DNA from: Amphiscolops sp. MND2022
Taxonomy: Eukaryota
DNA length: 64,000 bases
NCBI GenBank assembly: GCA_964187785.1
Contig: OZ076409.1
Location: forward strand, 11,720,001-11,784,000
Direction: 5' to 3'
Position numbers and translations under genes: made by a program. Positions 1 through 64,000 of the stretch are shown here, piece after piece (the stretch's first letter is position 1; each line of letters begins with the position of its first letter). The notes beneath the pieces were generated by a model. The model was not told where the DNA came from. It did not search any database and saw only the letters and a program-made list of their open reading frames with translations.

Positions 1-886
1 TGCAGAAAATTTTTCATTACGAAAAATTCGAGATTCCAATCTTTCCCTACTTTCTGCCAATGTTGACCTACAAGAATCAAATCAAAGAGCGGCTTTATGT
101 CAACGATTTCCAAGATACCCCAGAAGTGCAAAAGTGTTTGCTTTAATATGCCAACTTTTTCTTTATATGAACTCTGGGCTATTTTGGATGATGATGAAGA
201 ATTGTAAATTACAATTAGTACTAAGTGAACCAAAATTGACGAAATGCATAAAAATTTTCGTGTTCTCAAATTTTCAAATATTGCCAACAAACCTTTCAAA
301 AACAACTTTGAACGCAGATGTAAATCATTCGGATTTGCTACTTCTCTCGGAAGAGAAAAAGAAAGTTTTCACACTTTTGAAGTTAGACAGAAATGACTGG
401 TAAAAACGTTTAGACAATTTTTGATGGTTCTAACCATCTTAAGCTGGAGATGTAATATGAGCTTCACTCAAAATAATTGACAGAAAAAAAAGATTTTCAG
501 TGCCTTGTTCACAAACAATACTATATTGAAGACGCAAAAATTAGGGCGTTCCGTTTTTTTGGTTAACCTGGTACATATCAGGTAACACTGCTGAACATTA
601 TGAAAAGTACCTGCCGAAGCAGAAAATGAGAGAGTAATTAGTTCTCAGTTTGTGACGTTCCAGTTCAACACGCAAATTCAACAAGCATTGCTGCCGTTCT
701 CCAATTCATCAGAAAATCCAAGAAGAAGAAGAAGAAGAATTTATTTATTTGGAAACTCATACCAAATGTCAAGGAACAAATTAGTATGTATTCCAAAAAG
801 GACAGGAAAAGAGCTTTTCAGCTCATCTAGTCCCTGCCCTACCAAAAACAATTCTTTCGTTTCCAGCTGATCTTATTTCCTAGCAA

Positions 887-3775
887 TTAGAAAAACAGTT
901 CGAAAAGATCCTTGTTGTCTGCCACGTAGAGTGTACCTAACTTCCTAACGTAGTTTTTCGTTTGCTCATCTGATTGTTTCATCAAATTTGAGGGTATCAA
1001 ATCATTCGCTTTCAACCAATTGTAACATTTATTAAGAGCATTTTTCAAACTTTTTTCCTGCATTACTGTCCGGTGGGTGGTTGCTGGTAGAAGGCCTTTT
1101 GCTTTTCTCCTCGTGTTGTAATCATAGTTAATGTTTGTGGATAAGTAAGCACATGGTGAGTTTGATTTCAATTGCTTAAAAACTTCGTTAACAACTTCTA
1201 TTATATACAATTCATAGATATTAAAAATGGTGTACTTCGTTAAGATTTCGCACAAGGAATTTTGTGGTTTTTTGAAGAAAATTGCACGAATGATTCGGCG
1301 CTGAACTTTATAGATATTTTCCAAATGTGTTTTTCTGGTACTGCCATAATTTAGAAGGCCATATTTTATCACTGATGTCACATACGCATGGTAAAATTGA
1401 AGTAAAACTTTACGTTGATACATGTGCCTTATTTTGTAAATAAGTCCACAGAACTTATTTAGTTTTTTTGTCAAATAATTTGCATGCTCACGAAATGTTA
1501 AATTTTTGTCCAAATGAATACCCAAATACTTGGCAGATTTTCTGTTTGGAATTTCTTCGCCAAATGCCTTTTCCAATTTTGGTACACTTTTTGATCCAAA
1601 CGTAATCAGCTCACATTTTGATACATTAACAGTCAATTTGTTGGCCGCAAACCACTTTCTTAATTGTAAGATATCTTCACTCAAGTCATTGGTAGCATTC
1701 CTACTGATGTTATATACAGAGGTATCATCTGCAAATAGCGTTAAATTACTCTTTTCACAGTGCTGGGGAAGGTCATTTATATAGATTAGGAACAGGAAGG
1801 GGCCGAGCACTGAGCCTTGGGGAACACCAGTTTTTATTGATTTTTCATTTGAACTTGTCTTTTTCGTTATAACGTATTGTCGTCGATCAGAGAGGTACGA
1901 TTTCATGATTTCTGAAATTGGTCCTCGGTATCCATATTTCTCTAGTTTTTGTATCAATATTTGATGATCGAGGTTGTCAAATGCTTTTTGTAGATCTATA
2001 AAGCATACATGACCATTCGTTTGTGAATGCATCTTTTCGCGAATATATTCTGTTACTTGCATGATGGCACTGCTACAAGACATCTTTGACCTGAATCCAA
2101 ATTGATTAGGACTGAAAAGTCCATTTTTCTTGTAAAATAGTGTCATTTGTTTGCACAAGACTCTCTCAAACACTTTACTTATAGGGCTTAATAAACTTAT
2201 CGGTCGATAATTCGAGGGGTCATCTGTTTGACCTTTTTTGAACACAGGAATAACTTTCGCGATTTTCAAACAATCCGGAAAATGTCTATTTTCAATTGCA
2301 TAGTTGATAGCTTCGGCAAGGTATGGATCAATGATTGGAGAACATAGTTTTAAAATTTTGTTGCTGATCTCGTCATTACCTGTGCTGTTTTTACTTTTCA
2401 TTTTCGTTATTAACTTACTGATTTCTTCCGCGTTGGTGGGGCTAATAACCATTGAATTGATGTTTCGTTCCACTTTATCCAATAAATTTGGTGATTTGAT
2501 TTTTGCAGATAATGAAGGGCCTATTCCAGTGAAATATTCGTTAAGGACTTGAGCACTCGGCAGATTTGCAGGTTGGTTTTCATTTCGTTTTTGAGCGGAT
2601 TTCAATGTCCCAAAGAGAGTCTTAGCATTGGGGTTTTCACCTAAAACTTTCTCGTTGTGATCTCTTTTTGCATTTCTAATCACCTTAGTTACTCGATTCC
2701 GTTGTTTAACATATCTTTCTCGATTGGAATCATTTGGTTGGAGTATCCATATTTTGAATAATTGATCACGCTTAACTGTTTCATTTTTAACCTTGTTTGT
2801 AATCCATGAGGATTCTTTTTTATTCTTATGACTGATTTCTTCCTCCGGGGCAAATCTATTCAAACAATCCATGATAATTTTACTTAAGGTTTCAAAGCGT
2901 TCATCAACATCTGTAATTACACTGAGAGACTTTAGTTTCTGATCCAGTAGAAATAAGAAATTCAAATACTGGTCTCCTTTCAGTTTGTTCAAGTTTCGTT
3001 TTTTGATTGGTTTTTCGGTTGATATCTCCGATCGTGATGTCCAAAATGATGCAGTAAATTCGACGGCATAATGATCAGATATCGTTATCGTGATGGTTTT
3101 AGTTTCAACCATTGAAGACGTTATTACGTGATCGAGACAGGTGGCAGATGTCGCAGTAACTCTGGTGGCCTGAAAGTTTCGAATTCTGTATCCGTATGAG
3201 TGTATCAAATTTTCATATTTCGTTTTTTCATAGCTTGGTTTTAGCGTGTCTATGTTGAAATCTCCAAAAATCAAAGTTTCTTCCTTTAAATTTCTTAAAA
3301 ACGCAAATAACTTGTCAAGGTCTTCAATGAAAATATTAATGCTATTTTGAGGCCGGTATACCACGCAAAAGTTTTTTACAATTCGATTACTGCCCATTAC
3401 TCTGATTATAAGACATTCTAGATCTGAGGTAAAATTGATTCGCTCGAACTGTAGACTACGCTTCGAATACACTGCAACACCGCCTCGTTTTTGACCATTA
3501 TTACGTGGTTTAGATTCCAGCGGATGGTAGCCGTCAATGTGATATTCCTTGAGTGGGTCATTTTCAGTTAACCAAGTTTCAGTGAGCAATATGAGATCAG
3601 GTGTTTCTTTATAGTCTTGAAGTTTCACTAGGAGATCATCATGATGGTATCTTAATGATCTTATATTAAGGCCAAGGAAAGTAGTTTCAGCTGGACTAGT
3701 ATGAGAGAATTGTTTTTCTAAAGACATCAAACGGAAAATGAGATTAGTACAGTAGAGCTTAGAAGAGAGCACCAT
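887..3775 (-). CDS. LINE ORF2: APE-type endonuclease + reverse transcriptase (962 aa, uninterrupted)
   Basis: EN motifs LNIRS, LTETW, GGVAVY, VYRP, GDFN, CLDH, SDH. RT motifs NYRPISLL, QFGFR, FIDLQKAFD, GVPQGSVLGP, FADDT, YLG. Confidence 0.97.
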   Translation of the reverse strand: MVLSSKLYCTNLIFRLMSLEKQFSHTSPAETTFLGLNIRSLRYHHDDLLVKLQDYKETPDLILLTETWLTENDPLKEYHIDGYHPLESKPRNNGQKRGGVAVYSKRSLQFERINFTSDLECLIIRVMGSNRIVKNFCVVYRPQNSINIFIEDLDKLFAFLRNLKEETLIFGDFNIDTLKPSYEKTKYENLIHSYGYRIRNFQATRVTATSATCLDHVITSSMVETKTITITISDHYAVEFTASFWTSRSEISTEKPIKKRNLNKLKGDQYLNFLFLLDQKLKSLSVITDVDERFETLSKIIMDCLNRFAPEEEISHKNKKESSWITNKVKNETVKRDQLFKIWILQPNDSNRERYVKQRNRVTKVIRNAKRDHNEKVLGENPNAKTLFGTLKSAQKRNENQPANLPSAQVLNEYFTGIGPSLSAKIKSPNLLDKVERNINSMVISPTNAEEISKLITKMKSKNSTGNDEISNKILKLCSPIIDPYLAEAINYAIENRHFPDCLKIAKVIPVFKKGQTDDPSNYRPISLLSPISKVFERVLCKQMTLFYKKNGLFSPNQFGFRSKMSCSSAIMQVTEYIREKMHSQTNGHVCFIDLQKAFDNLDHQILIQKLEKYGYRGPISEIMKSYLSDRRQYVITKKTSSNEKSIKTGVPQGSVLGPFLFLIYINDLPQHCEKSNLTLFADDTSVYNISRNATNDLSEDILQLRKWFAANKLTVNVSKCELITFGSKSVPKLEKAFGEEIPNRKSAKYLGIHLDKNLTFREHANYLTKKLNKFCGLIYKIRHMYQRKVLLQFYHAYVTSVIKYGLLNYGSTRKTHLENIYKVQRRIIRAIFFKKPQNSLCEILTKYTIFNIYELYIIEVVNEVFKQLKSNSPCAYLSTNINYDYNTRRKAKGLLPATTHRTVMQEKSLKNALNKCYNWLKANDLIPSNLMKQSDEQTKNYVRKLGTLYVADNKDLFELFF

Positions 3776-3776
3776 T

Positions 3777-4619
3777 TTATGTTTTGGCTACTTTCGATAC
3801 ATTGATTAAGCTTCCAATATTCCCGAGATAAGCCGAGTCAGTTATTTCTTTCAAGAACTGTACACCTTCTTCATCTGGAGCTTCTCTTATACTTTTCAAT
3901 ATTTCTTCCAAGTTTGGTTTTCTACTGCTGGTAGTTGGGTACTTTTTTGTTGTTGCTGCTATAGGCTGAACAGCTTTTCTTTTCTGTAGCGCTGTATTTT
4001 TGATATCATCGACTGCTTTGAGACTGTTTACACCCACGCTGTGAATAACTCCTTGACAATTCTTGCGAAAAACTTTCACCTGAGAATTTAGAGTTGTTGT
4101 TATCAAATTGAGGCTCTCTGCATGCTGTTTTATAGCAACATCAGTTTTTGGCAACCTTTCTTTGATATAGATTGGGCTTTTGTTCGTGGGATTTACACAT
4201 TTCGATAGCCATGATTTCCTTTTGTAAATCTCAGACTTTTCGCCAAAGTATATAAACTTGATGATTATGGCTGGGGCAAATTTTCCAGATTTCCAGGGTC
4301 CCAGTGGGTGACAGGCCTTGAAATTACCAGGACAAGTTTCAAAGTTCAAATAGTCTTTCAAGAAATCGCACATTTGTTCCGCCAGAGGATAATTTTTGTC
4401 GTTACATATTGGTGCGTTTTCGAAAATCAGCGTGTCTTTAGAAGAATATCGTTCTTGTTCATGAATGCGGTCCTCCAAATCCACAACTTTTTGTTCCAAA
4501 AAGGAAATTCTCTTACCTTTGTTCTCCAATTCATCGAATAAATGCTGTAATAATTGTTTAACATTACCCTCCTCCAATTGATTGAGCTTCGTAGTAAAAT
4601 GGTTTGGGTCTAATTCCAT
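3777..4619 (-). CDS. LINE ORF1: coiled-coil + RRM-like nucleic-acid chaperone
   Basis: ATG at 4619 (MELDPN...). Heptad region (ISFLEQKVVDLEDRIHEQERYS) followed by LIFENAP / ACHPL / AIIIKF / IYIKERL, typical of LINE ORF1. The stop lies 1 nt before the ORF2 ATG. Confidence 0.88.
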   Translation of the reverse strand: MELDPNHFTTKLNQLEEGNVKQLLQHLFDELENKGKRISFLEQKVVDLEDRIHEQERYSSKDTLIFENAPICNDKNYPLAEQMCDFLKDYLNFETCPGNFKACHPLGPWKSGKFAPAIIIKFIYFGEKSEIYKRKSWLSKCVNPTNKSPIYIKERLPKTDVAIKQHAESLNLITTTLNSQVKVFRKNCQGVIHSVGVNSLKAVDDIKNTALQKRKAVQPIAATTKKYPTTSSRKPNLEEILKSIREAPDEEGVQFLKEITDSAYLGNIGSLINVSKVAKT

Positions 4620-6489
4620 TTTGTAAGCGTTCAAGAAGTCAATAAATACTGTCGATAACGTTTTGGTAAAGCCAATTTTGCAATGTGTAGCGCAAAGTTC
4701 TATTGTATTCAGTTTTGCTTTCTTCTATGCACAAGACGCGACTATTCACTGCATAGCATTCTCGCTGTGATTCACTGCATAGCTTCTCGCCAAATAGTGA
4801 ACATTGGTCTTTTGAAGATATCTTAATTTGTTCGCATTTTGAAGTTTTTGTTTAATTCAGAAAATGTTTTCCACCATTTTTTGTCGTAACTCAGTTTAGA
4901 CCAGACGGAAAGTGTTTTGCTGTTACAATAGTGTATGAAATGAACTGAACTCTATTTGTAAAAAAGATTGGACCGAAACAAAACTAGCTCTGATTTCTAT
5001 CATCAACGTTATTTCAAAATCAAACAAACATTCTAAAGTTTTGTAGGGCACTTTAAATGTAAGTTTGCAAATAATGAAATAACCTCCTCGTTTCATTTTT
5101 CAATGATTTTATTTGATACTGAAATGGCAAGAGACATCATTTTTAGACAAGTTTGTAACATTTGGCACGTAATATGTAACTTTTATTTGGCCAATACTTC
5201 ATTTCATGAAGATATTGAACTGTTGTACATCAAGATAATTGGCATTATAGAGTTTTTGATAAGGGGTTTTCTTTTATTTCATTCACAATCTTAATACGTG
5301 ATACGTGAGACAGTTATTTTTCGCGAAGATTGGGGATTATGTTTTCGGTTTTAGCTTTTTACCAATAACATTAATATCAGGAGAATCTGCTAATTAAGGC
5401 GATTGTACCCATTATCTTAAACATTCGATTTGTCTTTCCAGTCCCTTAAATTCATGAACAAATTAGAGAATGAAAGAAATGTAGAATGCTAGCTTTGTTT
5501 ACATGTATTCCAAAATAATTCTTACAAATAAGGGTTCAGTTCTTTTCTTACACTATTGTACCTACCTTAGTTGGTTTTGTTCATGCGCTGCCCAGTAAAT
5601 AAACCTGTAATCGTTTCTTTGGCACAATAAACGTTCTGAGTACTCAATCTGAACTAAGATTCTGCCTACTGATATAATGTAATTCTTGTCGTGCGATTTA
5701 CAGAAATTATCCAGTGACACTGAGCAATTTTCAATCTTTCTTCTCAAGCAAAACGCAGGATTCTTGACTTTTTGGTCTTTGAACAAATTTTTGTTTTCCA
5801 GAATATTGTTGAATGGTATGATGCTTTGTTTGAATCGAACTTAGATTATAAAATACTTGAATTTTCTCAGTTGCTACTTTCAACGGACAACAATTATAAC
5901 AAAGTCACCTGTTACAAGGTGATTGATTCTAATGAAATCTGTTGTAGAAGTTTCTTTACATCAAACGAAAATGGAACTCGATCGAAACATTTCAGTAGCT
6001 TCCCCAAAATAAATTTGCAACAAGAAGCTCGGTGTCACTGCAATGATTTTTTGAAATTACAAGACACCTTCACAAGACAAAATCACACTAAAACATCATT
6101 TGTTTGAAAAAGGAAAAGTTGAGTCTTTCCAACGCTTTCTCATCGTACAGTCTTGAAACGACTCAAAAAGTAGAATAAACTGAACTTTGGATCGTAATAA
6201 ACTACTTTGATACAGTTCAATTCGAAGATTTACAAAAATTTGAAAGCAGTCCATTTTGAGCCCCTTCCTTGTTCCCCCCAAAAATTAGCCAACATACGGC
6301 AAAAAATGAATATACTGCTTTTTAGTAGTTATGTACGTTGTATCAGAAAAGGGATTTGTTTCTGTTGGATAAATACGCAAATTCCACCTTAGCTGGTGCG
6401 AACTCATGCATTTTTTCGGAAAACATTTTGAGGAGCATGGGGTAACAGGTGAGCGTATGGATTAGTAGAAAAAGCATGGGTTATTATGG

Positions 6490-6720
6490 TGAGCATGGGG
6501 TAATGATTGGAGCACAGGTTGGAATCTCTTTCAACTCACAAATGTTGGGTCTTGAACAACTCCTTCATCCCAAACTTAGTGGTCAGTGACAAATAATATT
6601 GAATTTGGCGGAGAAAAGCAAATTAAAAAGGGCAAGGGCGAGCAGTCAGACCTTTGTGGCCTTGAGCAAATCACTTCAAAACCACAGCTTCAAGTTGGCC
6701 ATTGCTTGACCACTTGGTAT
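6490..6720 (+). repeat. Decayed tRNA-derived SINE with CORE-like motif (paralog of 21918-22170)
   Basis: Degenerate B-box GGTTGGAATC; motif TGTGGCCTTGAGCAAATCACTT resembling the SINE CORE/central domain. Confidence 0.45.
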
Positions 6721-6904
6721 CATAGGTTGCCAACGAGAAATTAGTGTCCGAAAGGGCGCCGACTTAGAAAAACAGAACTGCTTATTCGGCGCGGACTTGA
6801 GAAAAAGAACGCTCTTAAGTGAGAAACAAAATCAAAAACGTCGTACAAAACCGGAAAGATCACAATCTTATGCTTAAAAAATTTGCTTGCTGTAAACAAA
6901 AAAT

Positions 6905-7357
6905 AAACCGGGAACGGCCCAAGTCGGCGCCATATCAAAGGCTCAAAAATTGCAAAAGGACATCAAAATGTCAAAGTATTGGTGAATTGGGGACCCTTTT
7001 ATGGAAAAAAAACTTTGAAAAAAAGTCTCATAATACCGGAAAAAATTGAAAGGGGGAAATATTTGGGATTTTCAACATCCATTCTGTCGGAAAATATCAA
7101 AAAAATGAAAGGGACCCTTTGATGAATTTTTTTTCGAAAAAGTTCTCACAGAGCCGAAAATACTCTTAGGGAGTACACTTTGGCCCCGTTGAATTTCTTA
7201 GATGGTGTAAAAATACTACTTCGTAAGCTAAGTAAGAATTGGAAAAATTGTAAGAATTGTAAGAAAAGTGGACCATTCAGAGTGAGATTGTAGGCTGAAA
7301 AAAACTACCCACTGTAGTAGTCGGGTATTTTTCCTTAAGGGAAAAGGCGCATACTAA
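6905..7357 (-). mobile_element. Non-autonomous Helentron-type element (HINE) copy
   Basis: Family end ACCGGGAACGGCCCAAGTCGGCGCCATAT..AAGGCTC; other end degenerate GGCGCATACTAA. Confidence 0.7.
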
Positions 7358-7456
7358 AAGAAGTGAATTGGTGTAAGCGAAAAAAAATTGTTCATTAAAA
7401 ATCAGACATTGCCGAATGCAGCCAAAAAACATTTTTTTCCTAACTGAAAACATGAA

Positions 7457-7720
7457 CAAGACGAGAATGCTTGAAGTCGGCGCTTACTTAACGTTCAAAA
7501 AGTGCAAATATTTAAAATGTCCCGAAATAGTTTCAAAAGTACGATAAACTAGAAAAATTCAAACCTTGTAATCCATTGGACTGTAACATTAACCTCTAGG
7601 TCTTAGAATTAAAGTCTGTAGAAGTGGACCATTCAGTGTGAAATCTGTGGTATAGAAAAATTGAGAAAAAAATTAATCGCCAATAGTGGGGTCTAGTTTT
7701 TCATAAAATGCACTCACTAA
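7457..7720 (-). mobile_element. Old divergent HINE copy (paralog of 22546-22966)
   Basis: ACAAGACGAGAATG..AAGTCGGCGC end; body shared with 22546-22966. Confidence 0.55.
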
Positions 7721-8412
7721 GAAGACCGAAATGAAAACTACTTCATGAAACCTTTTTTTGCAAAACACCGACAGTGCCGACGAAAGCCAAGAGGCGATCT
7801 TTTGCACCTTTGCACTCATCCAGCTTGGGTCATTTCACAAGACGCCCGCTAAGCAGCGGGCAACTTTTCCGCCCACTCGTTTTATAAAAAAAAACAATGC
7901 GAAAGCTAGGCTCGACGTCCCTAGCTAAGTGTAAACATCAGAAAAACTCGAATAAAAAACAGAATATTCAGTTTTTTACTGTCAAACAAAGTCTCATGGT
8001 GCCGAAAAACCCAAAAGAAGACCCTCTAAAATTGCAAAACCCCTTTTCGGAGCCAAAAAAAGGAAGTGAAGGACGTACCCTTTGACAAAATGATTTTCTT
8101 TTGAAAAAGTCTCACAATACCGATAAAACCGTAGACTTTTTCTGCATGTTTTGAGAAAACTCTCATCAACCCCACAGGGCGAACAATAACCAAAGAGGTC
8201 ACCCTTAATGCTTGGAAAACAGTTTTCCTCAACAAATCCTCCAAAACTAGAAATTGAGTGAAAAATTGTCTTCGAAAACTTGCATAGTGCCGAACAACTT
8301 GGGGGGGGGATTCTGTGTTCTTGCAAAGCACCGTGATTCTGCTTACAAATTGTAAAGAGGCTTCTGAAACGAAAACGGTAAAAATTTCCCAGATTTCCAA
8401 AAAGCCCAAAGG

Positions 8413-8841
8413 TGTTACTGACCTCGCATAAGGGATGAATTCGTCGTAGAAGTCGTGGGGACAGTGGCCATAAAATGATTGGTCAGGAAATGCCCGAAAA
8501 CACTGACTAAGATTAGCAAAAGGTTGAGACCAGTAAAATAACTGATATTATATAAAGTATATTTCTTATATAAGAATATATAGAAAAAGAGGAGGGGTAA
8601 CACAGAGGGGACGTTTCGAAATATATTTACCTGAGGAATTGCTTTCCTCTTTTACTTTTCTTTTCTTGAATTTCGTTTCTATAACTTGCAAAGGCGCAAA
8701 GATTAATTTTCGAATAATTTCATTCAGGAGAACTTGCAAAGAGCAAATACGAGTTAAACAACAATTGAAAAACTACTCAAAAGATTTCACGTATGAATCA
8801 CAATCAAAGAAATTCATCGATCGAAATGTTGAGTCAAAACA
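8413..8841 (-). repeat. 3' LTR of BEL/Pao element
   Basis: 429 bp with roughly 20 differences from 15268-15696 by eye. Preceded on the minus strand by PPT-like CGGGGTCGGAATA (8842-8854). Confidence 0.95.
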
Positions 8842-8909
8842 TATTCCGACCCCGAAAAGGGTTTGGATGAAAGTTGATATCACTATTCAGGTGAAATTAA
8901 GGCGAAGTT

Positions 8910-11900
8910 TCAAGTTTTGTTTGCGATGTCGACAGGGATTTTTGACAACTTCACGACTGGTCTGTGAATGTAGCCATAGGTTGTTTTGAGTCTGCAAGAT
9001 CGCACGACTCCATCCGCCCCCGGAAAAACTTTGTCAACTCTTGCCATCGGCCATAACCCACGTGGTGTAAAATCTTCTAGTACCCAAACCAAGTTGCCAG
9101 GCTGCAAATTTTGAATTGGAGTGGACCATTTGCCACGCTTGAGGAGAGTAGGCATGTATTCTTTTAGAAAACGATTGCAAAACTGATCAGAAATCTGTTG
9201 TGCTTGCTTCCAACTGCTGGAGATAGTAATTGACTTATCCAAGAAAATGCCGGGTGGAAAAGTTGGCGATGGACGGCCCAGCAGGAAATTGTTTGGTGTG
9301 ATTGGTTCCACGTCTCGGAAATCGCTGGATACTTGAGTAAGAGGTCGACCATTCATCATAGCAGCAACCTCGCACACAAACGTCGAGAGGGTGTCATTTG
9401 TCAAAGTTCGAGAACCAATTACACGGTAAAAGGCATTCTTGAACACCTTTACCAAACACTCCAAACAACCACTAAAATGAGGCGATGATGGGGGGATAAA
9501 GCGCCAATCCAAATGGAGTAGTAACAAGGCGTCGCGAAAGGAATTGTCCGTCGAAGTTTCTCAATGCCATCTTTCAATTCTTTACTAGCTTTGATGAAAG
9601 TTGTCGCATTGTCAGAGTAGATTGGTGGATTTCCACGCAAAGAAACGAAACGACGTATTGCCATGAGGGTTGTCTCAGTATTAAGATCAGCACAAGCTTC
9701 GATATGAACAGCTTTTGTGACAAGGCAAGTAAATAGCAAGCAATGTCGTCTCTCGAATTGACCATTGTCTTTGATTGGAAACGGACCAACGAAATCGAGT
9801 CCTGATGTAAGAAATGGAAAGTGGTTCGCAGAAGGTAAGCGACAATCAGGTAGATTAGCCCTGATCGGATAGTCAACGTGCTGGTTTATCCTTCTGCAAG
9901 GAATACAATGATGGATGATGGCCTTGAGTGCAGACCGACAACGCAGAACCCAAAACTGTTCTTGAACAATGCTACGAGACTGTTCGAGACTAGCATGGGA
10001 GTTGCTTTTGTGTATATGGAGGAGAAAGAGTTTTACTGCCGGATGTTTCGAATCAAGAATGATTGGGTAACGAGCCACAAGCAGATATTTAGCTTCGGAA
10101 AGCCTGCCACGAGAGCGAAGAAGACCTTGACGATCAAGAAATGGAGAGAGCGATGATATTCGTGAGTTAGACGCCGGAAGTTTTTGATTCCTAGAGCGTT
10201 GGTTTGTTCCGGAAACGAAGTTCGTTGAGTCTCCAATAAGATCCAACTGAACGCTTTCATAAGGTGAACAACACCCAGTCTATCGTTGATGCGACGGTGT
10301 TTGTCCAACAATGAATAACAGAATGCCATGGTTTTGAGGAGACGAGTCCATGTCTAAAATTTTGAAAAGATACGATTGCGTCAATTGGGTGCAGAGGGAA
10401 GCAAGAATTTGGACATTCGGGTGCGATGTTTGGTCTTTCTGGCCAAGTCTCTTGGTTTTTCAGAAGGAAATCGGGTTCTTTGAGCCATCGTGATTCGGAT
10501 GTAAAATTTAAAACCGGTATTCCTCTAGTACCATCGTCGGCCGGATTCAAGTCTGTGGGAACGTAACGCTACTGCGACACAGTCGAAGTTGAGAGAATGA
10601 TGGGTATACAGTTGTCTATGAAAATTTAGTGTCCGCTCTCGGATGAGTTGATCCAAGATAGAACTGTAGTGCTGTCTGTCCAATATACAATTGTGTCGAA
10701 AGAAAAGTTTTGTTCTTCTTTCATGAATTGAGCCAGTTTAGCTCCGTTCGTTGCAGCCAAAAGTTCGAGATTGCGGTGGTCATTCTCTTGATTGGTGCTA
10801 CTCGAGCTTTTCCTAGAATGAAACTGAGACTCACGGATTTGTCGGAGGAAACTGTACGAAGAAATACAACATTGGCTATTGCTTTTTCAGAAGCATCGTT
10901 AAAAACGAGTAATTCTTTATGAATTGGTTGTTTGGAAGCTTCGAAATAATGTCGCTTGATGTGAACTGTCGAAAGGTTCGCTACAACTTCGAAAACATTT
11001 TTCAACTCAGGATGAGCTTGAAGCGCGATTGGACAATCCCAATGCTGGTTATCCTTCCAAATTTGTTGAAGAGAGGTTCGAACGCGAATTTGAATAGGTG
11101 ACGAACTACCAAAAGGGTCGAAAAATGAAGAAACGTACTTCAGTAGAGTTCTTTGGGTTAGCTTTTTTGGAGTGTCTTGAAAATTGGTAGGTTGCAAAAG
11201 ATAGCAATCGTTAATCGGATTCCATTTCACACCTAATACTCTGTCAAAATCTTTCTTGTTTGTATTGACTGGTGCTGAAATCGACCTGTCGGACTCCGGA
11301 ATGGACTGATTGAATTCAAGATTGTTGTACATCCATTTCGCTAAATTGAAACCACCGGTTGCTAAAACTGTTTGGAGGATTGTGCGCAAATTCTTTGCTT
11401 CTTCGAGGGTATCAGTCGACACATAAAGATAGTCCATGTAGATGTGACGAGCGACCAAACTTGGAGCGTCAGGAGAGGCAGTTTTGTTGTCCTCGGCGCA
11501 TTGTCGAACGGGCGTAGCAAGCAGCACAGGGTGATTCTGTGGCACCAAAAATATGGCGATTGTACTCATGAACTTTGTTACGCCATAAATATCGTAAGAA
11601 GCGTCTATCTGAAGGTGGCACCGAAACTTGCATGAACATTGCTTCAATGTCAGCGGATATGGCAACACATTGTTCGCGAAAGCGCATAATCAAACCAGTA
11701 AGGTTACACAACAAGTCAGGTCCTTCCAGAAGACTAGAATTCAGCGAAGTACCTTGATAAACTGATGATGCATTGGTTACTCTTCGAATATTACCAGGTT
11801 TTTTTTACATTGGTTACAGGATAGTGTGGAAGGTACCCAGCGTTTTCTCGATTCGCTTCGGAGTCAGGTACAACAGACACGTATCCCTTCTCAATGTCGG

Positions 11901-14290
11901 TCGCAATGGACGCTTCGTAAAGAGAACCTAGTTAAGGTTTTCGTGCCAACTTGATTTCAAGTCACGATAGCTGTTTTTGAGCTACCCATTTGTTGTTAGG
12001 CAGAGAGACATGCTTCTTCCAAAGGAGGCCAATTTCATAGTGACCGTCAACAAGTTTGGTAGTTTTCTTCAAGATGGAGAGAGCTTGCTGATCTTCACCA
12101 GACAGACTCTTTTTGCTACTAGTGATGCCAGAGCAATCAATGTGCATCCACTCTTGAACTTGCTGGAAGAGAGCTTCTTGTCGACATCGAAGATTTGTAA
12201 CGTTTGTGGCAGATGTTGTCAGAAGTGTCGAACGACCGGCAATTGTCCAACCAAGTTTTATCGACATAGCACAAGGTGTGTTGGGTGGCCCTCGAATCAC
12301 AGTACGACTATGGATGAGGTCGAATTGATCTGACCCGATGAAAAGATCGACAGTCGATTGTTTTAGGTACGGAAATGGGACGTGTTGCAGGTGAGGGTAT
12401 TGTTGGCACAATGAATTGATGGGCGCTGAATCAAATGTTGGGAGGTTCAAGATAGGCACCACCAAAACATTGCACAATGGCATTGCCGTTGCAGCTTTGT
12501 AAGGAGCAATTGTCAAGTCGAATGATATAGCAGCAACTGTTGATGTAGTGTTGACGCCTTCAAGAAGAATAGGGGACGACTCTGGTAAGTGACCGACTAA
12601 ATGTTCGGCAATTTTCTTGGTGATCAAAGACACTGAGCTGCCTGTGTCTAGAAGAGCGAACACGTCTGCAGTTTTACCACCCGATGAAACAGTCACAGGC
12701 ACAATTGGACGGAGACGGGGTTTAGCAGCCGCGAAGTGGACAGTGTGGAAGATTGAATTTGATTTTGACCTTGTCTGTCAATATGGAGCAAGGTGTGGTG
12801 TTTTTTCATACATCCAGGATGCTGACAAACTTTTGTTGACTTGCAATCATTGAAGGTATGGCCCTTCAGACAGTTGAAGCACAAGTGGTACTTCTTAGCG
12901 TAATTTTTGCGGTCTATTGGAGAAAATGCTTTGAAATGCTCGCAGCTCCCCAAGTAGGCACAACCTTTCTTCTCCGGACATAAACTAGGTTGAGAAGACA
13001 GTTTGACGAACGGCGTATTGGAATTTTGGCCTTGAGCTCGCGCATTTGTCGATGAGGTGGAACGCTTGTTGTGATTAGTGTCAGAGAAAGGAATAAAGCT
13101 GTCACGACAAGCTGTAGCGAAGTTTTGAAGCCAAGGAGCAAAATTTCTGAGCGACGGGTCTTTGATGTTTTGCGAAAGCACGTGGCGATTCCAATTTAGC
13201 CTAACATCGGACGGCAGTTTCGAAAGTGCACTTGTAAGATTGACGGTGGAGTGAATGTCTTGGAGAAAATTTAATTGAGTGAAGGTATCGACTAGAGAAG
13301 AGATGAAATTCGCATTGTTCGTAATGGAGTTCGGATCATCAATTGATGGTTGCCTGAATGTTTGGAGACGTTGAAGAAATGACATCACAAACGATCAGGT
13401 TTGCCGTATGTTGACTTCAATCTAGATAGTGCATACTGGTACATCGCGGGATTACAACCATAACCTGCCATAAATGCTTTTGCTTCTCCAGAGACAAGAG
13501 TTTGTAAGTGGATGATCTTTTCCGCTTGCGAAATTGCAGCGCTGTCGATGGTAGCGGAAAAAAGACCAAACCGATCGCCCTGGAAAACAGGTGGTTGAAT
13601 TTTAGGCAAGGTGAGTCAACATTGCGGTGGCACAGTATCGGTATTGTCATGAAGGGCGTTGGTTGTGCTGATGGACGCTGGATCAATAGCATTTTCACGC
13701 GTAGATGTGTCGACCGATTGCGTTATACCGAAAAGATTAGTTTGAAGATTGTTCGACAATGGCATATTGGGCTCAGATGTGGTTGATGAAAATGAAACGG
13801 TATTGGTTAATGGAGGTACAGCAGAAGAGTCGTCTCCGTGGGGATGATGCGAAGACGATGAAGAAGGAAGGTCAGAAATTGCAGCAGAGTTACTACCGCT
13901 ACAAGAGGACTTTTTGCTTCTAGTCACAGATACCTTGAAGCGACGAATGTCGAGTTTGATAGATGTCAATTTGTTGGCATGAGAAGCGAAGTCTGTGGTT
14001 GAGTTGTGAAGGGCTAAAGATTTCGTCAATCGAACAAGCTCAGCTTCAGCAACTGTTAATTCCGACGTAACGGAACTAATATCATAAAAATCTGTGTAGT
14101 TAGTCAGCAAATCATTGCCAAAAGATATCAAACTTGCAAGTTCTTCCTGCTGTAACAAAATGAGGCTGTGGATAGTTTTGATTTCAGAAGGCTCAGAGTC
14201 GACAGTTTGAGTGTCGGCCGAGACGTCAACAATGGCATCGTCACCGTTAGACGGCTCACGATTGCGTAAATTATAAGTTTTGGGAGGCAT
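8910..14290 (-). pseudogene. BEL/Pao gag-pol polyprotein broken by multiple frameshifts and stops
   Basis: ATG 14290 (MPPKTYNLR). Gag segment PKIQPPVFQGD..EKIIHLQTLV; Cys/His boxes CFNCLKGHTFNDC..CQHPGCMKKHHTLLH; protease ALLDTGS; RT ADIEAMF, FGATESP, YMD(Y); RNase H VFNDASEKA, NPADDGTRG; integrase H..H..CIPC, GLDFVGP, SDNAT, PITPNNFL. Confidence 0.93.
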
Positions 14291-14424
14291 TGCGAAGCAG
14301 CTGAAAAATTTCGATGGAAACGAAAGATGTTTCTTTTTCGGGAAGATGTTACGAACGACTAATCTCACCCTGGTCGACCCGTGCGAGTTAACGCACTTTG
14401 AGTGTCACAAGGATCAAAAAATCG

Positions 14425-15020
14425 TTAGCAACAGATGTTATTGATGAGCCTGTCTCGCTTGTTTTTACGCTGTTTCTTCAGGAGTGAAACAATGTTTTGT
14501 TGATGCTTGACTACAATGCGAAGTAAATGGGAATCCAAGGCAAGCGAAGGGTGAACACTACTCAACGAACGTATGACAGAAGGAGTCCTTCGTTTTCGTT
14601 GAGACAACAATTTATTTTGAGCGTCTAAAATAAGGGTTCCAGATGAAAAAAGTTCTTTCAGGATGTTTGGACTTCCGCTCCGTTGAACGTAAACAAGGGC
14701 GCGGATGCGATTACGGATTTCAAAGAGCAGTTGAATTAACTCTTCAGGTGACAAAATGTGTAATTGTTGCTCTGATGCTTCGAGAGACTGTTATTAATGA
14801 CGTCGTGCCAAATGACTATGTTTTGTTTGCGTGCTAGTGGGCCACGACGAAGAAGATTTTGCAAAACTTTGAAACGATAATTCGAAGAATTGTTGAAACT
14901 GAGTCCTCGTATTGCAAAGGATCTTTTGGAGAGTGAATAACGAAAGGAATGAGGGATGGACGTTGACTTTAGGATATTATCGAGACAGCTGGCTCCGATG
15001 ATAAACATAATGAAAGACAT
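14425..15020 (-). pseudogene. Extra ORF upstream of gag (~198 aa after repairing one frameshift near 14755), SGNH/GDSL-hydrolase-fold-like
   Basis: ORFs 14736-15020 and 14425-14754 join with a 1-nt repair. Ordered motifs FIIGAS, AIRGLS, IVIWHDVINN..SPEEL, SVHPS match SGNH blocks I, II, III and V by eye. Confidence 0.6.
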
Positions 15021-15247
15021 AAAAGATGATAATAACGTAACAAATGCGAAACATAACGAAACGAATTAAAAAGTAGATGAAACAAAAAATTATACTCCTC
15101 AAAGTTGTTCGAGTATATCAAATAAAACAAAAGCGACGGATGAACAGGAGACGTAACGAAGATTGGAACAACTAGAAAGAAGAATCCCAGAGACGAAACG
15201 AATTGGAACCAACGTGGTAACAGACACGAAGAATGGGATCGACTTTA

Positions 15248-15261
15248 CACGTTGGGCGCCA
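15248..15261 (-). promoter_or_regulatory. Primer-binding site complementary to the tRNA-Lys 3' end
   Basis: Minus strand TGGCGCCCAACGTG, 6 nt inside the 5' LTR. Identical to the first 14 nt of the known tRNA-Lys1,2 PBS TGGCGCCCAACGTGGGGC. Confidence 0.85.
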
Positions 15262-15267
15262 AAATTA

Positions 15268-15696
15268 TGTTACTGACCTCGCATAAAGATGAATTCGTCG
15301 TAGAAGTCGTGGGGACAGTGGCCATAAAATGAGTGGTCAGGAAATATCCGGAAACACTGTCTAAGATTAGCAAAAGGTTGAGACCAGTAAAATAACTGAT
15401 ATTATAAAAAGTATATTTTTTATATAAGAGTTTATAGAAAAAGAGGAGGGGTAACACAGAGGGGACAGTTTCGAAATATATTTACCTGAGGAATTGCTTT
15501 CCTCTTTCTCTTTTCTTTTCTTGAATTTCGTTTCTATAACTTGCAAAGGCGCAAAGATTAATTTTCGAATAATTTCATTCGGGAGAACTTGCAATGAGCA
15601 AATACGAGTTAAACAACAATTGAAAAACTACTCAAAAGATTTCACGTATGAATCAGAATCAAAGAAATTCATCGATCAAAATGTTCAGTCACAACA
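15268..15696 (-). repeat. 5' LTR of BEL/Pao element
   Basis: Direct repeat of 8413-8841, adjacent to the PBS. Confidence 0.95.
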
Positions 15697-17207
15697 AAAG
15701 GGAACGTTTTCCTGTACGTTTGCAAGCATAAAAACAATTTCACTGTACCAAAAATATGAGAGGACTCCTTTGGACCTAAAAGGCTTTTTTGCATTTGTTC
15801 TTACAAAAAATGTTACTTACTTCGAATATAACGTCAAAGTTCAGATATGGTTTCTTTGTTTTTAGAATCCGAAATTTTAAAGTTATTAAATTATATCCGA
15901 AGAAAAGGGCGTTTTACTAAGAAGGAAACGGAGGTTCCCAAATTTTGACGTTATATCCGATGTAAATTGCGCTTCACTTTTTGCACGCTTTGATCTTTAA
16001 CTGGGGCGGTGAGTTGAGGCGTTCTCGTCTTGTGGGTTAAATTGCGGCTGTTTTTTCGAAGACTGTTGACACTAGCGCAAAGAAACTTACGTCCCTGATG
16101 TAACTATTTGCATACTAATACTAGCGATGGTGATATCGCACTTCATCTTTTCTTGTCAGGTGAGATTTCAATATGCGCTTTCGATATAACGCTCATATCG
16201 TCCAGCCGAAACGTCCGAAGTTTACCACGTTTTCATCAGTATCTCGACAATCAATGATCACACTGTCTAGTTTCAGAACATTTTGTTTCTTTGCTAAAAG
16301 TAGCAAGCCGGAACGGCCAAAGTCGTCGTTATACCTAAGGCTCGAAAAGCGCAAACTTTTTAAAAGCGCAGTGCTCAGGACGTTTTTCAAGGAAAACTCG
16401 CAAAAAAGTTCGAAACACCCAAAAGGTGCATTTAGTGCTCACAAAACGCGTCAGAGATTCGGATATAGCGTGCTGAGACAAATGCAAGCGCTTTTTTCGA
16501 TCCTACGGCTCCTCCTCAGTAAAACGCAAATTACTTCGGATTTAACGTCCAAAGTTCGGATATAGCGTGCGGACGTACTACCTACTGGGCCGGTGACTAA
16601 GATATCCACATACCTAAATGGAAAGGTAATAAAGTGGAGATTTGGCAGAATTTGAAAAAAACGCTTCATAGATGTGGATTTTCCTTCCCCTACACAATAA
16701 ATTGTGGTGGTGGAAAATAAAAACTAAAATTCAACTGTTTCTTACGGTACCCTTGAATGTATTTCAGATTTTGGGCTAATTTTTTTTCATTTTTGAAGTT
16801 ACATTTTCCCGAAAAATCACAGAAAGCCCAAAAAGTCTACAAATGGTGAACAACCCTAAGATCTCGCGTAACTTTTCAAACTTCAAAAAAATCCGGTATT
16901 GGATTTTACAGCACGAACTCCTGTTCTAACATCACACACACTAACCGTGCGTGATTTCCCATATTGCGTACTTGAGACATTAACGTGTGAAAATGACGTG
17001 ATCGAGACGGTGAAGAAAGGGAAAGATTTTCAGTTCTAAATGAACTAGTGGCAACTGAAGTGTGTTTCTACAAGGGGTTTCCGTACAGTCTCTCAGAATT
17101 TTCCTTGTTTTGTAAAAAACATTAGCCTCGCACGCATGAAAAACTCCGAGCTGATTCAGCTAAGCACGTTACTGATTTTGCGATGTGTGCCTCGCATGAC
17201 AAGAAAA

Positions 17208-17734
17208 ACAAGCCGGGAACGGCCCAAGTCGGCGCCATATCTAAGGCTCAAAAAGACTCGAAAACGAAAACCACTTTTTCTACAACTGCAGACAACAAAA
17301 GCTCTCAAAAAAACTAAAAATTGAGAAAAAAAATTCCATTTTTTTCGAAAGTTTTTTGAAGTTTCCGGTAAGTCGCATAGTGCCGAAAAATGTAAAAGGG
17401 GGACGCTTTGGGATTTTTTGAACATCCATTCTGTTGCAAAATATCAAAAATTGATGGGAGGAACAATAAAAAAAATTCGGAAAAAAATCAGTCTCACAGT
17501 GCCGGAAAAAGGAGGAAAGTCTCATAGTGTCGAAAAAAGTGGACCCTTCTGCTTTGGAGTGGCTTTTTATCTCATGTTAGAGGCTTTGGATGCGTTGAAA
17601 ATGAAGTACTACGTACATATGGTAAAAGTTGGTAAATGTGCATTAATGCACAAAAAGTGGACGTTTCGCATTGAACTGACGAAAAAAAACTAGCCACTGG
17701 AAGAGTCGGGAGTTTCTTCGAAAACGCCGACTAA
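17208..17734 (-). mobile_element. HINE copy with identifiable empty sites
   Basis: Subterminal inverted repeat AGTCGGCG/CGCCGACT and terminal hairpin GCCG-GGAA-CGGC. The flanks GCATGACAAGAAA|CAACACG are contiguous at 18745-18770 and 23563-23590. Confidence 0.88.
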
Positions 17735-17739
17735 CAACA

Positions 17740-19572
17740 CGAACTCCATAATTTCATTTTTCAAAAGAATTATCTAATATTATTCAACTTGTGTGAGGAA
17801 AATTATTCAAACAATCAACTTTAGAGTTGATTTTTTGCAATCTGGATATTCTTCTTTCGGAATTGGAAAAGTTAAGGAAAAAATTCTTCGACTTTTGACA
17901 CGCGGTTTGACATTCGACAAAGTATCTTATTCAACAGTTTCTCCATTCGAAAATTTCCGCTCTTGCCAAGTCAAATTATTCAGCCGCTGAAAATTTGCTG
18001 ACAAAAGTGACATGAGGAAACTAAAAAGTCAAACTGATTTTTATCGGAGAAAGCAAAGTGCCAACTGAATTTGCGAATGGTTCGCTCAAGGTCGTGTGTT
18101 TTCAATATATCAATGACATATATCAATGACTTCTATGCATTGTTTGCGTCCATTGATTGTTGAGATTGTCATGTTACAGTTTGAAACGTTATATACATTT
18201 TGAAAGTTGTTGGGTAAATCATTCGAAAAAAGTTTGAATGACATGAAAGAGCCCCGACGTCACAAAATTGCTGCAAATTGCTGACGCAAACGAAATTTCA
18301 TTAATTGTCATCTTTGACGTAAGCAACGCCTGAACGTCTCATTCTTCCTTGTTACAGATTATAATAAAAAACGCCCTTTGAAGGAATTTTCGAGTCAATA
18401 TCTTTCTACTTGCCGACTTCTCTAATTAGCTATCTCGATCAGAAATTGATGCTTCATCGTAATGGAATAATTTATTAATTTGCGTAGAATACTTTAATTC
18501 GAAACAATTAGAAAAAGTTGATCAAAAATTTCCCCAAGATTCTATCCCTAGGATTAATTCATAAGTAATTCATAACCCTAGAGGGGAAAAAGAGGAAATA
18601 TTTTTAGTTCTAACGGAAATAGTGGAAGTTGCATTGTAATCCTGGTTTTCCCATGCAGTCTCCCAGAATTTCCATATTTTGTAAAAAAAACTAGCCTCGC
18701 AGGCATGATAAACCTCCCAGTAGTTTCAACTAGTGATGTTACCTCGCATGACAAAAGAAACAACACGATTTTCATAATATCATATTTCAAAAGAATTATC
18801 TAATATATTCAACTTGTGTGTGCGAAATTATTCATATAATCAACTTTAGAGTTGATTTTTTGCAATCTGGATATTCTTCTTTCGGAATTGGAAAAGTTAA
18901 GGAAAAAATTCTTCGACTTTTGACACGCGGTTTGACATTCGACAAAGTATCTTATTCAACAGTTTCTCCATTCGAAAATTTCCGCTCTTGCCAAGTCAAA
19001 TTATTCAGCCGCTGAAAATTTGCTTACAAAAGTGACATGAGGAAACTAAAAAGTCAAACTGATTTTTATCGGAGAAAGCAAAGTGCCAACTGAATTTGCG
19101 AATGGTTCGCTCAAGGTCGTGTGTTTTCAATATATCAATGACATATATCAATGACTTCTATGCATTGTTTGCGTCCATTGATTGTTGAGATATTCATGTT
19201 ACAGTTTGAAACGTTATATACATTTTGAAAGTTGTTGGGTAAATCATTCGAAAAAAGTTTGAATGACATGAAAGAGACCCGACGTCACAAAATTGCTGCA
19301 AATTGCTGACGCAAACGAAATTTCATTAATTGTCATCTTTGACGTAAGCAACGCTTGAACGTCTCAATCTCCCTTGTTACAGATGATGGTAAAAAACGCC
19401 CTTTGAAGGAATTTTCAAGTCAATATCTTTCTACTTGCCGACTTCTCTAATTAGCTATCGCGATCAGTAATTGATGCTTCATCGCAATGGAATAATTTTT
19501 AAATTTGCGTAGAATACTTTAATTCGAAACGATTAGAAAAAGTCAATCGAAATTTTTCCCAAGACTATCCCT
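17740..19572. repeat. Recent tandem duplication (~0.8 kb near-identical units 17740-18550 and 18765-19572)
   Basis: Long identical stretches; ORFs 17793-17990 and 18818-19015 are near-identical translations. Confidence 0.92.
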
Positions 19573-19749
19573 AGTCGATCGAATTACTTGTTAAGCTCTC
19601 TTCCTGGTTCAAGTGTGAGCCATATATCCCAAAGGGTATGACGAGTAAAAAAAAAACAAACCAACCATGTACTTGGAAGAACCCCAACCAAATTTTCCGC
19701 AACCAAAAAGTTTGAAGTAACTTTTTTTCTCAATTTCATCTAAGAATTG

Positions 19750-20172
19750 GGCTCTTTTCTGTTTTCCCCCCACCACCAGAAAATTTTTTGAAAAATTAGT
19801 GAAAATCTAATAACAAAAAGACTTGAATACAAATCAGAAAACTTCAAAGTTACATTTATTCTCAGTGTGACAGTTTAGGATTCAGATACAAACTTTGTTC
19901 ACATTTTTTCAATATGTAGTCACGCATTTTTGATGAAGAAATCAACAGCTTCCTGTTTTGAGTAATCAATAAACACTTAATGCGAACATAATTATAGCCA
20001 AAAAGCGTGAACAATGTTTTGTTCAAGCAAAAAACTAATCCATTAGACGTTCCAATAGACGTTATCTTCCCATTATGAAAGAAGGTTTTACTTTTAATTG
20101 GGGTAGTCTAAAGTTTTTAAAGAAATTTACTTCCAAAAATTTTGGTGGTGGGGGGGAAAACAGAAAAGAGCC
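19750..20172. mobile_element. MITE, TIR GGCTCTTTTCTGTTTTCCCCCACCACCA, 8-bp TSD (Merlin-like)
   Basis: TSD AAGAATTG at 19742-19749 and 20173-20180; second copy at 25052-25371. Confidence 0.88.
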
Positions 20173-21233
20173 AAGAATTGTTATCAGTGTAAATGTCCAT
20201 AAAGACCTTAATTGAGCACTTCTTACTTTAGTTGAGGGAAAATGATGGCCTAAAATACATCACGGAGGCATATGTCGATGACTTTTGACGACGTTCCAAA
20301 GTGCTTCCCAAAAAGTGTTTCAAACTGACCATATTGGAAAAGTTTGCTATATTTCCTTAAATACGTCAACTTTTTCTTTAGTTGAACTTTGGGCTACTTT
20401 GGATAATGAAGAATTGTAAATTACCATTAGTACTTTTCTCAGAAGAGATGGAATATGAGCTTTACTCAAAATATTTGCCGTTCTTCTCCAATTCATCAGA
20501 ATACCCAAAATGTTAGCATCGGACTTTTAAAGTCATCTTAATTTTTCGCATTTTAAATTTTTTGTGTAATTCAGAAAATGTTTTCCAACAAATTTTGTCG
20601 TAACTCAGTTTAAGCCCATACGAGAAGTGCTTAGCTGTTACCTAGCGCAGTTGGTTTTGTACATGCAAGTGTATCTGTAATCGTTTTCTTGGACCACTGA
20701 TCACTTTGAGAACTGAATCTGAAACAAGATGCTGCCTACTGATATAACGTAATTCATGTGCATTTTACAAGCAAAACGCATTCGAACTTGGAATATAAAG
20801 CTCTTGAGAATTCACAATTCTTATTTTCAACGGACAAAGGTTGTTACAAGATAGTTACATCAATCATCTTTAAAAGATGATACGTTATATGGAAATCTGT
20901 TGAAATGTTTCTTTACATTAAAGAAAAAAAACAAACCACCGATCGAAACTAATTTTATAGCTCCAAAAAAACTGGAACAAGAAGCGCAGTGTCGCTGCGA
21001 TGATTCCGTGTAATTACAAGACGCCGTCACAAAAAAACACCATCGCACACTTTCACGCAGCAACTATTTGAAAAAGAAACAATCAGAAGGAAACTTCAAC
21101 AAACGCTTCTACACAACTCGCAACTAGAGTTAAAGCATTTATTTGCGCACCTGGGGTTTCGATATGACAGTTTACGATTATTCTTTCCAACACCTTCTAA
21201 TCGATCAAACTTGAAATGACAGACAAAAAATCA

Positions 21234-21792
21234 ACAAGCCGGGAACGGCCCAAGTCGGCACCATATTTAAGGCTCAAAAATAGCAAAAGGACTTCAATGT
21301 GTCAAGTATTCTCTTCTACAGTACCCGCGTGAGAGAAAATAGGAGAAAAATCCATTTTTTGAATTTTTTTTGGTTATTTTTTCTGAATGTTTTTTCGAAT
21401 TTTTTCAATTTTTTTGGTCTCCGGTAAGTCGCATAGTGCCGAAAGAATGTAAAAGGGGGCCCTTGGGGAGTTTTTGAACATCTATTCTTTTGCAAAATAG
21501 AAAAAAATGAAGAGGGTGACCCTTTGGAGATATTAAAAGCATTTGCGAAAAAAAAGTCTCACAAAGCCGGAAAAAAACCTGCACAAAAAATTTTGGTCAT
21601 GGGCGGGACTCGAACCCGTCCTTCTGCTTGGCAGACCTCAAAAAATCCTCCAAAAATTAGAAGCAGAAGAAGCTACATTAGTGTGGCAGTTAGTGAAAGC
21701 CAGCTTGTAAACCTTATAAAATCTGTCACTTCGTTGGTCTGAAAAAAAGTCACTGCTATTGTCTGCGTTTTTCTGCGAAAAGCGCCGACTAA
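21234..21792 (-). mobile_element. HINE copy carrying tRNA-like module (21594-21637)
   Basis: Both family ends intact (ACAAGCCGGGAACGGCCCAAGTCGGCAC ... GCGCCGACTAA). Confidence 0.88.
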
Positions 21793-21917
21793 AAAATAGA
21801 TTATACTGAACTTTGAATCGTTATACATTATTTTGATACAGTTCAGTTTGAAAACTTACATAAAAATTGTTGGATAAACACGCAATTTCGACCCAGGTGC
21901 GTAAACTTTTCGGGGGA

Positions 21918-22170
21918 GAATGGGTAGTGGTTGGATCATTCGGCCTGCACAGTGGCGGTATCATGTTCGAATCTTTCTCGACTCACCATTGTTGGAGTTT
22001 GAACAAGTCCTCCATCCCTAGCTTGGCATGGTCAATGACAGAAAATAATCCATTTGGCGAAGAGAAGCAAATTTTAAAAAAGCAATTGTGAGCAGTCAGA
22101 CTTGTGGCTCTGAGCAAGTCACTTTGAAACCACGGCTTCAAGTCCACCATTGCTTGACCATTTTGCTACA
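21918..22170 (+). repeat. Decayed tRNA-derived SINE with CORE-like motif
   Basis: A-box-like GGGTAGTGG, B-box-like TGTTCGAATCT, TCACCA end, then TGTGGCTCTGAGCAAGTCACTT. Confidence 0.5.
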
Positions 22171-22282
22171 AATATGGTACTATAGCTTGCTATGGGGAGA
22201 TAGTATCCGAAAGGGCGCCGGCTTAGAAAAGCAGACTGCTGATTCGGCGCCTACCCCGCGGAATTGGATTTTCACTTCACTT

Positions 22283-22521
22283 TCCGATCTTTATGGATGC
22301 ATTCGGCACTGTTTTTGAATTTGTTCCACACTTCAAGAGAGAATTCGTTTCTCCCACTAGCAAGCTATGATACTAGCTAGCAGCCAAGTGGTCTAATTCA
22401 AGTTAAATTAGACCACTTGGCTGCTAGCTAGTATCATAGCTTGCTAGTGGGAGGAATGAACTCTCTTCTGAAGTGTGGAACAAAATCAAAAACAGTGCCG
22501 AATGCATCCAAAAAGCTCGGA
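22283..22521. repeat. Long inverted repeat (7-nt loop 22399-22405)
   Basis: Inner ~48 bp of the arms perfectly complementary; outer ~65 bp imperfect. Confidence 0.93.
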
Positions 22522-23346
22522 ACGTTTTTCTATCTGAGAACATCAACAAAACCAAAACGCCTAAAGTCGGTGCCTCACTTAATGTTCAAAAAGTGCAGTT
22601 TTCAAAATATGTTCAATGAGTTTTGAAAGGAAATCTTGAAGTGTGTGTCTCACAAGAGTGTCAAAAAACCTACAATCAGCATTTCGTGTTTAAAAAACGT
22701 TTTTCTCTAACTGAAAACATCAGAAAAGGAAATGTTCGAAAAACTTGGAGGACGAACTTTCAGCCCTATATAGTTTCAAACATACGGTTAAACTGAAAAA
22801 CTTAAACCTCGTAACCTATTGGCCTGTTACGATGCCCTTTAGAACTTAGACCTAAAGTCTGTGGGAAACGGACCATTCAGTGTGACACTCAGTGGTATAG
22901 AAAAATTGAGAAAAAAATAATAACTCTAATATTCGGATCTATTTTCTCATAACGTACACTGACTAAAAGCACCAAAATGAAGACCACTTCATGAAACCAT
23001 TTTTTTTTCAAAAAGCCGACAGGGCCCAAGGAAACCAAGAGGTGACCCTTTACACCTTTGCACTCATACAGTTTGGTTCATCAAAAAAAACTAAAATCCA
23101 AGTACGGTACCTCTGGAAATTGAGGGTAACTTTTTTCAAGAATTGGATTAACAATTTTTTCCCGAAAAGTGTTAGAAAGCCCAAAAGACTACAAATGGTG
23201 AACCCTAAGGTCTCGTCTAGTTTTGCAAACTTCAAAAAATCCGGCATTGGATTCGACGTCACGAACGCCTGCTCTAATATCACGCACACTAACCGTGGGT
23301 GATTACCCATATTGCGTACTTGAGAAATTGACGTGTGAAAACCACG

Positions 23347-23350
<4 letters not shown>

Positions 23351-23395
<45 letters not shown>
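23351..23395. repeat. (AG)n microsatellite
   Basis: About 22 AG units; not expanded at the paralogous position ~17000. Confidence 0.97.
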
Positions 23396-23396
<1 letters not shown>

Positions 23397-23625
23397 GTGA
23401 AAAAGTGGAAATATTTTCAGTTCTAATGGAAATAGTGGAAGCTGCATTGTAATCCTGGTTTTCCCATACAGTCTCCCGGAATTTTCCATATTTTGTAATA
23501 AAAAAACTAGCCTCGCAGGCATGATAAACCTCCCAGTAGATTCAACTATTGATGTTACCTCGCATGACAAAAGAAACAACACGATTTTCAAAATTTCATA
23601 TTTTAAAAGAATTATCTAATAATAT

Positions 23626-23842
23626 TCAACTTGTGTGTGCGAAATTATTCATATAATCAACTTTAGAGTTGATTTTTTGCAATCTGTGGATATTCTTCTT
23701 AGTTTTTTCCATCTGACTAGATACTCCAGAATCGGTGCTTCTTTCGGCGCTAACATGTTTCTTGTTTTTACTCATGCTCAAAATAGCAGCATGCTGGCGA
23801 TCCACTGTTTTTCGTAGAGCAGATTCCACGTCATTGTCTTTC
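23626..23842 (-). CDS. Coiled-coil protein gene, predicted terminal exon 4
   Basis: Acceptor AATCAG|G, phase 2, matches the exon 3 GC donor. Reads (R)KDNDVESALRKTVDRQHAAIL...NNFAHTS-stop. The summed CDS of 2379 nt is in frame. Confidence 0.65.
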
Positions 23843-24653
23843 CTGATTCGCCCCAAAACAGCAGAAATTCACTTTTCGGAAATGAAAAAAGCGCGGGAAA
23901 AATTCTTTGACTTTTGCACGCGGTTTGACTTTCTATAGAGTCTCTTATTTCACGGTTTTTTCATTTGATAGTTTCAGTTCTTGCCAAGCCCGAATTACGC
24001 ACCCGCTAAAAAGTTTTCTGACAACCATGTCACGTAGGAAAAAAAATCAAACTGATTTGTATCGGAGAAAGCAAAGTGACAACTAAATTTGCGAATGATT
24101 AATTCAATGTCGTGTGCTTTTGAACTTTTCAGTTTTGTTCAATCCAGTAGGAATTTGAACAAAAAACTATTCAAACTAGTAAGATTTGCCAGGTGCTTCA
24201 GAAAACCGGGAGAAGATAACGCTTTTAAGTTTTGAAATCACTCCTAAAATCTTCTGTGAAATGTTTGTGAAACAGGTAAACTTACAGAAAAAATTAATGG
24301 AAAAATACGGGAAAAAGCACGATAATGAACATCAACCATCCAAATATTTCACTTCATAATTTGAAAAGTCTTCATTTTATGAGAAAGGAATTGTCCCAAG
24401 AAAAAAGCTATTTCCACCGCGAGATATAGATCCAATCATGAACTATGAAATTCATTCAAACAGTATCATTAAATTTTTCATTGAATACTTCCAATAAATA
24501 CTAATTTTCAAATGTGAAAATTGCTCTAAAAGTCGAATATAAAGCCACGTCATTCCTAATATGGCGAAATTCACTGTAAATATCGCTCGATTCTAATTGA
24601 AAAAATCAAGGAAAACCACGCGATTTTACGCCGTGATTTTTAAGGCCTGAAAA

Positions 24654-25046
24654 CTGAGTTTTGACACCGCTAATCAGCCATTTAGCGTAATTAGCGGCCG
24701 CACATAATTTTTAGCGATTCTATTAGCAATTCAAATTAGCGGCAATTACTAGATTGTCCAAATTTAAATCTTCCTCGGAAAATACACGGAATTTCAAAAT
24801 GAATTCCGAAAAATACCAACTTTTTCTGTGAAACCCATACAGTATGAAAAAATCTTTTTTTCTTGCAAAATTGAATGAAATTATCGTTTATACTCTTGTT
24901 TAACATTCTTGTTAAACAAAGATATCGTAAAACGTTCTTGAATTCAAACATTCAATAGTTTGTAGAAAAAATTTTTCAGCGAAATAGCGATTTTGAAAAT
25001 AGGTCGTTTACCTATTGTCGGAAAAAGTTAGCGAAGTGTCAAAATG
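24654..25046. mobile_element. Decayed hAT-like MITE (same family as 54514-55410 and 59715-60593)
   Basis: CTGAGTTTTGACACCGCTAA left end, TTAGCG subterminal repeats, degenerate TTAGCGAAGTGTCAAAA right end. Confidence 0.65.
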
Positions 25047-25051
25047 ATTTC

Positions 25052-25371
25052 GGTTCTTTTCTGTCCCCCACCACCAGTTTTTTTGGAATACTTGAATATT
25101 AAAAAAAACTTGAATACAAACCAGAAATGAAATTTGTTCACACTCTTTTTCTTTAGAAGTCACTCATTTTTAATTAGAAAATTAACAGATTCCTGTTTTC
25201 AGTCACAAAAAAACAGCTAATTCGAACATAATCAGTCAAAATGCGTGAAAAATGTTTTATTCAAACAAAAAACTATTCCAATAGACGTTAACTTCCTGTT
25301 ATGAAAAAAGGTTTCACTTTTAGTTATGCTAGTCAAAAATTTTGGTGGGGGGGGGGGGGCAGAAAAGAGCC
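25052..25371. mobile_element. MITE copy, 8-bp TSD (family of 19750-20172)
   Basis: TSD ATGATTTC at 25044-25051 and 25372-25379; TIR GG(T/C)TCTTTTCTG. Confidence 0.87.
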
Positions 25372-25414
25372 ATGATTTCTAATGTGTGAATTTTGGAGGG
25401 ATTTTCTGCCGTGC

Positions 25415-25643
25415 CTGATTTCGCCCCTGAGCTGGTCCAAGTCTCGCATGTACTTCTGATGCAACCTGTCTTTGGCGTATTCGATCATACGGCCCGTCTC
25501 GTTCTCGCAATGGAATCGGATGTCACTCACTTCGATGTCCCTCTGTGCCTGGTACGCCACAAATTGTTCCCTGATCTCCTGCACTTTCCGGTAGTGTTCC
25601 GCTGCGTATTTCACTACTTCGTTGGCTGTTGCGTTGAGATTGT
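25415..25643 (-). CDS. Coiled-coil protein gene, exon 3
   Basis: Acceptor TTCAG|AC, phase 1, matches exon 2 (G+AC=Asp). GC-richer helical coding DNLNATANEVVKY...LRGEI. The 3' boundary is inferred at a GC donor AG|GCACGG. Confidence 0.75.
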
Positions 25644-26817
25644 CTGAATCAAATTTAGTCACCAATTAAATGGGTTTTCCGCCCATGATATCACTTTTTG
25701 CCTACTGGCCGACCAAAAAAAGCAAGACACTTTACGACGATTTCTTTTCTTCTTTTCTGAAAAGTTAATTGACAACGGGTAGTTAGGAAATCAAATTTTT
25801 CAAGGTTGAATTTCAAATAATTTTACATTAATATCTGTAGTTGATGACGCTTTTCAAGAAAATAACTCTGATTTTTTGTTTCGTTTTGTAGCACTCGACT
25901 ATCAATTCGTTCAATCACTGCCCTTGTTGAGACTGCGGGAACTTTTTACATGCTGCAGGCCTGTATGCAGGGAATTTTTTATAAAACCTAGAAAATTCAG
26001 TAAGGTTCCGGTGGTAAATCTTTTGGCATTACACTGCATTTCCCACTGCTGCAATTAAATTTGAAAATAATGGCCGCTTCATCACCGACACGATCCCTGT
26101 ATATTCACATTTCGTTTTCTCAACTGCTCATCTGATGTGATCAGTGTCGAATACAACAGGGACATATTTTGCATGAATGTTTCCGTAAGAGTTTTGAAAA
26201 TTCATAATAACCGTTGCTGCCAACTAAATTGCATGCAAAAAGTTCAAGCAATTTCAACGAGGGAAATGAATGATGTTTCAAATTGATACCAGAGAATTTT
26301 TTTCTCAGAATTCAACTACCAAAAACAACAGGTTTGCAGCATAAAAATTTTCAGGTATAAAGAACGGAACGTTTCAAAAAATCGCAAAAGAAAAGAACCC
26401 ACGAAAATAGGCAATAAAAATGCCAAAAAGGTAAGATTTTTGTCAACATAACGTTCCAAAACTCAACGACACAACAAGAAACTATTTATCAGAGAGTGAG
26501 TAAGTTTTCCAAGATACAATAGAAGCAATTTGCTTCGGATTTTCTCTAGTTTACAATCCTCTGTTTTTGGAAGCCCTAAAACAAATATGAGACAAGCTTG
26601 CGAATCACACTTTCTTCATAATGAACTTTCGAAATTTAGTTGGAGAGTCTAAATTAGGAGCGGAAGCTGGTCATTATTAACTTTTTCATATTTTTGAAGG
26701 TCCCAATTGTTATACGGTGTAATACCGATACAGAATTATCCGGTTCATAAACTGTCAAACTGTCAATCAATCTGATTTCCTAAGGTGCGATAATGATTCT
26801 ATTTATGTTGGTACATA

Positions 26818-27486
26818 CAGTGGTGTGAAGAAAGAATGCAACTTAATTGCTCAGAATGCAAAAAATAATCTAATCTGATTGGTTCACAAAGCCTCGCTGC
26901 TCAAATCTCATTGGTCTAACGAGCCTCGATCGCTCGTAAAAATCAGAAACATCGGTATTTTCAATATTTTACCGTTTTTTGAGATAATATTTACCTGCAA
27001 ATTTTACCGAATAATTTCCCTGATTTTTCTCAATACCATGATCGTTTTTGTTTGTGGAAATCACCAAGATAACAAAAATGGGAGCACTTTTTTGTTCAGT
27101 AAAATTGGAAACACATGTATTAAGGTAGGAGTTGCAGACTTACACTTGGTAAAATTCCCACCAATATAAATTTTCCAAGTATATCCAGAAGCAAATTTCA
27201 TCTTCCTTTTCGAGCAATTTGAGTGTATCTGCAAAATTTATCAAAACATGTTTATTGGATCACTGATATTTTTTCAAACATTAGCAATTTTAGGTATTTT
27301 TTTCTCGAAATGACATGTTTCTAACTTCGTAAACATTGATAGTTGAAATTTCAAACAAAAATTCTTGCATTCAAGTCAAATATTCATGAAACTTTTGTTT
27401 GAACCCATCCGAATAGTTTTGGAGATATGAGACTGCAAAATTAGCCTTTTGGAGCAGCTAAGTCGCATTCTTCCTTCACACCACTG
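26818..27486. mobile_element. Tc1/mariner-type MITE
   Basis: ~28-bp TIR CAGTGGTGTGAAG(A/G)AAGAATGC(A/G)ACTTA with TA on both sides. Confidence 0.87.
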
Positions 27487-27619
27487 TATTTGTATACACT
27501 ATTGCAACATGAACATTATATTAGTTTGATAGAGAATCGTTGGTACTTATTTTTGAATAGAAGTCAGTTGAAACCAAATTGAAGGCTTTATAGAAACCTC
27601 ATATTTTTAGCGAACCTTC

Positions 27620-30600
27620 AAAAGGGAACCTGGCGGAGCAGACAATTCCTTTTATCTAGTAACATTTTTTTACCGAAACCAAGAAGATGACATAAGAAAC
27701 AAAAATCGAAGTACCAAACTTCGGAGCAATCAACGAAGGAAAGAAGTATTGTACACCGAAACAATCGCTTGAAAGATTTCGGCAAAAAACAAAGAGAAAA
27801 GACAAAATAGACAAAGCAGAAATGATACGGGGAGCCGCAATGACACAAACCGGTTCGCCGGAAAAGCAAACAGAAGTACAAGAAGACTTCATTCATGGCA
27901 TTGGCACAGAAGCATTGTATCAGATGACACGGGTTGAATACAAAACTGAACCGGACAAAATAGCGATCAAAAACTTGATAAACTTGATACGACTATTCAA
28001 CGAATACGTCTTACCGAAAACAAATGTGTACCACAACCGATGTGAATTCTTTTGTACAGAAAAGACTGAAACGGAAACCCCGGAGGACTTCTGGCGGAGA
28101 CTAACAGAAATTGAAAAAGATGCAACTTCGAAACTATAAAAGCCGAAGAACTACTCATCTCAAATTTTATGAACGCAATTACGGACAAAAAACTCGAGAC
28201 AAAATAATGAAAGAGAAAAACGCCAAAATGAAAGAAACGATCGAAATGATAAAACCAAAAAATACTTACGAAAAGAATAACAACAAAAACACAATACCGA
28301 AAGTACTGATATCCAACCAAGAAAAAAAGATAAAAGAAGAACCGATCCAAAAAGTGGATAATTTGCGACAAATCCGAAGAATAAATTCAATAACAGTAGA
28401 CCGTGTAAATTCTGCAGTGCACCGACTTGGAACCCAACACATAAATGTCCAACGCGCTGGAACAAACATGCAATAAATGCTGGAAAAAATGCCACTTCGC
28501 GAGAGCCTGCAAATCGGTAAACAAAACAGATGACAGATACAAAATGTAACCGAGAATGAGAACACAGCGATTGGAGAAGAAACCGACGTATCAGAATCCA
28601 GCTTCAGAATCCAAATAAACATAAAATACAATTACTAATTACCGGAAGAAATGACATAACGCCACCACTTAGAATAGACTGGCTTATGAAATTCAAGTTA
28701 GCAATTGGAAACATCCGAGTGGACCAGAACAGCCAATCAGAAAAGAGAACAGTAATCAGTTAAATCCCGGACCCATTCAAAAACAACTGAAACCAGTACA
28801 CCATCAGATAAAACAAGATACAGAACCGATACCACTACATCTCCATGAAGCAGTGGGAAAAGAATTAGAGAAACTGACAAAATAAGGACATGTGGAGACA
28901 ATAAAACAAGTAGATGAAGATTGTTTTGTTTCATCGGTAGTAGAAACCGTAAAAAAATGAGAAATTGGTACAAATTGCTTTAGACTCACGGAAACATAAC
29001 GACAGTTGTAATAAAATTCGACCGCTCATACCAAAGATGGGGGAACTTCTGTATCAAATTTTGGTAGAAATAACTAATGACCGATTAGGAGAACTCATGA
29101 TATCGAAAATAGATCTGGATCACCCATACGGCCAAATGAGATTATCAGAAGAAACAAGCCGACAATGCGTGTTTGCTATAACCGACATCCCCACTATATT
29201 ATTATTCCCCGAAAAAGTTGACCGAACATTAGAATATTGTACACCGGCATGACTGGATGATTTAATAGTGGAAACGCGAGGAACTAAAAAAAGAACACAA
29301 AAAGAAACAGTTCGATGTGCTGAGAAAACTAAAAAAGGCGGCTACCGAGCAAGCCAGAAAAAATCTCTATTCTTCCAAATAAAATTGAAATGGCTGAGAC
29401 ACGAAATCGACGCAAACGGAATAAAACCGAAAACTAAAAAAGTTAAAGCAATACTAGAAACATTCGAAAATCACAAACAGATGAAATTTTTCCTTGGAGC
29501 GATACGATAGCAAAAAGTTTACCAAGACTATCGGAACGAACCGACAAACTACGACAGATATTGAAGAAAAACACCGAACGGAAGTGGAGAGCGGACCAAG
29601 AGCGAGACTTCACAACTATAAAGGAAATGATTGCCGAAGAGCCGGGATTAGCACACTATGCAAAAGACAAAGAAAACATAGCAACCACCGATGCAAGCAA
29701 AACCGGCCTCGGGATAACATTGTGGTAAAAGCAATCGGACGGCGAAATGAAACCGATAGCATTCAGAAGATTTCTAAACGACACTGAAAAAAATATTCAA
29801 ACGGAGAACTAGAATTACTAGCAGTTGTTTGGGGATTAGAAAAAGTCCAATTTATCTATACCGAACGAAGGTATACTTAAACACCAGTCATCAAGCTCCT
29901 GAACAGCTAATTAAACGAAATAGATGCAACAAACAATACAGCGCAAAATCAGCTAGAAGGCTTGACCGGCTAGCACACGTCGATATTGCTATACAACATA
30001 TAGCCGGAAGCAACCTGAATTCTCAGCAGAAATCCGGTAGAGGGAGCTACGACCGAAAACGTATACGATGGACAATATGTGATAAATATTTTCAAAGAAC
30101 AAGTCGAATGAACTTGAACTACGGCAGCATCTTTGCAAGCGAATCACAAAACCAATCGAACAACGAACAATGTAAAGACACACTAGAACAAATCAATTAG
30201 CCAATCAGAAAACGACAGAGCAACCGAGAAAAACCGAAGCGTGAACAAACTGAATGAACAAACAAAAACCAGTCCGATTAACAACTTGCAAAATTCCAAA
30301 TGCGAACAATATCAAACAAGTGAATTACCATTACCGCATCATAAAGACAAAATGGACCGAAATTATTTCCATTGGGGTGCATCGGCCGAAATCATGTAAA
30401 TTATTCGAAATGAAAGAAAGATTCCCGAAACTTTACGGTTGGTGGAAAGAAGAATAGAAATCGCGAGACCCGGGACAAGGAGAAAGAGATGTGACCAGAA
30501 TGCACAGAGAACAATGTGGGTCCCGTCTAGGCTCAACAAAAGAAGCAGAGAAGACATCGCGGAAATCGACTGAGAGTTAATCAACCGGGCAAACAGACTG

Positions 30601-31230
30601 GGCTGAGGCTACCAACCGATAGCAGCAAATAGAACCGGAGCCCGAAGAACAAGTAGAAGATTTCTGAAAATGAGGGGGAAAGTCAAATTATCAGAGACAA
30701 AAATATACTGATTGTTGATTTACGGAAGGAACGAGGCACATTACGTGCAAATTAAAAATATAGTCGGGGCAGTAACCAAAGGAATGAAAACCGCGGAAAG
30801 CACAATCAAGAAAACCGAGATGGAAATTATGCTAGACTTGAAAACGAAAGCAGAACCATCTACCGACGCTGATCTGAATAAACTAAAACTAGCGAAAACA
30901 CGAAACAACCGCTATATGGCACCCGAAGGTTACAAGCAACAATTCAACAGCCTTTCAATGAAGTGAGGGTTGATATGCAACGACGACAGAACCATCGTCC
31001 CGAACGAACTGAGAAATAAACTTCTGGACACCCTGCATTACGAACATGCCGGAACAAAAAAATGGCAGAAGCTAAACTTTTCTGGTGGCCCAATATCACA
31101 CAAGAAGTCGCGGAAAAAAGAGAAAAATGCGTGGCCTGCATAGCATCCAGTACGGATCTAAAGTATCGAATACGTAAAAACAAAAAGCGAAAAATTAAAA
31201 ACACTAACCCAACCAGGACAAGAGACTTTT
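27620..31230 (+). mobile_element. Decayed Gypsy/Ty3 LTR retrotransposon internal region (gag-RT-RH-integrase Zn finger), 3' truncated
   Basis: Fragments EDFWRRL, CKFCSAPTWNPTHKC, IALDSRK, SKIDLDHPYGQM, xLDDL, TTDASKTGLG, ELLAVVWG, HIAG, LHYEHAG..WWPNI..CVAC; many frameshifts. Confidence 0.88.
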
Positions 31231-31739
31231 GCATTGAATTCAGTTGGTACCAAATCGAAGACTTTATAGATACCTCATCTTTTTATCGAATCTCCAAAAT
31301 AGAACACCAATCATTACCTAATTGCACTCGATTATTTTTGGTTCCCTAGAGTGTATATGTAAAACGATAATCACAATCCTATAAGTCTAAGACCTATACC
31401 CAATCCTAGTACATGTACCGGATCAATTTCAGTGGAGATTGTCGATTTTCGTCGCAGGTGTAAAGACTAAATGCCTAAAAGTTTGGCAGTGCAATCAGTG
31501 GACGTCTTGGTTTGCAAATCAAATATTAGATAGAGAGGTATTGAGAGCTACTTTCCCCAACATTTGTCAGAGAAGTTTCAATCAAACACGAATGTAAACT
31601 AGAATAAGTTTCGAGCAAATTTTATCAAAGGATTTCTCTTGAATATTAATTACTAAGTTCAAAGATATCCGCAGAAAAATTAGGTGTTCCAAACATTACT
31701 AGAGGTTCCATTCCATCCAAACAATTAGGGGTTCAATTT

Positions 31740-32270
31740 TTAGTCGGCGCTTTTCATAGAAGACGCAAACTATAGCAGTGACTTTTTTTAAGACCAACGA
31801 AATGACAGATTTCATAACCTTTATAAGCTGACTTGCTGCACTAGCACTAACTGCCACACTACATCTACTGGCACTTGGCATAGAGGTTAATTAGACTTTT
31901 TTGAGGTCTGACAAGCAAAAGGACGTGGGTTCGAGTCCCGCCTTTGACCAAAATTTTTCTGTGCTGCAGGTTATTTCGACTTTGTGAGACTTTTTTCGCA
32001 AATTTTTTTAATGTCTCCAAAATGTCCCCCTTGAATTTTTTTCTATTTTGCAAAATAATGGATGTTCAAAAACTCCCAAAGAGCCCCCGTTTTTCATTTT
32101 TTTGCACTATGCGACTTACCGGAGACCACAAAGAATTTCGAAAAAAACTTTGAGATTTTTTTGTTTTTTTCTAATGTGGGTACTGTAGAAAAGAATACTT
32201 GACACTTTGAAGTCCTTTTGTTTTTTTTGAGCCTTATATATGGCGCCGACTTGGGCCGTTCCCTGCTTGT
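31740..32270 (+). mobile_element. HINE copy carrying tRNA-like module (31905-31950)
   Basis: TTTTAGTCGGCGC ... GGCGCCGACTTGGGCCGTTCCCTGCTTGT. Confidence 0.88.
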
Positions 32271-32979
32271 TTTATCACAGTACTGTATAGGGATGGAGGT
32301 TATTGGCTACGCTCAACAATTAAAAGTATATTGTTACTAAAGTAATTCCGGGCGGAAATTTGCTCTGTGCCGCTACGCGCTTAACATAGTGCCATGCTCT
32401 TGGCAACTTCGGAAAACATGACACGTCCAATGCCATTTGACTGCTTCAATCGTAATGAAAGATTGCCTCCCGACCGAGAAAGTTCTTGTCCAAGATTACA
32501 ATATTGCCAAATGTCAGTTCAACTTCACACCAAATATCAGCTCAAAATTAATGTAAGGCTCTAGGTTGGAAAACAATATGGTACATGATAATTCATGAAA
32601 ACGTCAAAGGTAGAAAGAAAGGCTTGATGGGTCAATTGTTGCAGACTGAAAACTTTTAAGCGTGCACTCATGATTATCGAGCTTGCTTTCGGTCATTCCT
32701 TTCTGTCAACTGAAAGAGTTATTGGCTCAAAATAGAAGTATATTTTTGGTAACAACTAGACCCCATTATGAGCAAGAGCTCAAATGCAATCAGGGCTCAT
32801 GATGTCTAAAAAACTAAGCCATTGGGAAACAATCAGACTGTTGAAGAAAAAAGCAACAGAAACGTAATTCCACCTCAGTCTCATCATTTTTCAACAAATG
32901 TTTGTGACCCAAAATGACCTTTTCATGTTCACAGCATACTAGAACAATCTCTGGGTGGCAAATTTTGTAACAGAAGTTG

Positions 32980-33299
32980 GGATCTCTTTCACTATGTCCC
33001 CCCTATATCATTCGTTACACTATGTCCCCCTTAAAGAAAAAAATGTTTGTGGCTCATTTATATTCATCTCCTATTGGCTAATCTCTCATGCTATTCTGTC
33101 AATCATTTGATGTCGTCATAACTAACGACACTTTTTATTGGTTCTTATTATCAAAATCCCCACTCAGCCAATCAGAAGCGTTGTTAGATAAGAGCAGATC
33201 TGCGCTATTAGAATGTGCAATACATGTACTTAATAGCGTTTCACTATGTCCCCCTTTTTGCTGTAGGGGGGGGGGGGGGGGGTATAGTGAAAGAGATCC
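32980..33299. mobile_element. MITE, TIR GGATCTCTTTCACTAT, 8-bp TSD (Merlin-like)
   Basis: TSD AGAAGTTG at 32972-32979 and 33300-33307; internal CACTATGTCCCC repeats. Confidence 0.87.
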
Positions 33300-33478
33300 A
33301 GAAGTTGTTCACTGTTCGATATTCAGGCTCAGAAACACGAATTACGCAATAGCTCACTCACTAACTGTGCCAACATATTAATACACAACGAAATCGAACT
33401 TGTTCTCACTTAACTTTGTTGTGAGTTCAAGCTTTCCTTGAAGCGGCGCTAACAAGCTGGCGGCTGCACTGAACTGAA

Positions 33479-33894
33479 GGTGGTTTCCCAAATGACATAA
33501 ATGCAAATAACATAAAAATAAATTAATTCCCAGAAAACATAAAAGTACATTGAATTCCCATTTAACATAAAAATAAAATATTATTATAACGTCAGATATG
33601 TTCACATACCCCTAGTGCCCTAAATGCAGGAGCGAAGCGAAGCGGCCCTAAATGCCTCAATGTTGCTACTTGGCGAAGGGAGCGAAGCGACCGAGCCATA
33701 CAACAAATATGCAAACCTTTTCAAATAAATCAAGTTCCAACATATTGGCTGTAACAATGATTCAGCGCAAGCGACAAAATAACGCAATGTTGATTTTTAC
33801 TCTTCAACCAATCAGAAACGTTTAATTGTTTTATGTTTTCTGGGAATTAATTTCTTTTTATGTTATTTGCATTTATGTCATTTGGGACGTAATC
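33479..33894. mobile_element. Long-TIR MITE with 8-bp TSD
   Basis: ~60-bp inverted arms (CCCAAATGACATAAATGCAAATAACATAAAA...); TSD GAACTGAA at 33471-33478 and 33895-33902. Confidence 0.85.
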
Positions 33895-34646
33895 GAACTG
33901 AACATGCAAAATATGCCCATACAAAATGGCCAGACACATACTATACTGTATGTAATAAATGAATTGGACCTCTGATTGTAAAAATTGATTTGGACTCGAT
34001 AAAAGAAGAAATCTTCTGAGCAAAAAGTATTTTGGAAACCTGTAAGACTAAAAGTTCAAAAAATTTTAAGGTTGATTACTAACATTTTTGTTCTAAAATT
34101 CTGAGGTCAATAAACAAAAACTTAGAAAGTATGCGTTTTACTATTGATTTCGTTTTTAACTTATATTAGTTCAAATTTCGAAAGCCTTAGGAGTTGAAAA
34201 AAAATTCGTTTTAATCTTTCAGACGCTTTTTCTCGGAAAATTTAAGATTTCGAAAAGAAAATGAAACTTCAAATTAAACAATCCATTAGCAAAAATCAGT
34301 CTCAAAAAGCCTAAAATTCTAAACAACGTGAGCCTGGTCAGTTGTAGGGTTGCTCCTAGCTGGGTTTGGATGCATTGGGTTTGAGCATGTGGAGTAGAGT
34401 TTTTGCAGTCAAAAGCGCCCCACAGCAAAGCGCCTCGCTAATGTTCGAATAAAACTGTTCCGCCTCTAATTGAACGAAATTGCTTAACTTCAACATGATA
34501 ACTTCAACGAAAAGTTAATCTCTTGCTTTCGTAACCAGTAATTTCAGAGTTATATACTCTGGAATTCTTGTATACCGAAGCAAAAGAATTACGGGTGTTT
34601 TCGTCGAGGTATACCAGTTTTAAAAGCTTCTGCAGTTAAAACTCAC

Positions 34647-34878
34647 CTAAACCACTTTTCATGAGGAGGTCGAAGTTCATTTTGGGTCCGCTGATGAATG
34701 AGTCATCGTCGACGGTTGTTCCCAGTTTGGACTCCCCCGAGACGGGTGCCGGAGATGCCCCCACATAAACTTGTCTCGGCTGAATTCCGATGGATTTGGA
34801 AATTTCCGCACAAGCTCTGTTGATTTTAACCAAAATTTTCTTCTGCTCTTTTGTCCTTTTTGCCTCTATCTCGGCTAC
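34647..34878 (-). CDS. Coiled-coil protein gene, exon 2
   Basis: Acceptor TTCCAG|GTA phase 0; donor TTAG|GTGAGT phase 1; reads VAEIEAKRTKEQKK...LMKSGL. Confidence 0.85.
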
Positions 34879-36985
34879 CTGGAATCCAAAATTGGAATAT
34901 TGAAAAATTGAAAGATATGATGTCATCGGAAAATTAATTGCACGAAAATGTTTATGGAGAAAACTTGAAGAGGTTTGTTTTACATTTTTTGAAGCTGTAT
35001 CTTGCTCTCCGGCGTATTGCCGAAAAACCAAACAAAACTGAAGTGTTGACTAGCTTAATTTTTATTCGATTGAATCAAGCAAATTTACTCATCATATTTA
35101 CTTTTTTCAACTTTGCTCTATTTACGTACCATTTCATTTTACTCAACAAAATTCAATTAATAATTGTGTCTCAAGTTTTTGATGAACTTCAAAAGTTCTA
35201 CCTACAATCGCAATGTTGCATCGCGAAAACCTTTCTCAAATCCCCTTAAGAAAGCGTACAAGTGGTTAACCGAAAATACCATCAAATTTGAGGGAATTAT
35301 CACAGTTCCAAGTCAAGAAGCTTATCTCAAAAATTAGCTCCAATTATGTTGTTGATAATAGAGAACTTTTTTCGATGTTCTACTCTTAGGTCTATTCAGT
35401 AACTGTGCAAAGTAGTTTTCACTTCCCAAGTATGGTGCTTTCAATTGTATTTCAGTTGGTAGGGCGCAAACTAGAAGAGCGGTTGTGCTCATTTTGTGTC
35501 CTTATTGGATGTTAAACTTGCATTTATCAAGTAAGATTTATCAAAGCAGATACAGTACGTGTAAGCGTCGTTAGCAACCATTTAGAATTATTGCGTTTTT
35601 GCTCTCACTTTCAATTCTGATTGGCGCATCAAGTGAAATCTCCGGCGCAGAAAGAACACTTCTGCTATTTTCCCAGTTTTGGGCAGGTTTTTGAAATATT
35701 TTTCTGAAAATTTTAAATTCATCGAATTCTGCAGATTGTATAGAATTCAATGATATATTTTTGTTTCAAAAACAATCTTAATGGAAAAATAATCGCAGTT
35801 TTCCGCCGCGAAACGTTCATTTCCTATCTTAATACATGTAAATCGACGAAATTTTACCTTTCGAGCGTGATATTTCAAAAACCGTTGATAATTTTTGAAA
35901 TCTAAAAATACCCATAGATTCAAAAGATTTGTGCGAGTTTTTTGAGCATAAAACTTGCCAAAAAAAACTGTGGATAAAACGGTCAAAAATTGGTAAAACG
36001 GAAAAAAGCCCAAATTTGCTCAAAATCAGCTAATTGTAACTGTCTCACATTTTGTCCCAGAAAAATTTAAAAAACACTAGATGTAAACTAGATGAAATTC
36101 TAAGAAACTTTTATTTCTTATGTTTTTCAAAATTCTCAACAGATTTCGAGAAAATCGAGCCTAAAATCGCCCCGCGGGACGTTTTCTTAATCACAGTACT
36201 GTATATATTTGTCGTCCAATAAAATAAATATCTTCTCCTTCATTTTAAATTATTCCTGATACAATGTTGAAGTTGAGAGTCATCATAGGAATTCAAAGAC
36301 TTTGAATTCAATCGAAACAATTGTTTTGTGAAAACATCAAAATGTTACCCTGTTTGAAACATCGCGTCAAGCAATCCCTATCTCAACAATCCTTCAACAA
36401 GTGATTTCCTTAGCTTCCAATATGTTTTTAATAGACTGATCTGTAATATAGAGAATTTTGGGTCGTCTCTAATGTTTCAGCTTGAATGTTTTCCACTTGA
36501 AATAATTAACCTCAAATTGATTAAAGGTTAATTTAATCAACATTAAAAACCAGAAAATATTGCTGCTCGAAGAATGACGAGGTTGATGAATGCAGATTTG
36601 TAAAATTCAGCGATCGTGGCAGTTTTGTCAACGTTATGCATGTTTATGACAGCATTCTCATGTCATCATAAATTTATGGTAAACTTCTGCAAGAAGTTTT
36701 GTTCGGTCAATGCAAAGCTGGTATTGTATTTTCGAGACCAAAATTCACGCATATCACTGTTCAAAATTTGTCGACATTGCAATCAATTATTTCGATGACC
36801 CAAAGGCTGGAAATAGGAAATCTCGTGGGCGCAAACTTGAAGAGCACTGATGCTCATCTCGCGTCCACATTGGATTGGATATTTACATAATTAAAAATAT
36901 TTTTAATGTACTTTATAATAATCCAATGAAATCTAATGTTCTATTGGAAAAATGAAGAGCCTAGAAAAACCAAAATAAATAGTAC

Positions 36986-38686
36986 CTTATTGGTGAGACG
37001 TTCTATGTCTAAATCAGCTGTCTGCTTGTCTTTCAACACAGCTTGGTACTGACTGCGATTACTCTGCAATTCATTCGCATGTTCTTCATTAAGCTCATCT
37101 CTGAGCTGCGTCAATTTCATGTCCGCTGCCGCCTCGCAAGTTTTTTGGGTCTCCTTAATTGCCTCTACAGATTCCCTCTGCAAGTTACCGAGATCTTCTT
37201 TCGCGTTATTCAAGTCATGACGTAATGAATCGATGAGTCGCTCGGCTTCCATGCCTCGTCGTTTTTCGTCGTCTAAATCGTCCATCATTCGTTTCTTCGT
37301 GATTTGCATTTCGTCGTCGAATCGCATCTGTTGTCTTCTGAGCCCTTCTTGTTTCTCGTTTTCGGCCATTGACCTTTCTTCAGCTATTTGAGCCTCTAGT
37401 TTTTCTTGGAAGTCTTGTTTTTGTTTGCGCAATTCAGTTTCGTGTTCCTGCTCTTTTTCCTTCATTTTTATCTTCAGGCTTTCAATTTCTTCCTCATAGT
37501 CTTTACGCTCGTCAGCTGCTTTTCGTTTGAGCTCTTTCATATTGATTTCGTGTCGCTTTTTCAAGTTCTCAACCAAATTTTCCCGCTCTACTTTGTGCTG
37601 TTCATTAATGTTGCTCAAATTTTTCTCGTATGAATTTCTAGCAGCTGCTAAATCATCTTTAAGACTAGAAAGTTGTTTGGCATAGGCTTCTTTCAGGTTT
37701 TCTATCTCAATTCCTCTTTCCTTAAGATCTTCCTGAAGCTGTTCTGTGAATTCTTCCTTCTCTTGTAACTTGAGCTCGAACTCTCTCTCAAATGCTCTGA
37801 AATTATCAACTTCCTCAACTAACTGAGCGACCCTTGTTCTCAGAGTTCGATTCAGTTCGTGGTTTTTTGCCATTTCCTCTCTCAACCTTTCTCCCAGTGC
37901 CTCGATTTCTTGGGTCAGCTCGAAGTTTCGTTGGTGGCTGACTTCAATGACTTCTTTGGCGTTTTTCAGCTCCTCCGTAAGCATTGATATCTTCGCTGCC
38001 GAGGATTTCTGCTCAGCCTCTAACTCATATTTCAACAAGTTAACCCGTCTCTGGTAGTTCTGTTGAGTTACACTTTCGACGACATCGGCGGTTTCTTTGT
38101 TGATTGCTCTTATGATCGGTGCCAAATCTGCAGTAGGGGCGACTGAAGGTGCTTTGACAACCTCCAAGTTGACCGGAGTTCTTCGGCCCAGTGACGTTGC
38201 TTCGCTTTCGTCATCAGTTGAGAGATGCACATTCCTCTTTATCCTATCGATCGATGTCTGAATCGCTTCGTCCAGGGCACTCATTTCTCTGCCTTGCGTG
38301 ACGTCAGGGATACCATTTCCAGAGCCAGAGTTCCCTGGAATCCTTCCAGTTAGTCCGGATCCTGACGGCCCAAACCTGGCTGCAGCCGAAGAAGCCTCGT
38401 TGATCTTGTCTGAGAGCATTTGGTTCAGATCGTCCAGATCTGATTGGATGGACCCAAGACTATGTATGGTTCCAGCGGGAGGAGCATGTTGCGAAGAACT
38501 AGTTGACGTCAGTCTAGGTTTTCTTCGAGGTTGTTTCTTTCTGGGTTCCTTAGTCGACGACAGAAGTTCGTTTCTGAACTCTCGCTGAATCTGTGCTGCT
38601 CGGGTGCTGATCAAATTAAGTTCCTCGTCTGTTTGTGAAGCATCTTCGGTTTCTACTTCGGTGACTGTATCGTCGAGTGCTTCCAT
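36986..38686 (-). CDS. Uncharacterised long coiled-coil protein, large exon 1 (start uncertain)
   Basis: 594-codon ORF; ATG MEALDD at 38686; low-complexity N-terminus then ~350 aa E/K/Q/L-rich heptads; donor AAG|GTACTA phase 0. An upstream exon is possible. Confidence 0.88.
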
Positions 38687-39741
38687 TGAAACAAACTGCA
38701 CCTTGAGAACTAGATCATAGATCAAATAATAGCTCTCACAAATGTCTTATTTCAGACGTAAGCGAACAGCTCTATGTAATTTCTTTTTCACTGCTATTAG
38801 ACCAGCACCAAATACTAAGCTGACACAGTTGTGGCTCTCGCAGCAATTCAGTTTAAACTTTGATGCGCATGCTTTTAATCAACTTTTACAGCATCTAAAT
38901 GCTGGCTAAACGTCTGAAAATCGACGCAATTACTAATCACACTCAGTAGAGTTTGAAGCACGTATAAGTGAAAGAATACTTCATTAATTGTGACTTGAAA
39001 GTATTCAAAATACATTTTTGAAATGGAAGACAGCCCAAGTCCTCTAAAAACAAAAAGTCGAGAGTAGTTGAAAAAATAAGTATTGACTAGCCTTACAAAA
39101 GGTGAACAGATAGTGAATTGAAGAGTGTTTGACAAGTTTTGAGCACAATTAAGCGTCAATGTTTCGCTCTAAAATGATGGTTCCAAAACATTTAAAGCTC
39201 CCTTGCAATCAAGAATAATTCCATTGAATATGCAACACTGAATGATTCAAGACAGTAGGATATTTTTTGTGGATTTTGACTCAAAACTCTGGTTAGGATC
39301 ATAATATTATCTTATACAAAAGGCTCACAAAAGGTACCAAAAAGCTGAACAAGTTTGCAATCCAAACAAAATATGAAACCAAAAGAACAAAACAAGAGGG
39401 AACCAAATTCGGTAATGCTCGAAAACTGCAAAACATTCTTACTCAATCTTTGTTGATGCTGAAAAACCTAAACAGAGAATCTGGAGATCATTCAAGTTAT
39501 AGATACGTGTATTGATACTTTCAAAGTGGATGCTTTGTGGTGAAGATAGGTTTGATGAATTCCGCAAGAATCGAATGAAGAAACAGTTTTCAGCGCAATT
39601 CACGGGCGTTATTGTAGGTCCCAAACAACAACTGATTAGCTTGGGAAAGGCGATCAAACAATCGTTGATCGCAAAACGATTTCTTTGAAGAAGAAAATTA
39701 TCGAATTGAAAAGAAGCATGTCTGATCAAGAACAATACTAA

Positions 39742-40305
39742 ACAAGCCGGAAACGGCCCAGGTCTAAGGGCTCATATCTAAGGCTCAAAAATAGCAAAAG
39801 GACTTCAAAGTGCCAAAGTATTCCCTTCTACAACACCCGAAAAACCCAAAATTTGGACCGAATTGGCAGACCAGGGGGACGCCTTTAGATTTTTCATCCA
39901 TTCTGTCGCAAATCCTCAAAAAAAATTGAAGGGGGACCCTTTGGTGAAAAAAATTTTTTGAACATTTGGGATTTCCGTTTGGGATTTTTCAACATCCATT
40001 CTATTGCAAAACTCCAAAAAAATTGAAGCAGGGAACCTTTGGGGAATTTTTTCTCCGAAAAAAGTCACATAATGCCGAAATAACTGAAAGTGGGGACCCT
40101 TTAGTCTCGCCCGGTATTGTATGTTATGCGGAAAAAAGGAAACTCCTTTTTGGTACAGTTCCCTGGGCCAACAGGTGCAATTTGACACCATAAATATTTG
40201 TTCAACTTTTGGAAGAACTATTTTGGTCACTTCTGGTGTGTCGAATAAAAACTGACGAAATCGATGAGTATAGTCGATTCTTTTCTTAACAAAAACGCCG
40301 ACTGA
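39742..40305 (-). mobile_element. HINE copy
   Basis: ACAAGCCGGAAACGGCCCA ... CGCCGACT ends; GGGACCCTTT internal repeats. Confidence 0.82.
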
Positions 40306-40539
40306 AAAACACTACTGAAAGCAAAAAACAAAAGTTTTAACTTTCCACTGAGTTTATAATCAAACAAAATTTTTGGACATTACAAAAAGCCGAGGTCATC
40401 AACTTTTTAGTTGGCGCTTCTGAAAAAGACAGATTCTTACAGCGACTAGTGATTTTTTGTTCCTTTTTAAAAACGGAAAATCTTAATTTTAGCTGCGGAA
40501 TTTTTAAATTATCCTCTCTCCCCTGTTTCTGCCCTTAAC

Positions 40540-43500
40540 ATTTCTACAACTCACTTCACTTGAATTCACGGGCTACTTGGCCTATTGGTTAACGAGGATT
40601 TCAAGGCCTGGAAAGGTCCAGCACTACTTGAAAAAATTTTGATGCTTACGAAATTAGACGAAAAACCAAAGGGCCTTGTTCTAATTGCAGAATATGAAGG
40701 AAAATAAAGATAATTCGCGTGTTAATAATCTATTCTGTTCAGTATGTCGATATCAAATGTAAGTGAATAGAATTTAATGCTTTAACATAAAGGTACTATT
40801 CTGTCAAATGGCAAAGGTTAACATAAGTGTTGTGGTAGGATATGATTGACGTTTATGTATATGCAGTCCAACGTATTTATGTCACATTCCCCCCGCAATT
40901 TGAACGAATTTTTACACGACAAGATTAACATAAAGTTCAACAAACAGTTCAAATAGTAGCACCGAATGAGCAATGTTTGTAGACGGTAAAGTACCGAAAA
41001 AGCTGAATGTTCTCTGGACGGTTTTCTACTGCGTTATTATCCTTCTTTGATTAGTGACGGTGTACGACTCGTCAAAGCTGCTTTCTCCTCCGTTCGCTTT
41101 CTTTCATTCTGATGAACGGTTCTCCGCTTCTTTATTCCATTTATCAACGGTGTTACCTGTACCAGTCAAAGTTCAATCGGGTTTCAGTACCGTTTTTGAG
41201 TATTTGTGGATCTTAGTCAAGAAGACTATCGTGTTTTTGTTTCTGGTTGGGTAAAGTTTTCGTACAGGTTCATTTTTTCTATTAGTTCTGTTTTTATTGA
41301 ATCGGTATTACCGTTTCTGTCGATGACTGTAATCACGTCTGGATTTTCTCCTATTGCGTGTCCCGCTTCGTCTAATTGTTGTTGTCATGTTTTTCACGTA
41401 GAACTTCAAATTATTTTCTCCTGGGCTCTGAATTGTCCTGTCCCGGATCAACTTCTGTCTTCCTCTTCCGATGCCAGGGCTGGCTCGTGTAGTTTCCATA
41501 TCAATTGAAAAATTGAATTTATTTTTCCGGTATTGGGGCAGTTTTTTTCTGGTATTGGGTACTGCTTCGTTCACTGTGCTCAGTGGGGATGTTCTCGTCT
41601 ATTGCTGTCAATCTTCCCTCTGGGCCTCTAGCATTTTCCCACCTCCTCGGTAGTGGGTTCTGACAATTTGTTTTCAATGGTTTACTAGCTCTTTTTCGAT
41701 GTATCGTTTTATTTTCGTTTGTTGTTATTGTATGTTTACTACCAGCTACTGCTGCTTGCAGTTTTTGGTCATACATACTTTCGAATTTGTCTCCGTCTTG
41801 TTTCTTCTCTAAAAATTGGTGTGGAAAGTTGTTACTAACGTCTTCTTTCAACTTCCTGAGTGCTTTCAGCACCACTTTGTCATTTTTTCCACTCCCTTTG
41901 GAAAATATGTAGACCTGTAGAGTCTCCGGTTAGGTTGAAAAAACATTTCGTTTGTTCGGAGATATGTTTCGATATTTGTGTATCTCCGTTCTCGGTTTTC
42001 ACCCGTGTTGACGTTCGAACAGAGATTCGTATATGCTATCGACCAATATCCTCATTGTATTTAGTGAACAGCTAGCGCTTCATTTAGATTTTGTCCTTCT
42101 TCGAGTTTCGCTCGTGAGGAATCTTTGAGGGTTTTCATTCCCTTTTCCATCATTCCAGTTGGTGTTCCCTATATAGGTTTTACGTTGAGGTATTTGCAGA
42201 AATCCCTTAAATCTTTTCCGATAAAGGCTGTGCCTTTATCCGTTCTGTTTGTTTGTGGTAGGCCATATATTGTGATATACTGTTCTACGAACATTTTGTT
42301 GTTTTCCTGTTTGGTGTTGCGCATATGCACGCGGCCGACCACCTGCTATTGCGGTCTATTGAAATTAGTATAAAAAGCGCCGGTGCTTAAATCATATTGG
42401 TCCAGCGAAATTCAACTAGACTTCTTGGTTTGCTTTTTACAGCCGGTGGTTAATAATTAATTGTTGTCATTGGTGTTGGATCCTAAATATTCTCACCTGC
42501 CATTCTACAGGGCATTCATTCTTCCCGTTTCTGTTGAATGTCTTTTTGTAATCTTGGCTACCGGAATGGTGTAGCTGCTAACGTCATTTTGTTAATTGCC
42601 GCGTGTCTTTTATGTAGTAGCAGCATTATGATCGTTCGTCGTAATGTTCTGGGTATGATGATGCGTTCGTCGTAAAAACATCTCCAAACCTAGTTGAAAG
42701 GTGTTTCTGAAATGATTTTTACTCTTCCGTTACTTGTTCTAATGTATTCCGTTCCAGACAGACCATTGTTTTTAGCAATTTCTCATCATCAGCTGGGGTT
42801 CAAAATGGTCCGGTCCGCCATAAATTCACGGACTGCTGACGGGAGGACGCGGACTACGGACCGAACATGCGGACCATTCTTAAAAAAACAATTTCAAAAG
42901 AAGATTAATTTCCAAAACTGATAATGAAAGTACAATTTTTTTGCTTTTTGCAGCCATGCACAATTCTTAAAAGCCAAAAGCACAATTCTTAAAAGCAAAG
43001 AGAGTAAATTTGATCTGCAACGTAGCTATATAAATAACGCAGCAGCTAAAGTGACATTCCTATTTCCTATTTCTCAGAAATGTACGGCCATGCACATAAA
43101 GCAGCGGACCGTATTTCTGAGAAATGAGGACTGCGGACGGCGGACCGATAGTGCGGACGGCGGACGACACCGGTCCGCTTTGGACCCTAGATCATCAGTC
43201 GTTTCAGCCGCAATTGTTTTTGAGTCCGTCGTGAACTTTTGTTCCGCTTGTTTGACCGTTTCTTCTAGGTTCCATGATTTATCGATCTGTATGTGGCTCG
43301 CTTGCCCCATTTGTTTGTAGCAGACTCATGTGGCTCCCATGTATCGTTTAAAGTTGATTGCAGGGACGTCAATGGAATTGTTTGAGCTTGTGGATTCAGT
43401 TTTGACGTTTTCTGGTGATTCACTTTCATCTGGAGATTCTTCTATTTGACGTCTTCTGAGGTGATTACATTTCAATTCTTCGTATTGGTTGTCTGTGATG

Positions 43501-45060
43501 TAGTGGGGGTGATATTTCTTCCACACTCCGTTAAAAAGTCTGAAATCTCAAAGTATTGTTAGCTCTTTCAAGCAATTTGTCAGTTTTAAAGTTTCTTCGG
43601 ATGGATCTCCTTTTTCCTTTTGTTCAAATTGTTTACTGTCCATCTGTGATTGTTCGTTCACGTGTTTAACTGTATTTTGTTTTGTTAGCAACTCACTGCG
43701 CCTAGTGTGTTTGTTCCCTTTCGACTTTCGTTCGTTTTGGCATCTCGTTTTTGATTGGTTGTTTTAAAGTTCACGCTCTTTGTCCTTGTCCGTTTGTATT
43801 CCTTTTGTAATCGGATCGGTGATGCTACCTTGAGTGTTATTAAACTCCAGTAATGGTATTATGCAAGTAATTACGTACTCTTCTTCATAATTCTCATTTC
43901 GTTCTGGCTTTGATATCGGATTTCAGCTCAAATAATCGGACAGAGCCATCTGCTTTCCCGCAAGGTGCTTTATATTCGTATCTAAAAGTGCAAGACGGTC
44001 CAGCCATCTCGTTAGCCTTGCGCTGTAGGTTTTGTTCGAACAATTTTTTTCATTAACGACTCCAGAGATTGGTTATCTGTTAACAGCTCAATCGGTTTAC
44101 AGTTTATATGTAGACGGAAATGTTCCAGTCCCCAAACTACTGCCAGTAGTTCTAATTCATTGATAGCATCTTTCTTTTCGCTTTCCGATAGAAATCTGCT
44201 TGCAGAGATGATTGGCTCTTAAATTCTGTCTTTTTGTCTCTGCCGGAGAGTTACGCCTAGGCCTTTTGTGCTTGCATCTGTTGTTATTATATTGTCGTTT
44301 TTTTGCGTTTTAGTGAGCTAAACATGGGTTTTTTGGTATGCATTCTTTCAAATTACTGAATGCTTTTGCGTGTTTCTCCGTCCAAATCCGGTCGTTTTGC
44401 TTCTTGAATACTTTTCGCAATATATCTGTTTCTTGACAGATTTTCAATATAGGTATTGTATCGGTTTCAATTTTTGCCCGTTCATGGTAATGATTTCAAT
44501 TCTTTTCCGTTCTTTGGAATATTGATTTTTGTTATTGCGTCCAATTTGTCCTGCAAGGGTCGTATTCCTGGCTGGTCTGTTTTGTGACCGACCCATTGAG
44601 ATTCTTTTTTGAAAAATTCCCATTTCTTCCGGTTAAGTCTGTATCCGGCTTTTTCTAGTTTTGTCATTGTTTCTGACATTTCTGCTTCGTGTTTTTCTTT
44701 ATTTCCTTTCGTTATTATTAAGATGTCATGTAGCCAGGTCGGATTTTTATGTTCCAGTGTTGTATCTATCCGTTCTTGAAAAATTGTTGGGATATCGGCC
44801 AGTCCGTGAAATCCCTGCAAGAAACGGTAGTTACCTGTGAATTCATCTCCTGTTACGGTAAATATACAGAGGTTTCTCGTTTTTTTTTCGTCCAGTTTGA
44901 TCTGTCTATATGCGTAATCTAAATATAGTTTTGCTGCTAAGATTTCTCCTTCCGTTCCTTCTGATATCTTTCGTGATATCCGTGAGAGCAGTTCTTCCAT
45001 GTTCGGCATACAAGTTTTTCTTTTTATTTTTCTTTTGTTTGTTTTTTTGAATCAATTGCG
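40540..45060 (-). mobile_element. Decayed Gypsy element (RT-RH-IN, PPT, 3' LTR), 5' truncated
   Basis: RT MPNMEELL..LDYAYRQI..GLADIPTIFQ..WLHDILI; RH DASTKGLG, ELELLAVVWG; IN RTDKGTAF, TPTGMMEKG; PPT GCGGGGGGAA at 40887-40896 then LTR start TGTGAC at 40886. The far LTR end is approximate. Confidence 0.87.
42793..43190. mobile_element. DNA-type MITE with 8-bp TSD nested in the Gypsy element
   Basis: TSD ATCATCAG at 42785-42792 and 43191-43198; imperfect TIR CT(A/G)GGGT(C/T)CAAA; many GCGGAC subterminal motifs. Confidence 0.83.
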
Positions 45061-45064
45061 ATTT

Positions 45065-45319
45065 TCACCGATTTATCTTTCTTTACTGTTAAGTTTTTTC
45101 GGCATGGTGAGATTTTTTCACTTCATGTCAACTAAAAGGGTCCCTTCAATTTTTGTGATGTTTGGAATAGATAAAAAATCTAAAAGGGTCCCCTGGCGCG
45201 CCAATTCGGACCAACTTTTGGGTTTTTTGAATACTGTAGAAGAAAATACTTTGACACTTCAAAGTCCTGCTATTTTTGAGCCTTAGATATGCCGCCAACT
45301 TGGGCCGTTCCCGGCATGT
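45065..45319 (+). mobile_element. Truncated HINE copy
   Basis: Ends GAGCCTTAGATATGCCGCCAACTTGGGCCGTTCCCGGCATGT. Confidence 0.78.
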
Positions 45320-46241
45320 TACTCTAAGATATTCGCATCAAAGCTTCTAGTGGCGACGAGCTTTTCAATTTCATGCTCTGCAAGGGCTCTCAATAGTGTT
45401 TTTCAGCATCTAGCGATCATATTGAACGGAAAGAGGTTTTTTCTTTCTCAAAAACGACCTTTGAGATTGCTTCGAAGAATTTCGACTGTTTGAGGTTAAA
45501 GCTATGAATAAAGTTTGGCTATTTCTGCTTGAGTTTTGCTGTAAAATCTTCAGCTTTTTAATCCGCAATTTTGATTTGTCGTCTATAGTTGGTCATACTT
45601 CTTTGAAATTTCCAGTGTCTCGTTTTGTTTCTTCTAGTGAAAATGTGAGGTTCTGTTTTTTAAGAGCGAGTATTTGCTTTCTGAAAAGAAAAACATTTAC
45701 AATGTCTAATAGTATTGATCTTTTTTCCACAAAAAAATCAAGCAAAGATTTTCCACGAAAAAAATCAGAAATCAAGCTGCATTGAATTTTTCCGAAAGAA
45801 AAGTTTCGTTTTTGTCAAAGTTTATCCAACGGAACGGAAACTAACGCAGTGCAATTTCACCTATCATAAAAAAGGGAGCATTCCAAAAAATTACTGAAAA
45901 CAGTACTAATAATACGTTCAGCTTTTGTGCAGTACCTTAAACTATTCATTTTATCAAGGAAAATTATTGTAATAATGAAACACTTTATTAGATTATTCGA
46001 TATCGCAAAATATATCATTCAATATTAATGTATTTCAGGGACGCATGCTGAGTTTTCCGAGGTCAAAAAATCGAATTCAACTCCTAGTCACCATTTCGTG
46101 GATTGATTCACTCATTTAGGCAGACAAACATTTTGGCATGCGTCCCGATTATTCTAATATGGCATCTAGTATCAATAATTCACATGATATTCTCATGATA
46201 TGTGACGTCACGTATGTATATGTGTGAGTCTTTCTATGAAT

Positions 46242-46382
46242 TCACACCATGCCAGGCTTGGCGTACATAGGGAGATGGTAATAGTTGTAGCTTAGATAAG
46301 CCAGCAGTCTCGTTTCCACAGCTTGCTTGTAGCCAGAGGACTGGAAGTCTGTCAGCAGTTTACTCAGCTCGCTTGGTTTCAT
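46242..46382 (-). CDS. CFAP61: Cilia- and flagella-associated protein 61, last exon
   Basis: TTCCAG|ATG acceptor; C-terminus YLSYNYYHLPMYAKPGMV-stop is characteristic of CFAP61. Confidence 0.93.
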   Translation of the reverse strand: MKPSELSKLLTDFQSSGYKQAVETRLLAYLSYNYYHLPMYAKPGMV

Positions 46383-46427
46383 CTGGAAAAAATCATGTGA
46401 GTCAGACATTTGCGTATCGATATTTTG

Positions 46428-47263
46428 GTTATTGATATCATGACATTTCCTCACTTGCAATTTCAACCGTTGATAATTTCAACCTTTTGCGTTTTCAACC
46501 TTCCGCAATTTCGACCCAAACTAATTTCGACCCATGGCGGCGCTTCATGAAGTGAAACCCGACTATAATAGTGACTCTTATTTTCCAATCCACACGAACT
46601 GACCAGAATAGATCTACAAATTTCAACAAAATTTTATGGTGTCAAATTGAACCATTTGGCCTAGGGAACTTAACCAAAAAGGTTTTTCCTTTTTTTCGCG
46701 TAACATACAATACCGGGCGAGACTAAAGGTCCCCCTTTCACTTTTTTCGGCATTGTGGGACTTTTTTTCGGAAAATTTTTCCCCAAAGGGTCCCCCTTCA
46801 ATTTTTGATGTTTTGCAACAATGGATATTTAAAAATCCGAAAGGGTCCCTTTCAAGTACTGTACCTTTCAAGCACTGTAGAAGAGAATAATTTGACAATT
46901 TGAAGTCCTTTTGCTATTTTTGAGCCTTAGATATAGCGCCGACTTATGCCGTACCCAGCTTGTTGCTAATTACTCCTGATTCTCTTGAGGTATTACTTCA
47001 TTATAATAGTTAGTAATGAATGAAACAGGCATAACTAATGGCAACTATTCATCAAGAAGCCAAAATCTCATCAAAACCGGCGTAAACAATAGCATAATTG
47101 GCTTTTGGAAATGTATGAAAATGAAAACAACCTAAAAATGATTATATAATTAAATTGCGGAAGGTTGGAAATGCAGTTGAAGGTTCAAATTGTTAGCAGT
47201 TGAAACGGCAACGGTTGAAATTACATAGGTCGAAATTGCATAGAATGAAATGTCCCGAAACCC
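46428..47263. mobile_element. Foldback-type MITE (AATTTC(A/G)ACC repeats) with nested HINE at 46536-46963
   Basis: Inverted arms GACATTTC..GCAATTTCAACC / GGTCGAAATTGC..GAAATGTC; near-TSD (G/A)ATATTTT. Confidence 0.68.
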
Positions 47264-48418
47264 AATATTTTTCGAGAAATATTTCAACAGCTGAAATCAT
47301 TGCAATTTTCTTTGCGAAAGAGAACGCTAAAAAGTATCTGCTATCTATGAGAGAAAACAAAAAGGTGGACAGAAATTTAGGTTTGGATTTTTAGAACTGC
47401 TTGAAGAATCAAAAACCAAAATGACTTTTGGCATGAGCACAATGCCACTGTTTTTCCCTAAAACTGTCCGAACGATAAAATGCTGTTGTTGTAATTTTTC
47501 GGGAACATAGTTTGCTGGAGTAGTTTTAGTAATTGCTGGAGTAGTTTTAGTAATTCTGGCTACACTCGGAATGCGTTATAGTAATTTATTGGTCATTTTC
47601 GTAAAATTAATTTTCGACAACTCCTAGAATATTTGTCAGGATCTGTACAGACTGGTACAGATTCGCACAGAACCGTTTTTTAAAAACTTCAATTAAGAGG
47701 CGTGTTTATCTTGTAGAGAACTTTTTAATCAACTAATTTCGATTTCAAGACTGTTTTTACGACTAGTTATTTTTCGACGAATCCTGCACAGATTCGCAGA
47801 GGTGCTCAACATGGGATACTCTGAAAACTGTATGATCACTGACTTGTGCAATAAACTTGATTCAGGTACACCATTACTGAGAAAAAAGTATACAGCGGGG
47901 GTCTAAGCCAGCAGAAAAAAGTAGAAGGAAAATAGATCGGCAAAAAAAACACCGGGTGCAAGATTGTATAGAAAATCTGGGAATACAAAAAAATGATTTC
48001 ATGCAACAAAGTGCACTGAGTTTCTCGGAAAAAATTAAATTGTAATTAGAAGACACAATATAAATGATTGAAAGCAGAAAATGAAACTTGCAAAAATTTG
48101 GAACCACTTGTTTTTTTCTACTACCGACGAAAAAAATTTTCAAAAGTTTCTCTATAGGCCAAAAAAGGTATTGCATCACACCAAACCCTCAAGCAAATAT
48201 ATTCTTCGACACTAGATAGAGTGATTTTTACCTGATCTTGATTCTGAAAATAGTGAACAAAGTTTATCATGTAAAATTATTTGAGCAGAATAGTTAATTG
48301 TCAATTAATTGATAAACAAACAGTTGAAACTCATCTTCGAACATCAATTTTCTGGATGAATTTCCTCGCATGTTTCAGAAAAGTTTCTGAAACAGAAAAG
48401 TTTTGAAGTTGAACTAAC

Positions 48419-48496
48419 CTCCATATTCTCTTCGATGATAGTTCGAACCCTTTGGGCGAATGAAGAAGCGTCTTCGGAATCTTCTGCACCGGCCAC
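48419..48496 (-). CDS. CFAP61: CFAP61 exon (26 codons, not in the ORF track)
   Basis: CTTAG|GTG acceptor, GAG|GTTAGT donor, phase 0/0; VAGAEDSEDASSFAQRVRTIIEENME. Confidence 0.78.
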
Positions 48497-48946
48497 CTAA
48501 GCAATGAAACATGTAAAACGTCTGAACAAACATGATATGGAAATCCGAAAAACCTTCGAGGTCATATGTAGAGGAACTGAGATTCTCAATTAGTTTCCAA
48601 CGAAGTCATTGGTCTCTGAAAACTTCACAAATACGTCTTAGAAGTGAAACATGATTACAAAGTATACTGAAGCATCGAAAGGAAGCACTTTTTGTCGCAA
48701 TTCTACCGAAACTCATGAAAAATTGAAATGCTGATCAAAAGTTTTTGCCTGTCAAATGAATAAAAATTACAGTTTTCACGGGTGAAATCATTAGCGTAAC
48801 ATGTGATCTCAGTCCAGCCAAGATCAGCCTCAGAGTTTTAAAGATCATCTCAGAACGTTTTTCCCATCATTTTTAGTCGGCGCTTTTAGTTAACTAACAA
48901 AACTGAAATGAGTAAGACTAAAATTGCCCGACAATTACAGTTATGG

Positions 48947-49524
48947 GGTTGGGCGACAATTCGTCCCAAGCGACAATTCGTCCCAAGCGACAATTCGTCC
49001 CAAGCGACAATTCGTCCCAAATTCCAAAAAGCGACAATTCGTCCCAAGCGTCAATTCGTCCCATTTTGAAAAGGCGGCAATTCGTCCCATTTGTAAAAAG
49101 CGACAATTCGTCCCAAATTGTTTAATTGATCAGCTAATTACCAACCTTTTGAAGGTTGAAACGAAAGAAATAATCAAACCAACTACAAATGAATTCATTC
49201 AACCATTTGAGAATAATTAGAAAATGTTGCATTTTAACGTACTAGTCGTGGAATGTTAAAATTAATTGTTGGCACCTGCCTCTAATTGTAATCTTTCCGG
49301 ATTCATTATTACAAAGGTGTTTATTGGCAATTAAATTGGGGACAAATTGCAGCTTTTAATAATTGGGACGAATTGTCGCCTTTTCAAAATGGGACGAATT
49401 GTCGCTTGGGACGAATTGTCGCTTGGGACGAATTGTCGCTTTTTGGAATTTGGGACGAATTGTCGCTTGGGACGAATTGTCGCTTGGGACGAATTGTCGC
49501 TTGGGACGAATTGTCGCTTTACGC
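48947..49524. mobile_element. Foldback (Mutator-like) element whose TIRs are arrays of 17-bp GCGACAATTCGTCCCAA
   Basis: About 8 units left and 9 inverted units right; TSD (C)AGTTATGG at 48938-48946 and 49524-49532. Confidence 0.9.
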
Positions 49525-49840
49525 AGTTATGGCCATTGCGCATTCTTAGCGGATAAGTCAACTCAAGTATCACAAATTCACACATAGAAAATTTTGTACT
49601 GATCGGATCAGTCTGATCCTTCGCTAATTTTAGAAACAGAACCCTTGAAAGTTTGACAATTGAAGCTGAAATAGGAAAAAAATCAAAGTTTCATTAAATA
49701 TTTTCAACCATTCAACTGTGAAGAATAAGGCGCTCCGGAATGTCAGACGTCACCGTTTCAACCCTAATTACCCTAGCGGTACTTTAAAGCACCCTCCTTT
49801 CTTTCGTTTTGCCAGTAGCCCATATCCTCTAGCACGGTTT

Positions 49841-50316
49841 TTAGTCGGCGCTTCATGAAGTGAAACGCGACTATTATAGTGACTCTTTTTTTTCAATCCA
49901 CACGAACTGACCAAAATAGTTCTTAAAAATTCTACAAAATATTATTGCACCAAATTGCACTATTTGGTCTAGCGAACTGAACCAAAAAGGTTTTTCCTGT
50001 TTTCCCGCGTAACATACCATACTGGGCGAGACCAAAGGGTCCCCCCTTTCAGTTTTTTTCGGCACTGTGAGATTTTTTCCCGAAAATTTGTTTTTTCTCC
50101 AAAGGGTACCCCCTTCAACTGCGACAAAAATGTTGACAATTTCGGAAGTGTCCCCCTTTTAGCGCGCCAGGGGCTCGCGCTAGCGCGAGCCCCGGCGCGC
50201 CAATCGGTCCATTTTTTTGCTTTATCGATTTTGGATTACTGTAAATTGACTCTTGAAGTCCTTTTGCTATTTTTGAGCCTTGGATATGGCGCCGACTTGG
50301 GCCGGTCCCGGCTTGT
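49841..50316 (+). mobile_element. HINE copy
   Basis: TTAGTCGGCGC ... GGCGCCGACTTGGGCCGGTCCCGGCTTGT; internal GC palindrome GGGCTCGCGCTAGCGCGAGCCC. Confidence 0.88.
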
Positions 50317-51295
50317 TCCAATTCACTGGCACCTAGACTGATTTGAATGGCACAGGCATTAGTGAAAATGTCTTCCAACATGAAGAAATTTGTTTCGCAA
50401 CAAATGGTTATACTTTTCCAACATTTCGTTTTCGACGAGACCCAGATATCTCAAAAATCCTTGACCTCATAGAGAAAAGCAACATCATACCCTTCCACAA
50501 CAAGTCCTGGTGCAACAAATCCCAATAAAATCCTGTTGTTACTACAAGCCTCCGAACCTTTGAAACGCACTGTAATTCTTTCCTCTGCTACTACTCTAGC
50601 TCTTAAACCCTAATTGACCTGGGCGTTTTTGCAAATTTTCAAAAAATCTGATCAAAAATTTTCAATCATTAATATCTCCACAACTACGCATACCAGAGGA
50701 ATGCCTAGTAGGACATTACTCGAAGTTTGAGTCATATCGATTAATAAGAGAATTATGGTACAATCAAGAGGCCATCATTGGTCAACAAAATGAAGCTTCT
50801 CTTCAAAAATCTTTCGTCTCGGAAGTCCCTAGATTTTGAACTCACTAGACCTAGCAAGTGACCATAGCTTTGAAGGTGCCGGTCATTGTTGATTTAGGCT
50901 CCTTAGGACTCACTGTCAGAAAAGATTGACATTTGACATGAGATGGTTCACAAACAGTACCGCTACATTTGCATTAATGTAATATGTTTACGTCATAATC
51001 AACATTCCACTATCTGTCAACTGATAAAAGGTGCCGCATTTGATGATAAAAAAGATCAAACCATTTTCCGAATCATGGAACTTCCGATTGTTGTAAGTAT
51101 AATCTTGTGTGATTATTGCCATGAGGAGACAGTATGTATAGGTGCAAAGACGGCTACACCCTATTGTTTAATATGGATTATAGCCATTTATAGAAACGAT
51201 TTGATTACTGGGTCGACAAAGTTGGTAGCTGAGTCAAACAAATAATTTCACATGTTCCGAGAAAAAAAATTCAGGATTTTTCAATCAGAGTTGTA

Positions 51296-51554
51296 ATTTA
51301 AATTTCTGTGCTTACTGTGTGGGGGGATTAACAGAAAAGACCCAAATTTCATTTTAGACTTCAAACTTCTATGAAACTGTACAAATCATGAGCGTGAAAA
51401 ACTGTCCCAAAGCGGTTTTCTCTTCAAGAGAAAACCGCTTTGGGACAGTTTTTCACGCTCATGATTTGTACAGTTTCATAGAAGTTTGAAGTCTAAAATG
51501 AAATTTGGGTCTTTTCTGTTAATCCCCCCACACAGTAAGCACAGAAATTTAAAT
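51296..51554. repeat. Perfect palindrome, 129-bp arms, 1-nt spacer at 51425
   Basis: Base-by-base reverse complement around ...TTTTCTCTT-C-AAGAGAAAA... Confidence 0.95.
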
Positions 51555-51688
51555 CTCAAAAATCTACCAGTTACCAAAATTATATTTGGAATTATATATT
51601 GGAATTATATTTGGATATATCCAAAGTTTGGATATATCCAAATATAATTCCAATTATAATTTTGGTAACTGGTAGATTTTTGAGATTT
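51551..51688. repeat. Second adjacent palindrome, 1-nt spacer at 51626
   Basis: ...GATATATCCAAA-G-TTTGGATATATC...; the left arm has an extra ~13-bp TTGGAATTATAT duplication. Confidence 0.92.
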
Positions 51689-52008
51689 TTCATTTGCTCT
51701 TTGAACATTCACCGGGCGCCGATCTCAAACGTTCCCGTTTTGTTCACCTTTGAAATTACAAGAGCCATTATTCGTAAGCAACATTGTAATTGTATTCTAA
51801 TCATAGAGCCTTTGAAACTAACTTTTAGTGTAAGAATCAAGCCAAAATCTCATCTAAGGTGATAATTTTTTAATGTTTGATAACCACAAACTAATTGCCC
51901 TTGGTCCAACTATTTGGTGCCCATAGCTAAAAAATTATTGAGGAAAGCGCAGAAGAATATTTCAAAGTTGGAAGATACAAAAGAGATGATAACTTCAAAC
52001 TAATAAAA

Positions 52009-52537
52009 ACAAGCCGGGAACGGCCCAAGTCGGCGCCATATCTAAGGCTCGAAAATAACAAAAGAACTTCAAAGTGTCAAGTATTCTCTTCTACAGTACC
52101 CGTTTGAGGAAAAATTGAAAAAAAATTCTGATTTTTTTTGAAATTTTTTTAATTTTTCTGGTCTCCCGTAAGTCGCATAGAGCCGAAACATGTAAAATGG
52201 GGCCCTTTGGAAGTTTTTTAACATCCATTCTTTTGCAAAATAGACAAAAAAATGAAGGGTGGACCCTTTGGAGATATTTACGAAAAAAGTCTCACAAAGC
52301 CGAAAAAAATTTGCACAAAAAAAATTGGTCATGGCGGGACTCGAACCCATGTCATTCTGCTTGTCAGACCTCGAAAAAGCCGTAGTGGCCAAGTGGCAGT
52401 GAAGTAGCGTGACACAGTTTAGTGTTAGTGCCGGTTTAGTGCCAACTTATAAAATTTATAAAATCTGTCAGTTCGTTGGTCTTAAAAAAAGAAGTCACTA
52501 CTATAGTCTGCGTTTTTCTTCGAAAAGCGCCGACTAA
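52009..52537 (-). mobile_element. HINE copy carrying tRNA-like module (52326-52370)
   Basis: Both ends canonical. Confidence 0.9.
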
Positions 52538-52638
52538 AAAATATCAATTAACTAGCTCAAAGTTAACTCGAGACCCTTGTGAAGAATTTACACCCCACCG
52601 TAGAACGAATAAACTGTTTACTGCATCAACGGGAACCG

Positions 52639-52822
52639 GGGCACGGAAAACTCAACACAAGAAAACTCAACACAAAAACTTAATACATTTAATTAATTTT
52701 AGTTAACACCTCAATTGAGTTTTCTGTGTTGAGTTTTCTTGTGTTGAGTTTTCGTGTGTTGAGTTTTCTTGTGTTGAGTTTTCTTGTGTTGAGTTTTCTT
52801 GTGTTGAGTTTTCTGGTAATCC
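52639..52822. mobile_element. Small foldback element with 15-bp GAAAACTCAACACAA arrays
   Basis: 2-3 units left and ~6 inverted units right; near-TSD (G/A)GGAACCG. Confidence 0.8.
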
Positions 52823-53358
52823 AGGAACCGTTCCAGGAGGAACCATTTTGAAAAATAGGCTCATTACTATTTCTGCTTTCATCTTTCATTAGTAATAGAA
52901 TCATATCTGGAATACCAATACACTCCTGTTTATTCATTATTTAGCGTACAATTATTCATTGTACAAATTTACGCCGCCTTTAATTCTTCTCGGACTCAAG
53001 AGAATATAACAACTAAGCGTAGACGAAGTTTTGCATTCGCATTTGAATGCAGGCGAAGCTTTCAACGAACAAATAATTAACACTCATTCGCTTCATCTCA
53101 ATGACGTCAGCGTACGAATGCATAATTACCACTCGCTCGTTCCATCGCACGAGAATTGAAATGTCGTCGGCAGCTTGAGAAATTTATTTCTCACACTTAA
53201 AGTCACTGCTGAACAAAATATCTGAATTATTCAGTATCGTGCGAAGAATTGTACTGAACAAAAAACAGTAGACATTTTGAGATTTCAATGATATTCCTGC
53301 TATCGCAGAAATAATAAATAGATAGACCCGTTAATAATGCAATCGTGACTACTAACGG

Positions 53359-53684
53359 GTATGCGGAAAACTGGTCGAAAACAACTCGCTGAATGCAACT
53401 CGTCGAAATTAAAGGGCCGAAAACTCGTCGAAAAGCGACTAATTGAGTTCAAACTCGTCGAATAATTACAGATACCCAGTACTACTTATGAATTAATTTT
53501 CCCTATTTGATGCGTAAAATTTTCGGTTTTCGGTGTAACACTTCATAATATTTTAGGACTTCATAACACAGTACGATCACGAAGTTAGCACTACATTTGT
53601 CTGAGATGATTTTCTGTATTTGCGACAAGTTTTCAGCCGGAGAAATTTCGGAGAGTTGCTTTTCGACGAGTTTTCCTAGATTCC
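53359..53684. mobile_element. Degenerate foldback element with AACTCGTCGAA repeats
   Basis: Repeats on the left, inverted TTCGACGAGTT on the right; TSD not clear. Confidence 0.6.
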
Positions 53685-54173
53685 TACCAGTGTTGATCGT
53701 TAAAATGATTTTTAAACGCTGAACAAGTGTTTAAACGCTGATGAAAAACAAACACTATCTATACGCTCGCTAAAAAAATGGGAGCAAAAAATTTTCAATT
53801 GATCAAATTGAACATTCAAAATTCAAAATGTCATTTTTAATTTGATCAATTCATGGAGAAATCCATTTTTATTTAATCCATGGACAATCTGCAACGGCGT
53901 CCCTCTGAGAGTAACGCTGCTCGAGAAAATTTTGCTCACAGAATGCCGGCGGCGGTAAAATTGAATTTGGCGCCGATTTTGGGTAAGAATATTGGTTCTT
54001 TGCCTGACTGAAAAACTCTAAAGCACTGATTTTCAAAACAATTCGGATAATTAATCAGTGTTTAAACGCTGTGCGTTTAAATGCTAGCCACTTGAGAGTC
54101 TTCCTGACACTCCAAATCGTTAAAACAGCGTTTAAACGACGGTTGAAAGTAATCAACGCTGATTGCTACTAAC

Positions 54174-54479
54174 GGGAGGTGTATTGGTGATAATGTCACG
54201 GATTTCCTGCATAAGGTCCTCGAATCTGTCGTGGAAGAGTGCCATAGCCCATGGCTCATCAAAGTAGGAGTAAAAGTCCTTGATGAGTCCCTCTGAGAAA
54301 CGAGAAGCCAGTTTATTCAGCAGCTTCTCGTTGCGTCCGTAGATACAGACCAGGTTGGCACACCTGACGGGCTCCTTGCTCAAACAAGACAGGGACTCGA
54401 TTGCGTTGTATTTGTTCACGTGAAGCATGAAGTACCGTGGGTTGGCCCCGTTCACAGTCCCAGTGCAATACTCTTTTCC
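54174..54479 (-). CDS. CFAP61: CFAP61 exon
   Basis: CTCAG|GGA acceptor, CCC|GTTAGT donor; GKEYCTG..NLVCIYGRNEKLLNKL..DFYSYFDEPWAMALFHDRF. Confidence 0.92.
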
Positions 54480-54513
54480 CTGAGGGCAAAAAAAAGAATT
54501 TTTGGGCGACAAT

Positions 54514-55410
54514 CAGGGTTTTGACACGGCTAATTTTTAGTCGGCGCTTCATGAAGTGAAACGCGACTTTATAGTGACTCTTTTTTTCTATCCACACGAA
54601 CTGACCAAAATAGTTCTTAAAAGTTCTACCAAATATTATGGTGTCAAATTGCACCATTTGGCTTAGCGAACTGAACCAAAAAGGTTTTCCCTGTTTTTCC
54701 GCGTAACATACCATACCGGGCAACACCAAAGGGTCCCCCCTTTAATTTTTTTCGGCACTGCGAGGCATTTTTTCGGATTTTTTTCCCCAAAGGGTCCCCC
54801 CTGCATTTTTTTGATGTTTTGCGACAGAATGGATGTTGAAAAATCCCAAAGGGTCCCCCCTTTCAGTTTTTTTCGGCATTGAGATTTTTTCCCGAAAATA
54901 TTTTTTTCCATTTTTTCATGTTTTGCGACAGAATGGATGTTGAAAAACCTCAAAGGGTCCCCCTTTCAGTTTTTCGGCATTGTGAGACTTTTGAAAAAAA
55001 ATTTCCTCCAAAGGGTCCCCCTTCAATTTCTTTGATATTTGATATTTTGCAACAGAATGTATGTTAGTTTTTTCAAAAATAATGTTTTGCGCTTTCTGAG
55101 CCTTAGATACAGCGCCGACTTTAGACGTTCTCGTCTTGTTTTGCTACATAATCGCTAATTTCAAAATCGCTATTTCGCTGAAATGCTTCGTCTTCATACT
55201 ATTAAAAGTTTGATTTCATGTATGTTTTGAAATTAAATGATAATTTATTTCAGTTTGTGCGAGAAAAAGAGTAGAATTCTTCATAACACTCAGAGGAAAC
55301 TTTGAATTTGGACATCCTATTAGTTGCCGCTGCTGATTTGAATCGGCAATAAAATCGCTGAAAACTTCTGCGCTGTCGCTGAATCGCTGGTTAGCGGTGC
55401 CAAAACTCTG
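54514..55410. mobile_element. hAT-like MITE with nested HINE (54537-55139)
   Basis: TIR CAG(G/A)GTTTTG(A/G)CAC..CTAA; 8-bp TSD GCGACAAT at 54506-54513 and 55411-55418. Confidence 0.88.
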
Positions 55411-56590
55411 GCGACAATGTTCAATCTTGCTTTCACTAAATTAAAACAGTTTTCTAAAGATGCTTCGCTTAAAGTCGCTTCCAGCAGCGATAACAAAACA
55501 TGCCTGAAAGTATTTTGTATTTTATTATTTCCCGCCCCCACAATTTATTGTGTAGGGGAAGGAAAATCATGATCTATGCTGCGTTTTTTTCCAAATTCTG
55601 CCAAATCTCCACTTTTTACTCCATTTTAAATTTAATATTGCGTTTTACTAAGGAGGAGGCAGAGGTTCGGAAACAAGCGTTCCCATTCGTCCCAGCACGC
55701 TATATCCGAACTTTTGTCGTTATATCCGAAGTTAATTGTGTTTTACCAAGGAGGAGGTAAATTTTCGATTTCCGCTTTCAATTGAAGGCGGAAAATATCC
55801 CGGTGCATAGCGGGCGTCTTGTATCTTGTCGCTTGATGCGTCCGAAAAAGGAGCAAGACGGGTCCGTTTAAAAAAGGCGCCCCGTTTAAGGCCAAGTGGC
55901 GAGCCAAAAAATGGGGTGAACGAAGTCTGCTTCAAAAAATTTGACATTCAGTGTGAGCTCTAAGAGAGCAAAAACTAGTCACCGTAATAATCGGGCACAT
56001 TTTTTGAATAAAATATGCCGACTAACAATAACTCAATTGCTGCAGTATACCTCCGCCAACTAAAAAAAAATACAGAATCACGTGGTTCAAGGGCTACTAT
56101 AAGGGCTTGAATACACCGTAAAAAACCATCAAAATGCAACAATTAAATGTAAAAAGTGACTTAAAATCGTCTTCAACATTCATTAACTGCACCACTGCTT
56201 GCTTAGATGATAGTTTCCGAAACAAAGTATTAGTGAGCATCAATCGAGTAAAAACACTGAATTCTTTTTTGTAGTTACATTATTAAATAGTTAAATTCTC
56301 CATTCATACTACAGAAAAGGCAGTGTAGTTATTAATTGTTTAAGATTGACATTATTTTAAAAATTATTTTAAAGTCGCACAGTGCCGAAAGAAAACAAAA
56401 AAGAGGACCATGTGTACTTTTTTCTGTTTCACAGGTGATGTAACTTAATGTAACTTTTGAAAATTGAGAGCATAACTTGCAAAGTTCTCTTCGCAATGCG
56501 ACGATCAAGAACTAGAAAACAGACACGCATTTCTGAAAGTGTATAAATCAAACTAGAAGTGAATACCCGGAAAGACAAGAAAAGTCTAAC

Positions 56591-56803
56591 ATAATTTTCA
56601 TTTCGTCGAGCTGTTTCGATCGAGATTGGCAGCTTTGGTTTCCGCACGTCCAGATAGTGGAGTTCTCCGGGCAGTAAGCAGTAGACTATTTTGGGTTTCT
56701 GGTACAACGGAATGAGCTGGTGTTTCTGAGACTGTTTCAGAGAGTATTCTTCTTCATCTATATCCAGAGTTGGGTCAAACAGCTTCAGCATTGTCAGCGC
56801 CAG
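56591..56803 (-). CDS. CFAP61: CFAP61 exon
   Basis: TTCCAG|CTG acceptor, TAT|GTTAGA donor; LALTMLKLFDPTL..LIPLYQKPKI..LPGELHYL. Confidence 0.9.
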
Positions 56804-57222
56804 CTGGAAAAAAAGCCAGACATGTATCTGGTTGTATTTGGGTTTTAGAAGATAATATCAAATCAAATATTAAATTAGGAGAGGGTAATAGAGATACAAA
56901 CAAGCCGAGAACGGCATAAGCTGACGCTCCGCTTTAGGCTCAAAAAGCAAAAGTACTTGAAAGCGTCAAAGAATTTTTTTTGAAAAAAATCTGAACTTCA
57001 GTGACGGAAAAACCCAAAGGTGAGACCCCTTTGGGTTTAAGAGGGCTTCTATTTTTTAATCTTTAGAAATACACAAAACTAAAGTTTTTTAGTTTTATCA
57101 TCAGGAACGCAACCCAAAGCGAGAACCCTTTTACGAAATGAAAATTTTGCCACAAAAAATAGGACAATACCAAAAAACCCAAAAACCTTTTTTACCATTC
57201 AAAAAATTATAAGAGACCTCAC

Positions 57223-57392
57223 CTCATGTCCTACTTCAGCGGAGTAGAAGTTAGCGTGGCTCCATTCATCTGCATGGTACTTCCTGGAGAATTTGGTCAC
57301 AGGCCCCGCAGCCCGAATGGCAATGTCATTCGTGTGGAAATCCGAGTCAATCACCACACGACTGTCGAAAACGAGACACGAGTCGTTGATTG
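57223..57392 (-). CDS. CFAP61: CFAP61 exon
   Basis: TTACAG|CA phase 1, GAG|GTGAGG; AINDSCLVFDSRVVIDSDFHTNDIAIRAAGPVTKFSRKY. Confidence 0.93.
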
Positions 57393-57496
57393 CTGTAACA
57401 TACACAAAACTGTCGTTCTAGAATTGCTCACAAAAACTGAAACGGAAGCTCTGTTACCTTATATCATTCATTCATTCATTAGTGCCCCTAGTTAGA

Positions 57497-57868
57497 ACAA
57501 GCCGAGAACGGCCCAAGTCGGCGCCGCGCTCAAGGTTCAAAAAGAGCAAAAGGTCTTGAATATGCGAATGAAAGCTACGGTGAAAAATTTTATCAAATTT
57601 ACAGCGCTAAAAATGTCCAAAGGGATATCCGTAAAACTGGCAAACAGATTTTACCATAACTCGGAAATCGAAAAACCGAATTTTAGAAAAAAGCAAATTT
57701 TTTCTTTCATGAAAAAATCTCATAAAGCCGAAAAACTCAAAAGGAGACCCTGTAAGTTCGCAAAAGCATTTTCCAAACCAAAAATGTTTTAAAAAGTTTT
57801 GTCGAGCATTTCTTATTTCAAAGTATTCAAACCGGGCGGCGCTGAGGTTCAAAAAAAGCGCTGACTAA
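57497..57868 (-). mobile_element. HINE copy (short internal variant)
   Basis: ACAAGCCGAGAACGGCCCAAGTCGGCGC ... GCGCTGACTAA. Confidence 0.8.
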
Positions 57869-58005
57869 AACTCCCGAGGTTGATGGATAAAAATGAGGCA
57901 AAGATCAACCAGATGTTATCAAACTGAAAATCAACTGAGCTGAAAACTTAATTGAGAAACTCAAAAAATTCATCCATCTGCTTGGTGTGGGAACGAAGTA
58001 ACAAC

Positions 58006-58204
58006 CTCTGAATGCTTCGTAGTTGACTCGTTTCTCGTCGTAGCAAATGATAGCCTCGCAAGAATAGGTTATCCACTGGTCCTGAACTCTGAAGGAGGCT
58101 TCCTTGACCCTTCCATGGTCGTTCAAGTTCCAGCTATACAGCTCACAGTTGTCCTGAATTGTTACTTCTCGTTCTCGAAGCAAATTGTCTATCGCATCGT
58201 CGAT
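58006..58204 (-). CDS. CFAP61: CFAP61 exon
   Basis: TTTTAG|ATC phase 0, AGAG|GTTGTT phase 1; IDDAIDNLL..CYDEKRVNYEAFR. Confidence 0.9.
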
Positions 58205-58209
58205 CTAAA

Positions 58210-58666
58210 ACAAGCCGGGAACATCTCAAGTTGGCGCCGCGCTTAAGGCTCAAAAACAGCAAAAAGACTTCAACGTGTCAAGTATTTTCTCTTCCCCAGT
58301 ACCCGAAAAACCCAAAAGGGACTGAACTGGCGCGCTAAAAGAGGGGACCCTTTGGGCTTTTTCAACACCCATTCTGTTGCAAAATATAAAATGAATTGAA
58401 GGATGGACCCTTTGGAGACATTAAAATATTTACAAAAAAATCTCACAGTGCCTAAAAAAATTTAAAGGGGGATCATTTAGTCTTGCCCGGTTTTGTATGT
58501 TACGCTAAAAAGGAACAACTATTAGAATTCAGTTCCCTGGGCCAAATGGTACAACTAGGCCCCTCAAAATTTTGTAGAATTTGTAGAACTATTTTGGTCA
58601 GTTCGTGTGGATTGAAAAAAATAGCCAGTATTATAGTCGCGTTTCATTTGGTGCAGCGCCCACTAA
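58210..58666 (-). mobile_element. HINE copy abutting a CFAP61 splice acceptor
   Basis: ACAAGCCGGGAAC.. starts 3-4 nt from the intron AG; far end GCGCCCACTAA. Confidence 0.83.
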
Positions 58667-59084
58667 TAATGGGAAACGTTGTGTCCGAAATTTTAAAAAC
58701 TGGTCGCATATTGTACCATGCTATGAAGTAGGGATGCCAGGCACTCCAAGAATACTTTCCAAAAAAGGTAAAATTACCAATTTTAGTATTTTTCCTTGAA
58801 TTTTGAATTTACAATAATTACGGTTTGAAAATTTCAAATCGAAGGAACTCTTGCAAGATTCTATTCATAATTTTGACCAAACCAAGTTTTGGGTTTTATT
58901 TCAGTTGCGGTGACACTACAAAAAATCTTACTAACCGCTGGTTTGCAAGAGAAATTTCGATACGGCTGTTAATTTTGTCATTTTTTGTTATTTTGGTTTC
59001 ATTTTTAATTCCGTTTCAAAGGTTTTTTCTTCACTTCTAGGTTTTCGGTGATTGAATGCAGAAAAAGAAAATGGCCAAGTTAGA

Positions 59085-59340
59085 TGGACCATGTATGGAA
59101 TTAACATGGACCATACATGAAATTAACATTCCAGTAGACCATTTATGGAATTAAGACTGGCCATGCATGGAAATAACATCGACCATGTGTGGAATTAACA
59201 ACGACATGGATAAACATGGACCATGCATGCATGGAATTAACGTGGACCATGCATGGAATTAACAACGACCATGCATGGAATTAACATCAACCATGCATGA
59301 AATTAACAACGACCATGCATGGAATAAACATGGACCATAT
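59085..59340. repeat. ~21-bp minisatellite (GACCATGCATGGAATTAACAT-like, ~11-12 units)
   Basis: Visible tandem units with palindromic core CCATGCATGG. Confidence 0.9.
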
Positions 59341-59428
59341 ATAGAAGCACTTATCAACACGAGTCGTTAGATTTAAAGCGAGTTTTGTTGAAGAATTTCT
59401 CCCTAGTTTGAGAAATGGGTTAACTTAC

Positions 59429-59670
59429 CAATGGGTTGTTGAAGGTGGTGGGTTCATCTGGTTCCAGTTTTTTCCTAGCGAACAATATTTTGACACCTTT
59501 GACCCCACAGTTGAGCAAGACTCGGAGGCAACAGTAGGCGTCGACTGAAGACCCGTACACGATGATGTGGCCGAAGCCATCAGCGTTGAGCAGCTCCGTC
59601 TTTATGTAATGCAGAAAGTGATCGGCCTCGTATTCATCGTTGACTGTCCACGCATTGACTGGAGGAGGAA
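59429..59670 (-). CDS. CFAP61: CFAP61 exon
   Basis: TTTCAG|TT phase 1, TTG|GTAAGT; IIVYGSSVDAYCCLRVLLNCGVKG..TFNNPL. Confidence 0.92.
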
Positions 59671-59714
59671 CTGAAACAAAATTTATTTTCAAAAAACGAA
59701 GGCAGGGTTAAATT

Positions 59715-60593
59715 CACAGCTTTGACATCGCTAATTTTTACCGCTAATCGCTGAACCGCTAATTCAACAAGATGGAAACGTCTAAAGTCGGCGCTATATC
59801 TAAGGCTCAAAAAGCGCAGTTTTTAAAATTGAAAAGGGGGGACCCTTTCGAGTTTTTGGAAATCCAGTTTGTTGCAAAATATCAAAAAAATTGAAGGGGG
59901 GACCCTTTGAAGTCATTAAAAAAATTCGAAAAAATTTTGAAAAATCTTCGAAAAACGAAAAATGAGAATTTTGAAACAGTCTCACAGTGCCGAAAAACTA
60001 GAAAGGGGACCCTTTGGCGACAAAAAACGTCGAAAAAAAGTCGCACAGTACCGAAAAAAATTCAAAGGGGGACCCTGTAGTCCGGTCCGATTTTGTATTT
60101 TACGTCAAAAATTGAGAACAACAAAGGGGGGACCCTTTGCACTAACTTAGATGCGTTCCCGCTTGCCGGTCCAGTAGTTTAGTAGTTCTGTTGAAAAAGT
60201 GTCCACTACGCATACAATCTGTTGTCTGACGAAAAAAAACTTGCCACTGTAAAAGACGGGCTCATTTTGTTAAAATGCGCCGACTAAAAATAGCTTTTTC
60301 GCTGAAAAAAGTTTTCTCTAAACTATTAAATGTTTGACTCGAAGCATCTTTCAAAACTGAAAAACCTAATTTAGTTTTGCAAGAAAAACACGCGGGATAT
60401 TTTTCACTGTGTGGGTCTCACAGGGGTAAGAGCTGAATTTTTTTGAAAAATGCATTTTGAATATTCTACTACACTAAGAGGAAAATGTGAATTTGGACAT
60501 TCTATTTGTTACCGCTAATTTAAATCACCGATGAAATCTCTGAAAAATTCCTGAGCAAACGCTAATTCGCTAATTAGCGGTGTCAAATCTCTG
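59715..60593. mobile_element. hAT-like MITE with nested HINE (59767-60287)
   Basis: GCTTTGACATCGCTAA ... TTAGCGGTGTCAAATCTCTG; body homologous to 55150-55410. Confidence 0.75.
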
Positions 60594-60604
60594 GATATAT
60601 TCAT

Positions 60605-61675
60605 GGTTTAGTAACATTTCACTCCACGTTCATTTCACCCCACATTTAAGTTATCAAATGCGTCTCAGATTAATGACTATTGCCACACAATTCAATCTTA
60701 GCGCTAATAGAGAAACGGCTTGAATCTAATTACCAATTAGATAAGCAAACGATGCTTGCTATGTGAACCACAAAATCGGAACCGAAAAGTTTCACTTATT
60801 GGAATTGAAATACTTCTGAACAAAGCGCTGAAATGTATTTCTATCAATCAAAATCTTCAATTATGGATGCTGGGAATCTTCAGCAAAAAATTTTATTCCG
60901 TTTTCCTACGACAAAAAATTTCCTACAGGCAAGAAACACAAGCAAATCAAAGCTAACTCAAAGACAGAAGGCATCGAAGTTTAATCGGTAATTGGTTAAT
61001 TAAGGTGAGACGCTTATGAATAATTACAATATGGTGTGAAATGAAAGTGGGGTGAAATAATCGTGGGGTGAAGTGAATGTGGGGGGGGGGGGAAACGGGT
61101 ACTGACTGTTGAAAAACGGTTTAGTATCATTTCACCCCACGTTCATTTCACCCCACGTTCATTTCACTCCATATTTAAATTATCAAATGCGTCTCAGATT
61201 AATGACTATTGGCACCAAATTTCAATTTTAGCGCTAATAGAAAAGCGTCTTGAATCTAATTACCAATTAGATCAGCAAACGATGGTTGCTAAGTGAACCA
61301 CAAAATCCGAACCGAAAAGTTTCACTTATCGGAATTGTAATATATCTGAAAAAGGCGCTGAAGTAAATTTTTTTCTGTCAATCAAAATCTACTATTGTGG
61401 ATGCTGCGAATCTTCAGAAAGTTTCCTATTCCGTTTTTCTACGGCAAAAAAATTCCTTTGGCCAGAAATTGACAATCAGATCAAAACTAACTCGAAGACA
61501 GTAGGCATCAAAGTTGAATTGGTAATTGGTTAATTAAGGTGAGACGCTTTTGTATAAGTACAATATGGTGTGAAATGAAAGTGGGGTGAAATGAACGTGG
61601 GGTGAAGTGAATGTGAATGTGGGGGATGAAATGAACCTGTGGTGAAATGAATGTGGGGTGAAATGAACGCACACC
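60605..61675. mobile_element. Tandem dimer of a foldback element with CATTTCACCCCAC(G/A)TT arrays
   Basis: Monomers ~60605-61100 and ~61118-61675; outer TSD ATATTCAT(G) at 60597-60604 and 61676-61683. Confidence 0.83.
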
Positions 61676-62246
61676 ATATTCATGACTTTTGTATGAAATT
61701 ATATTATGATCATACATATACGGAACACATAAAAGTCCTGATATTTTCATGAAGTGTTTTTCACCATGGCCGTTAGTATCCATAGAAGGAGAAATTACAT
61801 CAGTTGTATGTTAAGTCAACCGGGCATGCTTCTTGCATTTGAACGCAACTTGTCAGAAACTTCACAATTTAGACTTGAACCACAGAAATGCAAAATATCG
61901 TCACTAATACTGGTTCAAGCTTTCAAATTATTATGACTGGAATTTTTGTGACTTCCGTTTCTGTTTCAAACTTTATTGTTACGGTAGTATTTCATAATTT
62001 TCACTGAATCCCACGAACGTTTTTGCAAAAAACATCAACTTTTCAAAAACAAATCCATGCTACGATGGTGTCATTAAATTGACGCAGATTCGACTTTTAT
62101 GAATGTATTCTCAGTGAAAACAAGCCGGGAACGCTTGTTTTAAAAACACTGTTTCAAAAAAAACAGTTAAAACTTGTTTAATTCACGAAAAAAAAACACA
62201 TTTTAACCAACCCCGGCTCAAGGTGATATGAAGTTTTGAGACTTAC

Positions 62247-62512
62247 ATTGTTCCCGCAGTTCGTCATCACTCAAACTGGCACAGAGTCCCGACGGGTAGG
62301 GCACTTCGTACTGAGTGCCAGTGCCCAGAATCAGGTGATCGTACGACAGAATTTGAGGAGCATCTGCCTCTTCCCCCGTCTCCTGGTTGCTGTGACTGCT
62401 GCGCACATGGATGCGCCGTGACTTCCGGTCGATACCGATCATGGTTCCTTGGATCACTGTGATCCAGCTCCTTAAGCTCAGCCTCGATAACTTCTCAGGC
62501 GGGTAGCTCAAG
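62247..62512 (-). CDS. CFAP61: CFAP61 exon
   Basis: TTTCAG|C phase 2, CAAT|GTAAGT phase 1; LSLRSWITVIQGTMIGIDR..YDHLILGTGTQY. Confidence 0.92.
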
Positions 62513-63390
62513 CTGAAACGAGACGGGAAGGACTTACGTCTAAAGTCAGTGTAATCCCACTTGCGGTGCAAAAAGTGCGAAATCATTGGAATATGCTAAA
62601 ATGCTGCTTCCATGAAAAGTCTGAAATCTCACAGTGCCGAAAAATATTGAAAAGGGGGCTTTGGGAATTTTTGCAGCTGGAAATGTTGAAAAAAGAGCAA
62701 TCCTTTATTGAATTTTAGAAAGTTTCAAGAGTGTCAAAAAACCAAAAGGAGGGCCCTTTGGTACCATGCAGTTGGAACTGAAAAAAACTCGAAGAGGGGA
62801 CCCTTTGACCTCTTTGACAAGTTTTTAGATCTCAGGCTAAATGATTATGAAAAAAGCGGAATATTTAGTCTGAGGATTGTCATCTCACAAAAAGCACATG
62901 TCTAACTATGTGCTTGAAAGCTTGCCTCAGCTCTGAAAAATACTCCGAAGTGATTTCAAATCAAATGAAACGTAGTCTTGATTAAATAGCGCCAACTTGT
63001 TGACACATATGGGCATAAACTATTGACGCGCACATCTGACTTAAACTCACTCAGAAAAAATTTTGTGCTCAATGCTCATGAAATCCAATGAGTTCTCGAA
63101 TAAATTCACCTGGAGACTTCTCAAATTTTGAGCGATAAAAAACCATACACACGGACTGAATTGTGTGAAAATTCATACAGTGAATCCCGGATACAATCAA
63201 CGTCAGCCGAACGACTAGTGCTGTTTCATATAATCGAATTTCTTCTATGTGGGTTTGAAATGAAGTAAATTGGCAGTCGGGGCCAAGATCCACATTGACT
63301 ATAAGTGGGTATTTCTTATTTGTTATATGCAGGATCCACTGTATTAAAACAGGACCTAATTTAGAAATAACAAATTGAGCTTCCGAATAC

Positions 63391-63830
63391 CTGGAAGACA
63401 GTAAGCCTTTTGCCTCTTCCGAAACGGGCAGGTCTCCTGGCAAGCCATGTGGAGAAACGAGAGTGATGTTGTTGAATCTCAAATGGGGTGAGAAGACCAA
63501 CGTTTCCAAGAATCCTAAGTTAGTAGTGGAAGCACCAACCACAACGATTCTGGCGTTGATGCCAATTTTGGGTTCCAATAGCAGTTTCCTGTTGATAGAA
63601 TACAAAGCAAAGGGATCTATTTCTTTCAATACCCGGTTGGAGGGCACATTACCATGCAGCATGTGAATAGGGTACACTATTTGTCTACGGGGTCTAATAG
63701 GAGCCATTTCGCCCAGACATGTGATCAAGGTGTGTTGTTCGATTTCGGGATTGGGTTCCTCGCACTCGGCTGTTGGTGTGGGGAAGATTGGATAGTAAAG
63801 ACACGATTTGCTGTCAAGTCTCATGATTTC
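63391..63830 (-). CDS. CFAP61: CFAP61 exon (gene continues upstream beyond the window)
   Basis: TTGCAG|GAA acceptor, CCAG|GTATTC donor; PIRPRRQIVYP..LLEPKIGINARIVVVGAS..FLETLVFSPHLRFNNITLVSPHGLP (Rossmann-like CFAP61 region). Confidence 0.95.
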
Positions 63831-64000
63831 CTGCAAAAACGGGCTATAATTAAGAAAATTCCTGCCAACAGAATGAAACGAAAACACCTTCAGAAAACTA
63901 ATCAGCCCTTTTTATTTCGTTTTTATCGTTTTTTTTTAAAAATAGCAGGGCAATTTTAGCACACAATCGTTAAGATGCGCAGTGACTCTTATTTTCACTT

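Follow-up and report, generated by a model that had tools for sequence, protein, structure and literature searches.

Among LTR retrotransposons, the rotifer Vesta elements carry a GDSL/SGNH ORF3 located 3′ of pol (PMC5408684). Like the gene described here, it is a separate SGNH reading frame of an LTR retrotransposon with no transmembrane or coiled-coil part, and its function is putative, membrane help having been proposed (PMC5408684). Vesta is, however, not a BEL/Pao element, and its ORF3 is about 1.3 kb long, was detected by HHpred and has the S, G, N and H residues intact (PMC5408684), whereas the gene in our window (the whole 64-kb stretch of DNA analyzed) lies 5′ of gag, encodes 194 aa without the block V Asp and gave no SGNH match at the sequence level. 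The initial annotation of this locus had correctly named LINEs and tyrosine-recombinase elements as earlier SGNH cases but had missed this published LTR case (PMC5408684).

Outside the LTR elements, the available part of PMC3905857 describes SGNH ORF1p esterases in ZfL2-1, other CR1/L2, RTEX and Penelope-like elements, and reports that the ZfL2-1 esterase (pI 10.8) is a slow enzyme whose binding to acidic lipids and liposomes depends on charge. As at our locus, this SGNH domain occupies the 5′-terminal part of a retroelement and is strongly basic with an Arg-rich motif, and the His that starts block III, H191 in ZfL2-1, would be equivalent to His68 here (PMC3905857, in part). According to the same portion of that source, ZfL2-1 differs in being a non-LTR element with the esterase inside a Gag-like ORF1p that combines the complete Ser-His-Asp triad with a coiled coil. 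The window gene is instead a unit of its own that precedes a true Gag, with no sign of the N-terminal coiled coil (100 of 118 family members start at the domain itself).

Extra coding capacity ahead of gag is familiar from plants, where the Ty3/gypsy element Ogre carries an extra 5′ ORF and badna- and tungroviruses employ leaky scanning through AUG-poor upstream ORFs. Retrosat2, another plant Ty3/gypsy element, has an extra 5′ ORF0 (PMC3485330, accessible part). These systems share with our locus an extra ORF before gag or an AUG-free path, but their proteins are unrelated, their hosts are plants and they belong to other families. Other classes of mobile element also contain SGNH cargo of putative function, as is the case here: as far as the accessible text of each report goes, Ngaro tyrosine-recombinase elements have an SGNH ORF after the recombinase (PMC9210276), and an SGNH gene has been captured by a Helitron, an animal element of another class (PMC4021074). 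For BEL/Pao elements themselves, the published descriptions give gag and pol, in some cases env, and a leader that is non-coding (PMC8742986; PMC3118150, in part). A BEL/Pao element with an SGNH esterase 5′ of gag was not found in the literature by phrase search, a weak instrument that covered few subscription papers and no Repbase reports or supplements. Within the literature searched, SGNH cargo, 5′ accessory ORFs and AUG-free scanning are known parts; their combination is new, and so is a family with a rebuilt active site that Pfam does not detect.

The BEL/Pao element and its additional gene

The window contains a decayed BEL/Pao LTR retrotransposon of 7.3 kb on the minus strand, with the following features.

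15268..15696, minus strand: 5′ LTR, 429 bp with TG...CA ends, 95.3% identical to the other LTR over 430 nt (blastn)
8413..8841, minus strand: 3′ LTR, 429 bp
8408..8412, no strand: left target-site duplication AAAGG, flank sequence
15697..15701, no strand: right target-site duplication AAAGG, flank sequence (5-bp duplication)
15248..15261, minus strand: primer-binding-site-like 14-mer TGGCGCCCAACGTG, 6 nt past the LTR end
8910..14290, minus strand: BEL/Pao gag-pol in at least nine open stretches, with Gag, protease, RT/RH, integrase and DUF5641

The 14-mer at 15248-15261 presumably resembles a tRNA-Lys primer site; no tRNA gene was found in the window. In the ICTV profile the primers of Belpaoviridae are tRNA-Arg or tRNA-Gly (PMC8742986), unlike the site of this element, which looks tRNA-Lys-type. 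The described LTR lengths of 0.2-1.2 kb and Gag-PR-RT-RH-IN order of Belpaoviridae are shared by the window element, as are PF05380, PF03564 and PF18701 (PMC8742986; PMC3118150, in part). Pfam domains on gag-pol follow the order PF03564, PF13650, PF05380, PF17921, PF18701, which is the BEL/Pao order PR-RT-RH-IN; PF05380 (E 8e-29) and PF18701 (E 1e-23) were both over the cut-off, with PF03564 (E 2e-4), PF13650 and PF17921 just under theirs. Gag-pol is split into many open stretches, and the window copy of the element is dead. An exact database match was absent for nine of the ten window ORFs. The polypurine tract ahead of the 3′ LTR is weak (8842-8866, minus strand).

Between the primer-binding-like site and the gag ATG, two minus-strand frames are open 5′ of gag: 14736-15065, carrying FIIGAS, AIRGLS and IVIWHDVINN, and 14425-14790, carrying SPEEL, SSVHPS and KKQRKNKR. 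Using as reference P0032, a natural sister protein of 194 aa, two pieces of one gene were located in them.

14757..15008, minus strand: N-terminal piece of the predicted SGNH-fold gene, P0032 residues 1-84 (tblastn, 98%), with its ATG at 15008
14446..14754, minus strand: C-terminal piece of the predicted SGNH-fold gene, P0032 residues 86-188 (tblastn, 95%), in the other frame

The N-terminal piece holds the block I Ser7, the block II Gly35 and the block III WHDV..N, and its frame stops at 14736. The C-terminal piece holds His153 and the basic tail in a frame open over 14425-14790, the last few residues of which diverge from the sisters from about 14446. As separate queries, the two pieces retrieved 8 and 13 database proteins. 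Among 275 proteins, 28 sisters shared 85% identity or more with P0032, which is itself counted; they are the ones listed from a cluster of 38 members. Residues 80-92 are read through in one frame in all 28 of these listed sisters, and 14 of them cover residues 1-188 or more, full length being 193-194 aa; the twelve sisters of 194 aa are 94-100% alike. The intact ORF expected in sister copies therefore exists, and the frame break near 14755 is a feature of the window copy. The sister search favors copies with long frames, so it shows unbroken copies to be common, but not how common. The initial annotation had fused the two frames into about 198 aa by a 1-nt repair near 14755; its frames and motifs stand, but its length and start do not, as the sisters have 194 aa counted from the ATG that corresponds to 15008; in place of the in-frame ATG at 15020, sisters P0006, P0038 and P0214 have Thr. 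No second copy of the gene was found in the 64-kb window.

Several sister proteins extend beyond the gene into its flanks. Those in other frames or with earlier starts reach the LTR end and primer-binding leader (P0039 to 15286, P0214 to 15244, P0038 to 15227), and others reach the spacer 3′ of the gene (P0004 and P0010 to 14391; P0009, 77% identical, to 14368), which the Gag sister P0279 crosses from 14431 into Gag, overlapping the spacer-reaching esterase sisters. In addition, 7 of 14 listed Gag sisters, not counting the window's own (29 in the Gag cluster), lie on contigs exactly as long as an esterase sister's contig, compared to 0 of 14 when the same Gag sisters were matched by length to 65 contigs of other subfamilies, a pairing that gives neither order nor distance. 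On these overlapping proteins and shared contigs, the constant place of the gene between LTR/primer-binding site and gag, as first proposed, held in this subfamily. It is very improbable that the gene is an unrelated nested insertion or passive cargo outside the design of the BEL element. The broken window copy, a genomic context known for only a minority of the 889 family clusters described below and the occurrence of the distant member L001 in another context would be in keeping with such an origin, but both flanks are common to sisters, the spacer is kept in a 77%-identical relative, Gag sisters share contigs with the gene and full-length frames persist at 25-45% identity. The nested-insertion reading is thus largely refuted for this subfamily, and the additional gene is, with high probability, an integral part of the BEL/Pao element.

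Some further features were observed in the window and among the sisters. The Gag reading of P0279 leaps from window position 12717, where Gag ends, to 9275, at the end of integrase, a jump that points to a copy with an internal deletion; the contig of P0279 is as long as that of the unbroken esterase P0021. A dispersed repeat family with a GGGAACGGCCCAAGTCGGCGCC core occurs in both orientations in many copies within 6897-62672, and an inverted tandem array of 17-nt units and two long hairpins with perfectly paired arms of 134 and 123 nt were recorded at 48951-49536, 51291-51559 and 22279-22525; the dispersed GGGAACGGCCCAAGTCGGCGCC repeats, the array and the hairpins are likely non-autonomous DNA elements. 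A direct duplication of 300 nt, 98% identical and 1025 nt apart, occupies 17781-18080 and 18806-19105.

Family, predicted fold and active site

A 13-sequence profile retrieved 889 representatives of 50%-identity clusters at E<=1e-3 (589 at 1e-10 and 153 at 1e-30), and the extra gene is therefore not a product of chance. The best 150 matches were all 105-284 aa long. Of 155 aligned members, 118 span residues 1-175 to 90% or more (37 partials were left out), with a median length of 202 and 24-77% identity to P0032 (median 33%). In 100 of these 118 the ORF begins no more than three residues from the Met of the first strand, so that neither a coiled coil nor a signal precedes the domain, and a weak search for fused forms of 498-2000 aa found none. 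The family is large, stand-alone and without annotation. Pfam SGNH/GDSL gave no match for 18 proteins at E<=1, and no SGNH family was among the 25 listed of 45 families matched by the 118 members at E<=0.1; sub-threshold Pfam hits of the two pieces and their relatives to KaiA_N and TPR_ZFYVE26 were rejected as unrelated. PDB sequence searches with the two profiles yielded three matches, all at E>0.1, and none, respectively, hhalign against the single E. coli TesA sequence was not significant (probability 0.15), and Atlas provided no usable match to the family. Relatives accounted for 0 of 26 pattern matches in viral contigs, and none was found in phages. In a metagenome scan, 4 of 31 matches were relatives, all on contigs of 1-2 kb that showed no similarity to the window gag-pol. 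The distant member L001 (1067-1660) is followed by AT-rich sequence with no recognizable gag in the next 410 nt; the family thus also occurs in other contexts.

As the motifs come without a Pfam SGNH match, the fold call rests on a structure model. The AlphaFold model of P0032, built with 118 sequences, had a pLDDT of 95.2 and a pTM of 0.89 and shows five strands alternating with helices. In a Foldseek search against PDB, ranks 1-6 were GDSL/SGNH chains, GDSL lipases and PAF acetylhydrolase coming first, with 3p94 as the best match (E 4e-4, TM 0.53). VIA-align on 48,161 chains returned OatA 6vjp (Z 10.8, rmsd 3.2, 139 aligned) and 3p94 (Z 10.8, rmsd 3.5, 151 aligned), with 34 chains at Z>=8 and the best 50 listed nearly all SGNH-type; Oskar 5a4a was at rank 32 (Z 8.1, rmsd 3.9, 143 aligned). 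These values amount to a moderate structural match (TM about 0.5, rmsd 3.2-4 Å). A BFVD fold search returned SGNH-labelled phage proteins, none of them at E<=0.001, and the ZfL2-1 esterase 4c1b, which is domain-swapped, was absent from the best 50 matches listed for Foldseek and VIA-align. Model residues 1..175 align with 4..179 of TesA 1jrl, and 1..173 with 4..177 of 6lfc, placing Ser7 on Ser10 and His153 on His157, the catalytic residues of TesA. On 1vjg, 1z8h and 4h08, Ser7 likewise coincides with the nucleophile position of block I, and the register of His153 is off by 1-3; on Oskar, Ser7 coincides with Asp429. All of these registers are range ends taken gap-free, without side-chain geometry. 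On this modeling, the product of the gene very probably has an SGNH hydrolase fold. The fold originally suggested for the repaired protein is thus supported by the predicted structure of a sister and its Foldseek and VIA-align matches to SGNH hydrolases.

Across the 118 members, Ser7 is kept in 105, Gly35 in 106, Asn73 in 111 and His153 in 108, with Ser7 and His153 together in 97 and all four SGNH positions in 89. After thinning to 44 members less than 40% identical, the S, G, N and H positions are kept in 38, 39, 42 and 39. His68 (112/118), Asp69 (109/118), an acid at 159 (104/118), His78 (102/118), Tyr107 (110/118) and Arg110 (105/118) are also conserved. The block V Asp three residues before the His occurs in 0 of 108, with Glu at that place in seven. 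Gly35 lies three residues past strand E30-32, its equivalence to block II being one of position. The residue before Ser7 is Ala and not Asp or Asn (GAS in 74, AAS in 16). Block III reads WHDV[IL][NS]N with GxND absent and places Asp-Val-Ile where other SGNH proteins carry small residues. Position 72 is Ser in 11 of 12 full-length sisters and Asn in 89/118, which together with Asn73 gives two candidate oxyanion Asn residues. P0032 has a pI of 11.5, with a pI of at least 9.5 in 108 of the 118 members; the tails have a median net charge of +11, and no membrane-spanning stretch was found in the family proteins.

Loss of the block V acid is compatible with catalysis in other SGNH proteins. The accessible part of PMC9487903 describes CE2 and the Streptomyces scabies esterase SsEst as active without the block V Asp, a backbone carbonyl replacing the acid (PMC9487903, PMC10792757, each in part). 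These enzymes share with the present family the fold, predicted here, and the absent block V acid, with no sequence kinship shown (PMC9487903, in part). The Oskar OSK domain also has the fold predicted here, but, as the available portion of PMC10792757 states, it is without the whole triad and has lost the catalytic Ser and His, unlike this family. Since Ser and His are kept here and only the Asp is gone, as in the active dyad enzymes, a Ser-His enzyme is favored over an Oskar-like dead fold, and judging from conservation and model the protein is probably catalytically active, a putative Ser-His esterase with a replaced acid. The initial annotation had considered the protein possibly non-catalytic like Oskar, which the loss of the block V Asp would suit but which is less supported given that Ser7 and His153 are kept together in 97/118 and Oskar lost both. 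A fold that only binds RNA or lipid, its Ser and His being structural or ligand-binding, is accordingly unlikely, though it carries some weight. It would account for the Asp being present in 0/108, the Ala ahead of Ser, the remodeled block III, the very basic protein and the presence of Oskar 5a4a (Z 8.1) among the structural matches. It accords less well with a nucleophile and base retained at about 33% median identity, with enzymes scoring 2-3 Z over Oskar and with the activity of the Ser-His dyads of CE2 and SsEst.

The AUG-free stretch ahead of gag

Two further features concern the translation of the gene and of gag.

14291..15007, minus strand: AUG-free stretch, 0 sense ATG from the esterase ATG to the gag ATG
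14977..15054, minus strand: out-of-frame upstream ORF of 25 codons, running across the esterase start to a stop within the gene

The gag ATG given at 14290 by the initial annotation was borne out by sister Gag proteins, which begin MPPK there; the AUG-free stretch had been missed. The gap from 15008 to 14290 covers 718 nt without a sense ATG, the next longest gap being 326 nt (74 ATG in the 6426-nt internal region), and sense ATG density in gag and pol is about 13 per kb. Of all 64 trinucleotides, only ATG is missing from 14293-15005. In synonymous shuffles with the protein fixed, about two out-of-frame ATGs were expected and zero were seen (P 0.05-0.07), so that the out-of-frame deficit is borderline by itself; six gag-pol control stretches showed no ATG deficit in such shuffles. 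Internal Met makes up 0.28% of residues in the family versus 0.97% in the gag-pol of the element (Fisher p 1e-4, kinship ignored), and 2.75% in TesA. No internal Met is present in 80 of 118 members, where the gag-pol rate would predict 22, and in 29 of 44 members of the thinned set. In L002 a stretch of 435 nt is free of ATG, and L001, L003 and L004 have 12, 4 and 2 ATGs in the gene; these ATGs, together with the context of L001, show that not every member avoids AUG or sits ahead of gag.

With no AUG over 0.7 kb from the esterase start to gag, both proteins are likely made from one RNA, and the most economical explanation, probably the right one, is scanning-through translation of esterase and Gag, either by leaky scanning or by re-initiation. 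The upstream ORF at 14977-15054 might reduce the amount of esterase made and supply ribosomes for re-initiation at gag. A less probable arrangement, to which we give perhaps a minor share, keeps the gene and its fold but has Gag made from an RNA that is spliced or internally started, with composition accounting for the missing AUGs. The borderline synonymous-only test (P 0.05-0.07) leaves room for it, as does a pyrimidine-rich stretch ...TTTTTCAG that ends at 14301, 11 nt ahead of the gag ATG, with candidate donor-like GT motifs upstream. An AUG-free gap over twice as long as the next in the element and family-wide Met avoidance argue against it, and Pol would still require translation of the genomic RNA or of the same spliced form. 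On the minus strand, a donor-like GTGAGA at 14368 and the acceptor-like TTTTTCAG to 14301 delimit a candidate 68-nt intron before the gag ATG.

Proposed role and implications

Taken together, we propose a conserved accessory gene with an SGNH fold that encodes a slow Ser-His esterase docking on acidic membranes or RNA and made from one RNA with Gag, an account to which we assign a probability of about 0.58. Ser7 would be the nucleophile and His153 the base, the role of the block V Asp being taken by a backbone carbonyl or by a conserved acid (Asp69, Glu/Asp159). Positive charge and the Lys/Arg tail would bring the esterase to acidic phospholipids and the element RNA, as for the esterase of ZfL2-1, and the protein here may then help Gag-RNA particles to assemble on, or leave, a membrane. 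Ribosomes that skip the esterase AUG, or that finish the short upstream ORF, would meet no AUG before gag, making the RNA bicistronic. This putative membrane and RNA role is taken over from the ZfL2-1 LINE esterase, and by this analogy a part in membrane and particle processes is put forward tentatively, at somewhat short of even odds.

It is also conceivable, but quite unlikely, that the host supplies the enzyme's substrate, a protein, glycan or signaling lipid from which it would remove acetyl or acyl groups to blunt host silencing, with no part in particle assembly. This would agree with a small stand-alone protein that is not fused to Gag (none over 284 aa among the best 150, and no long form in a weak search), with top folds that include acetyl-transfer and acetyl-esterase enzymes, and with members in other contexts (L001). 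A place that couples translation to Gag and a basic tail suit a ribonucleoprotein role better, and the available part of PMC3905857 reports no histone-peptide deacetylase activity for the ZfL2-1 esterase. Beyond the proposed membrane-docking esterase, a bolder and unlikely reading is that the small SGNH enzymes of a large unrecognized family combine Ser-His with an acid relocated to block III or past block V, a new way of arranging catalysis, and that animal retroelements use them as a portable first gene. In BEL/Pao such an enzyme would be co-translated with Gag via the AUG-free corridor and provide matrix-domain-like membrane targeting, possibly taking env-less elements across membranes.

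SGNH esterases of putative function have been acquired by retroelements of several classes, and the BEL/Pao case adds a fourth LTR-type arrangement, stand-alone and 5′ of gag, in elements with a replication cycle that is poorly understood. A family of hundreds of clusters, with an active site lacking the usual acid, escapes Pfam. Because the protein is small, single-domain and well modeled, the membrane action of transposon esterases in particle assembly becomes directly testable, as does the bicistronic translation of an animal LTR element.
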